DNA of 64,000 bases. Source: Gammaproteobacteria bacterium (GTDB taxonomy: Bacteria; Pseudomonadota; Gammaproteobacteria; CBDBNL01; JAAOII01). This document shows positions 1-64,000 of the stretch, piece after piece (within the stretch, counting starts at the first letter, position 1; each line of letters opens with the position of its first letter). Location of the stretch: the NCBI GenBank assembly GCA_965209035.1, contig OZ242372.1, positions 1 to 64,000 on the forward strand, written 5' to 3'. Made by a program: the position numbers and the translations under genes. Below the pieces are notes generated by a model. The model worked only from the letters and a program-made list of their open reading frames with translations, was not told the DNA's origin and made no database searches.

Positions 1-1044
1 CCTCCTTACGGAGAGAGTTGGCGTCAACTGAAAAAAGGAAACCCAAGGCACTTGATTGGAAATATCAAAAGAAGAATATTGAGAAAGATAGGTTTTTGGT
101 ATCCGTCAATATTCAGACATCAGTTGATAAAGTTGATGGGCAGTCACTCAGAAGGCATAGATCATATCACGCTCGATCTGGTTGATCTGATTAAACAATC
201 TGTTGATCTAAATTTCACTGCAGTTATTTTTCCGTTCAAAGTAAATAGAAAGCATAATTTCGGCAAAGAATGTGATTCCACATCGGATATCTATTACAAT
301 CTGTCAGATTCTTATTATGTAACACCGGAGGGGGATAAGAAGAAAATAAGGGTTATTCACGCCAAAGACTTCCTTAAGATGTGGAACTATTATCGGGTGC
401 GATTTTTTCGCGAAGATAAAACAATTCACCCGACAAAAGAAACCGGGCATACTATTAATGTCTGCCATCGTTATGGTTATGTTAGGTATTTAAAAAGACT
501 ACCGGGAAATGTTAATAGAGCACTTTATGAATATCCTGATGGAACACAGATAGACTTGCGTCTTGCGGATGACCTTATAAACAAAGCCAAATTGGTTTCG
601 GCAACCCTTGGAAAATATTATCTGCTACGCGTCCGCTTGCCGTGGGATGAACATATCCCTCCATACAGCCATGAGAGGTTAAAAACAGAGATGATTTCGT
701 GGGGGAATCAACAGTCTTACGACACTTTGCGAGATTGGACCTACGGCGAAGGTCTGCGTGAACAATTGTTAAAAATCTTTCCCCGGGGAAGTAATGTATA
801 TATCATGTCCAATCTTTGGAAGCCGTTTGATGAAGATTACTTCGGTCCCTTGCGCAGTTCTTTCAAGGTGTATCGCTACTATGATTTCCCGGAACTTGTC
901 CAATTAGCGGAGGGTGAAAAATGCAATACCGCGCGGTTGAAATTAATTGAGAGGCAACTTCAAGAACAGAGCACAGACAGTCTGACTTTGGATTATCTCA
1001 GGCCGATCACGACCAGCCAAAATATACAATCTCGTTTTAATTAA
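1..1044 (+). CDS. O-fucosyltransferase-like (GT-B) protein, paralog 1; 5' partial
   Basis: Frame is open from base 1 (PPYGESWRQLKKGN..., matching the N-terminus of 13943..15109). The C-terminal LGKYYLLRVR...GSNVYIMSN...YFGPLRSSFKV...LKLIERQL pattern recalls O-FucT/NodZ-like proteins, but HVRRGD is replaced by RVRLPWD. Confidence 0.5.
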   Translation, partial: PPYGESWRQLKKGNPRHLIGNIKRRILRKIGFWYPSIFRHQLIKLMGSHSEGIDHITLDLVDLIKQSVDLNFTAVIFPFKVNRKHNFGKECDSTSDIYYNLSDSYYVTPEGDKKKIRVIHAKDFLKMWNYYRVRFFREDKTIHPTKETGHTINVCHRYGYVRYLKRLPGNVNRALYEYPDGTQIDLRLADDLINKAKLVSATLGKYYLLRVRLPWDEHIPPYSHERLKTEMISWGNQQSYDTLRDWTYGEGLREQLLKIFPRGSNVYIMSNLWKPFDEDYFGPLRSSFKVYRYYDFPELVQLAEGEKCNTARLKLIERQLQEQSTDSLTLDYLRPITTSQNIQSRFN

Positions 1045-1131
1045 CGGCGGGGTATATCCCGGGTTCGGGTCTGTTTTATTGTTACCGAAGTTTCATTAAA
1101 CTTATCCTGCTCCAATAAACTAGATAGCGAA

Positions 1132-1932
1132 ATGACTAACAAAACATATCTTTGGCATATTTTTAGATCTTTATCTTTGACTTCTTACAAGAATAGTTTG
1201 GATGAACTGAAAAAAGGAAACCTGAGACATTTGATTAAGAATACCATAAAAATAATTCGGAACTGGTATCGGGTGCGCTGTTTCCGTCAGGGTGAAACAG
1301 TGCACCCGACAAAAGAAAGCCGGAAAAATACGATTAATGTTTGCCAGCGTTATGGTTATGTTGGGTCTTTGAAAAAACAACTTGGAATGCATGATCTTAA
1401 CAGCGAGGTTTATGAATGTAATGATGGAACACAGATACACTTGCGTTTTGCGGATGCCCTTATAAAAAAAGTCGAATCGGTTGCGGCGTTTCTTGGAGAA
1501 TTTTACTTGTTTAGTGTCCGAATGCCATGGGATGAATATACTCCTTACAGCCACGAGAGGTTAAAGAAGGTTATCATTTCACAGGGAAATCAACAGTGTT
1601 TCGACATTCTGCAAAATTGGACCTGCGGCAAAGGTCTGCGTGAACAATTGATAAAAGTCTTTCCGCGGAGAAGTCGTTTATACATTATGTCCAATCTTTG
1701 GAAGCCGTTTGATGAAGATTACTTCGGTCCCTTGCGGAGTTCGTTCAAGGTGTATCGCTACTATGATTTCCCTGAACTTGTCCAATTAGCGGAGGGTGAG
1801 AAATGCAATACGGCACAGTTAAAACTAATTGAGATGCAACTGAAAAACCTGAGTGCGGATAGCCTGACTTTAGATTACATCAGACGGATTTGGGCAATAC
1901 AAAATCCGCTCGCTCGTTTTGATTCCCTTTAA
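1132..1932 (+). CDS. O-fucosyltransferase-like protein, paralog 2 (lacks about 100 aa of the N-terminal region)
   Basis: C-terminal half nearly identical to paralogs 1 and 3 (YIMSNLWKPFDEDYFGPLRSSFKVYRYYDFPEL). Confidence 0.5.
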   Translation: MTNKTYLWHIFRSLSLTSYKNSLDELKKGNLRHLIKNTIKIIRNWYRVRCFRQGETVHPTKESRKNTINVCQRYGYVGSLKKQLGMHDLNSEVYECNDGTQIHLRFADALIKKVESVAAFLGEFYLFSVRMPWDEYTPYSHERLKKVIISQGNQQCFDILQNWTCGKGLREQLIKVFPRRSRLYIMSNLWKPFDEDYFGPLRSSFKVYRYYDFPELVQLAEGEKCNTAQLKLIEMQLKNLSADSLTLDYIRRIWAIQNPLARFDSL

Positions 1933-2639
1933 TTATTTTTAATTAATAGCGAAGTATGTTCCGGCGAGAGCGGATCATGTCAACCACCGTGCCTACCCGG
2001 GTTGAATCTTATCCCAAATATTTCATCATCCGCAGGTTATGCATATCCGTGAAATAATTGGAAAAAGAGTAATATCTGTCGGTATTTAATCATGCCGAGG
2101 AAGTCGTTATGACTAAGAAAATCCTAAAAAAAGCGGGAAATTTCAAAACGACCATCCACCATTCAACGCGATCCCATCGACAACTATTACAGAAACCGGC
2201 ACAAACTCACGCCGGGACAGCAGCGCATTCTACATTTCGGCAAGGCATCTCCCGCCGGGGTTAAGGAGTTTGGTTGAATCGTTCACAGTGTGCATCCATT
2301 TGCGGTTTCCCCCAAAATAAAATGGCAAAGGTATGCCAGTGTGTGGTGCCGTTTGCTGTTACAACTCGATGAAAGTCTTTGCCAAATTCACTGCCATTAT
2401 CGGTGAGGACTTTGAGGATTGGAACGTCGAGCATGTTTTACATAGCGGTAAAGAGTAGGGCGGAACTTGCCGAATAACCGGATGGTTCGACACTGACCGG
2501 CGATATGCGGGAAAAATGTCAATGCCGACGTGCAAGTAAACGTGTCGGCCACCGATGGCCCGGATGATCACATCAGAGACAACACATTCGCCGAGCCGGC
2601 TTGCTTGTACTGGCAAGGGCGTTTGCGGTTTGCGTTGAA

Positions 2640-2888
2640 GCCTACGCGAAATTGAGATTGTGACCGGATAGCGGAATTTACAGGTCTACTTTATTCATTC
2701 CAACCGGGTTTCACGGCGTGTATGTGACCCTTGGCACCATTATGCTGATTGTCATCTTGTGCCGTGTTTTGGCGGGTCATTTCACGCCGTACAGACACTT
2801 TGATTTTGATGCTGTTTCCGGGGGGAGGTATGAGCACTTCGCGGGTGTTATCCGGATTGGTTTGTTTTTGTTTGTTTATCTCCTGTAG
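2640..2888 (+). pseudogene. coxC: Decayed 3' fragment of cytochrome c oxidase subunit III
   Basis: Manual translation: AYAKLRL*PDSGIYRSTLFIPTGFHGVYVTLGTIMLIVILCRVLAGHFTPYRHFDFDAVSGGRYEHFAGVIRIGLFLFVYLL*. This matches the COX3 C-terminus (GIYGSTFF..TGFHG.HV..G...GHF...HF.FEA..WYWHFVD). Internal TGA at 2661; the WYWHFVD motif is destroyed. Confidence 0.8.
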
Positions 2889-2929
2889 TATCCGGTTTCT
2901 TTTATAACCTCTTTCCGAAGGCTACTTGA

Positions 2930-4069
2930 CTACTTGGAAGGGGAGTCGTTTTCTTTTTTATCCTTTGAGGAAAATAATTCGGTTAACCCGAAACGGATGA
3001 GTTTCAAAATATCAAGTATTTTTCCTCTTTTTAGAAGTTGAGAAAAGAGATGTAATCTTCTTCCGTATAAAATTCGTAATGCCTTTCGTTTATTAAATTT
3101 CTTAAGAAAGTGAATAAGAACAATAATATCTTTGGCGGAAAGCACGGGAGAAGATAAAAAAAGATTCAACTCGTAATTCAAACATCTGAACATATGATGC
3201 CTAATGCGGACAGGTAAATGAGTCGTTTTACGCAGAACATTTTCAATATCACTTGTTTCTTTTGCTATTGGATCCATTTTCCCGTTATGGCGGTACCATG
3301 CACTGATGTAAGCCACCGTAATATATTTTATTCCTCTAAGAGGATCGCAATGTGCGGTTGTCATGTTGCCACCAAAATTTCTGTGGGGTAAAGCATATTC
3401 ATACAAGTACTTCGGAACAACACCTATGCGAAATCTTTCCTCGTAACGCAAAGTGAAATCCAAATCTTCGCCATACTCAAAAAACGGCCTATAGCCGTCA
3501 CACTGATCAAAAGCGGATTTGTTGATCATCGTCACAGGTGATAAAACAGCCCATGGTATAGGAGGTATATCACTTAAGGTCTTTTTGCCATTCCCGGGGT
3601 CTTTAGGCATCCATTGTTTCGCAACTTTTGTAATACGATTGTTTTTATCTCTGGTAATGAGTTGTTTGGGGCAAACACAAGCGTCTTTCTCGGGATGCCG
3701 GACCAAATACTCCAACTGCTTTTCCAAGCGTTGGGGATGAGACAGGTCATCATCATCCATAAACGCAATGTACTTGCCGTTGGCATGTCCCACACCGAGA
3801 TTGCGGGCTTTCGCCAGTCCGCTATTTTTCTGAACTAGGATCTTGATGCGAGAATCTTTTTGAGCATAATCTTCCAAAATGAGTTGTGTTTTGTCTGTGG
3901 AGCCGTCATTAACGATAATCAACTCAAAGTCCTTGAAGGTTTGGCACAGAATGCTGTCAATGGCTTGCGGGGCAATCTCGGCACGATTCCAAGTGGTTAG
4001 AACAACACTAACCTTGGGATGGCTGTCTTGCATTTTTATGTTATCGGCAGGAGTAGAATTCAAAGTCAT
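2930..4069 (-). CDS. Glycosyltransferase family 2
   Basis: VSVVLTTWN, IIVNDGSTD, ARNLG, AFMDDDD, GEDLDF motifs. Confidence 0.92.
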   Translation of the reverse strand: MTLNSTPADNIKMQDSHPKVSVVLTTWNRAEIAPQAIDSILCQTFKDFELIIVNDGSTDKTQLILEDYAQKDSRIKILVQKNSGLAKARNLGVGHANGKYIAFMDDDDLSHPQRLEKQLEYLVRHPEKDACVCPKQLITRDKNNRITKVAKQWMPKDPGNGKKTLSDIPPIPWAVLSPVTMINKSAFDQCDGYRPFFEYGEDLDFTLRYEERFRIGVVPKYLYEYALPHRNFGGNMTTAHCDPLRGIKYITVAYISAWYRHNGKMDPIAKETSDIENVLRKTTHLPVRIRHHMFRCLNYELNLFLSSPVLSAKDIIVLIHFLKKFNKRKALRILYGRRLHLFSQLLKRGKILDILKLIRFGLTELFSSKDKKENDSPSK

Positions 4070-4313
4070 GTTATCACGAAGATTTTAATTTTATTATACT
4101 CCGATGTGGCTTGTTTTGTAAATGCTAATTCCATTTGATTCTTTCTCCCGGCAGTTATTGCACCCACTACTTTATGCCAGGTAGATGTTTTCTACAATCT
4201 AAGTTTGAAGCGAGTATGTTTAGGAACTATTTTTTCCAAATCCTTATAATAAACTGCAAGTTGTGTTGCACAAGGTAATTTTTAATAAGGCAACCCTCGG
4301 TTAATTTTAGAAA

Positions 4314-5483
4314 ATGCGTATCATCTTTTATTTAATTCGTTTCATTAATATTTTATTAAGGCCACTTAAGCGGCGATGGCGGGCTCGTCATGACGGAGAA
4401 CATGTGTTGCTTTCCTCCTTAAGAAAGGAAGAAGAAGAATTGAGAGCATTGGCTTCTGTTCCCAAGGAATGGCAAGATGAAGTTTTTGCCTTTAGATCGA
4501 TGTTTAATAAAAAGTTTTCTCGTTTTGTTGTTTGGGGATTAAAAGACTCTTATCATACGCATAAATTCATTCACAGGGCCTATTATTTCACGGCAAGAAA
4601 ACTGGGTATCCCAACTGTGTGGTTGGAAGATGAGCCGGCAAGCAACACATTATTGTTACCGGGCGATCTTGTTTTGGTCGTTTCCAATACGGCTTTTCCT
4701 CGCTGGGTTTCCGACAGTTCGATTCGCCCGCTACCGGATGTTCACTACATCTTTTATCGCACTTATCGCCATGATGTGATTTGTCAATTAAAAAAAGAGC
4801 AATACATCTTTTGGCAAGAGCATAAGGTTCCTCCGGCAGAGACGCCGGATCATGTTGCGTCGCAGGCTTTTATAAACCCTCAGTTTAATACCTATTTATA
4901 TCCGAACATGGACCATCCGGATACGCAGCGGATCTCCGCCGCCGAAAATGTTGATGGTCTTCTTTTTAATCCTACCTTGCGTTTTTTATGTCAGCCCTAT
5001 GGAACGGATCTGTTACCATGGGAATTCCGACCGCCGATTTTTAATCCGGATACCAAAAAGGTCAATTATATTGGGAGTTTTTGGAGTGGTAGTTCGGATG
5101 TTCTTTTACAATTTAACCGTTATCTGCGCACTGTCGGGTTACAGTTTTGTCTTTATCCTTCTGTGACCAGGGCCAAGCAAATTGATTGTATTCGCCAATC
5201 CAGGTTGGCACCTTCTATTAGCGGCAAACATGTTGTTTTCAATTATCCGCCTTGCCGCATGTATAAAAATATTTCTTACGGTCAGTTGGGGTATGCGAAT
5301 GTTCCCATACACCAAAAACTCTACAATACTTGTCATCCGCCGGTGGGCAGTCTGGAAGAGATGACCGATTATGTGTTGGGTATGTCCAAAGACGATTATA
5401 TTTCCATGACAGAAGCACAGCAAAAAATTACGCAACAATTTACTTTCTTCCAGAATTTGAGGAATATTTTTAAGTACTTTTAA
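4314..5483 (+). CDS. Putative glycosyltransferase-like protein A1
   Basis: VVWGLK..HTHKFIH, YGTDLLPWE and PCRMYKNISYGQLG motifs; the C-terminus resembles a GT-B nucleotide-sugar-binding half; located among GT genes. Confidence 0.55.
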   Translation: MRIIFYLIRFINILLRPLKRRWRARHDGEHVLLSSLRKEEEELRALASVPKEWQDEVFAFRSMFNKKFSRFVVWGLKDSYHTHKFIHRAYYFTARKLGIPTVWLEDEPASNTLLLPGDLVLVVSNTAFPRWVSDSSIRPLPDVHYIFYRTYRHDVICQLKKEQYIFWQEHKVPPAETPDHVASQAFINPQFNTYLYPNMDHPDTQRISAAENVDGLLFNPTLRFLCQPYGTDLLPWEFRPPIFNPDTKKVNYIGSFWSGSSDVLLQFNRYLRTVGLQFCLYPSVTRAKQIDCIRQSRLAPSISGKHVVFNYPPCRMYKNISYGQLGYANVPIHQKLYNTCHPPVGSLEEMTDYVLGMSKDDYISMTEAQQKITQQFTFFQNLRNIFKYF

Positions 5484-5490
5484 TATTTTT

Positions 5491-6627
5491 ATGCAGCTCC
5501 CTCCAAGCTCAAAAGGCGTTTCCATAGCATCTCCCCGGATTTTTTTGTTTCGGTTAATGACCCGATTAAAGAGTTGGTATGGTCGTCACTATAGACAGAG
5601 CATACAGAATTTACAGCCACAGAACTTAGATCGCATTCGGGCGGAAGAAGAAAGCATCAGCACTGTGGTAGTTGTTCCCAAAGATTGGCAAGAGGAAGTG
5701 TTTTCCCTGCGACAAGAGTTCCATAAAAAGTTTTCTCGTTTTATTTTATGGGGTCTAAAAGACAAACTATCACCTGACAGATTCATTCACAGAGGTTATT
5801 ATTTGACGGCAAAGAAATTGGGGCTACCGACTGTATGGTTGGAAGACAAGCCGGAGAATAATGCGTTACTAAGACCCGGCGATTTGCTAATGGTTTTGGG
5901 TGACCATCTGGACGCCCCGAGATATGACGGTGCTGTGCTTCCAAGATCCGATATTTATTATTGCTTTTATCGCACTTACAGAAATGATATTGTGCGGCAA
6001 CTGCAACAAGAGAATTACTTATTAAGGCAAGAATATCGCAACCACTTGTTATTCGGGTTACAAACAGCGGATACAATTCGTATCTCGACGAAAACAGAGG
6101 GTCTTTATTATAATCCCACCTTCCGTTTTTTATGCCAGCCCTATGGAACCGATCTGTTGCCTTGGGAATTTCGGCAACCGGTGTTTAATCCGAGTAGCCG
6201 TGATGTTAATTATGTTGGAACGCGCTGGAGGTCTAACGAAGCCAGTATGAAGCGGTTTGACAAGTATTTGCGTTCGGTTCGATTGAAATTTCAGTTGCAT
6301 TCGTTTGTCACTCTGGCCGAACACATTGATCTTATTCGTCAATCCCGACTTGCGCCGGCTCTCGGCGGTTTGGATGTGGGGCAAAATTATCCGCATTGTC
6401 GCATGTTTAAGAATATTTCTTACGGTCAATTGGGTTATACGGATATTCCGATTCATCAAGATCTATACAGTCGTTGTCACCCGCCGCCAAGGAGTCTTGA
6501 AGAGATGTCCGATGATGTGTTGAGCATGTCCAAAGACGATTATATTTCCATGATCGAGGCACAGCAAAAAATTACCCGACGATTTACCTTCTTACAACAC
6601 CTGGCGAATATATTCAAATACTTTTAA
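5491..6627 (+). CDS. Putative glycosyltransferase-like protein B1 (more distant paralog of A)
   Basis: Shares FSRF..WGLKD, QPYGTDLLPWEFR and CRMFKNISYGQLGY with A1. Confidence 0.55.
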   Translation: MQLPPSSKGVSIASPRIFLFRLMTRLKSWYGRHYRQSIQNLQPQNLDRIRAEEESISTVVVVPKDWQEEVFSLRQEFHKKFSRFILWGLKDKLSPDRFIHRGYYLTAKKLGLPTVWLEDKPENNALLRPGDLLMVLGDHLDAPRYDGAVLPRSDIYYCFYRTYRNDIVRQLQQENYLLRQEYRNHLLFGLQTADTIRISTKTEGLYYNPTFRFLCQPYGTDLLPWEFRQPVFNPSSRDVNYVGTRWRSNEASMKRFDKYLRSVRLKFQLHSFVTLAEHIDLIRQSRLAPALGGLDVGQNYPHCRMFKNISYGQLGYTDIPIHQDLYSRCHPPPRSLEEMSDDVLSMSKDDYISMIEAQQKITRRFTFLQHLANIFKYF

Positions 6628-6670
6628 TATCCGGGAGTTCACAAGAGCAATCTCTGTTTAATTTTAGAAA

Positions 6671-7843
6671 ATGCGTATCCTCTTTTATTTAATTCGTTTC
6701 ATTAATATTTTATTAAGGCCACTTAAGAGGCGATGGCGGGATCGTCACGATGAGGAAACTGCGTTGCTTTCCTCTTTAAGAAAGGAGGAAGAAGAATTGA
6801 GAGTATTGGCTTCTGTTCCCGCGGAATGGCAAGATGAAGTTTTTGCTCTTAGAAAGATGTTTGATAAAAAGTTTTCTCGTTTTGTTGTTTGGGGATTAAA
6901 AGACTGTTACCATACCCATAAATTTATTCACAGGGCCTATTATTTCACGGCAAGAAAATTGGGTATTCCGACTGTGTGGTTGAAAGATGAACCGGCAAGT
7001 AACACATTATTGTTACCCGGTGATCTTGTTTTGGTCATTGCCGATAATGCGGGTTTTCCGCGATGGACTTCCGATAGTTGGATTCGGCCTCTGCCGAATA
7101 TTTCCTATATCTTTTATCGCAATTATCGCCATGATGTGATTTGTCAATTAAAAAAAGAGCAATATATCTTCTGGCAAGAGTACAAAATTCCTCCGGCAAG
7201 AGAGACGGGTCATATTCAGTCAGGCGTTTTTACAGGCTCCGAGTTTAAAGATTATTTATATCCGAATATGGACCATCCGGATACACAGCGGATTTCCGCC
7301 GCCGAAAATGTTGATGGTCTTCTTTTTAATCCCACCTTGCGTTTTTTAATTCAGCCCTATGGAACGGATCTGTTACCTTGGGAATTCCGGCCGCCGGTTT
7401 TTAATCCGGATACCAAAAAGGTGAATTATATTGGGAGTTTTTGGGATGGTAGTGCGGATGTTCTTTTACAATTTAATCGTTATCTGCACACTGTCGGGTT
7501 ACAGTTTTGTCTTTATCCTTCTGTGACCAGGGACAAGCAAATTGATTGTATTCGCCAATCCAGATTGGCACCTTCTATTAGCGGTAAACATGTTGTCTTG
7601 AATTATCCGCCGTGCCGTATGTATAAAAATATTTCTTACGGTCAGTTGGGGTATGCGAATGTTCCCATACATCAAAAACTCTACAGTACTTGTCTTCCAC
7701 CGGTGGGCAGTCTGGAAGAGATGACCGATTATGTGTTGGGTATGTCCAAAGATGATTATATTTCCATGACAGAAGCACAACAAAAAATTACGCAACAATT
7801 TACTTTCTTCCAGAATTTATGGAATATTTTCAAGTATTTTTGA
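6671..7843 (+). CDS. Putative glycosyltransferase-like protein A2
   Basis: Close copy of 4314..5483. Confidence 0.55.
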   Translation: MRILFYLIRFINILLRPLKRRWRDRHDEETALLSSLRKEEEELRVLASVPAEWQDEVFALRKMFDKKFSRFVVWGLKDCYHTHKFIHRAYYFTARKLGIPTVWLKDEPASNTLLLPGDLVLVIADNAGFPRWTSDSWIRPLPNISYIFYRNYRHDVICQLKKEQYIFWQEYKIPPARETGHIQSGVFTGSEFKDYLYPNMDHPDTQRISAAENVDGLLFNPTLRFLIQPYGTDLLPWEFRPPVFNPDTKKVNYIGSFWDGSADVLLQFNRYLHTVGLQFCLYPSVTRDKQIDCIRQSRLAPSISGKHVVLNYPPCRMYKNISYGQLGYANVPIHQKLYSTCLPPVGSLEEMTDYVLGMSKDDYISMTEAQQKITQQFTFFQNLWNIFKYF

Positions 7844-7850
7844 TATTTTT

Positions 7851-8984
7851 ATGTTCCTCCCTCACAGATCAAAAGGCGTTTCCATAGCATCTCCCCGGAT
7901 GTTTTTGTTTCGGTTAATGACCCGATTAAAGAGTTGGTATGGTCGTCACTATAGACAGAGCATACAGAATTTACAGCCACAGAACTTAGATCGCATTCGG
8001 GCGGAAGAAGAAAGCATCAGCACTGTGGTAGTTGTTCCCAAAGATTGGCAAGAGGAAGTGTTTTCCCTGCGACAAGAGTTTCATAAAAAATTTTCTCGTT
8101 TTGTTTTATGGGGTCTAAAAGACAAACTATTACCTGACAGATTCATTCACAGAGGTTATTATTTGACGGCAAAGAAATTGGGATTACCGACTGTATGGTT
8201 GGAAGATAGGATGGAGAATAATGCGTTACTAAGGCCCGGCGATTTGCTAATGGTTCTGGGCGACTATCCGTCGGCCATGAGATACGTCAGCACAGTGCTT
8301 CCAAGACCCGATGTTTATTATTGTTTTTATCGCACTTACAGAGATGATATTGTTCGGCAACTGCAACAAGAGAATTACTTATTAAGGCAAGAATATCGCA
8401 ACCACTTGTTATTTGGGTTACAAACAGTGGATACAATACGTATCTCGCAAACAGAGGGTCTTTATTATAACCCCACTTTCCGTTTTTTATGCCAGCCCTA
8501 TGGAACCGATCTGTTGCCTTGGGAGTTTCGCCAACCGGTTTTTAATCCGACTGGCCGGAATGTTAATTATGTTGGAACTCGTTGGCGGTCTAACGAAGAC
8601 AGCATTAAGCGGTTTGACAAGTATTTGCGTTCGGTTCGATTGAAATTTCAATTGCATTCGTTTGTTACTCTGGCCGAACACATTGATCTTATTCGTCAGT
8701 CCAGACTTGCGCCGGCTCTCGGCGGTTTGGATGTGGGACAAAATTATCCGCATTGTCGCATGTTTAAGAATATTTCTTACGGTCAATTGGGTTATACGGA
8801 TATTCCGATTCATCAAGATCTATACAGTCGTTGTCACCCGCCACTTGGGAGTCTTGAAGAGATGTCCGATTATGTTTTGAGCATGTCCGAAGACGATTAT
8901 ATTTCCATGACTGAGGCACAACAAAAAATTACCCGACGATTTACCTTCTTACAACACCTGGCGAACATATTCAAATACTTTTAA
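7851..8984 (+). CDS. Putative glycosyltransferase-like protein B2
   Basis: Close copy of 5491..6627. Confidence 0.55.
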   Translation: MFLPHRSKGVSIASPRMFLFRLMTRLKSWYGRHYRQSIQNLQPQNLDRIRAEEESISTVVVVPKDWQEEVFSLRQEFHKKFSRFVLWGLKDKLLPDRFIHRGYYLTAKKLGLPTVWLEDRMENNALLRPGDLLMVLGDYPSAMRYVSTVLPRPDVYYCFYRTYRDDIVRQLQQENYLLRQEYRNHLLFGLQTVDTIRISQTEGLYYNPTFRFLCQPYGTDLLPWEFRQPVFNPTGRNVNYVGTRWRSNEDSIKRFDKYLRSVRLKFQLHSFVTLAEHIDLIRQSRLAPALGGLDVGQNYPHCRMFKNISYGQLGYTDIPIHQDLYSRCHPPLGSLEEMSDYVLSMSEDDYISMTEAQQKITRRFTFLQHLANIFKYF

Positions 8985-9112
8985 TATCCGGGAGTTCACA
9001 ATTCCCAAATGGACCGGATGTATAGAGATGATTGTTTTGCTATTACCTTGGAGTCTAACAGAGAGGAGTTCTTTTTTCTTTTTGAGGATCTTCGTTTGGG
9101 GAGATCAGATCA

Positions 9113-10072
9113 TCATGTTTCATTTTTTACCGCACTTTTTAAGCGACCGACACGCAAAAGATACAATGGCAATAGCATCACCAACAGAATAAAACGGATA
9201 TAAGGTCTCCAACAAGCATGGCAATATATCATAGACTTAATACAACACCGCATAGCAAGTATGATTTTTCTTTCTTTTTGTGCTTTTTTACATGCCTTGT
9301 ACCATAAATCATGTATCACCTTGGTATATGGAGAATAAAAAAGTTGATTCTCTTTTGCAATCTCTTCGCGAATTTTCGACCATATCACATAACGGTCCGG
9401 TATGATTCCCGATAAATTGGGAGCATCACCCGATTGGGTTGTTCGGCGTTCCATAATGACCGCGCGTCCCTCAAGAACCTTCATCTGTACTCCTTGCAAT
9501 AATCTGCTAAAAAAGAACATATCATGACCCGTAGAATATTTCTCATCGAAACCGCCGACAGCCGCTACTTTTCGCAAACATAAAACAGAACAAGAAAGAA
9601 AACCCGCCCCATCTTGCATCATCCAAAGAATCGGATCATCGGCTAATTCGGTTAACTTGGAAAAAACACTGCGATCGTCATTAACTTCCACTCTGGGAAC
9701 ACAAACGCCTGCCAATCGAGGATCTTGGCGTAAGGACTGTTCGCAATGTTCCAAGAAAGTCATGGGAATCATATCGTCCGAGTCCAAAAAACAGACAAGA
9801 TCACAATCCCCCGCTTGTAGCAGGGACTTCAAGCCGGCATTGCGGGCCGCCGCCGCACCCAGATGTGGCAGATCCAACACTGTCGTCTCAAAAATAGGGT
9901 TTTTTTCTTTAACCCAATTCTGATAATTCTTAACGGTATCATCTGTGCTACCATCATCACACAGGATCAAGCGCGCCGGCTGCATCGTCTGCTTCAAAAC
10001 GGCATCCAATGTTCGTAAAAGGAGACTCTCGCGATTGTAAACAGGAATGATAATACAGACCTTCTTTCTCAT
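9113..10072 (-). CDS. Glycosyltransferase family 2
   Basis: IIIPVYNR, CDDGSTD, AARNAG, FLDSDD, GGFDE motifs. Confidence 0.92.
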   Translation of the reverse strand: MRKKVCIIIPVYNRESLLLRTLDAVLKQTMQPARLILCDDGSTDDTVKNYQNWVKEKNPIFETTVLDLPHLGAAAARNAGLKSLLQAGDCDLVCFLDSDDMIPMTFLEHCEQSLRQDPRLAGVCVPRVEVNDDRSVFSKLTELADDPILWMMQDGAGFLSCSVLCLRKVAAVGGFDEKYSTGHDMFFFSRLLQGVQMKVLEGRAVIMERRTTQSGDAPNLSGIIPDRYVIWSKIREEIAKENQLFYSPYTKVIHDLWYKACKKAQKERKIILAMRCCIKSMIYCHACWRPYIRFILLVMLLPLYLLRVGRLKSAVKNET

Positions 10073-10139
10073 TTGTCGGTTTTTTGTAAATTCAAGTAAC
10101 TAGTGCAATATAGATAAGTTCACTATTGCCATTTTGAGA

Positions 10140-11195
10140 TCAACGCGAATTTGGATTCACTGCCGGTTGCGTTTTCTCCATCCAACGCGAAAACAGTTCA
10201 CTTATCTGCTGCTTTCGTTGGTTAATGATTGAGGGATTAACGGATTGATAGGACAGATCCGGCGGACTACCCGGCTCGCCGCCGTCATAACCATTGAGAT
10301 ACTTTTCCAATCCCTTAAATCTCGGATCCTTGGCGTAATTGTTGTGTACGAAAACAACATCTGTCCCGAAAGCCCGGCAAGGCAAGGCACAATGCAAACG
10401 AGAAGTAATGACCAACTTTGCTTTTTTATACTTGTCCAACAGGCTCTGGGCATGTTTCAAATGCCTTATTAGGCCCTCCTTCTCTGGTATCGGTGCCCCT
10501 TGTGTAATAAATTGTCCTTGCTCAGATTCTGTTATTTTTGAAAGGTCGCGTATGGTATTTCGATCAAGTGGCGGAGTAACATCTACCAGGTAAGTTTGCT
10601 CGCCTTTCGACAACACCTCATCAAAAGCAAGCGTGAGACAACCTGAAAAATAAGCATCGATGCCATATTTGTGGCAAGTTTGCAAAGTACTAAGATCACG
10701 GCAGCCAATAGGTCCGTGTTTCTTAAAATAGTCGATATGATTACGGATAACTTCTTCCGTATTGACATGAAAACCAATAAAAAAAGGATGGATTTGTTTT
10801 GTCGGCTGGAACAAACGATAATGCGTCATATACCAACCGTTCATGACCAAATGAATAGGTTCCCCTTTGTATAGGAATGCCTTTTCTCTGTCTATAAAAA
10901 CAACCTCCTCGACTCCGAATTTTTTTAGCAAATGAATTGCCGCCAATGCTTGGATATCATCGCCATAATTGCCTCTTCCGGGAGCCCATATCACACCATA
11001 GCGTTTTTTGTTTTGAGATTTCACCGGTTTGGGTTTGGATGGCGGCTGCAATTCACTGCTGTGAATGTTATAGACACCGTCACCGTAATATTTGCCATGT
11101 ACAAGATCATCTTTGTATCTTTTTAGTGCGCGATACACTTTTGACGGTAATAATACCTTGGCAGTGCTAACTAATTGTCGATAGATCTTGTTCAT
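10140..11195 (-). CDS. Polysaccharide pyruvyl transferase family protein, copy 1
   Basis: NYGDDIQALAA, MNGW, IGCRDLST, AYFSGCLTL, LVITSRLHCALP motifs. Confidence 0.85.
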   Translation of the reverse strand: MNKIYRQLVSTAKVLLPSKVYRALKRYKDDLVHGKYYGDGVYNIHSSELQPPSKPKPVKSQNKKRYGVIWAPGRGNYGDDIQALAAIHLLKKFGVEEVVFIDREKAFLYKGEPIHLVMNGWYMTHYRLFQPTKQIHPFFIGFHVNTEEVIRNHIDYFKKHGPIGCRDLSTLQTCHKYGIDAYFSGCLTLAFDEVLSKGEQTYLVDVTPPLDRNTIRDLSKITESEQGQFITQGAPIPEKEGLIRHLKHAQSLLDKYKKAKLVITSRLHCALPCRAFGTDVVFVHNNYAKDPRFKGLEKYLNGYDGGEPGSPPDLSYQSVNPSIINQRKQQISELFSRWMEKTQPAVNPNSR

Positions 11196-11300
11196 TGGAT
11201 TTTTATCAATTTAAGTTGATTAATGATAGTTTATTTTCCCGTAGTGTGCGGTGATGATATTCCAGTATTGCCAAGTTTCACTATTGTTATTTTACGATGA

Positions 11301-12452
11301 TCACGGATTTGTATTCACAGCTGGTTTCGTTTTCTCCATCCAACGCGAAAACAGGTCATATATCCGCTGTTTCCGTTGGTTGATGAGTGCCCGGTTAACG
11401 GATTGATAGGACAGATCCGGCTGACTACCCGGCTCGCCGCCGTCATAACCATTGAGATACTTTTCCAGTCCCTTAAATCTCGGATCCTTGGCGTAATTGT
11501 TGTGTACGAAAACAACATCTGTCCCGAAAGCCTGGCAGGGCAAGGCGCAATGCAAACGAGAAGTAATGACCAACTTTGCTTTTTTATACTTGTCCAACAG
11601 ACATTCGACATATTTTAAATGCCTTGTTAGGTTCTCCTTCTTGGGTATCGGAGGTGCACCTTGTGTAATAAATTGTCCTTGCTCGGATGCCGTTATTTTT
11701 GAGAGGTCAAGTTCGAGCCTGGTATCCCGATTAAATGGCGGAACAACATCTACCAGGTAGGTTTGCTCGCTTTTTGGCCAGACTTCATCAAAAGTAAGCG
11801 TTAGACAACCTGAAAAATAAGCATCAATGCCATACTTTTGACACTTTTGCAAAGTACTAAGATCACGGCAGCCAATAGGTCCGTGTGTCTTAAAATAGTC
11901 GATGTTATCACGGATGACTTCTTCTGGAGTAACATGAAAACTGATAAAAAAAGGATGAATTTGTTTTGTCGGTGGAAAGTAACGATAATTGCTCATATAC
12001 CAACCGTTCATGACCACATGTACAGGTTCCCCTTTGTATAAGAATGCTTTTTCCCTGTCTATAAAAACGACCTCCTCAACTCCAAATTTTTTTAGCAAAT
12101 GAATTGCCGCCAATGCTTGGATATCATCGCCATAATTACTGCGACTCGGAGCCCATATAACACCATAGCGTTTTTTGTTTTGAGATTTTATCTGTTTGGG
12201 TTTGGACGGCGGTTGCAACTCACGGCTGCGGATGTTATAGACACCGTCACCGTAATATTTACCATTCGTAAGATAATATTCGTATCTTTTTAGCTCGCGA
12301 TACGCTTTTGGCGGTAATAGTACTTTGGCTGTCCTATCTAATTTCCTATATATAAGAACATGAGGATTTTTGTATCTTCTTAATGCACGATACACTTTTT
12401 GCGGTAATAATACCTTAGCAGTGTTAACTAATTGCGGATAGATTTTATTCAT
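11301..12452 (-). CDS. Polysaccharide pyruvyl transferase family protein, copy 2 (N-terminal segment duplicated)
   Basis: Same motifs; TAKVLLP.K.YR.L.RY occurs twice at the N-terminus. Confidence 0.85.
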   Translation of the reverse strand: MNKIYPQLVNTAKVLLPQKVYRALRRYKNPHVLIYRKLDRTAKVLLPPKAYRELKRYEYYLTNGKYYGDGVYNIRSRELQPPSKPKQIKSQNKKRYGVIWAPSRSNYGDDIQALAAIHLLKKFGVEEVVFIDREKAFLYKGEPVHVVMNGWYMSNYRYFPPTKQIHPFFISFHVTPEEVIRDNIDYFKTHGPIGCRDLSTLQKCQKYGIDAYFSGCLTLTFDEVWPKSEQTYLVDVVPPFNRDTRLELDLSKITASEQGQFITQGAPPIPKKENLTRHLKYVECLLDKYKKAKLVITSRLHCALPCQAFGTDVVFVHNNYAKDPRFKGLEKYLNGYDGGEPGSQPDLSYQSVNRALINQRKQRIYDLFSRWMEKTKPAVNTNP

Positions 12453-12590
12453 TGGATTTTTATCAATTTAAGTAAGTAACCAAGGCAATATTCTGCATGG
12501 CCTATGTAATTAATTATAATTTATTTTCCCAGAGTTTGTAGTGATGATATGCCGGTATTGCCAAGTTTCGCTATTGTTATTTTAAGATGA

Positions 12591-13655
12591 TCACGAATTT
12601 GCATTTATTGCCGGCTTTGTTTTCTCCATCCAATGCAAAAACAGGTCATTTATCTGCTGTTTTCGTTGGTTGATGATTGAGGGATTAACGGATTGATAGG
12701 ACAGATCCGGCGGACTACCCGGTTCGCCGCCGTCATAACCATTGAGATACTTTTCCAATCCTTTAAATCGCGGGTCCTTGGCGTAATTGTTATGTACAAA
12801 AACAACATCTGTCCCGAAAGCCCGGCAGGGCAAGGCACAATGTAAACGAGGAGTAATGACCAACTTTGCTTTTTTGTACTTGTCCAACAGACCTTCGGTA
12901 TGTTTCAAACGCCTTATCAGGTCCTCCTTTTTTGGTGTCGGCGCCACTTGTGTAATAACTTGTCCTTGTCCGGATTCCATTATTTTTGAGAGGTCCGGGT
13001 TGATGTTGAGTGTCGGATTCCAATCAAATGGCGGAGTAACATCTACCAAGTAAGTCTGTTCGCCTTTCGATAAAACTTCATCAAAAGTAAGCGTGAGACA
13101 ACCTGAAAAATAAGCATCCATACCATACTTGTGGCAAGTTTGCAAAGTGCTGAGATCACGGCAGCCGATAGGACCGTGTTTCTTAAAATAGTGGATGTTA
13201 TTACGGATGATTTCTTCCGTAGTAACATGAAAACCGACAAAAAAGGGGTGAATTTGATTTGTCGGCGGAAAATAACGATAATTAATAGTATACCAACCAT
13301 TCATGACTACATGCACAGGTTCTCCTTTGTATAAGAAGACCTTTTCTCTGTCTATAAAAACGACCTCCTTAACTCCAAATTTTTTGAGTAAATGAATTGC
13401 CGCCAATGTTTGGATATCATCGCCATAATTACCGCCCCTTGGGGCCCATATCACACCATAGCGTTTTTTATTTTGAGATTTCAGCGGCTTGGGTTTGGAG
13501 GGAGGCTGCAACTCATGACTGCGGATGTTATAGACACCGTCACCATAATAGTTGCCCTCCGCAAGATAATCTTTGCCTCTTTTTATTTCGCGATACACTT
13601 TTGGCGGTAATAATACTTTGGCTGTGCTAACTAATTGCAGATAGATCTTATTCAT
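12591..13655 (-). CDS. Polysaccharide pyruvyl transferase family protein, copy 3
   Basis: Same motifs, with ITPRLH in place of ITSRLH. Confidence 0.85.
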   Translation of the reverse strand: MNKIYLQLVSTAKVLLPPKVYREIKRGKDYLAEGNYYGDGVYNIRSHELQPPSKPKPLKSQNKKRYGVIWAPRGGNYGDDIQTLAAIHLLKKFGVKEVVFIDREKVFLYKGEPVHVVMNGWYTINYRYFPPTNQIHPFFVGFHVTTEEIIRNNIHYFKKHGPIGCRDLSTLQTCHKYGMDAYFSGCLTLTFDEVLSKGEQTYLVDVTPPFDWNPTLNINPDLSKIMESGQGQVITQVAPTPKKEDLIRRLKHTEGLLDKYKKAKLVITPRLHCALPCRAFGTDVVFVHNNYAKDPRFKGLEKYLNGYDGGEPGSPPDLSYQSVNPSIINQRKQQINDLFLHWMEKTKPAINANS

Positions 13656-13664
13656 TGGATTTTT

Positions 13665-13703
13665 ATCAATTTAAGTAATCAATTTAAGTAATCAATTTAA
13701 GTA
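13665..13703. repeat. 13-bp tandem repeat (atcaatttaagta) x3 just upstream of the 13655 start codon
   Basis: Read directly; the equivalent positions upstream of the other two copies have one unit. Confidence 0.85.
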
Positions 13704-13815
13704 GCCATGGCAATATCTTGCATGGCCTATGTGATTAATTATAGTTTATTTTCCCGTAGTATGCGGTGAAGATATTCGGGTATTGCCAAGTTTCACTAAT
13801 ATTATTTTGAGATGA

Positions 13816-13914
13816 ACACGGATTTGAATTGATTGCTGATTGCGTTTTCTCCATCCATCGCGCAAACAGGTCATATATCTGCTGTTTTCGTTGGTTGATC
13901 ACTGCCGGGTTAAC
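13816..13914 (-). pseudogene. 3' relic of a fourth pyruvyl transferase copy
   Basis: Translates VNPAVINQRKQQIYDLFARWMEKTQSAINSNPC with the stop TGA mutated to TGT. It is followed by the same intergenic unit as the other copies and is cut off at the leader of 13943. Confidence 0.85.
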
Positions 13915-13942
13915 GGGATAAGACTATAAAATAGATAGCGAA

Positions 13943-15109
13943 ATGACTAAAAAAACATACCTTTGTCATACTTTTAGATTAACCTCTTATTCTTATAAAG
14001 AGAGTTGGCATCGACTAAAAAAAGGCAAACTGGGATATTTGATTAAGAGCATCATGAAAAGAATCTTGAGAAAGAATCAATTCTTAAAGATCATTTTGTG
14101 GTATCCGCCAATATTTAGACATCAGCTGGTAATTTTTATGGACGGTCCCAAAGCAGGTATAGATCATATCACGCGTGATATGGTTGATCTGATTAAGGAA
14201 TCTATTGATCTAAATTCCATCGCGATTATTTTTCCGTTCAACATAAATTCACAGCATAATTTTGGCAAAGAATGCAATTCCGCACCGGATATCTGTTACA
14301 ATCTGTCAGATTCTTATTATGTAACACCGGCGGGAGAGAAGAAGAAAATAAGGTATATTCATGCCAAAGACTTTCTTAAAATGCGGAACTATTATCGGGT
14401 GTATTTTTTTCGCCAAGATGAAACAATTCACCCGGCAAAAGAAACCGGGAATATTATTAATGTCCGCTTACGCGATACTGAGATTGAGCATTTAAGAAAA
14501 CGATCGCAAAGCCGTAATATCCGACTTTATGAATATTATGACGGAACACAAATACACTTGCGTCTCGCCGATGCTCTTATAAAAAAAGCCAAATCGGTTT
14601 CGGCATCCCTTGGAAAATATTACCTGCTACGCGTCCGAATGCCATGGGATGGACATATTCCTTATAACAAAGAATTGTTGAAGAAAAAAATTATTGATTG
14701 GGAAATGGTGCATAGAAATAGGGCTGCTCAGGGCATAGGGAGGCGGCAGAAAGAAGCTATTGCGTTCGGGGATCGACAGTCTTACGATACTTTGCGAGAT
14801 TGGACCTACGGCGAGGGTCTGCGTGAACAATTGATAAAAATCTTTCCGGCGGGAAGTCATTTATATATCATGTCTAATCTTTGGAAGCCGTTTGATGAGG
14901 ATTATTTTGGTCCTTTGCGTAGTTTGTTTAAGGTTTATCGTTACTATGATTTTCCGGAACTTGCCCAATTAGCGGAGGGTGAGAAATGCAATACGGCACA
15001 GTTGAAATTAATTGAGGGGCAACTGCAAGATCTGAGTACGGATAATCTGGCTTTGGATTATATCAGACCGACTTGGACAATTCAAAATCTACGGGCTCGT
15101 TTTAGTTAA
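13943..15109 (+). CDS. O-fucosyltransferase-like protein, paralog 3 (full length, with an insertion of about 24 aa)
   Basis: Homologous to 1..1044 and 1132..1932; same leader tagatagcgaaATGact as 1132. Confidence 0.5.
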   Translation: MTKKTYLCHTFRLTSYSYKESWHRLKKGKLGYLIKSIMKRILRKNQFLKIILWYPPIFRHQLVIFMDGPKAGIDHITRDMVDLIKESIDLNSIAIIFPFNINSQHNFGKECNSAPDICYNLSDSYYVTPAGEKKKIRYIHAKDFLKMRNYYRVYFFRQDETIHPAKETGNIINVRLRDTEIEHLRKRSQSRNIRLYEYYDGTQIHLRLADALIKKAKSVSASLGKYYLLRVRMPWDGHIPYNKELLKKKIIDWEMVHRNRAAQGIGRRQKEAIAFGDRQSYDTLRDWTYGEGLREQLIKIFPAGSHLYIMSNLWKPFDEDYFGPLRSLFKVYRYYDFPELAQLAEGEKCNTAQLKLIEGQLQDLSTDNLALDYIRPTWTIQNLRARFS

Positions 15110-15334
15110 CGACGCAGCATGTCCGAGACCAATGCCGAACCAAATTCGGAGCACTCGAATCTTCAACATCTCGCAAAATGCAATATTGCATACTATAATC
15201 ATTAACTATGAGGAGATATGCAACTGGATTGAATATTGTTAGACAATCCGGTAATTGCTCATATAGTAAGAAGGCGTTAAAACAACTTCGGATTAAATTA
15301 AACAATATAAAAACTACTTAAAAAAATAACAACA

Positions 15335-16549
15335 ATGAAAAACATCAAACTTATATTTGCGGGTCTTCTTGCACTGTTTCTGACGGCAACGGTTAACGCC
15401 GAGGATGTCATCACCCTCGGTGCGGCTGTTTCGTTGACAGGCAAGTACACGACCAATGGCAAGCATACCAAAAACGGTTATGATCTTGCCGTTAAGCGCA
15501 TTAACGCAAAAGGCGGTGTGCGTGTCAAAGGGAAGGACTACAAACTGAAAGTCGTCTACTATGACGATGAGTCCACGCCGGCACGGGCGGCCCAACTTGC
15601 CGAGCGCTTAATTTCACAAGACAAGGTGAAGTTTATGCTTGGCCCATACAGCTCCGGGCTGACAAAAGCCATGGCACCTGTCACCGAAAAATACAAGATC
15701 CCCATGATTGAGGCAAACGGCGCATCGCGTTCTTTGTTCACAAAGGGCTATCAGTATTTGTTCGCACTCTTGACAACGGCGGATCAATATCTGACCGTGT
15801 CAGTAGACCTTCTTGCGGAGAAGGCCAAAAAGGAGGGGAAACAGATGAAAGACCTCAAGGTCGCAATGGCATTTGAAAACGATCCGTTTTCTTTGGATGT
15901 GCGTTTGGGTGTTGTGGAAGCCGTTGAAAGACACGGTATGAAGATTGTCATAGACGACAAACTGCCCAAAACACTGGATGACATGGCAACAACACTCGCG
16001 AAAGTCAAGAGCGTGAAGCCGGATCTTCTGGTAGTTTCCGGTCATTCCAAAGGCATCGCCACAGCCGCCCGACAAATAGAGCAGTTCCGTGCCAGGGTGC
16101 CGATGGTGGCGGCCACGCACTGCGATTCCGCCGCCATAGAACGCCAATCACCGAAAGGTGCGGAGTACATACTTTGCGCGCTGCAGTGGCAAAAGGATCT
16201 GACTTACAAGGATGACGATGGGGTCTTTGGCAACGGCAGGGACTTTGCCCGCTTGTTCAAAAGCGAATACGGATACGAGCCTCCCTATCAGGCGGCCGAA
16301 TCTGCGGCGGCTGTTCAGGTCTGGGCGGACGCCTTCAAACGGGCGCAGTCCTTGGATCCGAATGCTCTCAGAGATGCCATAGCGGCGACCCGATTGCAAA
16401 CCTTTTACGGCAATGTGCGTTTTGATGAAGCGGGGCGGAATATTGCCAAACCGATGGTTCTCGGTCAAATACTAAACAGCAAATACCAAGTCGTTGCCCC
16501 GACCGAATGGGCAAGCGCACAATTGGTATATCCGCGTCCCGCCTGGTAA
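15335..16549 (+). CDS. Branched-chain amino acid ABC transporter substrate-binding protein (LivK/LivJ family)
   Basis: Signal peptide; SLTGKY, INAKGG, DDESTP, LGPYSSG motifs; operon context. Confidence 0.9.
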   Translation: MKNIKLIFAGLLALFLTATVNAEDVITLGAAVSLTGKYTTNGKHTKNGYDLAVKRINAKGGVRVKGKDYKLKVVYYDDESTPARAAQLAERLISQDKVKFMLGPYSSGLTKAMAPVTEKYKIPMIEANGASRSLFTKGYQYLFALLTTADQYLTVSVDLLAEKAKKEGKQMKDLKVAMAFENDPFSLDVRLGVVEAVERHGMKIVIDDKLPKTLDDMATTLAKVKSVKPDLLVVSGHSKGIATAARQIEQFRARVPMVAATHCDSAAIERQSPKGAEYILCALQWQKDLTYKDDDGVFGNGRDFARLFKSEYGYEPPYQAAESAAAVQVWADAFKRAQSLDPNALRDAIAATRLQTFYGNVRFDEAGRNIAKPMVLGQILNSKYQVVAPTEWASAQLVYPRPAW

Positions 16550-16627
16550 GGATGGACGGCAAACGCTGCCGGTATTCGCTGAAATCTTTGTGACTCGGTA
16601 TCCGGACAGCACAAACCGGGGCCTGTT

Positions 16628-17527
16628 ATGGACGGTTTAATTCTGTTCGCAACGGCCCCGCCTTTATGGACGCAGGCCCTGATTAATGGCATCATTGTGG
16701 GTGCGTTGTTCGCACTCGCCGCCTATGGCATGGCTTTGGTGTGGGGTGTCATGAATATCATTAATGTGGCGCAAGGAGAATTCGTCATTCTGGGCGGATA
16801 TATCACTTATTCCGTGCATCAACTGGGATTCCCGCCTCTTACCGGCATACTGGTTGCACCGCTTCTGTTATTTGTTCTGGGCTGGCTGCTGTATCGGATG
16901 ATCATCTTCCGTGTGGTTGACCGAGATCTGTTTGTATCCTTGTTGGCAACTTTTGGCATTAGTATTGTCATTCAACAGGCTATGAACCTGGGATTTGGAC
17001 CGGATGTTCGGGTAGTGGACGCCAAACTCGGCACACTCTTTTTCTGGGATGACCGGGTAGTGGTTCCGTATATCCGGATTCTGGCGTTGTTCGTCGGCGC
17101 CTTGTTCGCCGTGTTGACTGTCTTGTTTATGCGCAAAAGTAGGATAGGGCGTGCGATTCGTGCAACCGCACAAAATGCGCGCGCGGCGCGCGTGCTGGGG
17201 ATAGATACGGATCATGTGTATGCGATCACCTATGGTATCAATGCGGCCCTTTGCGGCGCGGCCGGCGCTCTTGCTGTCATGACCTTTACCATTCATCCCT
17301 ACATCGGGTTACCTTATACGGTGCGCTCTTTCATGGTGGTGATTCTTGCCGGTTTGGGGAACCTGCCGGCCGTATTTGTCTCCGCCATAGGCATAGGCGT
17401 AGCCGAAGAGGTAGCCGATTATGTCCTTGGCACGGAATTCCGCTTGGCGTTTATATTCTCGCTTTTGGTTGTTATTTTGGTGTGGCGCAGCCGCATGATG
17501 GCGCGTAAACGCCAATACTTGAAATGA
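16628..17527 (+). CDS. livH: BCAA ABC transporter permease
   Basis: GMALVWGVMNIINVAQGEF and GRAIRATAQN..AARVLGID motifs. Confidence 0.88.
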   Translation: MDGLILFATAPPLWTQALINGIIVGALFALAAYGMALVWGVMNIINVAQGEFVILGGYITYSVHQLGFPPLTGILVAPLLLFVLGWLLYRMIIFRVVDRDLFVSLLATFGISIVIQQAMNLGFGPDVRVVDAKLGTLFFWDDRVVVPYIRILALFVGALFAVLTVLFMRKSRIGRAIRATAQNARAARVLGIDTDHVYAITYGINAALCGAAGALAVMTFTIHPYIGLPYTVRSFMVVILAGLGNLPAVFVSAIGIGVAEEVADYVLGTEFRLAFIFSLLVVILVWRSRMMARKRQYLK

Positions 17528-18543
17528 GCGGGCTCATCCGCTTCAATATCCCCGCCTTACTATTGGCGGGTTGTATCCTTCCGTTTATTTTTCCCGCTTA
17601 TGTTTCACAACTTTCTATTTTTTGGATTTTTGTCGTCCTTGCCTTGACATGGGACATGCAAGGAGGCCAGATGGGGTATAACTCTTTTGGTAATATCGTC
17701 TTTTTTGGCATCGGCATGTATGTCTGTGCTTCTTTTCAGGTGGGTATGTTTTTTGATATCTATGCCTGGAATGAATCCGGCGGTGAAAACACTTTTCTGC
17801 ATACGCCCGCCCAATATTTTCTTGGCATCGCAGCCGGCCTGCCGATGGCGGGTATTTTCGCGGTATGTGTTTCTTTATTGTTAGGGAGGTACATTCTTGC
17901 TTTGCGCGGGCATTATTTCGCGATCTGCACACTCGGCTTAGGTGTTGCCGCCGCCGAGATTGTGTCCGGTATGGAGGTTTTTGGCGCCGGTTCCGGCATG
18001 TCGGTGCCTGTGTGGCCGGACGAAGCGGGGGATCTTAAGACGCGCGGATTATTTTTTTATAGCCTCTGTTTGGCGGTTGCCATCCTTTGTCTTTTGTTCT
18101 TCCGCTTTGTTTACAGTCGACGAATTGGCTTGGCGTTGAATGCGATTCGCGATGACGAAGACAAAACCGAAGCAATGGGTATGCATACCACTTTCATTAA
18201 GAGCATTTCTTGGGCTCTGTCCGCATTCTTTCTGGGGATTGCCGGCGGCTTAATGGGCAATATTATCGGTTTCATTGATCCGACCGAAATTGCATTTGCC
18301 GGCGCAACTTACGGCGTATGGATGATTCTGATGGCAATACTCGGCGGTAAGGGAACTCTTTGGGGACCGGTTCTTGGCGCCTTGTTGTTTCACTTTTTTC
18401 AAGAATTCTTTTGGATATACTTCCTGGGTTGGCAAAGGATCGCGCTCGGGCTTCTCATCATTTTGATTGTTGTGTTCTTTCCGCAGGGTATTTTGGGCTG
18501 GGTGAAAGAGAATTTCGGGACAAGAGTCTCACATGAAAAATAA
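17524..18543 (+). CDS. livM: BCAA ABC transporter permease
   Basis: LRGHYFAICTLG, AIRDDE and ILGGKGTLWGPVLGA motifs. Confidence 0.88.
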   Translation: MSGLIRFNIPALLLAGCILPFIFPAYVSQLSIFWIFVVLALTWDMQGGQMGYNSFGNIVFFGIGMYVCASFQVGMFFDIYAWNESGGENTFLHTPAQYFLGIAAGLPMAGIFAVCVSLLLGRYILALRGHYFAICTLGLGVAAAEIVSGMEVFGAGSGMSVPVWPDEAGDLKTRGLFFYSLCLAVAILCLLFFRFVYSRRIGLALNAIRDDEDKTEAMGMHTTFIKSISWALSAFFLGIAGGLMGNIIGFIDPTEIAFAGATYGVWMILMAILGGKGTLWGPVLGALLFHFFQEFFWIYFLGWQRIALGLLIILIVVFFPQGILGWVKENFGTRVSHEK

Positions 18544-19273
18544 TGTTCTGCGCGTCCTTGGCGTTAATAAGAGTTTTGGCGGTGTTCGCGCCAACCGGGA
18601 TATTTCCATCAAGGTGCAAGAGGGCTCCATTACGGCACTCATAGGACCAAACGGTTCCGGCAAGACAACCTTGTTTAATTCTATTGTCGGTTACCATCCC
18701 ATAGATGCCGGCGAGATTTACTTTGAAGACCTGGAAATTTCCCAAATGCGAGCGGATGCCATTGCCCGACTCGGTTTGCTGAGAACCTTTCAACAGACAA
18801 GAATCTACGGCAAAATGAACTGTATGCAAAATATGCTGATCAGTCTGCCGGCACAAAAAACCTTTGGGCATTTATTTGCTTCTTTGGATAAAAGTGCCGA
18901 CGAAGAAGCAAAATCTCTTTTGGATTTTGTCGGGCTAACCGAAAAACGACATCTTAATGCGGGAGACCTGTCTTTCGGACAACAGAAACTTTTGGAATTG
19001 GCAATGGCATTAATGAATAAACCCAAAATGCTGTTGTTGGACGAACCGACCGGCGGGATTAACCCCACTCTCATCAACAACATCATCCGCAAACTTAAAG
19101 AAGTTAATCAAAATCTTGGCATCACCATGCTGGTGATTGAACACAACATGCGTGTGGTAATGGACATCGCGGACACCATTTACTGCTTGGCGAACGGCAA
19201 AATATTGGCACACGGCTCACCAAAAGAAGTGCGCGAGAATCCGCTGGTGATCGATGCTTACTTGGGCGGTTAA
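18533..19273 (+). CDS. livG: BCAA ABC transporter ATP-binding protein
   Basis: GPNGSGKTT, RTFQ, LSFGQQK, LLDEP, VIDAYLG motifs. Confidence 0.9.
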   Translation: MKNNVLRVLGVNKSFGGVRANRDISIKVQEGSITALIGPNGSGKTTLFNSIVGYHPIDAGEIYFEDLEISQMRADAIARLGLLRTFQQTRIYGKMNCMQNMLISLPAQKTFGHLFASLDKSADEEAKSLLDFVGLTEKRHLNAGDLSFGQQKLLELAMALMNKPKMLLLDEPTGGINPTLINNIIRKLKEVNQNLGITMLVIEHNMRVVMDIADTIYCLANGKILAHGSPKEVRENPLVIDAYLGG

Positions 19274-19351
19274 CCTCTTGCCAGCCGTTAAACAATACAC
19301 CTCCCTATGCATTTGACGGCCGATAAGGCAAACCGATAAAAAGAGAACAGC

Positions 19352-20179
19352 ATGACAGAACAGAATCGATCGGACGGTATTTCCGCAGGTACAAACCTCA
19401 GTTTGAAGGTTCTGCGCGAACTCTTGGATGGCCGGGAAGAACTATTGTTTATCGAATCTCTGCGCGCCGGTTACGGCAAAATTGAAATACTGCATGAAAT
19501 GAACTTAAGTGTCGGCAGGGGGCAGTCCCTGTGCTTGATCGGTCCCAACGGGGCGGGCAAGTCTACCGTTCTGCATTCCATCTACGGCTTGGCGGGAATT
19601 CGCGGCGGTCGGGTGATGCTCAATAGCCTCAATAACCTCAATAACCTCAATAATGGAGACATCACGCGCATGCCGGGAAGTGACAAGCTTTCCCGCGCAA
19701 GGTTGGCATATATCTTGCAAGACAGTTCGGTATTTCCGGGGATGACCTTGGAAGAAAATCTGTTAATGGGGGGCTACAAAATGAAAGATCGCGCGCTGCT
19801 GCGGCATAAAACCGAAGAAATTTTTAAAAAATATGACAGGTTGGCTGCCAGACGGAAGCAGCCAGCCGGGGTGCTTTCCGGCGGAGAACGGCGTCTTTTG
19901 GAAATCGCGCGCGCGCTGATCATGGACCCGGAAGTGTTATTGGTGGACGAGCCCTCCATCGGCTTGGAACCGCGCTACATCAATATGGTATTTGAGATTT
20001 TAAAAGATCTGCAACAGACGCAGGGCAAAACAATCATCATGGTGGAGCAGAACGCTAAGAAGGGATTGGAATTTGCGGATATCGGTTATGTCCTGGTGGC
20101 CGGAAAAGTGGCACTTGCCGGCAAGGGCGCGGACCTGTTGAAAAATCCGCAGGTCGGCAAACTGTTCCTTGGCGGTTAA
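19352..20179 (+). CDS. livF: BCAA ABC transporter ATP-binding protein
   Basis: GPNGAGKST, LSGGE, DEPSIGL, VEQNA motifs; contains an in-frame (NNL)n 9-bp repeat insertion near 19620. Confidence 0.9.
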   Translation: MTEQNRSDGISAGTNLSLKVLRELLDGREELLFIESLRAGYGKIEILHEMNLSVGRGQSLCLIGPNGAGKSTVLHSIYGLAGIRGGRVMLNSLNNLNNLNNGDITRMPGSDKLSRARLAYILQDSSVFPGMTLEENLLMGGYKMKDRALLRHKTEEIFKKYDRLAARRKQPAGVLSGGERRLLEIARALIMDPEVLLVDEPSIGLEPRYINMVFEILKDLQQTQGKTIIMVEQNAKKGLEFADIGYVLVAGKVALAGKGADLLKNPQVGKLFLGG

Positions 20180-20331
20180 TCGCCCGGTCTCACCCCGACA
20201 TCACCCAAGCATCATCCCGGCAGCCGGCTTATCCGGCTTGATTTGGTTTCTTTTCAAGGACTTCGGGTCGTTTCCCGTTACGCTTTCGTAGGAACGCTTT
20301 CGCAGGAACGCTTTCTTAGCACTTCCAATTC

Positions 20332-21081
20332 TTGGCGAACAAACCCAAATCTCTCATTAAACAACAGCCTGCCAAACAGAAACAGCAGACCGTTTTCGGG
20401 CGGGCATTCGCGGACACAACGGCCGCACCCGGTTGGGCACTTTTTTGTAATTTCTTTGCTTACGGCTGTATCCTGGCAGCCGCCGGTTTTGATGTGTTGC
20501 AGTCTCTGTTCGGCACTTTTATTATTTATGCGTTACCGGGACAAATTGCTATGGCAGATGGCTATGCCGGCGGAGCCTCACTCATTACAATCGTCACAAT
20601 TTGTTGGCTGGTCAACTTACGACTGTTACCAATGAGCCTTGCCATAGTTCCTCTCATTCGCCAAAAAAGCCGGGTCGTCAATTTACTGGCAATTCATTTT
20701 GTCGCCATCACCGGCTGGCTTAATTTTTATTCAAACTATTCGGAAGTCGCCGCGAAGGATGTTTTTCGTTACTACATCAGTTCCAATCTGCTTCTTTGGA
20801 TGTTCGCATTTGCCGGCACAGTTTCCGGTTTTTACTTCAAGGACAGACTGCCAGCCGAAGTGTTCTTCGCGATTCTCATGCTCAACCCGTTGTATTTTTT
20901 ATGCACGATTGCCGAAGCGGGCATTAGAAATGCCGGTATTGGCTTGGCCGTCATCGCCGGCTTCTTTCTTTACCCGTTGTTTGCCGAAATTGACCCGAAC
21001 TGGGCGATTATTCTTGCCGGTCTGACAGGAGGCACTCTTGCTTATCTACTCAAGCGTAAAATTCCGATCACCCGGAAATGA
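20332..21081 (+). CDS. azlC: AzlC family amino-acid exporter permease
   Basis: YALPGQ and VNLRLLPMSL motifs; hydrophobic; followed by azlD; TTG start. Confidence 0.75.
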   Translation: MANKPKSLIKQQPAKQKQQTVFGRAFADTTAAPGWALFCNFFAYGCILAAAGFDVLQSLFGTFIIYALPGQIAMADGYAGGASLITIVTICWLVNLRLLPMSLAIVPLIRQKSRVVNLLAIHFVAITGWLNFYSNYSEVAAKDVFRYYISSNLLLWMFAFAGTVSGFYFKDRLPAEVFFAILMLNPLYFLCTIAEAGIRNAGIGLAVIAGFFLYPLFAEIDPNWAIILAGLTGGTLAYLLKRKIPITRK

Positions 21082-21169
21082 ACTTTTTCTATTGATTATT
21101 TTCCCGGTTCTTTTGAGATGCCACTTAATGATATGATTCAACAAAAATATTGCGGGAGGATTAAGTGAA

Positions 21170-21508
21170 GTGAGCTCGGAGGACCTTCTCATTTATGTTC
21201 TGATTCTTTCGGTCGCCGCGGTCACTTACCTGTCGCGTTTGACGGGATTTCTGTTGGGGCGGGGCATTCATTCCAAGAGTTCCAAACATCCAATTTTTGA
21301 ATATGCCAATTACATCACCTATGCGTTGGTAGCCGCGTTGGTTTTTAAACTGATTTTTCTGCCAATCGGTGCCTTGCCGGAGATTTCGGTATTTTGGCGC
21401 GGCATAGCAACCCTGGGTTGCTTGGCTGCTTATTTGTTACACCGCAAGTATCTGTTGCCATATCTTCTAACAACAGTCGGCTTCCTGACTTTGATTCAGT
21501 TTTTATAA
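21170..21508 (+). CDS. azlD: AzlD domain small membrane protein
   Basis: About 110 aa with VTYLSR and ALVAAL; follows azlC. Confidence 0.7.
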   Translation: MSSEDLLIYVLILSVAAVTYLSRLTGFLLGRGIHSKSSKHPIFEYANYITYALVAALVFKLIFLPIGALPEISVFWRGIATLGCLAAYLLHRKYLLPYLLTTVGFLTLIQFL

Positions 21509-21585
21509 GAGTTCCACGGCCCGCAGGACCAATGTCTGGGCCGGGGCTTTTTAAGTTTTTTAGGCTTTTTAAGAGAAAGAGTTTT

Positions 21586-22602
21586 TTAGGAAAGACCCGA
21601 CTTTGTGCCGCTATTGAGACGGGGGACATGCCCGCTTGTCGTCCCTTTGGAATTGGCGGATTCGCAATGTTCTTCTTTGTCATCAAAAAAGATATCCGCA
21701 CCGAAAGCCTTGAGAAAGCCGCCTTTTTTATTATCGCCGACAAACAGACATTCGTTCGGAATAATATTCCATTGTCGCAGTGTGTGAATTGCCCGCTTGT
21801 GCGAAGGTGCCGCTCGGGCGGTCACCAGGGCGGTGCGAATATCATATTCTCTGTCGGTCGGTAACCCGCTGGGATCTCCCGGGAAATATCGCCGTTGAAT
21901 TTCCCCGAGTGCTTCCAAAAATGGCTTGAAGGGTCCCGCCCCCAACTGCCTGTTTGCGTTGCGTTTCTCGGATTTCATAAAAGCGTCGACACCCTCAGTT
22001 TCGGTAATTTTTTCCGCTTCATCGGAGAAGAGAACCGCGTCGCCGTCAAAGGCGAACTTCAGTTGCTTGTCCTTGTCGGCGTTGTCTTGTGCGCCTTCAA
22101 TTCGGGCTGCCGCCAAGCCATTTTCAATACAATTATGAACATCTTCGGCATTTTTGGAAAGAAACAATTTGCAGCCAAAGGGCGGGGCATACATGTGCGG
22201 GCTGGTGCCACTGCAGAAGGCGGCCTTATAAATTTCCAGCCGATGTTTTTCAATGGAATTGAATACGCGTAATCCCGTATTAGCGGAATTTCTGGATAGA
22301 AGAACCACTTCCATGACCGGTGCTTCCAATTTGTGTGTTTTTACCAGATATCGGTTAATATCCAAGATTTTTTTGATCAGCGGAAAAGCATACCCCGGCT
22401 CGAGAGGCTTTTCCTCATTTTTAAGTTGGTATTTTTCGTATGCCGCAATACCCCTGTGCTGAAAAATATCGTCGCTTTCTTGCAAATTAAACAGCGCACT
22501 GGAAGCGATCCCAATGACGAGGGTGACCGGATCTTTGGCGGTTACCGCCGAATGCTTTTGTTTTTTCCTCCCCAAACTTTTCTTTTTTGTACTTGTTGCC
22601 AT
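21586..22602 (-). CDS. 5'-nucleotidase (cN-I family)
   Basis: ASSALFNL, LLSRNS..TGLRVFNSI, AFDGDAVLFSDE, VTARAAP, IFFDD motifs. Confidence 0.88.
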   Translation of the reverse strand: MATSTKKKSLGRKKQKHSAVTAKDPVTLVIGIASSALFNLQESDDIFQHRGIAAYEKYQLKNEEKPLEPGYAFPLIKKILDINRYLVKTHKLEAPVMEVVLLSRNSANTGLRVFNSIEKHRLEIYKAAFCSGTSPHMYAPPFGCKLFLSKNAEDVHNCIENGLAAARIEGAQDNADKDKQLKFAFDGDAVLFSDEAEKITETEGVDAFMKSEKRNANRQLGAGPFKPFLEALGEIQRRYFPGDPSGLPTDREYDIRTALVTARAAPSHKRAIHTLRQWNIIPNECLFVGDNKKGGFLKAFGADIFFDDKEEHCESANSKGTTSGHVPRLNSGTKSGLS

Positions 22603-22809
22603 AAAGTCATTTTATGGCAACCATAAAAAGGGGCGTGAATATGGGTCATGGCGTGTGGAATCATCCGTTTCGCATCCGGTCTCCCGAACAACTGCTTTCC
22701 GTATAAAATAAATACAAAGGAATATAGAAGCAGCCGAGCGGCGAGCTCGTTTGTGTTCCTCATTAAAAAGAAAGAAAAAAATAAAAATGACTGAGACTCA
22801 CCGGATGAA

Positions 22810-23187
22810 ATGATTATTGGAATTGGCAGTGATATCACGGATATCCGACGAATTAAACGCGTCTATAAAAAATACGGACAACGATTTGTGCGCCGCATTC
22901 TGACCGAAGAAGAACAACAATCCTATGTGCGCCGCAAACATAAGGTCGCATACCTGGCAAAACGCTTTGCCGTCAAAGAAGCCGCTTCCAAAGCACTCGG
23001 CACCGGCATGAAAGGGGGCGTATCTTGGCGTCAAATCGCGGCCGTCAACAAACCGAGCGGAGAGCCCACCTTGCTCTTAAAAGCAAACGCCCGGAAGCGT
23101 TTTGAACATCTGGGCGGCAAGCAAGCATGGGTGAGCATCAGTGACGAAGGCGATTACGCCATTGCTTTTGTTATTCTGAGTGCTTAG
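22810..23187 (+). CDS. acpS: Holo-[acyl-carrier-protein] synthase
   Basis: GIGSDI, LAKRFAVKEAASKALGTG, VSISDE motifs. Confidence 0.95.
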   Translation: MIIGIGSDITDIRRIKRVYKKYGQRFVRRILTEEEQQSYVRRKHKVAYLAKRFAVKEAASKALGTGMKGGVSWRQIAAVNKPSGEPTLLLKANARKRFEHLGGKQAWVSISDEGDYAIAFVILSA

Positions 23188-23335
23188 AAGGTTTTAACGA
23201 ATCGTACATTTAAAAAAATTGGCATGACTGCCGAACAAAAAATCGGCATTGTTCCCCGGATTATAGATACGCAGAATAATCCTTTTAATTCTTTCTCCAA
23301 TGAGCACGAACCAACGATTCCGCGGCTATTCTCGG

Positions 23336-24505
23336 TTATTCTCGGTTTAGTAAATATTCCGGTTGCAGATACTGATCGTCCGGTAACTGATCCGCCGGCA
23401 AGTAAATCACAACTTGCTTCTTAAAGTTTTTGAGCGAGGAGCACATCATAGGCCCGACATCCTTCCATTCCAATCCTCCCAAACCGCAGCCCAAAGCCGG
23501 TAATGCAAGAGATTCCATACCAAGCCGTTCGTAATTTTGTGCCAAATAATTTAGTCCTTGTTTAATTCCCGGCAAGGGGGAAGGATGACGCCAATGTTCT
23601 TTTGTGGCAAACAGCAAAAACCAGCGAGGGCTGTTGAGTTTTTTGGGATTTAAGGTCTGTGATTCGTCCGCAAGCACCTCCTCCAAACGGATATCTCTCT
23701 TATAAAGAAAGGGCTGTCCCATCTTGAGTTGCCGACTACGACACACATCTTGATACTTAACATACACATCCGGAAATTGATATTTCGCCCGCGATGCCAG
23801 ACCTTTGCCCATGACTCCCTGCGTATTGACACTCACGGTGAGCGTCTGCATGTTAGAAAAAAACAGATCACCCTGTGCCAAAGAGATTTTATCGCTAATT
23901 TTGCGTCTCCAAGCGGGTTGAAAAAACATCGTCGGCTCTGCAACAGGCGATATTTGTTTAAAATTCAACAAACTGTGTTGCTCGGTATTTTGTTTGGCAA
24001 CATATATTCCCATAATGTTTTCCGGTGACACCTTCTCCGGCACGAGTAGTTCCGCCATAATTCGTCTTTTACTGCCGTCCGCTTCGTTCCAATATTCTCG
24101 CCGGAGATCTTTTTCATTAATGTGCTTTAAGTTCGCGCGGGTCGCCGGGTAAAAACAGGTTGCATAGTTGGCGGCATTGCCATCGGCAATATAGCCACCG
24201 GGCGTATTCCGGATCGCCGGATTAATTTCCAACACCGCAAGATCCTCCAAACGAAAGTTACAAATCAGACGATATAGCATCGGATTCCGCACTTGAAAGT
24301 AAAAATTAACATAATCTGTCAGTGGCTTACCGGTTGGCAAATGCTTTGCTTTCCGCCTTGACTGGACGCCGTCATCATGCACCCGGGCATAAGCAATGTC
24401 TTCATTTTCCAAAGGGCCGCGAGCATATATCCCTTGTTCCAATATGGATGACAGATTATCCCTGTGTGTGATATGGAAAAAACTCTCGGGAGTGAATTTT
24501 ATCAT
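23336..24505 (-). CDS. DarT (DUF4433) ssDNA ADP-ribosyltransferase fused to a DarG-type macrodomain
   Basis: N-half: HITH..NL.SIL..G, RR, DYVNFYF..RNPMLY, DGNAA, AELLV (catalytic Glu). C-half: GDLF, VNTQGVMGKGLA, FATKEHWR (catalytic Lys), SLALPALGCGLGGLEW. Confidence 0.88.
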   Translation of the reverse strand: MIKFTPESFFHITHRDNLSSILEQGIYARGPLENEDIAYARVHDDGVQSRRKAKHLPTGKPLTDYVNFYFQVRNPMLYRLICNFRLEDLAVLEINPAIRNTPGGYIADGNAANYATCFYPATRANLKHINEKDLRREYWNEADGSKRRIMAELLVPEKVSPENIMGIYVAKQNTEQHSLLNFKQISPVAEPTMFFQPAWRRKISDKISLAQGDLFFSNMQTLTVSVNTQGVMGKGLASRAKYQFPDVYVKYQDVCRSRQLKMGQPFLYKRDIRLEEVLADESQTLNPKKLNSPRWFLLFATKEHWRHPSPLPGIKQGLNYLAQNYERLGMESLALPALGCGLGGLEWKDVGPMMCSSLKNFKKQVVIYLPADQLPDDQYLQPEYLLNRE

Positions 24506-24585
24506 TTCCGGGTTTCCGGGTTTTCAGGTTTTCAGGTTTTATCGTTAGGATAATTTAATTTAAATTGCCGGAAATTCTTTTACGA

Positions 24586-27153
24586 CTATTCTTTTAGAAG
24601 GTTTTCAAACTGCTCCTGATAACGATTATCGAAAAGAATGCGCAAAGACATTGCCGAAGTCGGTTCCGCTTCCGCTTCCGTTGTTTGTAATCTCACACTT
24701 CCCGTTTCCCGGGCGTGAGGGGATATTTCTTCCAGCATTTTCAATACTTCTTCTTTATACTTTGTGTCCGCATTACCGGCAAGATGCATCCCCTTTGTTT
24801 CCATGATAAAGAGACGCTTGCTATGGCATTCGCTCGGATTGATACCGACTATGAAATCCGGGTATATTTTTTGTCGTCTCCAGCCCTGCAGCGTATATTC
24901 ATTTTCCTGTTTTGCCGCCACGCGGTGCCACCAATTCACGGCATCCTCACCGTTGATGTATAAGGCAAACGCTTTTTCAAGACTTGTAAATTCGTGTTCA
25001 TATAGGTCTTCAAACAGGGATTTATTAAAGTGCGCCCTAACATTAGACAAAGGTTGATCGGCACCGCCAACCAATTTCCGGACTTCCATTGGTAATTCGT
25101 AGTTATGATCGTCTATGGTCAGTTCAAATCGAATGTCACCATTTTTGAGTTTGGCCGTGAAGATCTGCTTTGCCTCTTCTTCCAACAGATCCGCGATCTG
25201 TTGCTTGATGGCGGCGGCAATATTGTACCGACGCTTAAAAATCCATTCATCATTTTTTCCGTCCTCTCGCAGCAACTTCAAAGCGGAACGCACAAACTTT
25301 GCCGCCGTCCAAGCATTCAAAGTCATATTTTCCAAGAATCTGACGAAGAACTCCGTGGTGATTTCCGGCTCCTGTGCCACCGTAGACCCCTGACTCGCAT
25401 CGGTGTTTAGCACACCCGGCAGATCAACTTGCATCACCGTTTCGTTGATGCGATCCAACGCGGCCCGGGTAATATTGGGTCGGGCGGACAGAAGATTATC
25501 CGGATTCAAATGGCTGAGTATATCCGCATCATAATCAATAGGGCGGTAGGTCTTTTTGTTTTCTTTGAAGAGGACCTTCGGTAAAAACACGCGTAACTTT
25601 TTAAATTCCTTGCGTCTGGAAAACTCCAATAATTCTCCTTCGTTTCGGGTGGTTCCGCCGCCGGGTTCGCCCAATATCAACTCGGCCGCATCGGCCAGGC
25701 CTTCCACTTCCAACCCTTTTTTAATTTTATTGAGAGCGGCCGTCACATCTTGGTTAAAACAATAGATATATGCTTGGTTTAATGCCTTGTAGGAGGTCGT
25801 TTCGGCACCCGGTTGGCGTAGCACTCGGCCGGTCATTTGTGTCAAAGCAAGCGGTGCTTTGGTTTTATCCAACAGGGTTAGAATGTAGGCAAAAGGGCAA
25901 TCCCATCCTTCGCGCAGGGCGTCTTTGGTAAGAATATAGCGCACTTGCGAATAGGGCGACAGAAGATCCTCATCGGCTATTTCGTCTTTTTCGGCGGTTT
26001 TACGGCGAATGAACTCGGGCGGAACATTTAATTCCTTAATCAGGTAATCCCGGACATCTTCGGCGTGAATGTATTCCGGTTTGTTTCTTTGCTCCTTGCC
26101 GACGCGCTGCACACGGATGAGCATAATAGGTCGGATATAACGGCCTGTCTCGGTTTTAAGTTTTTTGGCAGTGGCCTCCAGTTCTTCCAATTTTTCTTTG
26201 CTTTTGGCGAGTGTATGTTGCCAATCCGCGCTGCTAAAATTGTGTACCTTCAAAGGTAACTTAATCAGTTGCTCTTCTTTTAATTCCATACCGCCGATGT
26301 TCACCAGGATATTGCTATTTTCAGAAGACGGAGTGGCGGAAAGTTCCAAAACAAAGCGCGGGTTAAATTCCGATAACTTTTTCCTTCTGTTTGGCGAATA
26401 GGCATTGTGAGCTTCATCCAGAACAATAATCGGCCGGGCAATCTTTAACAGGTTGTAAAGACTGTGTTTTACCATTCCCGGGATACCCCTGTCTCCCATG
26501 TCATAAGTATCCAGATCCGGAAACTCGTCACAAAGCATCTTATTGGCATCCGAATCATCTTGCGGAGGAAAGAAACTCGGATATTTGCCACTGTCGCGAA
26601 AAAGGCGCAGAAAATTCCTCTCTTCTCGGTCCGCAGCCTGCAGCATTAAAGGCATGATGCATAAGTAATTTTGCGGGTCAAAACGGCTAATATTATCTTC
26701 TTTGGTTAGCAGTTTGATCTTGCCGCCGCTGGCACGTTCCAGTGCCTGACGATAGGGATGCATTCGGGTTGCAAATGCTTGCCAGGTTTGTTTGTAGATA
26801 GCCCGCGATGGTGTCATCCACAAAACCAATCCGGTTTGGACTTTCATTCTACCCAATGCCAGAGTTCCCAACAGGGTCTTACCGCCGCCGGTCGGCACTT
26901 TTAAGCAAACATGGGGAAAGGGTTCTTCGTTGCTGTTCAAACGCGAGACATAGGGAGTGCCGGCAACACGCCCTTGTTTTTGCAATGCTTTCCATGCATA
27001 GCGGGGATAATCCATATCTTCCGTTTCTATTGCTATTCCGCTATTTTTTAGAACACGAACACGCTTTTGAGTTTCGTCTTTTTGTCCGCTCAGTTCCTCC
27101 AAATAATGCGACAAGTCATCCAACGCCCGCACTTGAAAATTTTTCGGCTGCAT
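24586..27153 (-). CDS. res: Type III restriction-modification Res subunit (SF2 helicase plus PD-(D/E)xK nuclease)
   Basis: VPTGGGKT, LDEAH, LSATP, LREGWDCP, Q..GRVLRQP and C-terminal YPDFIV...ETKG motifs. Confidence 0.88.
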   Translation of the reverse strand: MQPKNFQVRALDDLSHYLEELSGQKDETQKRVRVLKNSGIAIETEDMDYPRYAWKALQKQGRVAGTPYVSRLNSNEEPFPHVCLKVPTGGGKTLLGTLALGRMKVQTGLVLWMTPSRAIYKQTWQAFATRMHPYRQALERASGGKIKLLTKEDNISRFDPQNYLCIMPLMLQAADREERNFLRLFRDSGKYPSFFPPQDDSDANKMLCDEFPDLDTYDMGDRGIPGMVKHSLYNLLKIARPIIVLDEAHNAYSPNRRKKLSEFNPRFVLELSATPSSENSNILVNIGGMELKEEQLIKLPLKVHNFSSADWQHTLAKSKEKLEELEATAKKLKTETGRYIRPIMLIRVQRVGKEQRNKPEYIHAEDVRDYLIKELNVPPEFIRRKTAEKDEIADEDLLSPYSQVRYILTKDALREGWDCPFAYILTLLDKTKAPLALTQMTGRVLRQPGAETTSYKALNQAYIYCFNQDVTAALNKIKKGLEVEGLADAAELILGEPGGGTTRNEGELLEFSRRKEFKKLRVFLPKVLFKENKKTYRPIDYDADILSHLNPDNLLSARPNITRAALDRINETVMQVDLPGVLNTDASQGSTVAQEPEITTEFFVRFLENMTLNAWTAAKFVRSALKLLREDGKNDEWIFKRRYNIAAAIKQQIADLLEEEAKQIFTAKLKNGDIRFELTIDDHNYELPMEVRKLVGGADQPLSNVRAHFNKSLFEDLYEHEFTSLEKAFALYINGEDAVNWWHRVAAKQENEYTLQGWRRQKIYPDFIVGINPSECHSKRLFIMETKGMHLAGNADTKYKEEVLKMLEEISPHARETGSVRLQTTEAEAEPTSAMSLRILFDNRYQEQFENLLKE

Positions 27154-27248
27154 GATTTAAGTTTTGGTTTAGGCTTTAAAGCGAGTTCGGGGTTTGTTAA
27201 TTGCGGACATCGGTTTTGCCTGTTTTTCAAATTGAAATCGCCGATGCT

Positions 27249-28979
27249 TCAAATCCCACCCTCACCCAGACTGTCACCGAACATTCTGTGAATGGCATAG
27301 GGCAGTTGACAATAAGTGATCCCCATGCGACTCAAGTCTTTTTGTGAGATAAACTTCCAAGGAGCAAAAACCAAAGCAGTTTTCCCTTTGCTTTTTATCC
27401 GTTTTTGAATACGCTCGGCAACTTGCTTGGAAAGGGCGGAATCCCGATGGGTGAGAAATTTTATATCCTGCTCGTAAATCAAGTATAAGAGTTCTTTCTC
27501 TGTCTCGGCAAACAGATGGTCTGCCGGTCGGTTGACTTGCTCCAAAGAAAGACCGCAGGAAACATGAGCGAGATGGCGTGCCAAAGTATCATAGTCCGGC
27601 AGTTTCTCGCGGAGCATATTTTCCACACTGATTTCTTCGCCAAGGGTGCAGAAGGTAAAACTTCCGCCCAAAGGCTCCCCGTTTTTTTGATTTTTAGAGT
27701 GTTCTTTGCCTTTACTTTTGCCTTTAATCACTCTTCGCACGCGTTCGGCGGTAATCTTATCGGCATAGTCCTCGCACTCAACCAGAATAAACTTGCGGTT
27801 GCCGCCATCCTCCCGGTTCAAAGCCAGCACCGCATGCGCGGTGGTGCCGCTGCCGGCAAAAGAATCCAAAATAAGAGAGTTTTTATCCGTGGCTATGGCA
27901 AGTATTTTTTTTATCAGATGCAAGGATTTGGGAAATTGAAAAGAGTTTAATCCGAGATGATTTAAAATAGAAGTTCCGTGCATTGTTTGCATATTCGGAT
28001 CATCCCAAACAGATTTTGCTTTGATGGTATTTTTTCGTGTTTTTACTCCGATACACCATTCACCCGTCTGCTTTTTATAACCCACTAGTTCGCCAGACAG
28101 AGCGGAGGTGCCGGTATTTTCTAATACTTTTGGTTTACCCCACCTCCAACATTTGTCTGTTCCATTTTTCTTTGGCAAAACTTCTATGTCGCTTGTTTTT
28201 TTACGATTAAGACGGACAAGATAAAAATCCCGCAGATCATCTTTGGCGTTGATGTCTATGTAAATTGGAAAGTAAAGATTGGGTCTGTTTTGTCTTGAGA
28301 ATTTTGGATTCTCATTTTGCAAATCTCTTATGTTATGAGGTCCTGTCTCATCTTTATACTTAAATATCTTGTCCGGCTGAAGTAGCTCATTGATCAAAGC
28401 GCCACTACTTTTGCCATATACCAAGACATAGTCATGTTGGGTAGCAATTTGGTTGTAGTCTCTGCCACCCTTGTTAGTGATTACAATGATTTGTTCAATA
28501 AAATTCTCCGCGCCGAATATCTCATCCATCACCGGGCGCAGATATCCGACTTCATTATCGTCAATAGAAACAAAGATGACACCATCCTCGGCAAGGAGAT
28601 CGCGCAGCAGTTGTAATCTCGGCCACATCATACACAGCCACTTATCGTGGCGTTGCGGATCTTCGCGATCTATTGGCTTGTTCTCTTTGAGCCATGCTTG
28701 CATCAACGGCGAGTTGACCCGATCGTTATAGACCCAGCCTTCATTTCCCGTGTTATAGGGCGGGTCTATGTAAATGCAGTTCACCTTGCCGGCATAACGC
28801 GGCATCAGGGCCTTGAGGGCAACCAGATTATCGCCGTGAATGCTCAGATTACCGTCTTGTGTTGCTTTCTCACCCTTGGATACCAAAGACTTTTGAGCAT
28901 CCGGCGTTAATACTCTGTATCCTACGCCGAGATGATGGGCATAAACAAACTCTTTGCCTTGAAATTCAAGCGATGGCAT
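27249..28979 (-). CDS. mod: Type III R-M Mod subunit (adenine DNA methyltransferase)
   Basis: IHGDNL, IYIDPPYNTG, FVSIDDNE, FPK and ILDSFAGSGTTAHAV motifs; upstream of res. Confidence 0.9.
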   Translation of the reverse strand: MPSLEFQGKEFVYAHHLGVGYRVLTPDAQKSLVSKGEKATQDGNLSIHGDNLVALKALMPRYAGKVNCIYIDPPYNTGNEGWVYNDRVNSPLMQAWLKENKPIDREDPQRHDKWLCMMWPRLQLLRDLLAEDGVIFVSIDDNEVGYLRPVMDEIFGAENFIEQIIVITNKGGRDYNQIATQHDYVLVYGKSSGALINELLQPDKIFKYKDETGPHNIRDLQNENPKFSRQNRPNLYFPIYIDINAKDDLRDFYLVRLNRKKTSDIEVLPKKNGTDKCWRWGKPKVLENTGTSALSGELVGYKKQTGEWCIGVKTRKNTIKAKSVWDDPNMQTMHGTSILNHLGLNSFQFPKSLHLIKKILAIATDKNSLILDSFAGSGTTAHAVLALNREDGGNRKFILVECEDYADKITAERVRRVIKGKSKGKEHSKNQKNGEPLGGSFTFCTLGEEISVENMLREKLPDYDTLARHLAHVSCGLSLEQVNRPADHLFAETEKELLYLIYEQDIKFLTHRDSALSKQVAERIQKRIKSKGKTALVFAPWKFISQKDLSRMGITYCQLPYAIHRMFGDSLGEGGI

Positions 28980-29046
28980 AATTTATTTCTGTTATTAGTT
29001 TTTGGAGAGTTGATATGTAGTTTATCATTTTTATTATTTTACTCGT

Positions 29047-29505
29047 CTAAATTTTTATATTCATTGCCAATAACATATTTTTCAATGTATCGCACCGAAC
29101 GCTTTCTATTTCACACACCAAGGGTATTTTGTAGTTTGATATCTTTGTTGGCCGGTCTTTTTGTATACCTTCATAAGTGATCACTGTTAACCGATGATAT
29201 TTGGCATAGGCAATCAGTTCGGCATCAATCTTGCTGATACCGATTCCTGTTTCTTGAATATCGTATTTTTCTCCAAATTGCAAAGCAATTTTTTTGACAC
29301 TTGGATCGATATCCTGTTTTTCTACTTTATGATTATCTATAAATTTCTGTAATTCTTCTATGCCTATTTCGCCATAAATGCATTTAAGCAAGATAAATTC
29401 TGTTTTGTGTTTTACTAATTGCTGCCATAAAGAAGGGAATACCGGGTAAGGATAATGTGTGTTCCATGCCGTTATGAAGACATTCGCGTCCAGGCAAAAC
29501 TTCAT
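29047..29505 (-). CDS. DUF4411 family PIN-like protein
   Basis: LDANVFI.AW..HYP..VFPSLW, DAELIAYA, VITYE and KIP.VC motifs; 4-bp overlap with the upstream gene. Confidence 0.8.
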   Translation of the reverse strand: MKFCLDANVFITAWNTHYPYPVFPSLWQQLVKHKTEFILLKCIYGEIGIEELQKFIDNHKVEKQDIDPSVKKIALQFGEKYDIQETGIGISKIDAELIAYAKYHRLTVITYEGIQKDRPTKISNYKIPLVCEIESVRCDTLKNMLLAMNIKI

Positions 29506-30683
29506 ACCATATCCTCCGTTTTCATGACATGATCAACCGATTTTGCACCAACGAGTTTACACAGTTTATGCAGACCAATTTCTTGATCATAATAGGCTTG
29601 CCAAACTGTTTTTAGATAGATATTGCCGAACTGCCGCACAATTTCTTTTGCACGATTCCTTGGCGGTCCTCCCTTGCTTTCTTTCTGTTTTTCCCCTTCT
29701 CTTTTATTTTGTTCTTTGAGTTCCAGTTCCAAGCGATAATATTCCTGCCGAGAGATCAGAGTTGCCCGTACGGCTCGCACGAGACATGCGTAGGTACTGA
29801 TCTTAAAATGCGCCGCCAATTTTCCGATGCCCTTCAATTCGGAGAGATCATACTTTTGCGCTTCTTGCATGAATACTGTTGATGGCATCAGGATACTTCC
29901 GGCAAGATCATCACACCATTTTTCTTCCTTTTGCCGGTGATTCGTCTGTTTGTTATTTTTATATTCGGCTGCCGGGTCTGTGTCAAGTGTGCTTTGTTTT
30001 TTCAGGAGATGCCCCAACTCGTGAAAGAGGGTAAAAGATTGGGCTTTATAAGAGTCCGAATCGTTGATGATGATCATTGGCAAAACATCGCGGAAAATGG
30101 CAAGACCGCGCATCTTGTTTATATCAATTTTCGAAAAGCCGGGATACTTGCCGGTCATGAATACGAAAATATTTTTATCTTCCAAACGTCGGCGCCACTC
30201 GTCAAAATCAAAACAGTCCGCTGCGGAACAGTCAAGCCACTGACGAACGGATATCGCCATATCGGCCGCTTCCTCTTTTAGAGGAGGAGGTGAAAACGCA
30301 GGGATGGGGTTTTTAGCATTCTCTCTAAAATTCAAAAGCATAGTACGCATGAGGGTGTCCGTTTTATGGACAACTTTTATTAATTCCGCATCTTGCAATG
30401 CGTCTTTTTTATCTTTGCGAAGTCTTCGGAAAGAAGGGTTTGTTGCAAAATGATATTTTTCAGGCAGTTTTTTGGCAATAAACACCCAATCCGGGACACC
30501 GTAAAGTTTGGCAAGTACCTCCAACTGATTAAAGGTGGGAGCGATTTCGCCTTGTTCCATTTTTTGAATTCGGGGAACCTTCTTTTGCACCTCGTCCAAA
30601 GTGAGAAATACTTGCTCGCGGCATTCGCGCAAGGTTGTGCAATTCATCTTTTCGATGATCCCTATTCTTCCCACAGTGGTCAT
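29502..30683 (-). CDS. XRE HTH plus ImmA/IrrE zinc metallopeptidase
   Basis: N-terminal HTH (MEQGE..PTFNQLEVLAKLY), FTLFHELGH (HExxH) and EKWCDDLAGSILMP motifs. Confidence 0.88.
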   Translation of the reverse strand: MTTVGRIGIIEKMNCTTLRECREQVFLTLDEVQKKVPRIQKMEQGEIAPTFNQLEVLAKLYGVPDWVFIAKKLPEKYHFATNPSFRRLRKDKKDALQDAELIKVVHKTDTLMRTMLLNFRENAKNPIPAFSPPPLKEEAADMAISVRQWLDCSAADCFDFDEWRRRLEDKNIFVFMTGKYPGFSKIDINKMRGLAIFRDVLPMIIINDSDSYKAQSFTLFHELGHLLKKQSTLDTDPAAEYKNNKQTNHRQKEEKWCDDLAGSILMPSTVFMQEAQKYDLSELKGIGKLAAHFKISTYACLVRAVRATLISRQEYYRLELELKEQNKREGEKQKESKGGPPRNRAKEIVRQFGNIYLKTVWQAYYDQEIGLHKLCKLVGAKSVDHVMKTEDMV

Positions 30684-30771
30684 TTTAATTATTTTGAGGA
30701 CACTAATTTATCCGGGGATTTATCCGGGTAAAATTCTTTCAAAGATTTCATTTTTGTTCACGCTCGCATTC

Positions 30772-30802
30772 CATATTTTAGGGGGATTATCCCTAAAATA
30801 TG
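30772..30802. promoter_or_regulatory. Perfect 12-bp inverted repeat CATATTTTAGGG-N7-CCCTAAAATATG; candidate operator
   Basis: Seen in the divergent intergenic region between the XRE/ImmA gene and trpE. Confidence 0.45.
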
Positions 30803-30945
30803 AATTATGTCGGTCCGGTTATTAGGGGTATTAGGGTTAAAAAGAGGGTTAAAAAATGATAAGGTTCGCAAGGCGGTTGATAGCGCACGAATTCGGCATA
30901 CATTACAAGTAGAGCATTACAAATATAGATTTTTCTTGAATACGA

Positions 30946-32463
30946 ATGAATAAGCGGGAGTTCTCCCGCCAGGTTACGGCAGGCTATAAACGCATCCCGC
31001 TTGTCCGTCAGCACCCGGCGGATCTGGATACACCGGTTAGTACTTATCTAAAAATCGCAAATAAACCCTACACCTACCTGTTGGAATCGGTCGTGGGCGG
31101 CGAACGCCGGGGGCGGTATTCTTTCATCGGATTGTCTTCAAGCCGGATTTACAAACTGCGCGGGGAGCAGCTGACAATTTTGGAAGGCGACAAAGAATCT
31201 GTCATAACACCGAAAGATCCGTTGACCTATATCGGAAATCTGGTGACCGGAAAAACGGTTCCGCCCTTGCCCGGCTTACCGCGTTTTCACGGCGGGCTGG
31301 TCGGTTATTTTTCACACGAATGTGTGGGCTGGACGGAGGCGCGCCTGCGGCATCTTTTGAAAAAAGAGGATTCACTCCAATGTCCGCATGTTCTTTTGTT
31401 GGAAACGGAAAAGATGGTTGTCTTTGATAATCTGCTCGGCAAGATTTTACTCATCTCCTATGCGGATGCGGAAGGCGAGAACACCCGGGAACGCGCGCTG
31501 GAAGGGCTGGATGCAATGGAAGAGATGCTGACGGCACCGTTCGCCGCGCGTAGCGCACATGATTTTTCTCTTTCGCTTGAGACAACCAGCGGCGCCTTGC
31601 CGGAATTGACGGACAGCGAGTATAGCAAACACAAACAAGACGAAGCCGCCTATTGTCGGGCGGTGGAGACCATCAAGAATTACATCAGAGCGGGCGATGT
31701 GATGCAAGTGGTGCCTTCGCAACGCATGCGGCTGCGCTACGCGCATAAGCCATTTGATTTTTACCGCTTGCTGCGCACTGTCAATCCCGCCCCCTATATG
31801 TTTTACTTTGATATGGATGACTTTCAACTTGCGGGGGCTTCTCCCGAAATTCTCTCCCGTCTGGAAGACGGCGAGGTCACTCTGCGACCCATTGCCGGCA
31901 CAAGGCCGCGCGGAAAAACCGAAGCCGAAGACCTGGCATTGGAAAAGGAGATGCTGACAGACCCAAAAGAAAGAGCGGAGCATGTGATGTTGATCGATCT
32001 GGCACGCAACGACCTCGGGCGAATTGCCGAAACGGGCACAGTGGAAGTGACGGATAACTTTTCGGTGGAACGATATTCGCGAGTGATGCATATCGTTTCC
32101 AATGTGCGCGGCAAACTCCGAAAGGGATTAAATGCTATGGATGTTCTGCGCGCATCCTTGCCTGCCGGCACCCTAAGCGGTGCCCCCAAAATACGCGCCA
32201 TTGAAATTATTGACGAACTGGAAGAGGAGCAGCGCGGCGTTTACGGCGGTGCTCTGGGGTATCTGGGCTGGAACGGTAATATGGATCTGTGCATCTGCAT
32301 CCGAACGATTGTCATTAAAGACGGTTTTATTTATGTTCAGGCGGGCGGCGGAGTTGTTGCGGATTCGCAGCCGGACACCGAATGGGAAGAAACCCTGAAC
32401 AAACGGCGGGCTATTTTTCAGGTGATGAATATGCTCAACGCAACCAACAGAAATGAAGCATAA
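30946..32463 (+). CDS. trpE: Anthranilate synthase component I
   Basis: ADLDTPVS.YLK, LLESVVGGE..GRYS, NPAPYMF, PIAGTRPRG, AEHVMLIDLARND, PAGTLSGAPKIRA motifs. Confidence 0.95.
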   Translation: MNKREFSRQVTAGYKRIPLVRQHPADLDTPVSTYLKIANKPYTYLLESVVGGERRGRYSFIGLSSSRIYKLRGEQLTILEGDKESVITPKDPLTYIGNLVTGKTVPPLPGLPRFHGGLVGYFSHECVGWTEARLRHLLKKEDSLQCPHVLLLETEKMVVFDNLLGKILLISYADAEGENTRERALEGLDAMEEMLTAPFAARSAHDFSLSLETTSGALPELTDSEYSKHKQDEAAYCRAVETIKNYIRAGDVMQVVPSQRMRLRYAHKPFDFYRLLRTVNPAPYMFYFDMDDFQLAGASPEILSRLEDGEVTLRPIAGTRPRGKTEAEDLALEKEMLTDPKERAEHVMLIDLARNDLGRIAETGTVEVTDNFSVERYSRVMHIVSNVRGKLRKGLNAMDVLRASLPAGTLSGAPKIRAIEIIDELEEEQRGVYGGALGYLGWNGNMDLCICIRTIVIKDGFIYVQAGGGVVADSQPDTEWEETLNKRRAIFQVMNMLNATNRNEA

Positions 32464-33240
32464 ATGAAGCAAGAAGGAGCATCCTCCGCGGGATTTGTCG
32501 GCGATTTTTGGCAGGGTGCGGCGACCGCTCGGCCAATTGTTTTGGGATATTTCGGCATCGGATTAACCTGCGGCATCGCCGGAGCGAACGCAGGCTTATC
32601 GCCGAGCGAAGTATTCTGTTTGTCTTTGTTGGTGTTCGCGGGATCCGCCCAATTTGTATTCGCCCAGTTATGGACAGCCGGTGCCTGGGTTCTTTGGCCG
32701 GCAATATTCTTTCTGAACTTTCGTCATTTTTTGTATTCCGCCTCCTTTGCACCCTTGGTGCGCGAACTTTCTCCCAAAATGCGTTTTGGCATAGGAACAC
32801 AACTAACCGACGAGACCTTTTCGCTGGCATCGGCCATTCTCAACGGTCGTCATCTGCGCACAGGTTCTTGGATGCTGGGACTGAACCTTGCTGCTTATTC
32901 TTCATGGTGCCTCAGTAATCTGTTGGGAGCACTCTTGGGAGATAACCTTGAAGGCACGGATGCCCTGGGGCTGGATTTTGCTTTGCCGGCTATGTATGCG
33001 GCCATCTTTGTGCTGTTAGTCAGGGCATTCCGCAAAGAAAAAAACACCATTTTAATGGTTGCTGTTGTTGCCGCCGGAGCGACCATTGGACTGGGGCTGT
33101 TGTACCCGCATCCAAGCAATGTTTTAATCGCCGCAATGCTGGCGGCGAGTTTGGGGTTAATCTTCTTCGGTCCTAAGAAAGCCAAAAAAGCCGGGAAAAC
33201 AAAGAATAACTCCGGCAAACAGAGCCAGCCGCCCGCCTAA
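32464..33240 (+). CDS. azlC: AzlC family permease (second copy)
   Basis: SLLVFAGSAQF, NFRHFLYS, LTDETF, GLDFALPAM motifs. Confidence 0.88.
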   Translation: MKQEGASSAGFVGDFWQGAATARPIVLGYFGIGLTCGIAGANAGLSPSEVFCLSLLVFAGSAQFVFAQLWTAGAWVLWPAIFFLNFRHFLYSASFAPLVRELSPKMRFGIGTQLTDETFSLASAILNGRHLRTGSWMLGLNLAAYSSWCLSNLLGALLGDNLEGTDALGLDFALPAMYAAIFVLLVRAFRKEKNTILMVAVVAAGATIGLGLLYPHPSNVLIAAMLAASLGLIFFGPKKAKKAGKTKNNSGKQSQPPA

Positions 33241-33253
33241 GTTTCATCACTGC

Positions 33254-33583
33254 ATGCTACCGAGACCGGAAATTCTGCTTCTCATTTTGGGATGCCTTGC
33301 CGTTACCATCCTGCCCCGGGTCTTCCCTCTTTTAATGATTGACAAGGTATCACCGGGACCGCGCGCCCTGACATGGCTGCGGTATGTGGTCCCGGCGGTG
33401 ATCGTGTCGCTTCTTTTTCAAGATGTCCTCACGGGGGCGGAGGGAATGCTCAACCCGCTTCCGATCGCCAAGATCATTGCGACTGTTGCGGCCCTTTTCA
33501 TTGCCTTTGTCAGCCGCAGCATCATATGGACGGTGGTGGGCAGTATCGGTTGTTATGCCTTCCTTAAAATCTTACTGCCATGA
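33254..33583 (+). CDS. azlD: AzlD domain protein (second copy)
   Basis: VTILPRVFPL and WLRYVVPAV motifs. Confidence 0.8.
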   Translation: MLPRPEILLLILGCLAVTILPRVFPLLMIDKVSPGPRALTWLRYVVPAVIVSLLFQDVLTGAEGMLNPLPIAKIIATVAALFIAFVSRSIIWTVVGSIGCYAFLKILLP

Positions 33584-34989
33584 ACGAGACCGGACAAACA
33601 ATAAATACAATGGATACCGGTCAGTATCAAAAGATATTTTCGCTGCTTAAAAGCGAAAAGCAGGGTTTGCTCGTTTCCGGCGGGGCGGGTACCGGCAAGA
33701 CCACTTTTATTGAGTACCTCGGCAGCCCGGAAGGGATTGACGCCTATCGGCTCGCGGAGAAAATGGCGATTGTTGCCCCGACAGGTGTTGCCGCCATGCG
33801 GGCCGGCGGGTCAACCATTCATTCTATGTTTGAATTCCCGCCGGAAAGCTTTGATTATCAAACCAAACAGTTTGCCGGCGGCGAAGAAATCACGCCGATG
33901 GAACACAAAAAAGAACTCTTTGCCGAAATGCATCTTCTGGTCATTGACGAGGTCTCCATGGTGCGCGCCGACTTGATGGATGCCATTAATCTGTCGCTTC
34001 AAGTGCATCGCGGCAACAAGAAACCGTTTGGCGGTCTTAAGGTGCTGTTTATCGGCGATATTTTTCAATTACAGCCGGTGGTGAACCGGGAGGACATGCC
34101 TTTATTACAAAAACTTTATCTCGAAAAAAACGGGATGTTCTTTTTTGAATCTCTGGTCTTTGACGAGATGCGGGCGCGCGATCGCTTGGCGTACTTTGAA
34201 CTCAACATTCCTTACCGGTTTGGACAAACCGAGGAAGAGCGAAACGGTGAATTCCCCGCCATGCTGAACAGGTTGCGGCACGGGAACACGCAGGATCTGT
34301 CTCGTCTTAACAAACACTTAAACCGCCCGTCTCACTGGCAAAAACTTCTGGAAAAGGGGGCTGTGATGCTAACCGGGCTGAGGAGAAATGCGGAATCCTA
34401 TAATGAAAAAAAATTGGGGGAACTTGAGGGCGAAGAAACGGAGTTCATCGGCGAAGCCGAGGGCAAGTGTGCCAATTACAAAAACAACAGCCTTCCCGCA
34501 CCGATTCAGTTGCTATTAAAAAAGGGTGCCAGGGTCATTTTTGTTCGCAATCATGCAAACGGCAAGTGGCGCAATGGCACACTCGGGACTGTGGAAGACT
34601 TCGGCAGCGACGACTCGGACGAAGAATACATTTCAGTGGAATTGGATAGCGGAGAAACTGTCCGAGTGAAACAAGAATCCTGGGAGATGGCATCTTACCG
34701 ATACGACCCGTCGGTGAAAAATATTATCAAAGAAGAGGACGGCAAGTACACGCAATTTCCGCTGATGCTATCCTGGGCTCTGACAATTCACCGCGCCCAG
34801 GGGCAAACTTTGGATCTGGCGGTTGTGAATCTGCACCGGGCGTTCAGCGCCGGGCAGACCTATGTGGCCTTGAGCCGTTGCCGGCAGGCCAAGCATTTGG
34901 GATTGATGCATCCGCTCAAAGCGCAAGATCTTATATGCCACAAAGCGGTGAATCATTTTTATGATACAATTCTTACGAAATATATCTGA
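33580..34989 (+). CDS. Pif1-like SF1B DNA helicase
   Basis: GGAGTGKT, APTGVAA, TIHS, IDEVSM, PFGG, GDIFQLQPV, QFPLMLSWALTIHRAQG, GQTYVALSR motifs. Confidence 0.88.
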   Translation: MNETGQTINTMDTGQYQKIFSLLKSEKQGLLVSGGAGTGKTTFIEYLGSPEGIDAYRLAEKMAIVAPTGVAAMRAGGSTIHSMFEFPPESFDYQTKQFAGGEEITPMEHKKELFAEMHLLVIDEVSMVRADLMDAINLSLQVHRGNKKPFGGLKVLFIGDIFQLQPVVNREDMPLLQKLYLEKNGMFFFESLVFDEMRARDRLAYFELNIPYRFGQTEEERNGEFPAMLNRLRHGNTQDLSRLNKHLNRPSHWQKLLEKGAVMLTGLRRNAESYNEKKLGELEGEETEFIGEAEGKCANYKNNSLPAPIQLLLKKGARVIFVRNHANGKWRNGTLGTVEDFGSDDSDEEYISVELDSGETVRVKQESWEMASYRYDPSVKNIIKEEDGKYTQFPLMLSWALTIHRAQGQTLDLAVVNLHRAFSAGQTYVALSRCRQAKHLGLMHPLKAQDLICHKAVNHFYDTILTKYI

Positions 34990-35209
34990 TTCTTCTTTTA
35001 TGACTTCTTATCTTTTTGTGATGCATCTTTTCCAAAACTTCCTAAAAGCTACCCCCAATTTTTCCCGAAACCTAAAAATAACCGTAAATAACCGTAAATA
35101 ACTTGGACATCTCCCGCTCACCACACACAGCCCGGCACAGGCATTCTCAAACCTCGAAAACCTCTCAAACCTCGAAAAACCCGGGCAAAAACATAAAGGA
35201 CAGACTGCA

Positions 35210-35869
35210 ATGAGTTTGGCTGTTTTTGATTTGGATCATACCATTCTGGAAGGGGATAGCGATTCCAACTGGCTGATATTCCTTGCGGGCAAAAACCTGG
35301 TGAGCAAGGAAACTGTCTTACAAAAAAATGCGGGGTTTTACCGGGATTACATGGCGGGCAAATTAAACTATAACGCTTATGCGGAATTTGCCTTTGGCAT
35401 TATCAGTAATATCCCGCTTGCGCGTTTGAAGGTGTTACGCCGTGCCTATTTTAAAGAGAAGATTCTGCCGATGATTCGTGTCAAAGCGGTAAAAAGAATT
35501 AACGCACACCGAAAGAGCGGACATAAGATCGTCATATCCACCGCCACCAACGACTTCATCGCCTATCCGGTTGTCAGATACTTGAAGGCGGACGACCTTT
35601 TGGCAACCTCTTTGGAAAAGTCGGATGACGGCTTTACCGGCAAGTATCACGGCATTCCCAATTTTCGCGAAGGGAAGGTTACGAATTTTCTTAATTGGCT
35701 GAAAACAAACCACGAACATCAGTTGGCAACCACTTATTTTTACTCTGATTCTATTAATGATCTGCCGCTTCTCCAAATTGTCGGTTATCCGCGCGTCGTC
35801 AACGGCGACGCCGAACTGACCGCCAAGGCCGAAGAATTCGGCTGGCGTCATTGCAATTTTAGTTCTTAG
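35210..35869 (+). CDS. HAD-IB family hydrolase (SerB-like, possibly histidinol-phosphatase)
   Basis: FDLDHT, ISTAT, GKV, YSDSINDLPLL motifs. Confidence 0.85.
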   Translation: MSLAVFDLDHTILEGDSDSNWLIFLAGKNLVSKETVLQKNAGFYRDYMAGKLNYNAYAEFAFGIISNIPLARLKVLRRAYFKEKILPMIRVKAVKRINAHRKSGHKIVISTATNDFIAYPVVRYLKADDLLATSLEKSDDGFTGKYHGIPNFREGKVTNFLNWLKTNHEHQLATTYFYSDSINDLPLLQIVGYPRVVNGDAELTAKAEEFGWRHCNFSS

Positions 35870-35907
35870 CCGGCATTAGACATTAGGCATTAGGTATTAA
35901 AAGTAAA

Positions 35908-37785
35908 ATGGCACGTCGTTCCGCCATTCGCGAAGCCACAGCGGTTAGCCCCCGGCAGATATGGAATAGGCTCCGCCAGGCTTCCAAAAAACCGCAAACA
36001 AGCGGGCAAATCAGTTGGCGCGAGATTCTGGGAAACATCTTTGCCAAGCGGGGTATGCTCTTACGAGCGAATATTTTGGCATTACTCTCCATGATGGCAA
36101 CCATCTGTTTGCCGTTGCTTCTGCCGCTTCTGGTAGATGAAATCATTCTGGGCGCCGAGGGACCCATATTACCGGTTCTCCGTTCGTTCTTGCCTTCTTT
36201 CATGCATACTTCCTTGGGATTTGTGGCGTTCATTACCGTCTTGTCCGTTTGTTTGCGTTTTGTCGGTCTGGGGCTGGATATCCTCCAAACGCGCATCTTC
36301 GCGAATATTGCCAAACACATTACATACTCCGTCCGCAAACGGGTTCTGTCTTACTTGCAAAATGTTTCCATGCACGAGTTTGAAGTCCTGGGCAGTGGCA
36401 AGGTTGCCAATCATTTGACAACCGACATCGCCACCATTGACGATTTTATCGGCCAGGCGCTCAGTCGTTTTTTGCTGGGGATGTTTTCTTTGGTAGGTGT
36501 TTTGGTCGTGATGATATGGATCAGCCCGCTGCTCACCTTATTTCTGGTCGTATTTAATCCGTTCGTTGCCGTGTTCGGTCGTTACTTGGGCAAGTACATC
36601 AAACAATTAAAGAAAAAAGAAAACGCCAGTTTGGATATGTTCCAGACGGCACTGACGGAGACGATGGAATCTGTTCAGCAGATCCGGGTTAGCCATCGCG
36701 AAAAAATCTTTTTTGGTCGTCTCACCGAGCTTGCTGACAAGGTGCGCCTGACTTCCGTTAACTTCGGCTGGCGCAACGATGCGGCCGAGCGTCTCAGCAC
36801 CTTCGTGTTTATGTTCGGTTTTGATCTGTTTCGCGCGCTTGCCATTCTGTTGGTCGCACTGACTACCCTGACGATCGGTCAGATGTTTGCAATGTTTGGT
36901 TATCTTTGGTTCATGCTGGGTTCGGTGCAGTCTATCTTGCAGATACAATTCAGTTTTTACAGTGCCTACGGCGCGTTGGAACGCATCAACGGTCTCTTGA
37001 ACCTGCCCGCGGAAAAACACATTCCCTGTCGGGTTAACCCGTTCGTGCCGGGCGAGCCGGCATCTTTGGAAATCAAAGATCTGACTTTTGGTTATCAACC
37101 GGATAAATCTATTTTAAAAAATCTGTCTCTTGCCGTGGCGGCCGGTGAAAAGGTGGGTATCCGCGGCGAGAGTGGCTGTGGAAAATCCACTATGGTGCAG
37201 GTTTTGTTGGGTCTTTACCGCCACTCAAAAGGGAGCATGTTGTTTAATCGGCTGGATATTGCCAAGATCGGCTACCAAACTGTTCGCTCCAACACGGCGA
37301 CCGTGTTGCAGCATCCGGGTCAGTTAAATACCACCGTCCGGGTTAATCTTTGCTTGGGCAAAGAACACTCGGAACGCGAACTCTGGCATGCTCTGGAAAT
37401 TGCCCAACTGGCGGATTTTGTGGCGGACATGCCGGACGGGCTGGACAGTATGGTTGGCAATCGGGGGGTGCGTCTTTCCGGCGGGCAGCGGCAACGCCTT
37501 GCCATTGCCCGGGCGGCCCTGACCCGACCGAGCATTCTCATTTTGGATGAGGCAACTTCCGCGTTGGACGAAGCGACCGAAACGAAATTGCACGGTTCTT
37601 TAAATAAGCACTTCCATAGCATCACCACTTTAATTATTGCACACAGAAGAAGCGCACTCAAACAGACGGATATCGTCTATACTCTTGCGGACGGTAGCTT
37701 ACTTGCGGCGTCGGAGAATAACCTGTCCGTAACGGGGACGGGTACAGAAGCCGCATTCGGCGGAAGGGTACAAACCATCCGATGA
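35908..37785 (+). CDS. ABC exporter, fused permease and ATPase
   Basis: N-terminal TM domain; GESGCGKST, LSGGQRQR, LDEATSALD motifs. Confidence 0.9.
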   Translation: MARRSAIREATAVSPRQIWNRLRQASKKPQTSGQISWREILGNIFAKRGMLLRANILALLSMMATICLPLLLPLLVDEIILGAEGPILPVLRSFLPSFMHTSLGFVAFITVLSVCLRFVGLGLDILQTRIFANIAKHITYSVRKRVLSYLQNVSMHEFEVLGSGKVANHLTTDIATIDDFIGQALSRFLLGMFSLVGVLVVMIWISPLLTLFLVVFNPFVAVFGRYLGKYIKQLKKKENASLDMFQTALTETMESVQQIRVSHREKIFFGRLTELADKVRLTSVNFGWRNDAAERLSTFVFMFGFDLFRALAILLVALTTLTIGQMFAMFGYLWFMLGSVQSILQIQFSFYSAYGALERINGLLNLPAEKHIPCRVNPFVPGEPASLEIKDLTFGYQPDKSILKNLSLAVAAGEKVGIRGESGCGKSTMVQVLLGLYRHSKGSMLFNRLDIAKIGYQTVRSNTATVLQHPGQLNTTVRVNLCLGKEHSERELWHALEIAQLADFVADMPDGLDSMVGNRGVRLSGGQRQRLAIARAALTRPSILILDEATSALDEATETKLHGSLNKHFHSITTLIIAHRRSALKQTDIVYTLADGSLLAASENNLSVTGTGTEAAFGGRVQTIR

Positions 37786-37941
37786 CAGGTCCCTTGTTAT
37801 ATTGTTATAATATTAATGATATCAATCACTGAAAAATGAGTTTGCCAATCCACATGACAAGTTTTAAGAAACCTGTGCCGCGGCGTCTCGGATAGCCCCG
37901 GGATAAGGCGAGTTAATAAAAATCGTAAGCCCGCTTCGTTC

Positions 37942-38850
37942 ATTAAAAAAGTCATTAAACAAATCATTAAACAAGCGCTTTCGGCTCAAGGTTGGTCACT
38001 CTTAAAACTGAGCGGAGAAGACAGCAAAAATTTTCTGCAAGGGCATCTCACTTGCGATCTGCGGCAACTTGAAAAGCAGTCCGCAATCTTGGGTGCCGCA
38101 TGCAATCTTAAGGGCAGGGTCGTCGCCAGTGCGTATGTGATTCGCACCGAAACTCCGGGAGAATTCTATTTGTTTTTGCCAACCGAAATTCTGTCAATTT
38201 TATTGAACTTTTGGAAGTTGTATCTGCCCCTGTATCGTCGCTGCCAACAGTCCGTCTGTGCGGGAGACATCGTGATTGTCCCGCAGCAGACATATACCCA
38301 CACCAAAAAACTCCCCGGCGGCGACCTGTGCCGGTCCTTTCCCTTTATAGAAGAAACGAATCTGGTGCTCATTCCGGCTGATTCCAAAAATAGCGACAGG
38401 CCAACGCAGCAGCCACAAGAGGCATCCAATATATCAAATACATGGAATGCTTTTTTAATGCGGCAAAAAACACCGTTCATTCTTGCCGCAAGTAGCGGGA
38501 AGTGGACCCCGCAGATGCTTGGCTACGACCGTCTCGGGGCGGTCAGCTATGAAAAAGGTTGTTATCTTGGTCAAGAAGTGGTCGCCCGCACGCATTACTT
38601 GGGCAAGGCCAGCCGCACCTGCCGTTTGTTGGAGGTCACCGTACCGGAACCGAAGCCGGGCATGATTTTTTACAATGCCAAAGGCGACAAAAGCGGAGAG
38701 GCGGTCAATGTGTGTCCTGCCGGCAGCGATACCGATGCCGATGCCACCCCCAATTTTTGGCGTTGTCTGGCAATTCTTAATAATAACCCCGTGGATCTGG
38801 AACAATTTTGGACCGACAGAGAGCAAAAGGTTCCTTTGCATTTGTTATGA
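37942..38850 (+). CDS. ygfZ: YgfZ/GcvT-like folate-binding Fe-S repair/tRNA-modification protein; true start upstream of 38089 and uncertain
   Basis: KGCYLGQEVVARTHY signature. The conserved LKLSGEDSKNFLQGHLTCD lies upstream of the first canonical start (TTG 38089). 37942 is an ATT candidate start only. Confidence 0.85.
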   Translation: MKKVIKQIIKQALSAQGWSLLKLSGEDSKNFLQGHLTCDLRQLEKQSAILGAACNLKGRVVASAYVIRTETPGEFYLFLPTEILSILLNFWKLYLPLYRRCQQSVCAGDIVIVPQQTYTHTKKLPGGDLCRSFPFIEETNLVLIPADSKNSDRPTQQPQEASNISNTWNAFLMRQKTPFILAASSGKWTPQMLGYDRLGAVSYEKGCYLGQEVVARTHYLGKASRTCRLLEVTVPEPKPGMIFYNAKGDKSGEAVNVCPAGSDTDADATPNFWRCLAILNNNPVDLEQFWTDREQKVPLHLL

Positions 38851-40841
38851 GCATAAGAAATAAAAATGATGGGTTTTGCCGCGGGTTGCCGTTCGGGACC
38901 GTGTTACTTCTGCTTCTTTTGTTGCCCGCCTGCGGCCCGGAAGATGCGAAACCGCCTTCAACAGGCCCAAACGGGGACGGAAACAGTAACCGCCTTTCTT
39001 TGAACGATGTCATGCGTGCATCTCTGGGAGCGGCGGAAACGGACAGATGGGAAGTGCGTCTGCCGACGGCCGGTTCTTTGGTGGTTTACACTCAGGGCAC
39101 TTTGAATACTCTGGGTGTTTTGGAGGATCAAGACGGGACAGTTCTGGTCAGAACGGAAAGAACGGACTTGAACAATTTTTATCTTTGCCGCAACCTGTTA
39201 GCCGGAACCTACTATATCCGGGTTTCGGAAACCACGGGGCGTGGCGGGGAATACGCGATTCGCACGGATTTTGATGAAGAAGGCAACTGCGGGATTGGCG
39301 ATTTCAATCAATGGAACCTGGACGATTACGGCATTCGGGAGCTGCATGCGCGCGGCATTACGGGAGAGGGCGTTCGGATTGCCGTGGTGGACGGCGATGT
39401 GGAAATCGGACACGAAGATCTGGAAGGAAATTTAATACCCGGCCTCAGTCATAACTATGAGGATCAAAGCGATGACCCCAGCCCGGCTTCCGGCTCGGAC
39501 AGACACGGGACCGCGGTGACAGGGGTCATTGCCGCAAGTGCCGACAATGGCATAGGAATTACCGGCGTGGCGGGGAAGGCTTCTTTTTACGCTCTTAATC
39601 TTCTCAAAGAGCCGACAACCGTGAATATCGCCAATGCAATGATTCGCCACACCAACATCACGGATATTGTCAGCAACAGTTGGTCCGCCGGCTCGGATCT
39701 CAATGTGTTCCATTCGCCGTCAAAACAGTGGGAGATGGCAATAGAGAAAGGATTGCGAGAAGGAGCAAACGGCAAGGGGACTGTGTATGTTTGGTCGGCG
39801 GGTAACGGCAGAAGAATTCAAGCCAGTGCCAATTACGACGGCTATGGCAACCATTACGGGGGGATGAGTATCTGCGCGCTAAACAGACAAAGACAAATTA
39901 CGGCTTACAGCGAGCCGGGCGCGAATCTTTGGGTCTGTGCCCCGGGCGGAGAGGATAGTGATAGAATTACCACTACGGACCTGACCGGTGCCGGCGGTTA
40001 TAACAGTGGCAGAAGCAGAAACGATTACCGCAACCCGGATTACACTGCGAGGTATAGTGGCACATCGGCATCGGCGCCGTTTGTTTCCGGGGTGGTGGCT
40101 CTCATGCGCCAGGTTCATTCGAATTTAACCTGGCGAGATGTCAAGTTAATTCTCGCCCAAACTGCCGATCAAAGCGATGCCCCCGGTTGGTTGCAAGGAG
40201 CGCCGGTTTATGACCCGAACTTGCCGAACAGCCCCGCGAATTACTCCGTTCATGCGCGCACTTTTGTCAGAGGGTTTCGCCGACCCGAGCGCATCTATTC
40301 TTTTCATCGCATTCATGATTACGGATTTGGGATTATTAACGCAACCAAAGCGGTCGCGGCGGCGGCGAATTGGAACCCGGTTCCGCCGATGCAACCTGCC
40401 GAAGTTTATTCTTCCGGTCCGGTAGGGCTGAAAATCCCGGACATCAATTTTGATAGGGTTCCTTACGATCTATTCTTGCTGCCCGAACCGATCGGATTAA
40501 TCGGGATCACGGATTACCGGGCAAGTACTGTCCAACATTCCATAACGGTCAATGACAGTAATATCACCTTTGTGGAGTACATAGAAATTCGGACGAACAT
40601 TGCCCACTCCAATGCGGGCAATTTGGAAATAGAACTGGTTGCTCCGAGCGGGCAAGTGAGTCTTCTCAATGATCTGCGTACCTGTACCGGCAGATGCGGT
40701 TCCTTGGCGGGTCACCGTTTTGGCAGTGCACTGCATCTGGGCGAAAACCCCAACGGGAATTGGACCCTGATGGTCAGGGATTTGGCAACGGAGCACAACG
40801 GCACATTAAACGATTGGAATCTGAGGTTTTACGGGCATTAA
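38847..40841 (+). CDS. Lipoprotein S8 (kexin/furin-like) serine protease with PPC and proprotein-convertase P domains
   Basis: ATG overlaps the ygfZ stop (ATGA); lipobox LPAC; triad AVVDGD / RHGTAV / GTSASAP; oxyanion SAGNG; C-terminal P-domain. Confidence 0.88.
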   Translation: MSIRNKNDGFCRGLPFGTVLLLLLLLPACGPEDAKPPSTGPNGDGNSNRLSLNDVMRASLGAAETDRWEVRLPTAGSLVVYTQGTLNTLGVLEDQDGTVLVRTERTDLNNFYLCRNLLAGTYYIRVSETTGRGGEYAIRTDFDEEGNCGIGDFNQWNLDDYGIRELHARGITGEGVRIAVVDGDVEIGHEDLEGNLIPGLSHNYEDQSDDPSPASGSDRHGTAVTGVIAASADNGIGITGVAGKASFYALNLLKEPTTVNIANAMIRHTNITDIVSNSWSAGSDLNVFHSPSKQWEMAIEKGLREGANGKGTVYVWSAGNGRRIQASANYDGYGNHYGGMSICALNRQRQITAYSEPGANLWVCAPGGEDSDRITTTDLTGAGGYNSGRSRNDYRNPDYTARYSGTSASAPFVSGVVALMRQVHSNLTWRDVKLILAQTADQSDAPGWLQGAPVYDPNLPNSPANYSVHARTFVRGFRRPERIYSFHRIHDYGFGIINATKAVAAAANWNPVPPMQPAEVYSSGPVGLKIPDINFDRVPYDLFLLPEPIGLIGITDYRASTVQHSITVNDSNITFVEYIEIRTNIAHSNAGNLEIELVAPSGQVSLLNDLRTCTGRCGSLAGHRFGSALHLGENPNGNWTLMVRDLATEHNGTLNDWNLRFYGH

Positions 40842-41214
40842 TCGTCAATTGTTCGGTTATGCCGAGCGACCCGCTGCCGGTCATATCTCACTCCGGTTAA
40901 GCACAAAACCGGCCTCGTTTTGAGTGCCTATCTCAAAGAGTGCACCAAGGATGCCACCGGCACCGCGAGCGTGGCTTTACTCCGCAGGCTTCTCAAAATG
41001 GACCGGCGCGGATTATAATTTAACAACGGGTATTGCACCGGCAGGTTGAATTCACCCCATTAATAACGATGCAACATAACAATTAATGAATCAACGAATC
41101 CGCTTAACTTTTTATCGGCTCGGTTGGTGAGAGGAACATCCAACATCCGCCCGGCTGTCATGCTCGGTATGGGCACAGGGCATTCATAATAAGATTCTTA
41201 GTTTTTATCCTTTA

Positions 41215-43959
41215 ATGTCGTTAATGTCGCGGGTTGCCGGGCGAGTTACATCGCAGCTGACGGCAGCATCTAATACTTGCCTGCGGATGCGGCGGCTGGC
41301 TCGTTCATTATGCGCCGCTCTGCTGATGGGCATGCCGGCTTTGATTCTTGCCGGTTGTGGTGGTGGCGACGAAGGCGGCGGTGGCCCCAACCCCGACACC
41401 AATTTCGGTGTGACCGCGATTGATATTACATCGGGAGGGACAAGCCTTGCCATAGCCTGGACCAACCCCAATCAACGGGAGATTACCGGCTTTCATATTA
41501 CTTGGATGAATACCCAAAACCAAACGGACGCCGGCGTGAAAGAGTCGACACCCCCGGGTGTGGATGTCTCGGCCGGTGCGCGTGTGGTTGAAACCGTTAC
41601 GGGTTTGATGCGGGATGCTACTTACAATATCACCATTGCGACGATCTATGCGGATGGTCGGGTGGTGGCTATTGCGGTGCCCATGCCGGCGACGACGGGA
41701 GGCGATTCGGCGAGAGATCTGGATGGAGACGGGATCTCGGATGCGACAGATAATTGTTTGGCGATTGCCAATGCGGATCAAATCAACACGGACAATGCGA
41801 ATGACGGCGGCGATGCTTGCGATGATGACGATGACAATGATGGTGTGGCGGATGAGACGGATACCTGCGCGGGCGGTGCGACCGGTTGGACTTCCAATGC
41901 AACAACGGACCATGACAGTGATGGCTGTCGCGATGGCGATGAGGATTTGGACGATGACAATGACGGTGTGGCGGATGAGGCGGATGCCTGTGCGCGCCAT
42001 GCGACCGGTTGGACTTCCAATGCGACAACGGACAACGACTGTGACGGCTGTCGCGACAGAGATGAAGATCCGGATGATGGAGACGGAAACAGTAAGCCCC
42101 TTCCTTTGAACAGTCTCATGAATGCATCTTTGGCGGCGGCGAAAACAGACAGGTGGGAGATTATGCTGCCGACGGCCGGTTCTTTGGTGGTTTACACTCA
42201 GGGCACTTTGAATACTTTGGGTATTTTGAAGGACCCGGGCGGGACAGTTCTTGTCAGAACGGAAGACACCGACTTGAACAATTTTTGGTTTTGCCGGGTT
42301 CTGCCAGCGGGAACCTACTATATCCTGGTTTCGGCGACCGCTGGTCAGGGCGGGGAATACAAGATTCAAGCGGATTTTGATGAAGAAGGCAATTGCGGGA
42401 TTACCGATTTCAACCAGTGGAACCTGGACGATTATGGCATTCGGAATCTGCATGCGCGCGGCATTACGGGAGAGGGCGTTCGGATTGCCGTGGTGGACGG
42501 CGATGTGGAAATCAGACATGAAGACCTGGAAGGAAACTTAATACCCGGCCTCAGTTACGATTATGAGGATCAAAGCGATGACCCCAGCCCGACTTCCGGC
42601 TCGGACAGACACGGGACTGCGGTGACAGGGATCATTGTCGCGGATGCCGACAATGGCATAGGAATTACCGGCGTGGCAGGGAAGGCTTCTTTTTACGCTC
42701 TTAATCTTCTCAAACGGTCGACAATGAACAATATCGCTAATGCGATGGTTCGCCATACCGGCATCACGGATATTAGCAGCAACAGTTGGTCTGCCTGCAC
42801 GAAGATCAATCGCTTCTGTTCGCCGCCAATACTTTGGGAGATGGCAATAGAGCAAGGATTGCAGGAAGGGGCAAACGGCAAGGGAACCGTGTATGTTTGG
42901 GCGGCCGGCAACGACAGAAGAATCGATTCCAGTTCCAATTACAACGGCTATAGCAATCATTACGGGGTGATCGCTGTTTGCGCACTAAACAGGCAAAGAC
43001 AATTTACGACTTACAGCGAGTCGGGCGCGAATCTTTGGGTCTGTGCCCCGGGCGGGGATGGAATCGAGAATGACGGAAGAATTACCACTACGGACCTGAC
43101 CGGCACCGGCGGTTATAACAGCGGCAGGAGCAGAAGCGATTACAGCAACCCGGATTACACCGCGGGGTTTGGTGGCACATCGGCATCGGCGCCGTTTGTT
43201 GCCGGGGTGGTGGCTCTCATGCGTCAGGTTAACGCGAATTTAACCTGGCGAGATGTCAAGTTAATTCTCGCCCAGACCGCCGACCAAAATGATGACCCGG
43301 GTTGGTCGACCGGGGCGCCAGTTTACGACCCGAGCTTGCCGAACAGCCCCGCGCATTACTCCGTTCATTCGGGCATGGTTGTCCGAGAGTTTCGCAGACC
43401 CGATCCCATCTATTCTTTCCATCGCACACACGATTACGGGTTTGGGATGATTAACGCAACCAAAGCGGTCGCGGCGGCGGCGCATTGGAAACCGGTGCCG
43501 CCGATGCAACCTGCCGAAGTGTATTCTTCCGGTCCGGTAGGGATGAGAATCCCGGACATCAATTTTGCCGAGGTTCCTTACAACATCCAATTGCTGTCCG
43601 AACCGCCGATATTCGTTAGGGTTGCGGATTACCGGGACAGCACTGTCCAACATTCCATAACAGTCAGTGACAGTAATATCACCTTTGTGGAATACATTGA
43701 AATTCGGACGAACATTGCACACACCGATGCGGGAGGCTTGGAAATAGAATTGGTTGCGCCGAGCGGGCAAGTCAGTCTTCTCAATGAACTGCGTACCTGC
43801 ACCGGCGGCAACTGCGGTTACTTGGCGGGTCACCGTTTTGGCAGTGCACTGCATCTGGGTGAAAACCCCAACGGGAACTGGACCCTGATTGCCAGAGATT
43901 TGGCAACAGATCACAGCGGCACATTAAACGACTGGAACCTGAAGTTTTACGGGCATTAG
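41215..43959 (+). CDS. Lipoprotein S8 protease with FN3-like, thrombospondin type 3, PPC and P domains (start may be a later Met)
   Basis: Lipobox LAGC; WTNPNQ..ITGF FN3-like domain; DxDxDGxxDxxDxC repeats; catalytic region is a close paralog of 38847..40841. Confidence 0.88.
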   Translation: MSLMSRVAGRVTSQLTAASNTCLRMRRLARSLCAALLMGMPALILAGCGGGDEGGGGPNPDTNFGVTAIDITSGGTSLAIAWTNPNQREITGFHITWMNTQNQTDAGVKESTPPGVDVSAGARVVETVTGLMRDATYNITIATIYADGRVVAIAVPMPATTGGDSARDLDGDGISDATDNCLAIANADQINTDNANDGGDACDDDDDNDGVADETDTCAGGATGWTSNATTDHDSDGCRDGDEDLDDDNDGVADEADACARHATGWTSNATTDNDCDGCRDRDEDPDDGDGNSKPLPLNSLMNASLAAAKTDRWEIMLPTAGSLVVYTQGTLNTLGILKDPGGTVLVRTEDTDLNNFWFCRVLPAGTYYILVSATAGQGGEYKIQADFDEEGNCGITDFNQWNLDDYGIRNLHARGITGEGVRIAVVDGDVEIRHEDLEGNLIPGLSYDYEDQSDDPSPTSGSDRHGTAVTGIIVADADNGIGITGVAGKASFYALNLLKRSTMNNIANAMVRHTGITDISSNSWSACTKINRFCSPPILWEMAIEQGLQEGANGKGTVYVWAAGNDRRIDSSSNYNGYSNHYGVIAVCALNRQRQFTTYSESGANLWVCAPGGDGIENDGRITTTDLTGTGGYNSGRSRSDYSNPDYTAGFGGTSASAPFVAGVVALMRQVNANLTWRDVKLILAQTADQNDDPGWSTGAPVYDPSLPNSPAHYSVHSGMVVREFRRPDPIYSFHRTHDYGFGMINATKAVAAAAHWKPVPPMQPAEVYSSGPVGMRIPDINFAEVPYNIQLLSEPPIFVRVADYRDSTVQHSITVSDSNITFVEYIEIRTNIAHTDAGGLEIELVAPSGQVSLLNELRTCTGGNCGYLAGHRFGSALHLGENPNGNWTLIARDLATDHSGTLNDWNLKFYGH
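41830..42075 (+). repeat. 123-bp (41-aa) tandem duplication of a TSP3-type Ca-binding repeat
   Basis: DDNDGVADE.D.CA..ATGWTSNATTD.D.DGCRD.DED occurs twice; units start at 41830 and 41953. Confidence 0.9.
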
Positions 43960-44042
43960 TCATCCATTAATTGTTTGGTTGTGCCGGGAGCGGTGTTATC
44001 ATTAATTTCAGTTTTGATATATAAAAAATAGCATTCTAAAAG

Positions 44043-44058
44043 TGGTATAATACCAATA
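44043..44058 (+). promoter_or_regulatory. Extended -10 (TGgTATAAT) 6 nt before the ATG; probable leaderless promoter
   Basis: Sequence tggtataat-accaat-ATG with no SD motif. Confidence 0.5.
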
Positions 44059-44570
44059 TGAAGAAAAATTATACATTTGAGTATGTAAAGTTTTTTATAC
44101 TCATCATAACTTTAATCATTCTTGCCTTTTTGAAAGGGTACTATTTTCCAATCACTCAATCATATGCTACGGACGTTATGATTAATTCAATGGCAGCATT
44201 CTTTGGTGTTTTTGGAATATTTCAACTACTGGCCTATCAAGAATTTGTTAATGTATTTCCCAAGTATGATCCTATTGCAAAGGTTGTTCCGGGTTATGCA
44301 AGAATATATCCAATACTAAGTGTTACCATAGGTGTACTATATTTCCTTAATTTATTCTCTCCATGGAGAGATATTTTAGTAGCAATAATAACTACAATTG
44401 CTTTCATAGGAATATCTGTAACAATATATTCAGACAAAAAGAAAGAAAGAGTGCATTGTGTCTGTTTAGGGAATGCAATAAAATTACCCATCTCTACTAT
44501 CACAGTTTTGGAAAACTTAGTGATGTCTGTGATGTCAATTATAATCATCATTAATTATTTCTTCTTCTAG
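44058..44570 (+). CDS. MauE/DoxX-family membrane protein, very AT-rich
   Basis: F..YDPIAK..PGYA.IYP and C.CLG..IKLP.STIT.LEN motifs; about 5 TM segments. Confidence 0.7.
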   Translation: MKKNYTFEYVKFFILIITLIILAFLKGYYFPITQSYATDVMINSMAAFFGVFGIFQLLAYQEFVNVFPKYDPIAKVVPGYARIYPILSVTIGVLYFLNLFSPWRDILVAIITTIAFIGISVTIYSDKKKERVHCVCLGNAIKLPISTITVLENLVMSVMSIIIIINYFFF

Positions 44571-44574
44571 TCGG

Positions 44575-45183
44575 GGTTGCGGATTACCGGGACAGCACTG
44601 TCCAACATTCCATAACGGTCAATGACAGTAATATCACCTCGGAACATTTGTGGAATACATAGAAATTCGGACGAAATTCGGACGAACATTATGCATTCCG
44701 GTGCGGGGCACACTCCAATGCGGGGCACACACCGATGCGGGAGATTTGGAAATAGAACTTGTTGCGCCGAGCGGACAAGTGAGTCTTCTCAATGAACTGC
44801 GTCCCTGCACCGGCGGCAACTGCGGTTCCCAGGCAGGTCACTGTTTTGGCAGTGCACTGCATCCGGGTGAAAACCTCAACGGGAACTGGACCCTGATTGC
44901 CAGAGATTTGGCAACAGATCACAGCGGCACATTAAAAAAGGAAAAAAGGGAATTATACACTTAACAACCCCTAAAAAGTATATGAGCATAAATACTGGTA
45001 AATACAAGAAAAAAGAGGGTTATTTTCTGTTTGAGACCTTCAGAATGGAAGTTTTGACAGAGCCCCAGGCTATTTGCAATGGATCTTGAAGCAAATGGCG
45101 AATTTGAAGTGCATAGGTTGTCAAGTGTATAATTCCCTTAAAAAAACGAAAACGACTGAAATCTGAAGTTTTACGGGCATTAG
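44575..45183 (+). pseudogene. Relic third copy of the S8 P-domain 3' end, with micro-duplications and a MITE insertion
   Basis: Nearly identical to about 43620-43959. Interrupted after cacattaaa (44936) and resumes at aacgactg...ttttacgggcattag (45151-45183). Confidence 0.85.
44948..45137. mobile_element. 190-bp miniature element (internally deleted IS, probably IS1595 family)
   Basis: 22-bp terminal IRs GGGAATTATACACTTAACAACC / GGTTGTCAAGTGTATAATTCCC (21/22 match). ttaaaaaa occurs at 44932-44939 and 45138-45145. AT-rich interior with a short ORF MSINTGKYKKKEGYFLFETF... Confidence 0.8.
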
Positions 45184-45276
45184 TCGTCCATTAATTGTTC
45201 GCCAATTGTTGATTGTGCCGGGCGGACAGGTGTGCCGGTCATACCGCCGTGCCGCAATGATGCCGCCGCGTGCCGC

Positions 45277-46758
45277 CTACTGATAAATCAAGCGCGGCAG
45301 GTAGGTTGCCAGTTGCGGAAACAACCAAACCAGAAATACTATCAAGAGTTGCAAACAAACGAAAGGGACAGCCCCCCGGCAAATATCTCGAAAAGTGACC
45401 TCGGACGGGGCAACCGCCCGCAAGTAAAAAAGAGCAAACCCGAAAGGCGGCGTAAGAAAAGAGGTCTGCAAACAGACAGCGATCATCACTCCCAACCAGA
45501 GCGGGTCCGCCCCCATGCCGATGAGAATCGGGGCAAGTATCGGCACCAAAATCACCGTGATTTCTATAAACTCCAAGAAAAAGCCCAAGACAAATATCAA
45601 CAGAACAGTTGCCCAGATAGCGCCGACCGGACCTCCCGGCAAATGGGATAAGAAGGCTTCCAAGATTTTATCGCCGCCATAACCGCGAAACACCAAGGCA
45701 AAAAGTGTCGCGCCGATTAAAACGGAGAATATCTGTGTATTGATTAAAGCCGCATGACGCACGGCGGCACGCATCGCCGACCATTTCGTCGACCATTTTT
45801 TTAATGTTCCTTTTTTGATAAGAAGTAACACGAAAGCACCCAAAGAGCCGAGGGCGGCCGCTTCGGTCGGTGTTGCCAGCCCGGCGACAACAGTTCCCAA
45901 AACCAACATCATTAACAGCCCCGGCGGCAACAGATGCCACATTAACAAACCGATGTCTGTGGCATAAGGACTTTTATGGGGTGCGAGATGATCGCGATCG
46001 GAGCCGGCGTCCGCCGTTTGAGCCGCTGGGTAGGGCCCCACCGATGCGCGCGCAGCTGCCCAATCTGTCCCCAAACTTATCGACGCCCCCCGCATTTGAT
46101 GCGGGCGGGTTTGAGAGATCACCAACAAGTAACAGATGTAAAGAAGAGCCAGCCCGATCCCAGGCAGGAGCGCACCGAGAAAGAGTTCGCCCACCGAAAC
46201 CGTATTGGCTAACAACCCTGCGTTACCCATTTGCACTTGCTGATTGGCGGTGATCAGCGCATCACCGAGGACGATCAAAACAATGGAAGGCGGAATAATC
46301 TGACCGAGTGTGCCGGCCGCCGTCACTGTGCCGGCCGCCAGGGACGGCTTATAACCGTTTTTTAGCATCACCGGCAGGGCGAGCAGGCCCAAGGTGACAA
46401 CCCCCGCGCCCACAATCCCCGTAGTGGCCGCAAGAAGCATCCCCACAATGATTGTGGCAAACGCCAGACTGCCCGTTCCCGCCCCCAATAAAAAACCGAC
46501 CGCCTTCAGCAGATCCTCGGCAATGCGCGATTTCTCAAGCAAGGAACCCATCAAAATAAATAACGGCACCGAGAGCAGTGTTTGGTTTGTCATCACCGCA
46601 AAGATGCGAGAGGGAATTGCCGTCAATAAGGCAATATCAAAATGACCTGTGATGACCCCCGCCAAGGCAAACAAGAGAGAAGTGCCGGCGAGCACGAAGG
46701 CGACCGGATAGCCGCACAGCAGGGCGGCAAAAACGACCGGGAAAAGAATAAGAGCCAA
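45277..46758 (-). CDS. dctM: TRAP transporter large permease
   Basis: GYPVAFVL, VPLFILMG, GTLGQIIPPSI, ATPTEAAA, QTSFLTPPFGFALFYL motifs. Confidence 0.92.
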   Translation of the reverse strand: MALILFPVVFAALLCGYPVAFVLAGTSLLFALAGVITGHFDIALLTAIPSRIFAVMTNQTLLSVPLFILMGSLLEKSRIAEDLLKAVGFLLGAGTGSLAFATIIVGMLLAATTGIVGAGVVTLGLLALPVMLKNGYKPSLAAGTVTAAGTLGQIIPPSIVLIVLGDALITANQQVQMGNAGLLANTVSVGELFLGALLPGIGLALLYICYLLVISQTRPHQMRGASISLGTDWAAARASVGPYPAAQTADAGSDRDHLAPHKSPYATDIGLLMWHLLPPGLLMMLVLGTVVAGLATPTEAAALGSLGAFVLLLIKKGTLKKWSTKWSAMRAAVRHAALINTQIFSVLIGATLFALVFRGYGGDKILEAFLSHLPGGPVGAIWATVLLIFVLGFFLEFIEITVILVPILAPILIGMGADPLWLGVMIAVCLQTSFLTPPFGFALFYLRAVAPSEVTFRDICRGAVPFVCLQLLIVFLVWLFPQLATYLPRLIYQ

Positions 46759-46775
46759 ACGAAAAGGTTCTTATC

Positions 46776-47285
46776 TTATCCCGACTTATGACCGCGATAA
46801 AGCAAGTAAGATGCCCTGATCCCGGAAACACACTGCAACAGCAGCAAAACGGGCAACACCAAAAGAAGAGTCTTCGGCAAATACAGAAACGGGATGCCGC
46901 CCGGCTCGGCGGATTGTTCCAGGTCACGCCAAGAATTCAGCACATACTCCCATGAAAAAACCAAAAGAGCCAACGCAAGCGGGCACAGCAAAAAAAGATG
47001 TCCAAGCAAGTCCGTGAGTGCCCGTTTTTGGACGGAAAACTTCTCATAAAAGAGACCCAGGCGGACATGCGCGTTCCATTGCTGACAAGACGCCACCATC
47101 AATGCCAAAAGAACGGATTGCATATAAACCAACGACTCTTCCAGCCGCACAGATCCCGTATTAAAGCCATAGCGAAGGAGCACCACCAGGCCGCCGGTCA
47201 GTGCCATTAGCGGCAACAAAACGGGGACGATCCTCCCCAATGTGCGGTTGATGCGATCCGCAATACGGCAGAAAGTATCAATCAA
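46776..47285 (-). CDS. dctQ: TRAP transporter small permease
   Basis: VVLLRYGF, HVRL, E.S.EPGG motifs; 4 TM segments; upstream of dctM. Confidence 0.85.
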   Translation of the reverse strand: MIDTFCRIADRINRTLGRIVPVLLPLMALTGGLVVLLRYGFNTGSVRLEESLVYMQSVLLALMVASCQQWNAHVRLGLFYEKFSVQKRALTDLLGHLFLLCPLALALLVFSWEYVLNSWRDLEQSAEPGGIPFLYLPKTLLLVLPVLLLLQCVSGIRASYLLYRGHKSG

Positions 47286-47299
47286 TAATAAATGTCCAA

Positions 47300-48073
47300 C
47301 TAAGGAGAGCGAGGGCTGTTACCTGTGTGTCGGCAAATCCAAGCTGAGAGATCTTCCAACTCCGCCATGCCGATGTAATGTTCCAGATCGTATTTCTTTA
47401 ACTCCGGTTGACGCGTCCGCAAGGCATCTCGAGTTTCCAAACAGTACTTAAACGGCACCGTCTCATCTCGGACGCCGTGCATAAGAAGAATAGGGCAAGA
47501 GTTGTTGTTTTGCCGCAGAAGTTCGGGGCAGGGCGGCAGAAAGCCGGCAATGCAAGCAACCCCGCCCGGCGGCACTTCGGCAAGAAGCCCGTATGCCAGA
47601 GCCACGGAACCGCCTTGGGAAAACCCCGTCACGAAGATATTCCGCTCGGCATAACCCTCGTTCTTTAACTCGGCAATCAGTTCACCGACGGAGCGAACAA
47701 CATCGCCAATATCCCGGCAGTTGGCATGGGGCGGATCCAAACTGAGGATATCATACCAAGAAGGCATCGTTACGCCGCCGTTCAGGGTCACCGGCATTGT
47801 GGGCGCGTTCGGCAGGACCAAAAGGGCGGACGGAATGCGCCGTTGCAGTTCCAAGGCGGCCGCCGAGATGTCCTCGGCATCCGCACCGAGGCCGTGCATA
47901 AAAATAATGCAGATCCTTTCATCCGGAGAGGCTGCGGCTGTTACTGAAGAAAATGCTTTCGCTTTGGCGGCTGCTTTACGGGCTGCCGTTTTCGGTGGCA
48001 ATATCAGACAGTCTGTTTTATTCATAGGATGATTAATTTCGGGTAGGTGCTGATGTGCCGTCACTTCGGTCAT
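47300..48073 (-). CDS. Phospholipase/carboxylesterase (abhydrolase_2)
   Basis: HGLGAD, PNAP..PVTLNGG..MPSWYDI, GFSQGG, HG..D..VP motifs. Confidence 0.9.
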   Translation of the reverse strand: MTEVTAHQHLPEINHPMNKTDCLILPPKTAARKAAAKAKAFSSVTAAASPDERICIIFMHGLGADAEDISAAALELQRRIPSALLVLPNAPTMPVTLNGGVTMPSWYDILSLDPPHANCRDIGDVVRSVGELIAELKNEGYAERNIFVTGFSQGGSVALAYGLLAEVPPGGVACIAGFLPPCPELLRQNNNSCPILLMHGVRDETVPFKYCLETRDALRTRQPELKKYDLEHYIGMAELEDLSAWICRHTGNSPRSP

Positions 48074-48392
48074 CCGTTGTCCGCTGTAATTTGTGCTTAT
48101 GCATATATATGTATAGTTTGAATTTCACAGGTAATCATCCTCATTTTATCCAAAATAAGCATCATAATGCCGAAAGATACAAGCAAAGTAGCAAAAGCAG
48201 CCGGCAAAAGCATCGGTTGGCGGGTTGGCAAGTCGCTTAGGGTTGCCGGTCCGCGTACTTAACTTAACAAGAAAACTCTAGACCGGGCGGGGTGGGACAA
48301 AAGATGCCTAGCCCCTGCCTAGCCTCACTGAAATAGGGTAAAATATTAACAATGCTGATTTTATCTTTAATAAAAACAACCAATCATTCATT

Positions 48393-50743
48393 ATGAGCAT
48401 ATTCGCAATACACGCTATCCGTAGCAACGGCATCGTCGCAGCCGGCCAAACGGCACACCGCGGCATCATCCTATTATTAACCATCGGCTTGTCGGCCGTC
48501 TTGCTCGCCGCTTGCGGCGGCGGTAGTTCTACCCCCCCCCCCCCCCCCCCCCCCCCGATAAGTTCGGTGTTACCGAGATTGAGTTTGTGGCAGGAGATAC
48601 CAACACGAGTCTTGTCGTCTCTTGGAAGAATCCGAATCAACCCAATATTACCGGCTTCCATATTACCTGGTTCAATGTTGCCAATATAAGCGATGGCGAC
48701 ACGGAGGAACTTAATTCCACCACATCGGATGTTTCGCTGTTACCCGGTGCTCGGGTGATCTACAACATCACAGGCTTAACCAGTCACACCGTTTACCGAA
48801 TCACAATTGCGGTACTTTATGAAAATGGCGATGCTGCGGTTTCGGCTCCTATTGAAAAAACGACCGAGGCGGACCCGGATGGCGGTGGTAATCCGGTTCC
48901 CGATCCTTTGGCTGTTTCCGGTATCCGAACCATAGTCAGTGGGAATAATATTATCGTGAGTTGGACCAATCCAAACCGGGAGAGTATCAGCGGGTTCAAT
49001 ATTAATTGGATCAATGTTGGCGATGATGCCGATACGACCGCTCGCGGAGAAATGGAACTTACTGATTCCCTGGCGAATGTTGTGGCGGGTGCTTCGGATA
49101 ATACATATAAGATTACGAATCTAAACTATGCTGCCACCTATCGCATCACAGTTACAGTGCGTTATGCGGATGGCACTTCGGTGGCTTCAACTTCGGTTGA
49201 AGGCATCACCGGAACGGATCCGGACGATATTGATGGTGATGGTGTGGCGAATGCGGATGATTTGGACTATGACGGTGACGGCTTGATAGAGATTCACAGC
49301 TTGGACCAGTTAGCATTACTGCGCGATGATCTGGACGGCGATGGAGATGATGATGAGAATATTGACGAGATTACCGCCGTGGGTTCCGCAGGCTGTCCGG
49401 TCTCGGACAGCTGTCGGGGCTACGAACTGACTCGCTCGCTGAATTTCAGCGATGCGGCTTCCTATTTGCCGGGCAGTGCTAATAAGGCTGCTTGGACGAA
49501 TCGCAGTGGCAGCGGCTGGCAGCCGATCGGTTCCTGCTCCGCCCGGAATACTTGCACTCCTTGGACGGCTGTGTTTGATGGCGGCGGTTATTCTATTGCC
49601 GATCTGTTCATTTCTGTCAATCATACCGTCAATGGCATCGGCTTGTTTGGTGCGTTCAATGGCACTATCCAAAATCTGCATCTCCAAGATGCGAATGTCA
49701 GTGGCGGTGCCAATGATGTGGGCCTGCTGGCGGGCTATGGCCGCAATGCTCGTTATGAGAATCTGTCGGTTATCGGGGGAGTGATCATGAGTGCGTCCGC
49801 GGATTCTGTCGGTGGTCTGGTTGGCGATGCGTCCGGTGCGGATACTATGATGCATGCGGTATCCGTGTCCGATGCGACTGTTGCCGGCGATGATCAGATC
49901 GGCGGCCTGGTCGGCGATGGACGGGATGCGACGCTTCGGGCCGCCTTCGTGTCCGATGCGACTGTGCGTGCCGCTGATGACCATGCCAGTGCCGATGATG
50001 ATCGTGTCGGCGGTCTGGTCGGCGATGGACGGCGTGCGACGATTCATGCCGCGGCTGTGTCCGATGTGACTGTTGCCGGTGACAATCGTCTCGGCGGTCT
50101 GGTCGGCGATGGAGAGGGTGCGACGATTCGTGCCGTGTCCGTGTCCGATGCGAATATTACAGCCCTTGATGCGCATGGTGGTACGTTTATTGGCGGGGTG
50201 CTCGGTAATGGGATAGGTGCCGATGTTCGTCATTCCTATGTGGTCCGTGGCAGTGTTGGTGGTCTTGGAAGGCGTGCGGCTCCTGCTTCTATTCGATCGG
50301 TGGGTGGCTTGTTCGGTACCGGGATGGGTGCCAATGTTCGTTATTCCTATGTGGCCAGTGGCGAGATCTCAGGCAATGTATTTTTCGGTGGCTTGATCGG
50401 TAGTTCCGCCTTTTTCATAACGACAACATTCTTCATCGCATCCTATTGGAACACGCAAACCACAAGGCAGTCGCTAGTGTCGTCAGGTGTTCATGTGGGG
50501 AAGACAGGAACGGCGGCGAAGACAACTGCGGAGCTGCAGACCCCGACTAACTTCACCGGGACGGACAACATCTACGCACTCTGGGGCAACTTCTGGTGTG
50601 ATCCGGTTAGTCTCGAGATCCGGGAAACCACAGATGCCGGCGGCCCCGGTGCCCCTTTCATTCGTCTGTGGGATCTGGGCGCGGCCAACCAATACCCCGC
50701 CCTGAACTGCCTTCCCCTCAGCCCGGCACAACAACGGCAGTAA
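48393..50743 (+). CDS. Surface lipoprotein (2 FN3-like domains plus GLUG-repeat domain), out of frame at a poly-C tract
   Basis: Lipobox LAAC-GGGSST lies in ORF 48393. The downstream frame DKFGVTEIEFVAGDTNTSLVVSWKNPNQ starts right after the C tract and is homologous to the N-terminus of 41215. GGLVG repeats are present. Confidence 0.8.
48532..48556 (+). repeat. C25 homopolymer (poly-Pro linker; candidate phase-variation tract)
   Basis: 25 consecutive C; C23 or C26 would restore the frame. Confidence 0.9.
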
Positions 50744-50921
50744 GCAATAACAAACTGAGCAAGCGAGAATCCGGTCACCTGCCTTGTTTTTTGTCAATGT
50801 AGAACAGCAAGCGGCAATAGGCAATAACGGGCAGGCAGAGTAAACGGGCGGGACTCAATAACCCCTCATTCTTTAATACTTACGGACCAACTCTCGGCGG
50901 TTCGGGGAGTGGCTTGAGGGT

Positions 50922-50963
50922 CGTGCGGACACAAACACGCAGAGTCCAAAACCGGGTGGGATG
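50922..50963 (+). repeat. Direct repeat, left copy (41/42 identical to 51640..51681)
   Basis: cgtgcggacac[a/c]aacacgcagagtccaaaaccgggtgggatg; looser similarity extends about 28 bp upstream. Confidence 0.9.
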
Positions 50964-51054
50964 GGACAAAAAAATCTTCTATAACAACAATAGATGCTAT
51001 AATATATTTGTTAGTAATGATTTTAAAAACATTACAAACAAAGGAGATTATGTT

Positions 51055-51597
51055 ATGAAAAAACATGAAAATGTTGGCAGTATGCTAAACAAAGAACTTT
51101 ACAACGGCTTGCGCGCTGCGGGTGTTTCGGATGAGAACGCGCAACGCATAGCCGGTGAGGCGGCAAAGTATGACTTTTACTTTACCACCTTGGATAAATC
51201 TATCAGCGGGCTACGCTCGGATATGGAGAAGTCCAATCTTGCGTTACGCTCGGATGTGGATAAATCTATTTCGGATATGGATAAATCTATTAATGCGTTA
51301 CGCTCGGATACGGAGAAATCCAATCTTGCGTTGCGCTCGGATGTGGAGAAGTCCAATCTTGCGTTGCGCTCGGATATGGATAAATCTATCAGCGGGCTAC
51401 GCTCGGATACGGAGAAATCCAATCTTGCGTTGCGCTCGGATATGGAGAATTCCGCCTTAGAAGTCCAGAGAGATATCAAGAGGCTGGGAGAGAAAATTGA
51501 CAAAATTGCCTTTACAGATCGCCTGTTAATCGGGGTGAATCTGGTAACTCTTGGGGTTGCGTTGACCGGTTTCATTAGTATAGCCCGCATATTGTAA
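51055..51597 (+). CDS. Membrane-anchored coiled-coil protein with 11-aa repeats (DUF1640/CCDC90/Bdr-like)
   Basis: AAGGAG SD then ATG at 51055; head ELYNGLRAAGVSDENAQRIA; 33-bp repeats LRSD(M/V/T)(E/D)KS(N/I)..; C-terminal TM helix. Confidence 0.7.
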   Translation: MKKHENVGSMLNKELYNGLRAAGVSDENAQRIAGEAAKYDFYFTTLDKSISGLRSDMEKSNLALRSDVDKSISDMDKSINALRSDTEKSNLALRSDVEKSNLALRSDMDKSISGLRSDTEKSNLALRSDMENSALEVQRDIKRLGEKIDKIAFTDRLLIGVNLVTLGVALTGFISIARIL

Positions 51598-51639
51598 TTG
51601 CAGCATCCCGGTTCGGCGATTCGGGATGCGGTTTGGGGG

Positions 51640-51681
51640 CGTGCGGACACCAACACGCAGAGTCCAAAACCGGGTGGGATG
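51640..51681 (+). repeat. Direct repeat, right copy
   Basis: See 50922..50963. Confidence 0.9.
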
Positions 51682-51983
51682 ATACACACAAACAACTCTC
51701 GGCGGGTGCGGGGCTCAACAAAAAGGCATCATTGCCCGCCACTTTTTTTGGAGGGGGCGGACGGACACAGACAGAAAAACTTCAAAACTTCAAAGTATCA
51801 AAACTTCAAAATCTCCAAAACCCCGAAAACCGGGCGGGGCGATCTGGCTGGGGCGGAATGAGCTGGCTGGGCTGGGGCGGGATAGAACAAAACAGCGAAA
51901 GGTTCCTCTACCGACGGACCAACGGACCGACCGACAACCGACTTTTTTATCTGTGCTAAAATATCGGTAATCCTAATGGAATT

Positions 51984-53324
51984 ATGAAATCTATCAAAAC
52001 TATGAAAACTACCAAATCTATGGAAACCCGGCAAGAGATAATGAATCACAAACAAGGCACGGAAAACCTTGCCGAGTATGTGCGACAACTGGGGGAAGCG
52101 GCAAGAGCGGCGGCGGCCGTTTTGGCAACCGCATCCACTCAGGTTAAGAACAATGTGCTGCTAAAAATCGCCGATCTGCTGGATGCTCGCCGGGCGGAAC
52201 TTTTGGCTGCCAACGCCCGGGATATGCAACTTGCCGAAACCGGCGGACTGGAAGCCGCACTCAAAGACAGGCTTCTGCTTAATGATGCGCGCATCGATGG
52301 GATGATCACCTCGGTGCGTCAGGTGGCGGAGCTGACGGATCCGATTGGTGAGATAAGCGATTTGAAGTGCATGCCCAGCGGAATTCGGGTCGGTAAGATG
52401 CGTGTGCCTTTGGGTGTTGTCGGCATCATTTATGAATCGCGCCCGAATGTCACTATTGATGCGGCAATTCTGTGCTTGAAGTCCGGCAATGCCTGTATTC
52501 TGCGCGGCGGTTCCGAGGCGTTTCATTCCAACCGCCTGCTGGGCGATATTCTTGCGGCGGCACTGACGGATGTCGGCCTGCCGGCCGCCGGTGCGAGCAT
52601 TGTGGCAACCAAAGACCGGGAGGCGACGCGTCTTTTGATTTCCTCGGATGCCTATTTGGATGTACTGATCCCGCGCGGCGGGCGCGGCCTCATTGAGCAT
52701 GTGAACAACACTGCACGGGTGAATGTGATTAAGCATCTGGACGGTAATTGTCATGTGTATGTCAGCCGGCATGCGGATACGGAGATGGCGGTACGGATTA
52801 CGGTGAATGCCAAGACGCGCCGCTACGGAGTTTGTAATGCGATGGAGAGTCTGTTGGCGGATGTCGCCTGTGCGGGGACATTTCTGCCGTTGTTTGCCAA
52901 AGCACTGGCGGAGCGGGATGCGGTGGAACTGCGCGGTTGCCCGGCAACCTGTAAGATTCTGCCGGAATGCAAACCCGCCGCGGAAAGTGATTGGAGCGAG
53001 GAATACTTGGCGCCGATTTTGTCGGTCAAGATTGTTGACGGCACCGAAGAAGCCATTCGGCATATTAATCAATACGGTTCCAAGCACACGGATGCCATCA
53101 TTACCGACAGTTACGCGGAAGGGCAAGAATTTTTGCGCTCGGTAGATTCCAGTTCGGTGATATGGAATGCGTCCACCGGCTTTGCCGATGGTTTTGAGTA
53201 TGGTCTGGGAGCGGAGGTCGGGATATCCACCGACAAGTTTCATGCGCGCGGCCCCGTCGGCTTGGAAGGCCTAACCTGCCAAAAATTTGTGGTGCTGGGG
53301 CAGGGTGAAACACGCGACAATTAA
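51984..53324 (+). CDS. proA: Gamma-glutamyl phosphate reductase (start may be 52020 or 52041)
   Basis: [66 protein letters not shown] motifs. Confidence 0.96.
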
Positions 53325-54048
53325 GAAGGCATATGCTGTTTTGGGGGGTGCGTTTGATCCGATTCATATCGGTCATATGCGTGTCCTGATTGAAGTAAGC
53401 GAACTGTTTCCTTTTGAAAAGGTCTTTTTTATGCCTTATGCGCATTCGCCGGTTGGGAAAGAACCCTATGCGGCTGCGGAAGATCGCAAAGAAATGATCG
53501 CAGTCGCCTTAAAAGAATTGCATTCGCCAAAAATCGGTTTGGAAGAATGCGACTTAAAACGAGAGGGTCCTGCCTATACCTGCGACACCTTGGCGGGGTT
53601 GCGTAAAAAATACGGCGGAGAATGTCATTTGAGTTTGATATTGGGCAATGATGTTTACGCGAGTTTGCCGTCTTGGAAAAACTGGCGGTCTTTGCTTGCC
53701 AATGCAAATATTTTGGTGATTAATAGAAATGGCGCAAAAAACGGGGGTTCTGTGCCGGCGGAGTTGCACGCGTTGCGTGCCGAGGAGGAGGGCAGGTTAA
53801 CCAAGGCGGACAATTTTATGGATAGTATCTGCGGTTCTGTGTGCAAGACACAGATTCCTTTATTGGAGGTATCGTCTTCGGCGATCCGCAAGAAACTGCA
53901 TGCCGGTCAGGACCCGGCATATTTGCTGCCGGCAGGCGTGCCGGATTACATACGGGCAAAGAGGCTTTATATGAATAGGAATGTTGATGCGGACAGCCGG
54001 TTTTTGTCGACGAGATCAGACGGGGCCGGTAGGGTCGCCGGAGGATAA
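53305..54048 (+). CDS. nadD: Nicotinate-nucleotide adenylyltransferase
   Basis: [29 protein letters not shown] motifs; start GTG at 53305 is inferred. Confidence 0.92.
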
Positions 54049-54052
54049 GGTT

Positions 54053-54487
54053 TTGACAAAACTTGGCTTAGCCGCTCGATCTAACCTGTCTACCCGGCCT
54101 GCCCGAGACGCCCAACCGGCGCATCCGGCGGCCGGAAAAAAGAGCGGCAAAGTTTTGTCGGCGGATGGAGTCAGAGATCTGGTTCTGCTGTCTTTGGAAG
54201 ATATGAAGGCTGTCCGGCCGGTAACGCTTAATGTGTCCAAGTTAACGGACATGACGGACTATATTGTTGTCGCCGAGGGAAACTCCAAACGGCATGTGAC
54301 CGCCATTGCCGATAAGGTTTGGGAAGATGCCAAGAAGGCGGAGTGCGAGGTTTTCGGGGCGGAAGGGCGGGAACACGGCGAATGGGTCCTGATAGACCTG
54401 AATACGGTGGTGGTTCATCTGATGTTGCCGGAAACTCGGGAATACTACAGGCTGGAGGATCTTTGGCAGGTCGGGGCGGACTACTGA
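54053..54487 (+). CDS. rsfS: Ribosome silencing factor
   Basis: LEDMKA, DYIVVAEGNSKRHV, WVLIDL..VVVHLM...REYY.LEDLW motifs; GGAGG then TTG at 54053. Confidence 0.92.
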   Translation: MTKLGLAARSNLSTRPARDAQPAHPAAGKKSGKVLSADGVRDLVLLSLEDMKAVRPVTLNVSKLTDMTDYIVVAEGNSKRHVTAIADKVWEDAKKAECEVFGAEGREHGEWVLIDLNTVVVHLMLPETREYYRLEDLWQVGADY

Positions 54488-54689
54488 CAGAGTCAAAGGG
54501 CAGAGTAAAAGGGCAGAGTAAACAAACGAAAACGAATGAATACGGGAAAGACTTTCGGGTTAATGATTAGAAGATGATGAGGATATCGGGGGGCAGTTAA
54601 ATGCAAGTAAATGCAATCCAATGCAATCCAATCCAATGCAAACAATCGCAATAAAAAATAAAGCAATAAAGCATTAAAACAATAAAATA

Positions 54690-56561
54690 ATGAAACCTTT
54701 TGCGGACAGTCAAATCAAGGATCCTTTGCAAGAAAGAAGAATCTTTCGGCAGCGTTTAAATATTGTGGTGGTTTTTATCTTTATTTTGTTCTTTTCGGTT
54801 CTCGGACGCGTCTATTATCTGCAAATATGGCGTTACAGTGCTTTGCTGGGGCAATCGCATGACTTTCATATCCGCTTGCGCAGTATATCGCCGGAAAGAG
54901 GGCTGATACGCGATCGGCACGGAAATGTTCTTGCCGGAAATGTTCTTTCTTATGCTCTTTCGGTTCATACCTTACATGTGCAAGATATTAATCAATTACT
55001 CGACAGAATCTCAAGAATTGTTGCGCTGGATAAAGAGGATATAGACAAGTTTCTACGCCAGTATCGCAGCTCTTCTTTCCGCAATGAATTGATTATCTTG
55101 AAAGAAACCTTGACCGAAGAAGAGATTGCGGGAATAGCGGTTGACAAGTATCATTTACTCGGGGTGGAAGTGCAACCGCGTTATCGGCGTTTTTATCCTC
55201 ATCGCCATATGGTCAGTCATGTTTTGGGGCATATCGGCAGACTAACCGAAGAGGAATATGCGGATGCCGATCAAAGCGAATATCAAAATTTCGATCATAT
55301 CGGCAAGTTGGGGTTGGAAGGGTTTTACGAGAATAAATTGCGCGGTAAAAGCGGTGTGGAGGAGGTGGGAGTGGATGCCCACGGAAATGTGGTGAAGGTG
55401 TATCGCCGGGTTCCGGCAGACAGAGGGAAAGATATTTCCTTATGGTTGGATTTTGATTTGCAAAAGTTTGTCTGGAACGCGATGGAAGACAAGGTGGGAG
55501 CGGTCTTGGTCGCCGATGTTGCTACGGGCGGGATCCTCAGCATGGTGAGCAGACCCGCATACGATAACAATCAATTTGCACTCGGTTTGACACAAGCCGA
55601 CTTTTCCAAACTGCTAAAACAACCCGATGCACCGCTGCTTAATCGCGCCGCATCCGGGCGATATCCGCCCGGTTCTACGATCAAACCTTTTTACGCGATC
55701 TATGCGCTTGAAAACGAAATAGTCACTCCCGAATGGACAATTCATGACAAAGGCTATTTCAAACTGCCCAACAGTAATCAGGTGTTTCGCAACTGGAAGA
55801 GAAAGGGGCATGGCGATGTGGCGTTGCGGCGTGCAATACGCGTGTCCTCGGATACCTACTTCTACAATTTGGCTGTTCTCAACGGTTATGAAGGAGTCAC
55901 TCGTTCTTTAAAATCTTTCAGGTTTGGGGAGCGCGGTGCCGCGGATGTTTTTGACGAAATTCAGTTATCGCTGCCGACACCCGAATGGAAAATAGAACAC
56001 CATAACTTGCCTTGGTTTCCCGGTGATACGGTCAACATGGGCATAGGACAAGGTTATCTGCTGGCAAGCCCTCTGCAACTTTTGACGGCAACCCTGATAC
56101 TGGCTAACAGGGGGTTGGATGTGCGGCCGTATTTGGCACATTTCATTGGCAATGCCACCGCTTCGCCGAATGCCGATGAGTACGCGATCCGTCTCTCGGC
56201 GAAACAAGAAAATTGGGATCTGGTGTTTGCGGGGATGACAGATGTGATGCATGATAAAAAAGAAGGAACGGCAAAGTATGCCGGTCTGGGAATGAGTTAT
56301 CGGATGGCGGGGAAAACCGGAACAGCCCAAGTGGTTTCCTTGGATACGGTGGAACGCGCCGAAGAATTGGGATTGAAAATAAAAAAAGAATGGCTGGATC
56401 ATGCGTTGTTTCTTGCCTTTGCGCCTGCGGAGGCTCCCAAATATGCAATTGTTGTTGTGCTGGAAAACGGCGGTTCCGGCTTTAACGCGGCAAAACTGGC
56501 AAGGAAGGTTATGGACTATCTGATGGAAGATAAGAAAATTTCAAGTTTGGAGAAGGAGTAA
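54690..56561 (+). CDS. mrdA: Penicillin-binding protein 2
   Basis: RGLIRDR, YPPGSTIK (SxxK), SSDTYFY, KTGTAQ motifs; next to rodA. Confidence 0.95.
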   Translation: MKPFADSQIKDPLQERRIFRQRLNIVVVFIFILFFSVLGRVYYLQIWRYSALLGQSHDFHIRLRSISPERGLIRDRHGNVLAGNVLSYALSVHTLHVQDINQLLDRISRIVALDKEDIDKFLRQYRSSSFRNELIILKETLTEEEIAGIAVDKYHLLGVEVQPRYRRFYPHRHMVSHVLGHIGRLTEEEYADADQSEYQNFDHIGKLGLEGFYENKLRGKSGVEEVGVDAHGNVVKVYRRVPADRGKDISLWLDFDLQKFVWNAMEDKVGAVLVADVATGGILSMVSRPAYDNNQFALGLTQADFSKLLKQPDAPLLNRAASGRYPPGSTIKPFYAIYALENEIVTPEWTIHDKGYFKLPNSNQVFRNWKRKGHGDVALRRAIRVSSDTYFYNLAVLNGYEGVTRSLKSFRFGERGAADVFDEIQLSLPTPEWKIEHHNLPWFPGDTVNMGIGQGYLLASPLQLLTATLILANRGLDVRPYLAHFIGNATASPNADEYAIRLSAKQENWDLVFAGMTDVMHDKKEGTAKYAGLGMSYRMAGKTGTAQVVSLDTVERAEELGLKIKKEWLDHALFLAFAPAEAPKYAIVVVLENGGSGFNAAKLARKVMDYLMEDKKISSLEKE

Positions 56562-56567
56562 CAAGTA

Positions 56568-57719
56568 ATGAGTGAAAAAATAAACATCATTAGACGGGAT
56601 CCCTATATCCGGGGAGCATCGCCGACATTTGAGAAGCCCCGTTATTTTCGCTCTTTCCATGCGGACCCCATCTTGCTGGGTTTGTTGAGTGTGATGATGT
56701 TGATTAGTTTGACAATGATTTACTCGGCAACGGAGAGTAATTTTTCGTATGTCATCCGTCAAACAATTTTTTATGCGGTGTCTTTTGGATTATTGTTTTT
56801 TATCTCGGGCATAGAAATTTACCGGTTCCGAATTCTGGCTTTCCCGCTTTATGTTTTGGGGATTGCTCTTCTTATCTGCGTCTTACTCTTTGGCATAGAA
56901 ATTAACGGCTCGCGTCGTTGGTTAGACCTGGGTCCCGTTAACTTTCAACCTTCCGAATATATGAAGATTGTGCTGCCATTATTCCTGTGTTGGATACTCA
57001 CCTACAAACCGCTGCCGGTACCCCTGCCACAGTTGTTTTATGTCCTGGTCGCAACTTTGATACCGGCCGGGCTGGTATTTATTCAACCGGATCTGGGGAC
57101 GGCGATGATTATTGTCATCACGGCGGCCTGTCTGATTTTCTTGGCGGGAATCGGGTTACGACTGATTTTGGCTTCTTCACTCATTCTGATTCTCAGTCTG
57201 CCGTTCGCTTGGTATTATCTTTTGCATGATTACCATAAGAATCGTATTTTGGCGTTTTTGGCCCCGGAAAACGATCCTTTGGGGTCTGGCTGGAGCGTTA
57301 TTCAGTCCAAAATTGCAATCGGAACAGGCGGATTCTTTGGCAAAGGGTGGGGGAATAATTTGCAAGGAAGCTTGGATTTTTTGCCCGAAACGCACACGGA
57401 CTTTATATTTTCAATTTTTGCCGAAGAATATGGCATGCTCGGTGTGACTTTTTTGATGTTATTGTATTTTTCTATCATTATGCGTTGTCTTTATATCGCC
57501 ACGGGAGCGAGAGACACTTTTGAACGATTCTTTTGCAGCAGTTTAACTTTTATTTTTTCTATGTATGTATTCATCAATATCGGGATGGTATCCGGTGTGT
57601 TGCCGGTGGTGGGGGTGCCTTTGCCGTTGATCAGTTACGGTGGGACTTCGTTGATTACCTTTTTCGGCGCTTTTGGTATCTTGATATCTGTGCATAATCA
57701 CAATCGCAAGGTTGTTTAA
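56568..57719 (+). CDS. rodA: Rod shape-determining peptidoglycan glycosyltransferase
   Basis: GSRRW, FQPSE, QPDLGT, LPETHTDFIF, GVPLPLISYGG motifs. Confidence 0.95.
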   Translation: MSEKINIIRRDPYIRGASPTFEKPRYFRSFHADPILLGLLSVMMLISLTMIYSATESNFSYVIRQTIFYAVSFGLLFFISGIEIYRFRILAFPLYVLGIALLICVLLFGIEINGSRRWLDLGPVNFQPSEYMKIVLPLFLCWILTYKPLPVPLPQLFYVLVATLIPAGLVFIQPDLGTAMIIVITAACLIFLAGIGLRLILASSLILILSLPFAWYYLLHDYHKNRILAFLAPENDPLGSGWSVIQSKIAIGTGGFFGKGWGNNLQGSLDFLPETHTDFIFSIFAEEYGMLGVTFLMLLYFSIIMRCLYIATGARDTFERFFCSSLTFIFSMYVFINIGMVSGVLPVVGVPLPLISYGGTSLITFFGAFGILISVHNHNRKVV

Positions 57720-58854
57720 ATTTACCTTATTAAAGCGGATTGAAGCGGTTTGGCGGCCGGTTTGGAATCTGGCTTGGCGGCGGCCCGGAATCCGCGGGAA
57801 GTCTCTTTGGCGGCTTTGGCGGCCGGTTTGGAATCTGGCTTGGCGGCTGCCCCGAATCCGCGGGAAGTCTCTCATACTGCTCCCCGTTATCCCGGCATTA
57901 TTGTCTTTTGAAATTCGCGCCGAAACCTTTGCCGAGGATCCGCGCACACAACAATTTGCCCGAGAACTGCAACAACACGGATTGTCTTATGAACAGGTGC
58001 TGTCGGATCTCGCAGCCGCCAAGCGACTGCCGGCGGTGTTGCGTTTGATTCAAAAACAACCGGAGAGCCGGGCGACCTGGCCGGATTACCGTGCCCGGTT
58101 TGTCAATAAACAGCATATCCGAGACGGCGTGAAGTTTATGACAAGGTACCGGCAAACCTTGAAGGATGCCGAAGCCGTGTTTGGTGTGCCTGCCTCGGTG
58201 GTTACCGCCATTATCGGTGTGGAAAGCAATTACGGACGACTTCACAAGACACACAGAGCGTTGGATGCGCTGGCTACTTTGGGCTTTTCGGACTATCGGC
58301 GCGCCGCTTTCTTTCGCAACGAACTGAAAGAATTGTTTCTTTTGGCATCGGAACAACAGAGCAGTGTGCTTTCTTATCGCAGTTCGTTTGCCGGGGCGAT
58401 GGGGTGGGGGCAGTTTTTACCTTCCAGTTATCGCAATTATGGCAAAGATTTTGACGAAGACGGCAAGGTGAACCTGCAAAATAACCCGGCAGACATCATT
58501 GGTAGTGTTGCAAACTATTTGGCAAAACACGACTGGCGGGCGGGCGAACCGATTTTGATCCCCGCCATGATGGTGGCGGTGGCGGAAAGCAACGCTTTAC
58601 CCGAGTTTGGCAATTCACTCAAACCAAACATTAGTTTGCGCCTTGCCAAAAAGCGTTATGGGCTTGTCCCCGCCGTTAGCGACTTTGAAGGGCGGGGGCT
58701 TGTCAGTCTTTGGAAGTTTGCGGGACAGGATCCTCCTTATTGGCTGGGCTTCGATAACTTTTATGTTCTTTCCCGCTACAATCGCAGTTCGCAATATGTC
58801 ATGGCGGTTTTTTTGCTGAGCGATGCCTTGGAAGCGGCGAAGGCGCCTTCTTGA
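57712..58854 (+). CDS. mltB: Lytic murein transglycosylase B
   Basis: AIIGVESNYG, ALATLGF, SFAGAMG..QFLPSSY, SVANYL, YNRS motifs; start uncertain. Confidence 0.9.
   Translation: MFKFTLLKRIEAVWRPVWNLAWRRPGIRGKSLWRLWRPVWNLAWRLPRIRGKSLILLPVIPALLSFEIRAETFAEDPRTQQFARELQQHGLSYEQVLSDLAAAKRLPAVLRLIQKQPESRATWPDYRARFVNKQHIRDGVKFMTRYRQTLKDAEAVFGVPASVVTAIIGVESNYGRLHKTHRALDALATLGFSDYRRAAFFRNELKELFLLASEQQSSVLSYRSSFAGAMGWGQFLPSSYRNYGKDFDEDGKVNLQNNPADIIGSVANYLAKHDWRAGEPILIPAMMVAVAESNALPEFGNSLKPNISLRLAKKRYGLVPAVSDFEGRGLVSLWKFAGQDPPYWLGFDNFYVLSRYNRSSQYVMAVFLLSDALEAAKAPS
57749..57872 (+). repeat. 66-bp-period tandem duplication in the mltB N-terminus
   Basis: WRPVWNLAWR..(G/R)IRGKSL occurs twice; units start at 57749 and 57815. 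Confidence 0.9.
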
Positions 58855-58943
58855 TGCACCTTAAAAAAGGCACTTTATTAAGGTAGGCATTTTAAGAGCA
58901 CCTTAAAAAGCATTAATATCCTATGCCCATAAAATAAAAAACT

Positions 58944-59891
58944 ATGCCAACTATGCCTATCACGAAAAGCCCGATCGTTTTGTTAGGAGATTGCCTGAAA
59001 CACATTGAAAAGACACGCTGTGATATCAGTTTTGTCGACCCGCCGTTCAATCAAGGCAAGGAATACCGATACTTTAATGATAAACAGGACGAAACCGAAT
59101 ATTGGCGTTGGATGCAAGAGGTTCTTGCCTCCCTATTTGAAATTACATCCAACGGCGGGGCGGTTTACTTTATGCAGAGAGAGAAGAATGCGGAGTTTGT
59201 GCTTGAAGCATTACGCAAAACAGGTTGGAAACTACAAAATTTGATTATCTGGAAGAAAATGGCGTCCGCAGTCCCGTGTTCCAATAGATACGGCAAACAT
59301 TATCAGATCATTGCCTATGCGGTCAAAGGAGACAAGCCAAGACTATTCAATCGCTTGCGCATTCAACCGCCCATGCTGCCGCATCACAAACTACCCAGAG
59401 AAAAGGGATTATATGTTACGGATGTTTGGGATGACATCCGGGAACTCACTTCCGGCTATTATGCCGGTAAAGAAGTCCTGCGCGATGAAAACAATAATCG
59501 TTTTCACAAACAACAGGCTCCCATTGCCTTGCTATTGAGGATTTTGCTTGCCTCTTCCATGCCGGGCGATAGGGTGCTTGACCCTTTTGCCGGCACAGGC
59601 ACAACCTGTGTGGTCGGGCAACAATTGGGGCGGGAAGTCACAGGCATAGAGTTGGACCCTCAAAATGTCGCCTATATCAAAAAACGACTGACTCCCGTCA
59701 GAACCGGCGACAACATTGACAAATATCATGTTTATTACGGATTTACGCCAAACCTGGACAAAATATGGGGAGAAGTAGCATCCAAGGCATCCGGGACATC
59801 TAAGGCATCCCGGACATCGAAGAAGCAAAATGAATTTGAAAAACGACAGGACCTATTCCATTTATCATCTGTTTTAAGGATGTCATCTTGA
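58944..59891 (+). CDS. Orphan N4/N6 DNA methyltransferase (beta class)
   Basis: DPPFN precedes VLDPFAGTGTT; GIELD; no adjacent nuclease. Confidence 0.88.
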   Translation: MPTMPITKSPIVLLGDCLKHIEKTRCDISFVDPPFNQGKEYRYFNDKQDETEYWRWMQEVLASLFEITSNGGAVYFMQREKNAEFVLEALRKTGWKLQNLIIWKKMASAVPCSNRYGKHYQIIAYAVKGDKPRLFNRLRIQPPMLPHHKLPREKGLYVTDVWDDIRELTSGYYAGKEVLRDENNNRFHKQQAPIALLLRILLASSMPGDRVLDPFAGTGTTCVVGQQLGREVTGIELDPQNVAYIKKRLTPVRTGDNIDKYHVYYGFTPNLDKIWGEVASKASGTSKASRTSKKQNEFEKRQDLFHLSSVLRMSS

Positions 59892-59895
59892 TAAT

Positions 59896-59937
59896 AAAGG
59901 GACTGTCAAACATTTATTTGTTTAACGGTCCCTTTTT
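59896..59937. terminator. Bidirectional intrinsic terminator between the MTase and lysS
   Basis: Hairpin aaagggactgtcaaaca...tgtttaacggtcccttttt between convergent genes. Confidence 0.7.
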
Positions 59938-59947
59938 GGTTACTCAA

Positions 59948-61495
59948 CTAAGATTTCGAGGGATTTGAGGGCGGTTGTGGTCGCAACTGCGGAAAAAGCA
60001 GGACATCGCGTATGGAGGCGCTGTCGGTGAGAAGCATAATTAGTCGGTCAATGCCGATTCCTTCGCCGGCGGTCGGCGGCATCCCGTATTCCAACGCCAT
60101 AATATAATCCTCGTCATACAGCATCGCCTCGTCATCTCCCTGTCCCTTGGCTTCGGCCTGGGCGCGCAGAACGCGTGCCTGTTCTTCGGGGTCATTGAGC
60201 TCGGAAAATCCGTTGGCAATTTCATTGCCGGCAATAAACAATTCAAATCGGTCGGCAATCGCCGGATCCCGGTCATTGCGTCGGGCAAGCGGAGAAATGG
60301 CAGCCGGATACTCGGTTACAAATGTTGGCAGGATGAGTTCTTTTTCCACTGTTTTCTCAAACAGCGCGTTTTGCAGGTTTGCCAACTTCCAACCGGGCAG
60401 GACCGGAATTGATTTTTTCTCCAAATGCCCGCGCATCAGATTCTCTGAATTTAAAGTTTCTGTGTCAAGTTCCGGATTGAACTTTAATAATGCATCTCGG
60501 TACTTGATTTTTTGGAAGGGCGGCTGCATGTCAATTTTGGTCCCCAGATACACGATGAATGTTTGTCCGTCTTCTTTAAAGGAAGCAACCAGGTCGGCTA
60601 GCAGGGTTTCGGTGAGACGCATCAAATCCGCATAGTCGGCATAGGCCTGATAAAACTCCAACATTGTAAATTCCGGGTTATGCTTGGTTGAGACGCCTTC
60701 GTTACGGAAGTTTCTGTTGATTTCAAACACCTTTTCAAAGCCGCCAACAACCAGTTTTTTTAAGAATAGTTCCGGGGCGATGCGCAGAAACAAGGGCATG
60801 CTTAACGCATTGTGATAAGTTTCAAACGGGCGGGCATTTGCACCGCCCGGCAAACTATGCAACATCGGTGTTTCCATTTCCAAAAATCCTTTTTGTTCAA
60901 AAAAGTCTCTAATAAAAGCGATGATTCGGGATCTGGTGCGAAACAAATCTGCCGATGCGGGGTTCATCAAGAGATCCAAGTAACGGCGACGATGTCGTAA
61001 TTCCTTGTCTGTCAAACCTTTGTGTTTATCCGGCAAGGGACGCAGATTTTTTGCCAATAACCTTAAGCGGTTCGCTTCAATACTCAGTTCGCCGGTTTTG
61101 GTCCTAAATACTTTCCCGCCAACTCCGATAATGTCTCCCAGATCCCATTCCAGAAACTGCTTGTATGTTTCTGCTCCGATCAAATCCGAACGCACATATG
61201 CTTGAAAATCACCGGAGTAATCTCGCAAAGTGATAAACGCCGCTTTACCCATTATTCGCCGGCGCATCACACGCCCGGCAATGGTGTGCTTTGTTTGTTT
61301 TTGTTCCAGCTGTGCGTTATTTAGATCGCCGTAATCGGCATGCAGGGAGCGACTGGTCGCATCCCGCCGAAAATCGTTCGGATAGGGGACCTTGCCATTG
61401 CCGGCATCCAGCCGCAAGGCCGCCAATTTTTGGCGTCGTTGCAGAAGAAGTGATTGTTCTTCGTCCTTACTTTTGGGGTTCTGCGAGTTATTCAA
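59948..61495 (-). CDS. lysS: Lysine--tRNA ligase (class II); likely start TTG 61495, ORF open to 61576
   Basis: YPNDFRR, RRRYLDL, ETPML, RIAPEL, NFRNEG..HNPEFT, GMPPTAGEGIGIDRL motifs. Confidence 0.97.
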   Translation of the reverse strand: MNNSQNPKSKDEEQSLLLQRRQKLAALRLDAGNGKVPYPNDFRRDATSRSLHADYGDLNNAQLEQKQTKHTIAGRVMRRRIMGKAAFITLRDYSGDFQAYVRSDLIGAETYKQFLEWDLGDIIGVGGKVFRTKTGELSIEANRLRLLAKNLRPLPDKHKGLTDKELRHRRRYLDLLMNPASADLFRTRSRIIAFIRDFFEQKGFLEMETPMLHSLPGGANARPFETYHNALSMPLFLRIAPELFLKKLVVGGFEKVFEINRNFRNEGVSTKHNPEFTMLEFYQAYADYADLMRLTETLLADLVASFKEDGQTFIVYLGTKIDMQPPFQKIKYRDALLKFNPELDTETLNSENLMRGHLEKKSIPVLPGWKLANLQNALFEKTVEKELILPTFVTEYPAAISPLARRNDRDPAIADRFELFIAGNEIANGFSELNDPEEQARVLRAQAEAKGQGDDEAMLYDEDYIMALEYGMPPTAGEGIGIDRLIMLLTDSASIRDVLLFPQLRPQPPSNPSKS

Positions 61496-62133
61496 ACGGA
61501 TATTTGCCGTATTTGCCGATGCGTGCGAGTCAATTTGTATGAGAATCTGTGATAAACACTCAAAATTATAAGGCAAAAACTCGCATAGCCGCCATCCAAA
61601 CAGGGCTTTTTATCCCGGATCCGAGACAAACGAAAACTTCCTCTCTGCCTTTTGATTCCCTTACCCGGACGGAATGACCCGGAATGGCAAGGATGCCGTT
61701 TTCCCGGCAGGAATGAGTTGCCCCAAATGGCGCTATTGCATCGTATCACTTCCTATTATCTCAATAATAGGAAGTCATCTATGAGGCTTTTAGGCGGTTT
61801 TGGGCTGTGTTTTCCTTGATATTCCTTGATATTGTTGATTTCCTTGCTTTTGTAGAGGTTTGCCTGTATAGTTAATTGCTGTTTCCCGGGTTTGTGCGAA
61901 CAAGTCATCGCAGTCATCGCCCTGCCGATCTCTTGCGTGTTTTTCATTCGTCCGCTTTTAGGCCTTTAGGCCTTTTAGACTGTGACACAGGTATTCAACT
62001 CTTTGCAAAGTTGTACCTTTGTGTATCGTCAATGTATAATTTACAAAAGTCACTCTTATGTATTGATGTATTTGACTGACTTGCTTATTAACATTTATTA
62101 CATTCATTAAAAATTAATTAAAGGAGAAAAGAA

Positions 62134-62505
62134 ATGAAAAAACTTTACATACTAACATTATTACTATTACTACCCGGCATCTATGCCCAAGCTGTCTATG
62201 CGGAATGCCGTGCCGGCTACACGCATGATGTGGGCTTTGCTTTTACCGGTAGCAACTCTGAAAGCCGGAACAACCCGGATGACCCTGACTTTGTAACGCA
62301 GGAACGTGATTATGAGAGCAACGGTCTCGTGATTGGCGGCGAACATTGCGTCTTGAATGGTGCCAACTATGATCTTTATGTGGGTTGGGGGCTTTCAAGT
62401 TCCAGAGCCACCTTTACAGACACACGGGCAGATAACGGCAACCGAGTATCCCAGGGGAGTGCTGCCGGCACCGGGTCATCTTTGGGGATCGGTTTTAGAT
62501 GGTAA
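62134..62505 (+). CDS. Small exported beta-strand protein with an OMP-like C-terminal signal
   Basis: AAGGAG SD; signal peptide; alternating aromatic/Gly strands; ends LGIGFRW. Confidence 0.6.
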   Translation: MKKLYILTLLLLLPGIYAQAVYAECRAGYTHDVGFAFTGSNSESRNNPDDPDFVTQERDYESNGLVIGGEHCVLNGANYDLYVGWGLSSSRATFTDTRADNGNRVSQGSAAGTGSSLGIGFRW

Positions 62506-62606
62506 CCGGGTTGTGCTTCGGGCTTTGGCGGTATTACTTTCTTTGTTGGTTCTGCGGTGCTTGTTTTCGGCACAGCCATCCTAAATATTAAACATATGGC
62601 TGAAAG

Positions 62607-63230
62607 TTACCAGGCATAGCCGATAAGAAAAGCGATGTTCTGAATACTGAAATCTTCCAGTTCTCCGGTTATATCAACAGATTCGCCAAAACCGCTAATA
62701 CTGTCTGCTTTTAGATCTTCAGGCAGAGTGTATATTAGGTGTGGCCCCAAAGACAGACCGGAAGTAAAAACATGCTGATAACCCAAAGTAAATGTGGGAA
62801 GAAGAGTGCGTTCAAATGTGACTTCAACATCATCAGTTACAAATGTGCCCTGCACATCATGGATGGTGGAAGTCAAAGATGCACTCATCAAGCCACCACC
62901 GAAATAAAAGCCACTAGGAAAATGATAACGATAACCTGCTAATAAGCCTGCCAACTGATGTGTGGCAGCATAACGCTCATCGGTTTCATCAAATACTTCT
63001 GTAAACAAATAATAGTCCAATGCAAAAGCATGAGTACTACCAAAGTCAAGAAGGATACCAACACCGCTTTTAGCATCAGCACTTATCTCTCTGTCCTTAT
63101 ACTCAAAACTCTGCAGTGAATCTGCCAAATAACCGCCAGAGATTAAGAGGTTAACACTACCGGCAGCGTATGTCCCGGAAGCAAAAAATAATGTTATTAA
63201 AACGATCACTAAGTAAATAAACTTTTTCAT
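62607..63230 (-). CDS. Outer-membrane beta-barrel protein (probably 8 strands)
   Basis: Signal peptide; amphipathic strands (GYRYHF, LGYQHVF); ends FLIGYAW. Confidence 0.7.
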   Translation of the reverse strand: MKKFIYLVIVLITLFFASGTYAAGSVNLLISGGYLADSLQSFEYKDREISADAKSGVGILLDFGSTHAFALDYYLFTEVFDETDERYAATHQLAGLLAGYRYHFPSGFYFGGGLMSASLTSTIHDVQGTFVTDDVEVTFERTLLPTFTLGYQHVFTSGLSLGPHLIYTLPEDLKADSISGFGESVDITGELEDFSIQNIAFLIGYAW

Positions 63231-63269
63231 AATTTTCTTATTTTGTTTTGTCCTTTAATTTTCATCATA

Positions 63270-63482
63270 TTAATCATTATACCATTTTTGTAATGACATC
63301 TGACTGTTTTTAAGGTTGCCCTCTTTGATCCTCTGTTGGGCGATATCACAATATTCCTGCGATATGTCTATGCCCGGATAGTTTCTACCGGTTCTATTGG
63401 CAACAAGCGTCGTTGTTCCTGCTCCGTTAAAAGGATCCAGTATAAAATCACCGCGGAATAAGATAAAGTTGTTGCCTATTTG
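63270..63482 (-). pseudogene. C-terminal relic of an N4/N6 DNA methyltransferase
   Basis: Translates ...LFRGDFILDPFNGAGTTTLVANRTGRNYPGIDISQEYCDIAQQRI...*. No start codon upstream of these motifs, and the catalytic motif is missing. Confidence 0.85.
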
Positions 63483-64000
63483 TTAACTGCCTCGCAGATA
63501 GCCATATTGCTCAATCATTTGATTTGTAGTCAAACTTCTCTTATTCCAAAGATGTTGCTTAATGGATTTTAGAAGATGTTCAACAACATCTGGTTGTATC
63601 TTATTTGGGTTCTTCTTGGGGCGACATTTTCTAAGGACATAAATATTATCTATTTGTGAAGTTTCAATGTCCACCTTATCACTGACATCATAAGTTTCTG
63701 CCACTATGTAAAACAAGCACCACGGATTGCCATTCTTAATTTTACTTGCCGTTGAAACACTGCCTTCCGGCATTGTTTTATCCAAGTAAGTTTTGCATTC
63801 TATGCAGACAATCGGAACAAAAATTTTGTATTCTTTCCCGTCGCCGGTTGTTAATTTTTCAATTTTGAAAATACCAACATCTTGATTCTTTTCATTGACC
63901 TTCAGTTGCAAGTTACTCTTAAAACTTTCTTGATCAGTATAGTGGAAATACATGCTGGAATAGGCTTTTACGGGACCATATTGCAAAACATCATTCCCTA
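63483..64000 (-). CDS. Bpu10I-family restriction endonuclease, 5' partial
   Basis: KNQDV...VPIVCIECKTYLDKTM motif; adjacent MTase relic. Confidence 0.7.
   Translation of the reverse strand, partial: GNDVLQYGPVKAYSSMYFHYTDQESFKSNLQLKVNEKNQDVGIFKIEKLTTGDGKEYKIFVPIVCIECKTYLDKTMPEGSVSTASKIKNGNPWCLFYIVAETYDVSDKVDIETSQIDNIYVLRKCRPKKNPNKIQPDVVEHLLKSIKQHLWNKRSLTTNQMIEQYGYLRGS

Follow-up and report, generated by a model that had tools for sequence, protein, structure and literature searches.

A single-chain DarT–macrodomain (DarTG) protein beside a type III restriction–modification system in a gammaproteobacterial genome

What does it mean for a bacterium to encode an ADP-ribosyltransferase of the DarT type and the macrodomain that would erase its product in one polypeptide, when the two are separate genes in DarTG2 systems? 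This question is raised by a locus in the window considered here (the whole 64,000-nucleotide stretch that was analysed, positions 1 to 64,000 of contig OZ242372.1, from a gammaproteobacterium). We ask below whether the fused gene is genuine and its active sites intact, how it compares with known systems, how widely and in what company it occurs, and what role best explains these observations.

Anatomy and integrity of the fused gene

The fusion is encoded on the reverse strand by an uninterrupted reading frame that begins with ATG and has merely 6 more open codons 5' of that start. Its parts are as follows:

23336..24505 (−), single-chain DarT–macrodomain (DarTG fusion) gene, 389 aa; from the ORF and the sequence and fold match to PDB 7OMU
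23906..24505 (−), DarT ADP-ribosyltransferase domain, residues 1-200; from Pfam PF14487, conservation and profile alignment to DarT structures
24050-24052 (−), codon of E152, read from the sequence
23888..23959 (−), conserved inter-domain segment, residues 183-206, consensus PEPxMFFxP; from conservation and the structural model
23372..23887 (−), DarG/TARG1-type macrodomain, residues 207-378; from PADLOC DarG, alignment to 5M31, 5M3E and 5M3I, and conservation of K302
23600-23602 (−), codon of K302 (catalytic-type Lys), read from the sequence

The first-pass annotation, made from the letters of the window, had described a 389-aa uninterrupted ORF uniting an apparently intact DarT with a DarG-type macrodomain and lacking the DarT-binding domain of DarG, and had singled out a stop or frameshift between the domains as fatal to that reading. 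The description stands: the quoted motifs are found within the ORF (HITH at residue 11, RR at 50, DYVNFYF at 64, AELLV at 151 and FATKEHWR at 299), the Pfam, PADLOC and NCBIfam profiles agree with the proposed anatomy, and the two Pfam families for which a profile search had been suggested (DUF4433 and Macro) both match above their gathering scores. No stop or frameshift separates the domains in Logan contigs from three runs, which cover the fusion ORF without any difference or gap (a single record reaches from 23305 to 24652), and which represent one sample, possibly the window's own source, and so are not independent of it. A raw-read run carrying the same species label (X4) contributes just 2 reads over the locus, with a likeness of 95-99%. 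The fusion is real and not an assembly artefact, since a homologue of equal length (389 aa) is known with 93% identity and the same architecture is present in thousands of proteins.

Over the first half of the protein, Pfam DarT (PF14487/DUF4433) matches residues 10-182 with an E value of 1.9e-41 (score 142.5 bits, cut-off 22.5, covering profile positions 1-183 of 201), and the PADLOC DarT profile matches with 1e-36. Over the second half, Pfam Macro matches residues 226-352 (E 9.3e-6) and PADLOC DarG matches residues 207-376 (E 1.8e-45). This last match spans profile positions 2-151 of 329, and that of NCBIfam DarG spans positions 1-156 of 338; because both stop there, the C-terminal DarT-binding domain of DarG is absent from the fusion as judged by the PADLOC and NCBIfam profiles, and the protein ends 11 residues past the match. 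Its C-terminal tail (residues 371-389) is acidic. The NCBIfam scores, 103.3 bits for toxin_DarT (cut-off 150) and 144.9 bits for DarG (cut-off 250), fall under the respective equivalog thresholds, so that the fusion is not an equivalog of the characterised two-gene DarT and DarG proteins.

The residues expected of a working enzyme pair are nonetheless in place. The DarT half carries H14, R51, Y69, M76, N110 and E152, among which E152 (the ART glutamate), H14 and Y69 (the His and Tyr of the H-Y-E set) and R51 (the proton-abstracting Arg) align to their counterparts in Thermus DarT. The macrodomain half contains the motifs GVMGKG at 230 and GCGLGG at 339, and K302 within FATKEHWR aligns to the Lys of FPTKKHWR in 5M31, the catalytic Lys of the DarG macrodomain (K80 in T. 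aquaticus). Among the best 120 fused homologues, H14, R51, M76, E152, K302 and the glycines G339, G341 and G343 are each present in 120/120 and N110 in 119/120, with Y69 in 115/120 and Phe in the remaining 5. Both catalytic centres look functional, and conservation of this kind shows both active sites to be under selection.

To assign the DarT half to a class we used criteria taken from an excerpt of PMC11543638, according to which R51 of DarT2 takes the proton and E160 is the ART glutamate, and DarT1 has Ser63 at the place of the H-Y-E Tyr and a catalytic Asp54 after the Arg. A profile of the fused-family DarT domain matches Thermus DarT2 (5.3e-18), M. tuberculosis DarT (3.4e-13) and E. coli C7 DarT1 (8.7e-13). 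Because of these profile matches, and because the fusion has Tyr69 at the H-Y-E position, the sequence R51-K52-A53 with no DarT1-type Asp two residues past the catalytic Arg, and a macrodomain rather than NADAR in cis, its DarT is classed as DarT2-like, not DarT1-like. Asn110 stands in the place of H119, the His that coordinates the thymine carbonyl in Thermus DarT2. Since M. tuberculosis DarT and the guanine-specific E. coli C7 DarT1 both have Asn at this position, this ARTT residue does not tell thymine from guanine enzymes, and base specificity cannot be read from the sequence.

Predicted fold and comparison with known systems

An AlphaFold model of the fusion protein (pLDDT 89.8, pTM 0.87) shows a compact two-domain fold in which the halves have a fixed arrangement. 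The closest experimental counterpart is PDB 7OMU, entitled 'Thermosipho africanus DarTG in complex with ADP-ribose' and released on 2021-06-23, which has the same order of DarT followed by macrodomain in one chain, and the same relative arrangement of the two. The sequence match to 7omu_AAA has an E value of 9.4e-109 (residues 8-387 against 25-405), and the model superposes on the structure with TM 0.91/0.94, an rmsd of 1.7 and 45% identity in the structural alignment; the macrodomain also matches the fold of 5M3E (TMt 0.91). The two single-chain proteins are similar in length (a 406-aa construct for T. africanus, 389 aa here) and both are without the DarT-binding domain, but they differ in organism and sequence, and the crystallised chain has Ala in place of the equivalent of E152. 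We take the source of 7OMU to be Schuller et al., Nature 2021. The openly searchable full-text literature yielded no functional work on fused DarTG, no paper naming DarT together with Thermosipho africanus and none containing '7OMU'; excerpts of PMC11125620, PMC9411070, PMC13309987, PMC10884400 and PMC9503650 likewise have nothing on it.

The segment that joins the domains is itself conserved. Across 36 sequences, P191 is nearly invariant and F194, F195 and P197 are invariant; the model places a helix at 191-194 and a strand at 199-202, and residues 171-190 have block pLDDT values of 65 and 79. The first-pass annotation had suggested that the protein could be a self-inhibited switch, released by a phage trigger or by proteolysis, or else a reversible DNA-marking enzyme. 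A floppy, cleavable tether is argued against by these conserved residues and by the modelled secondary structure within a fixed domain arrangement.

The two-gene DarTG2 systems of Thermus aquaticus, M. tuberculosis and EPEC (7OMV, 7YK3, 5M31, 5M3I) share with it the DarT fold, the H, Y and E residues, the proton-abstracting Arg and the Met, as well as the catalytic Lys of the macrodomain. They differ in being encoded by two genes rather than one, in merely ~22% identity between their DarT and the DarT half here, in the thymine-coordinating His of the Thermus enzyme, and in the C-terminal DarT-binding domain of DarG, described in the excerpted sources as mimicking ssDNA, which the fusion lacks. 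DarTG1 (DarT1 with NADAR; PDB 8BAQ) shares the class of DarT-fold ssDNA ADP-ribosyltransferase and an enzymatic antitoxin; as described in an excerpt of PMC11543638, its DarT1 targets guanine and has Ser for the H-Y-E Tyr, an extra catalytic Asp and a NADAR partner, whereas the fusion has Tyr69, no DarT1-type Asp and a macrodomain. Fused toxin–antitoxin defence proteins such as CapRel(SJ46) likewise hold a toxin and its neutralising domain in one chain, and an excerpt of PMC11481870 reports that a fusion of this kind is activated when a phage protein binds it directly. CapRel(SJ46) is, however, unrelated in fold and chemistry, and its antitoxin domain is a steric inhibitor, in contrast to the product-reversing enzyme domain here. 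Nor is the locus a type II toxin–antitoxin system, with separate genes for a toxin and a labile antitoxin: there is one ORF, present as a single copy, and the genome contains no second DarT or DarG.

Distribution of the family and gene neighbourhood

The fused architecture is common in bacteria, already annotated and abundant, and the gene described here is an ordinary member of a known family. That family comprises 2577 proteins at E <= 1e-5 (counted as clusters at 90% identity); the best 120 of these are all 379-421 aa long, and in a precomputed annotation column 107/120 carry both the Macro and DarT Pfam families. Species-representative genomes from many phyla yielded at least 535 fusion matches among 597 candidate stretches. 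The first-pass annotation had called for a structure prediction and a survey of this kind and had implied that the fusion was new, allowing that an existing characterisation would remove its novelty. Prediction and survey show an arrangement that is both crystallised and widespread, and the implied novelty does not survive: at the structural level 7OMU provided the same architecture in 2021, at 45% identity, and the family is very large.

Distribution of the fusion is accessory and patchy. A full-length match was found in 0/40 relatives; 3/40 have a macro-only match within frames of 356-381 aa (a split darG), and in one of those three a 204-aa DarT frame alongside completes a canonical split system. 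Among the matches listed from species-representative genomes, the closest homologues are ~50% identical and belong to unrelated phyla, which points to horizontal transfer, as is typical of defence genes. In a quick, unfinished tree of DarT domains (61/124 inner branches drawn open; 23/150 representatives left out because their DarT match covered <150 profile positions), a single group of 60 rows (SH-aLRT 92) takes in all 28 of the macro-fused ones; the same group also holds 23 'standalone' rows, possibly contig-end fragments, and the tree neither supports nor rules out a single origin of the fusion. On plasmids, the two matches inspected (H1 and H4) are canonical two-gene DarTG systems in which DarT has 210 aa and the macro protein 335-347 aa, and the remaining matches listed are also annotated as two features. 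In phages, 142/143 matching records cover <80% of the fusion query, and 9/10 of the matches listed are confined to the macro half. A 7.5-kb phage record that carries no annotation matches residues 9-369 with 27% identity.

At its own locus the fusion is the final gene of a 7.3-kb same-strand cluster, whose other members are listed here from the fusion outwards:

24506..24585 (−), gap of 80 nt between res and the fusion; promoter/terminator scan
24586..27153 (−), type III restriction enzyme (Res), 855 aa; PADLOC REase_III E 3.6e-207, Pfam ResIII
27249..28979 (−), type III DNA methyltransferase (Mod), 576 aa; PADLOC MTase_III E 3.9e-150, Pfam N6_N4_Mtase E 1.4e-32
29047..29505 (−), DUF4411 (PIN-like) protein, 152 aa, candidate toxin partner of the HTH-M78 protein; Pfam DUF4411 E 1.8e-18
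29502..30683 (−), HTH and Peptidase_M78 (ImmA/IrrE-like) protein, 393 aa, resembling RmrA of RosmerTA; Pfam Peptidase_M78 E 5.1e-13, HTH_31

Mod and Res are full-length, adjacent and on the same strand, as expected of a type III restriction–modification (R-M) system, with Res residues 1-846 matching positions 1-875 of 883 in the PADLOC REase_III profile. The HTH-M78 protein matches PADLOC RmrA with an E value of 1e-16 (residues 11-331 against 4-307 of 384), and its ORF overlaps that of the DUF4411 protein by 4 nt; the latter has no PADLOC match and is recognised as DUF4411/PIN-like by Pfam only. In the 80-nt gap, a scan for promoter-like and terminator-like sites called none; its site counts overall lay within the shuffle range, so that it neither shows nor excludes co-transcription with res. 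The fusion here sits in a small anti-phage defence island. Because homologues of trpE and of a 5'-nucleotidase gene lie >500 kb apart in genomes of the same family, no empty site can be defined for this island.

Related loci tell a more varied story. An R-M gene adjoins the fusion in 7/80 of them (L002, L003, L010, L027, L054, L072 and L073). In L002 and L003, from two sponge-symbiont genomes, a duplicate of the 5' end of a homologous type III mod gene, 82% identical, flanks the fusion; in L010 it lies between R.HinP1I-like and methylase genes. At most related loci, however, the neighbours are neither R-M nor recognised defence genes, and many are housekeeping genes, so that the defence-island context seen here may be coincidental. 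In 15/74 surveyed loci, all from Nostocales, the fusion gene has a Ser/Thr kinase gene adjoining or overlapping its start, and in 4/74 (Chloroflexota) a photolyase-type FAD_binding_7 gene lies 3' of it.

Proposed role and its alternatives

The best explanation, which we regard as highly probable, is that this protein is a single-chain member of the DarTG group, composed of a DarT2-like ssDNA ADP-ribosyltransferase and a DarG/TARG1-type macrodomain hydrolase, and acting in defence beside the R-M system; its most likely role is that of a defence module which ADP-ribosylates ssDNA and neutralises itself. The DarT half would transfer ADP-ribose from NAD+ onto a base of ssDNA, probably thymine, and the macrodomain half would take the same mark off. 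The covalent link and fixed interface may do the work that the DarT-binding domain does non-covalently in two-gene DarTG2. As long as the cell is uninfected, the eraser would hold net modification near zero; a surge of ssDNA substrate or a blocked eraser, as in phage replication, would allow marks to persist and replication to stall, and the fusion would give the cell a second layer of protection next to the R-M system. Synthesis and breakdown affect both halves at once, so regulation cannot work through the decay of a labile antitoxin, as in classical systems, unless the chain is cleaved.

Fixed 1:1 stoichiometry and strictly kept active sites would also fit a futile-cycle or steady-state enzyme. 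The protein might then be a housekeeping-type reversible DNA-marking or replication-control enzyme that maintains steady-state marks on the host's ssDNA, for example at origins or forks, and tunes growth with no phage-defence switch. An excerpt of PMC11543638 credits DarTG with a role in controlling DNA replication and growth; the many related loci set among housekeeping genes and the photolyase-type gene of Chloroflexota are in keeping with such a function, and the Nostocales kinase suggests control by signalling. We nevertheless consider it unlikely, given the patchy, accessory distribution with no fused form in the 40 relatives, the clustering here with an R-M system and a toxin–antitoxin-like pair, and the horizontal transfer indicated by the nearest listed homologues. 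Far less probable still is a classical post-segregational addiction module stabilising the adjoining R-M island: the fusion lies directly 3' of res, and an excerpt of Jankevicius 2016 (PMC5179494) notes DarTG inside R-M operons and raises locus stabilisation, yet one polypeptide permits no differential decay of toxin and antitoxin short of cleavage, the segment between the domains, being conserved and structured, is no loose linker, and the DarT-binding antitoxin domain is missing. A frameshift or misassembly joining two genes, or a gene in decay, is effectively refuted: decay does occur elsewhere, with shortened ORFs in 2/80 related loci (L024 and L047, the latter with an in-frame stop in its DarT part), but here the catalytic residues are all intact, the contigs of three runs (one sample, not independent) agree with the ORF, thousands of proteins have the same-length architecture and a fused homologue has a crystal structure.

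Returning to the defence module, a bolder and more tentative extension, which we hold to be possible and rather less probable than the module itself, is that single-chain DarTG is a self-contained, trigger-released anti-phage switch that moves as a one-gene cassette, prefers R-M operons and ADP-ribosylates the ssDNA of phages that escape restriction. Behaviour as a cassette is hinted at by the duplicated mod ends that flank the fusion in L002 and L003 and by its position within R-M genes in L010. If this were true, the trigger, the target base and any synergy with R-M would be new.

As a sequence feature the fusion contributes little, its architecture being annotated, abundant and represented by a solved crystal structure. 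A compact, single-gene writer and eraser of DNA ADP-ribosylation may be of interest for DarT-based DNA-editing tools, a use to which DarT2 has been put according to the abstract of PMC13368585. The biological interest of the family lies in how an enzyme that carries its own eraser at 1:1, and that lacks the DarT-binding inhibitor, would be switched on, and in whether it defends against phages as two-gene DarTG does.

Architecture and structure of the fusion

The DarT-macrodomain fusion (window 23336-24505, minus strand) is encoded by one uninterrupted reading frame of 389 codons beginning with ATG, with just 6 open codons 5' of that start. Pfam matches to DarT (residues 10-182, E 1.9e-41) and Macro (residues 226-352, E 9.3e-6) both exceed their gathering scores, and PADLOC detects DarT (E 1e-36) and DarG (E 1.8e-45) in the same protein. 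The DarG matches are confined to profile positions 2-151 of 329 (PADLOC) and 1-156 of 338 (NCBIfam), and the protein ends 11 residues beyond the macrodomain match, so that the C-terminal half of canonical DarG, described in the available portions of PMC11543638 and PMC11481870 as a DarT-binding, ssDNA-mimicking domain, is missing. The anatomy proposed in the first-pass annotation, DarT joined to a DarG-type macrodomain without the DarT-binding domain, is thus borne out, and all five motifs that it quoted are found (residues 11, 50, 64, 151 and 299). An assembly error as the origin of the fusion is ruled out by a 93%-identical homologue, likewise of 389 aa, together with contigs of three public runs (one sample, possibly the source of the window itself) that cover the ORF with 0 differences and 0 gaps; one contig spans 23305-24652.

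A PDB sequence search returned 7omu_AAA (406 aa; E 9.4e-109, fusion residues 8-387 against 25-405), from the entry 7OMU, "Thermosipho africanus DarTG in complex with ADP-ribose", released 2021-06-23, the source paper of which we take to be Schuller et al., Nature 2021. The same entry is the top Foldseek match (TM 0.91/0.94, rmsd 1.7 Å, 45% identity) of an AlphaFold2 model of the fusion built with 36 homologues (mean pLDDT 89.8, pTM 0.87); further structure matches include DarG macrodomains of T. aquaticus and M. tuberculosis (5M3E, 5M31, 5M3I), Thermus DarT (7OMY, 7OMV), the M. tuberculosis DarTG complex (7YK3) and human TARG1. Because the superposition extends over the whole chain, the two domains are predicted to be packed in the same fixed arrangement, not as beads on a string, and the fusion is almost certainly a member of the 7OMU-type family. 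Where the fusion has E152, the crystallised chain has Ala in the alignment, the usual inactivating substitution (E160A and E152A are so described in the available portions of PMC11543638 and PMC5179494).

Residue conservation was counted over 120 fused homologues. H14, R51, M76, E152, K302, G339, G341 and G343 are each conserved in 120/120, N110 in 119/120 and Y69 in 115/120 (Phe in the other 5). PMC11543638 assigns the ART catalytic role to the Glu, proton abstraction in DarT2 to the Arg and stabilisation of the oxocarbenium intermediate to a Met; the Tyr forms part of the DarT2 H-Y-E motif, in which DarT1 has Ser63, and two positions beyond the Arg DarT1 has an extra catalytic Asp. The fusion carries Tyr69 and reads R51-K52-A53, which marks its DarT half as DarT2-like in sequence; the fused-family DarT profile likewise matches Thermus DarT2 best (5.3e-18), followed by M. 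tuberculosis DarT (3.4e-13) and E. coli C7 DarT1 (8.7e-13). The thymine-coordinating His of Thermus DarT2 (H119, chain index 120), however, aligns with Asn110 of the fusion, and since M. tuberculosis DarT and DarT1 also have Asn there in the same alignment, this residue does not settle the target base. In the macro half, K302 falls at the position of the catalytic Lys when aligned to DarG macrodomains (FPTKKHWR in 5M31). Together, the conservation and this alignment indicate that both active sites are intact and under selection, and both enzymatic activities are probably real.

Release of the toxin by proteolysis had also been suggested. The inter-domain segment (residues 183-206) has invariant F194, F195 and P197 and a nearly invariant P191, and is modelled with a helix and a strand (block pLDDT falls to 65-79 at residues 171-190); a segment so conserved and apparently structured argues against a disposable, protease-exposed tether.

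Family size and alternative architectures

The fusion had been put forward as novel. The same architecture is already known from the solved structure 7OMU, and it is abundant: a collection of 5.8 billion proteins, searched within a length band of 213-681 aa, holds 2577 clusters of relatives (90% identity, E <= 1e-5), and one-genome-per-species contigs hold at least 535 relatives among 597 candidate stretches. The best 120 of the 2577 clusters are all 379-421 aa long; PF14487 and PF01661 are both precomputed for 107 of them and PF14487 alone for the other 13, and some bear the NCBI name "DarT ssDNA thymidine ADP-ribosyltransferase family protein". The 80 loci kept for comparison, out of the at least 535, encode proteins with 46-51% identity to the fusion and come from Poribacteria, Nostocales, Acidobacteriota, Chloroflexota, Bdellovibrionales, Planctomycetota, Ignavibacteria, Latescibacteria and others.

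A profile search with the DarT half gave 4552 clusters (50% identity) at E <= 1e-3, 2396 at <= 1e-10 and 528 at <= 1e-30. The 150 best representatives were classed by their matches to local profiles of each half, DarT and macro; 23 with a DarT match under 150 profile positions were excluded. Among the remaining 127, the macro half is present in 28, 77 are of stand-alone size (some may be contig-end fragments), 19 carry DarT at the C-terminus of another protein, and in 3 a C-terminal extension gives no macro match. Among the 37 longest representatives, scanned with Pfam, N-terminal partners include PLDc_2, Sel1 repeats and Prim-Pol (PLDc_2-DarT, Sel1-repeat-DarT and Prim-Pol-DarT among P0188, P0195, P0251 and P0270), and several C-terminal-DarT fusions have N-terminal regions without any Pfam match. 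Such varied partners mark DarT as a modular domain with several architectures, of which the fusion to a macrodomain is a populous one. In a quick, unfinished DarT tree, all 28 macro-fused rows fall within one 60-row group (SH-aLRT 92); the tree is too poorly resolved for a single origin to be claimed.

Three side observations concern variants. In an Acidobacteria contig (L035), a fused gene (1320-2528) is directly preceded upstream by a stand-alone DarT gene (677-1291, 205 aa, Pfam E 2.5e-31), giving two writers and one eraser. Shortened fusion ORFs, starting about 200 nt past the match start, occur in 2/80 loci (L047, 8001-8600; L024, 8001-8208), with an in-frame stop within the DarT part of L047; the shortening may reflect decay of the toxin half or errors in the sequence. 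In the phage record MT837167.1, a 7.5-kb 'Bacteriophage sp.' contig without annotation, a single stretch at 879-1910 (H16, 27% identity) matches fusion residues 9-369 and may encode a fused or adjacent DarT-macro; 9 of the 10 phage matches listed cover the macro half only.

Genomic setting

In the window, the fusion is the last of five minus-strand genes between two plus-strand borders.

Genes of the cluster and its borders
22810-23187, plus: acpS (border)
23336-24505, minus: fusion, 80-nt gap after res
24586-27153, minus: type III Res (PADLOC, E 3.6e-207)
27249-28979, minus: type III Mod (PADLOC, E 3.9e-150)
29047-29505, minus: DUF4411 / PIN-like gene, no PADLOC match; 4-nt overlap with the next
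29502-30683, minus: HTH + Peptidase_M78 gene (PADLOC RmrA, E 1e-16)
30946-32463, plus: anthranilate-synthase gene (border)

The HTH-M78 and DUF4411/PIN-like genes (29047-30683), directly 5' of mod, look like a RosmerTA-like toxin-antitoxin pair, so that 7.3 kb hold three defence-type modules: this candidate pair, the type III R-M system and the fusion. GC is 0.38-0.43 across 28-30.5 kb against 0.47 window-wide. No promoter- or terminator-like sites were called in the res-fusion gap, in a scan that as a whole did no better than on shuffles. On the coding strand, 24506-24560, just 5' of the start codon, holds short tandem repeats (AAAACCTG x2 and GGAAACCC x2) and no obvious Shine-Dalgarno sequence.

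The host genome, 92.7% complete at 2.24 Mb in 2 contigs, carries one copy. A full-length match is found in 0/40 relatives (4 of the same family, 1 of the same order, the remainder of the same class), which marks the fused gene as accessory and as a probable horizontal acquisition. Macro-only matches occur in 3/40, in frames of 356-381 aa, one of which adjoins a 204-aa DarT frame, the canonical split DarTG2.

Among the 80 kept loci, the greedy ORF caller dropped the fusion in L002, L003 and L077 (an overlapping ORF being preferred in the first two); a scannable upstream neighbour was available in 74 of the other 77, and a scannable downstream one in 74. R-M genes lie beside the fusion in 7/80.

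Related loci with R-M genes beside the fusion
L002, L003: homologues of the window's Mod (53%) and Res (~44%), order fusion-mod-...-res
L010: R.HinP1I-like gene before, N6_N4 methylase after
L027: ResIII + RE_endonuc after
L054: Type ISP enzyme
L072: HSDR_N gene
L073: T1RH-like_C gene

Further defence-like neighbours are HNH, WYL, AAA_15, AAA_35 (Poribacteria), DUF87/HerA + ResIII and transposases. Housekeeping genes account for many of the neighbours. Given these varied surroundings, the fusion behaves like a self-sufficient module of a single gene that settles at diverse sites, R-M operons included; the same placement, with type I R-M, is noted for two-gene DarTG in the available part of Jankevicius 2016 (PMC5179494).

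In L003, a 199-nt direct repeat (82% identity; 7718-7916 and 9165-9363) lies on both sides of the fusion gene; the flanking repeats of L002 are shorter, at 84 and 40 nt (including 7832-7915 and 9272-9355). The repeated unit corresponds to roughly the first 64 codons, at the 5' end, of a type III mod homologous to the window's, and resembles a scar left in the R-M operon by insertion of a cassette or by recombination. Both are sponge-symbiont genomes with PIN-domain genes inside their R-M loci.

Two lineage-specific pairings stand out. In 15/74 loci, all Nostocales (L016, L019, L020, L024, L031, L033, L034, L043, L050, L052, L057, L064, L066, L069 and L076), a Ser/Thr kinase gene (~380-400 aa, upstream, ending at about 7980-8004) abuts or overlaps the fusion start, which suggests a conserved kinase-DarTG operon; the loci being related, the pairing may be one evolutionary event. 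In 4/74, all Chloroflexota, a photolyase-type FAD_binding_7 gene lies just 3' of the fusion (L011, 9231-10103; L014, 2600-3511; L047, 9277-10155; L062, 9177-10079), encoding ~300 aa on the fusion's strand and followed by a 157-aa ORF; a link between DNA ADP-ribosylation and DNA repair is possible.

Proposed mechanism and role

By analogy with two-gene systems, as described in the available portions of PMC5179494, PMC11481870 and PMC11543638, the DarT half would ADP-ribosylate a base in ssDNA, probably thymine, and the macro half would remove the mark. The tether and fixed interface would stand in for the non-covalent inhibition exerted by the C-terminal domain of DarG, and a surge of ssDNA or a blocked eraser would tip the balance to net modification, stalling phage or host replication. 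Phage defence is, by a modest margin of belief, the role we favour. Reversible DNA marking with a regulatory purpose, in place of defence, seems rather improbable. Classical post-segregational addiction is unlikely, because toxin and antitoxin joined in a single chain cannot decay at different rates unless that chain is processed. No functional test of the fused form was found in the openly accessible literature. With the architecture already known, the biological interest of the fusion lies in its trigger, its target base and its interplay with the adjacent type III R-M system.
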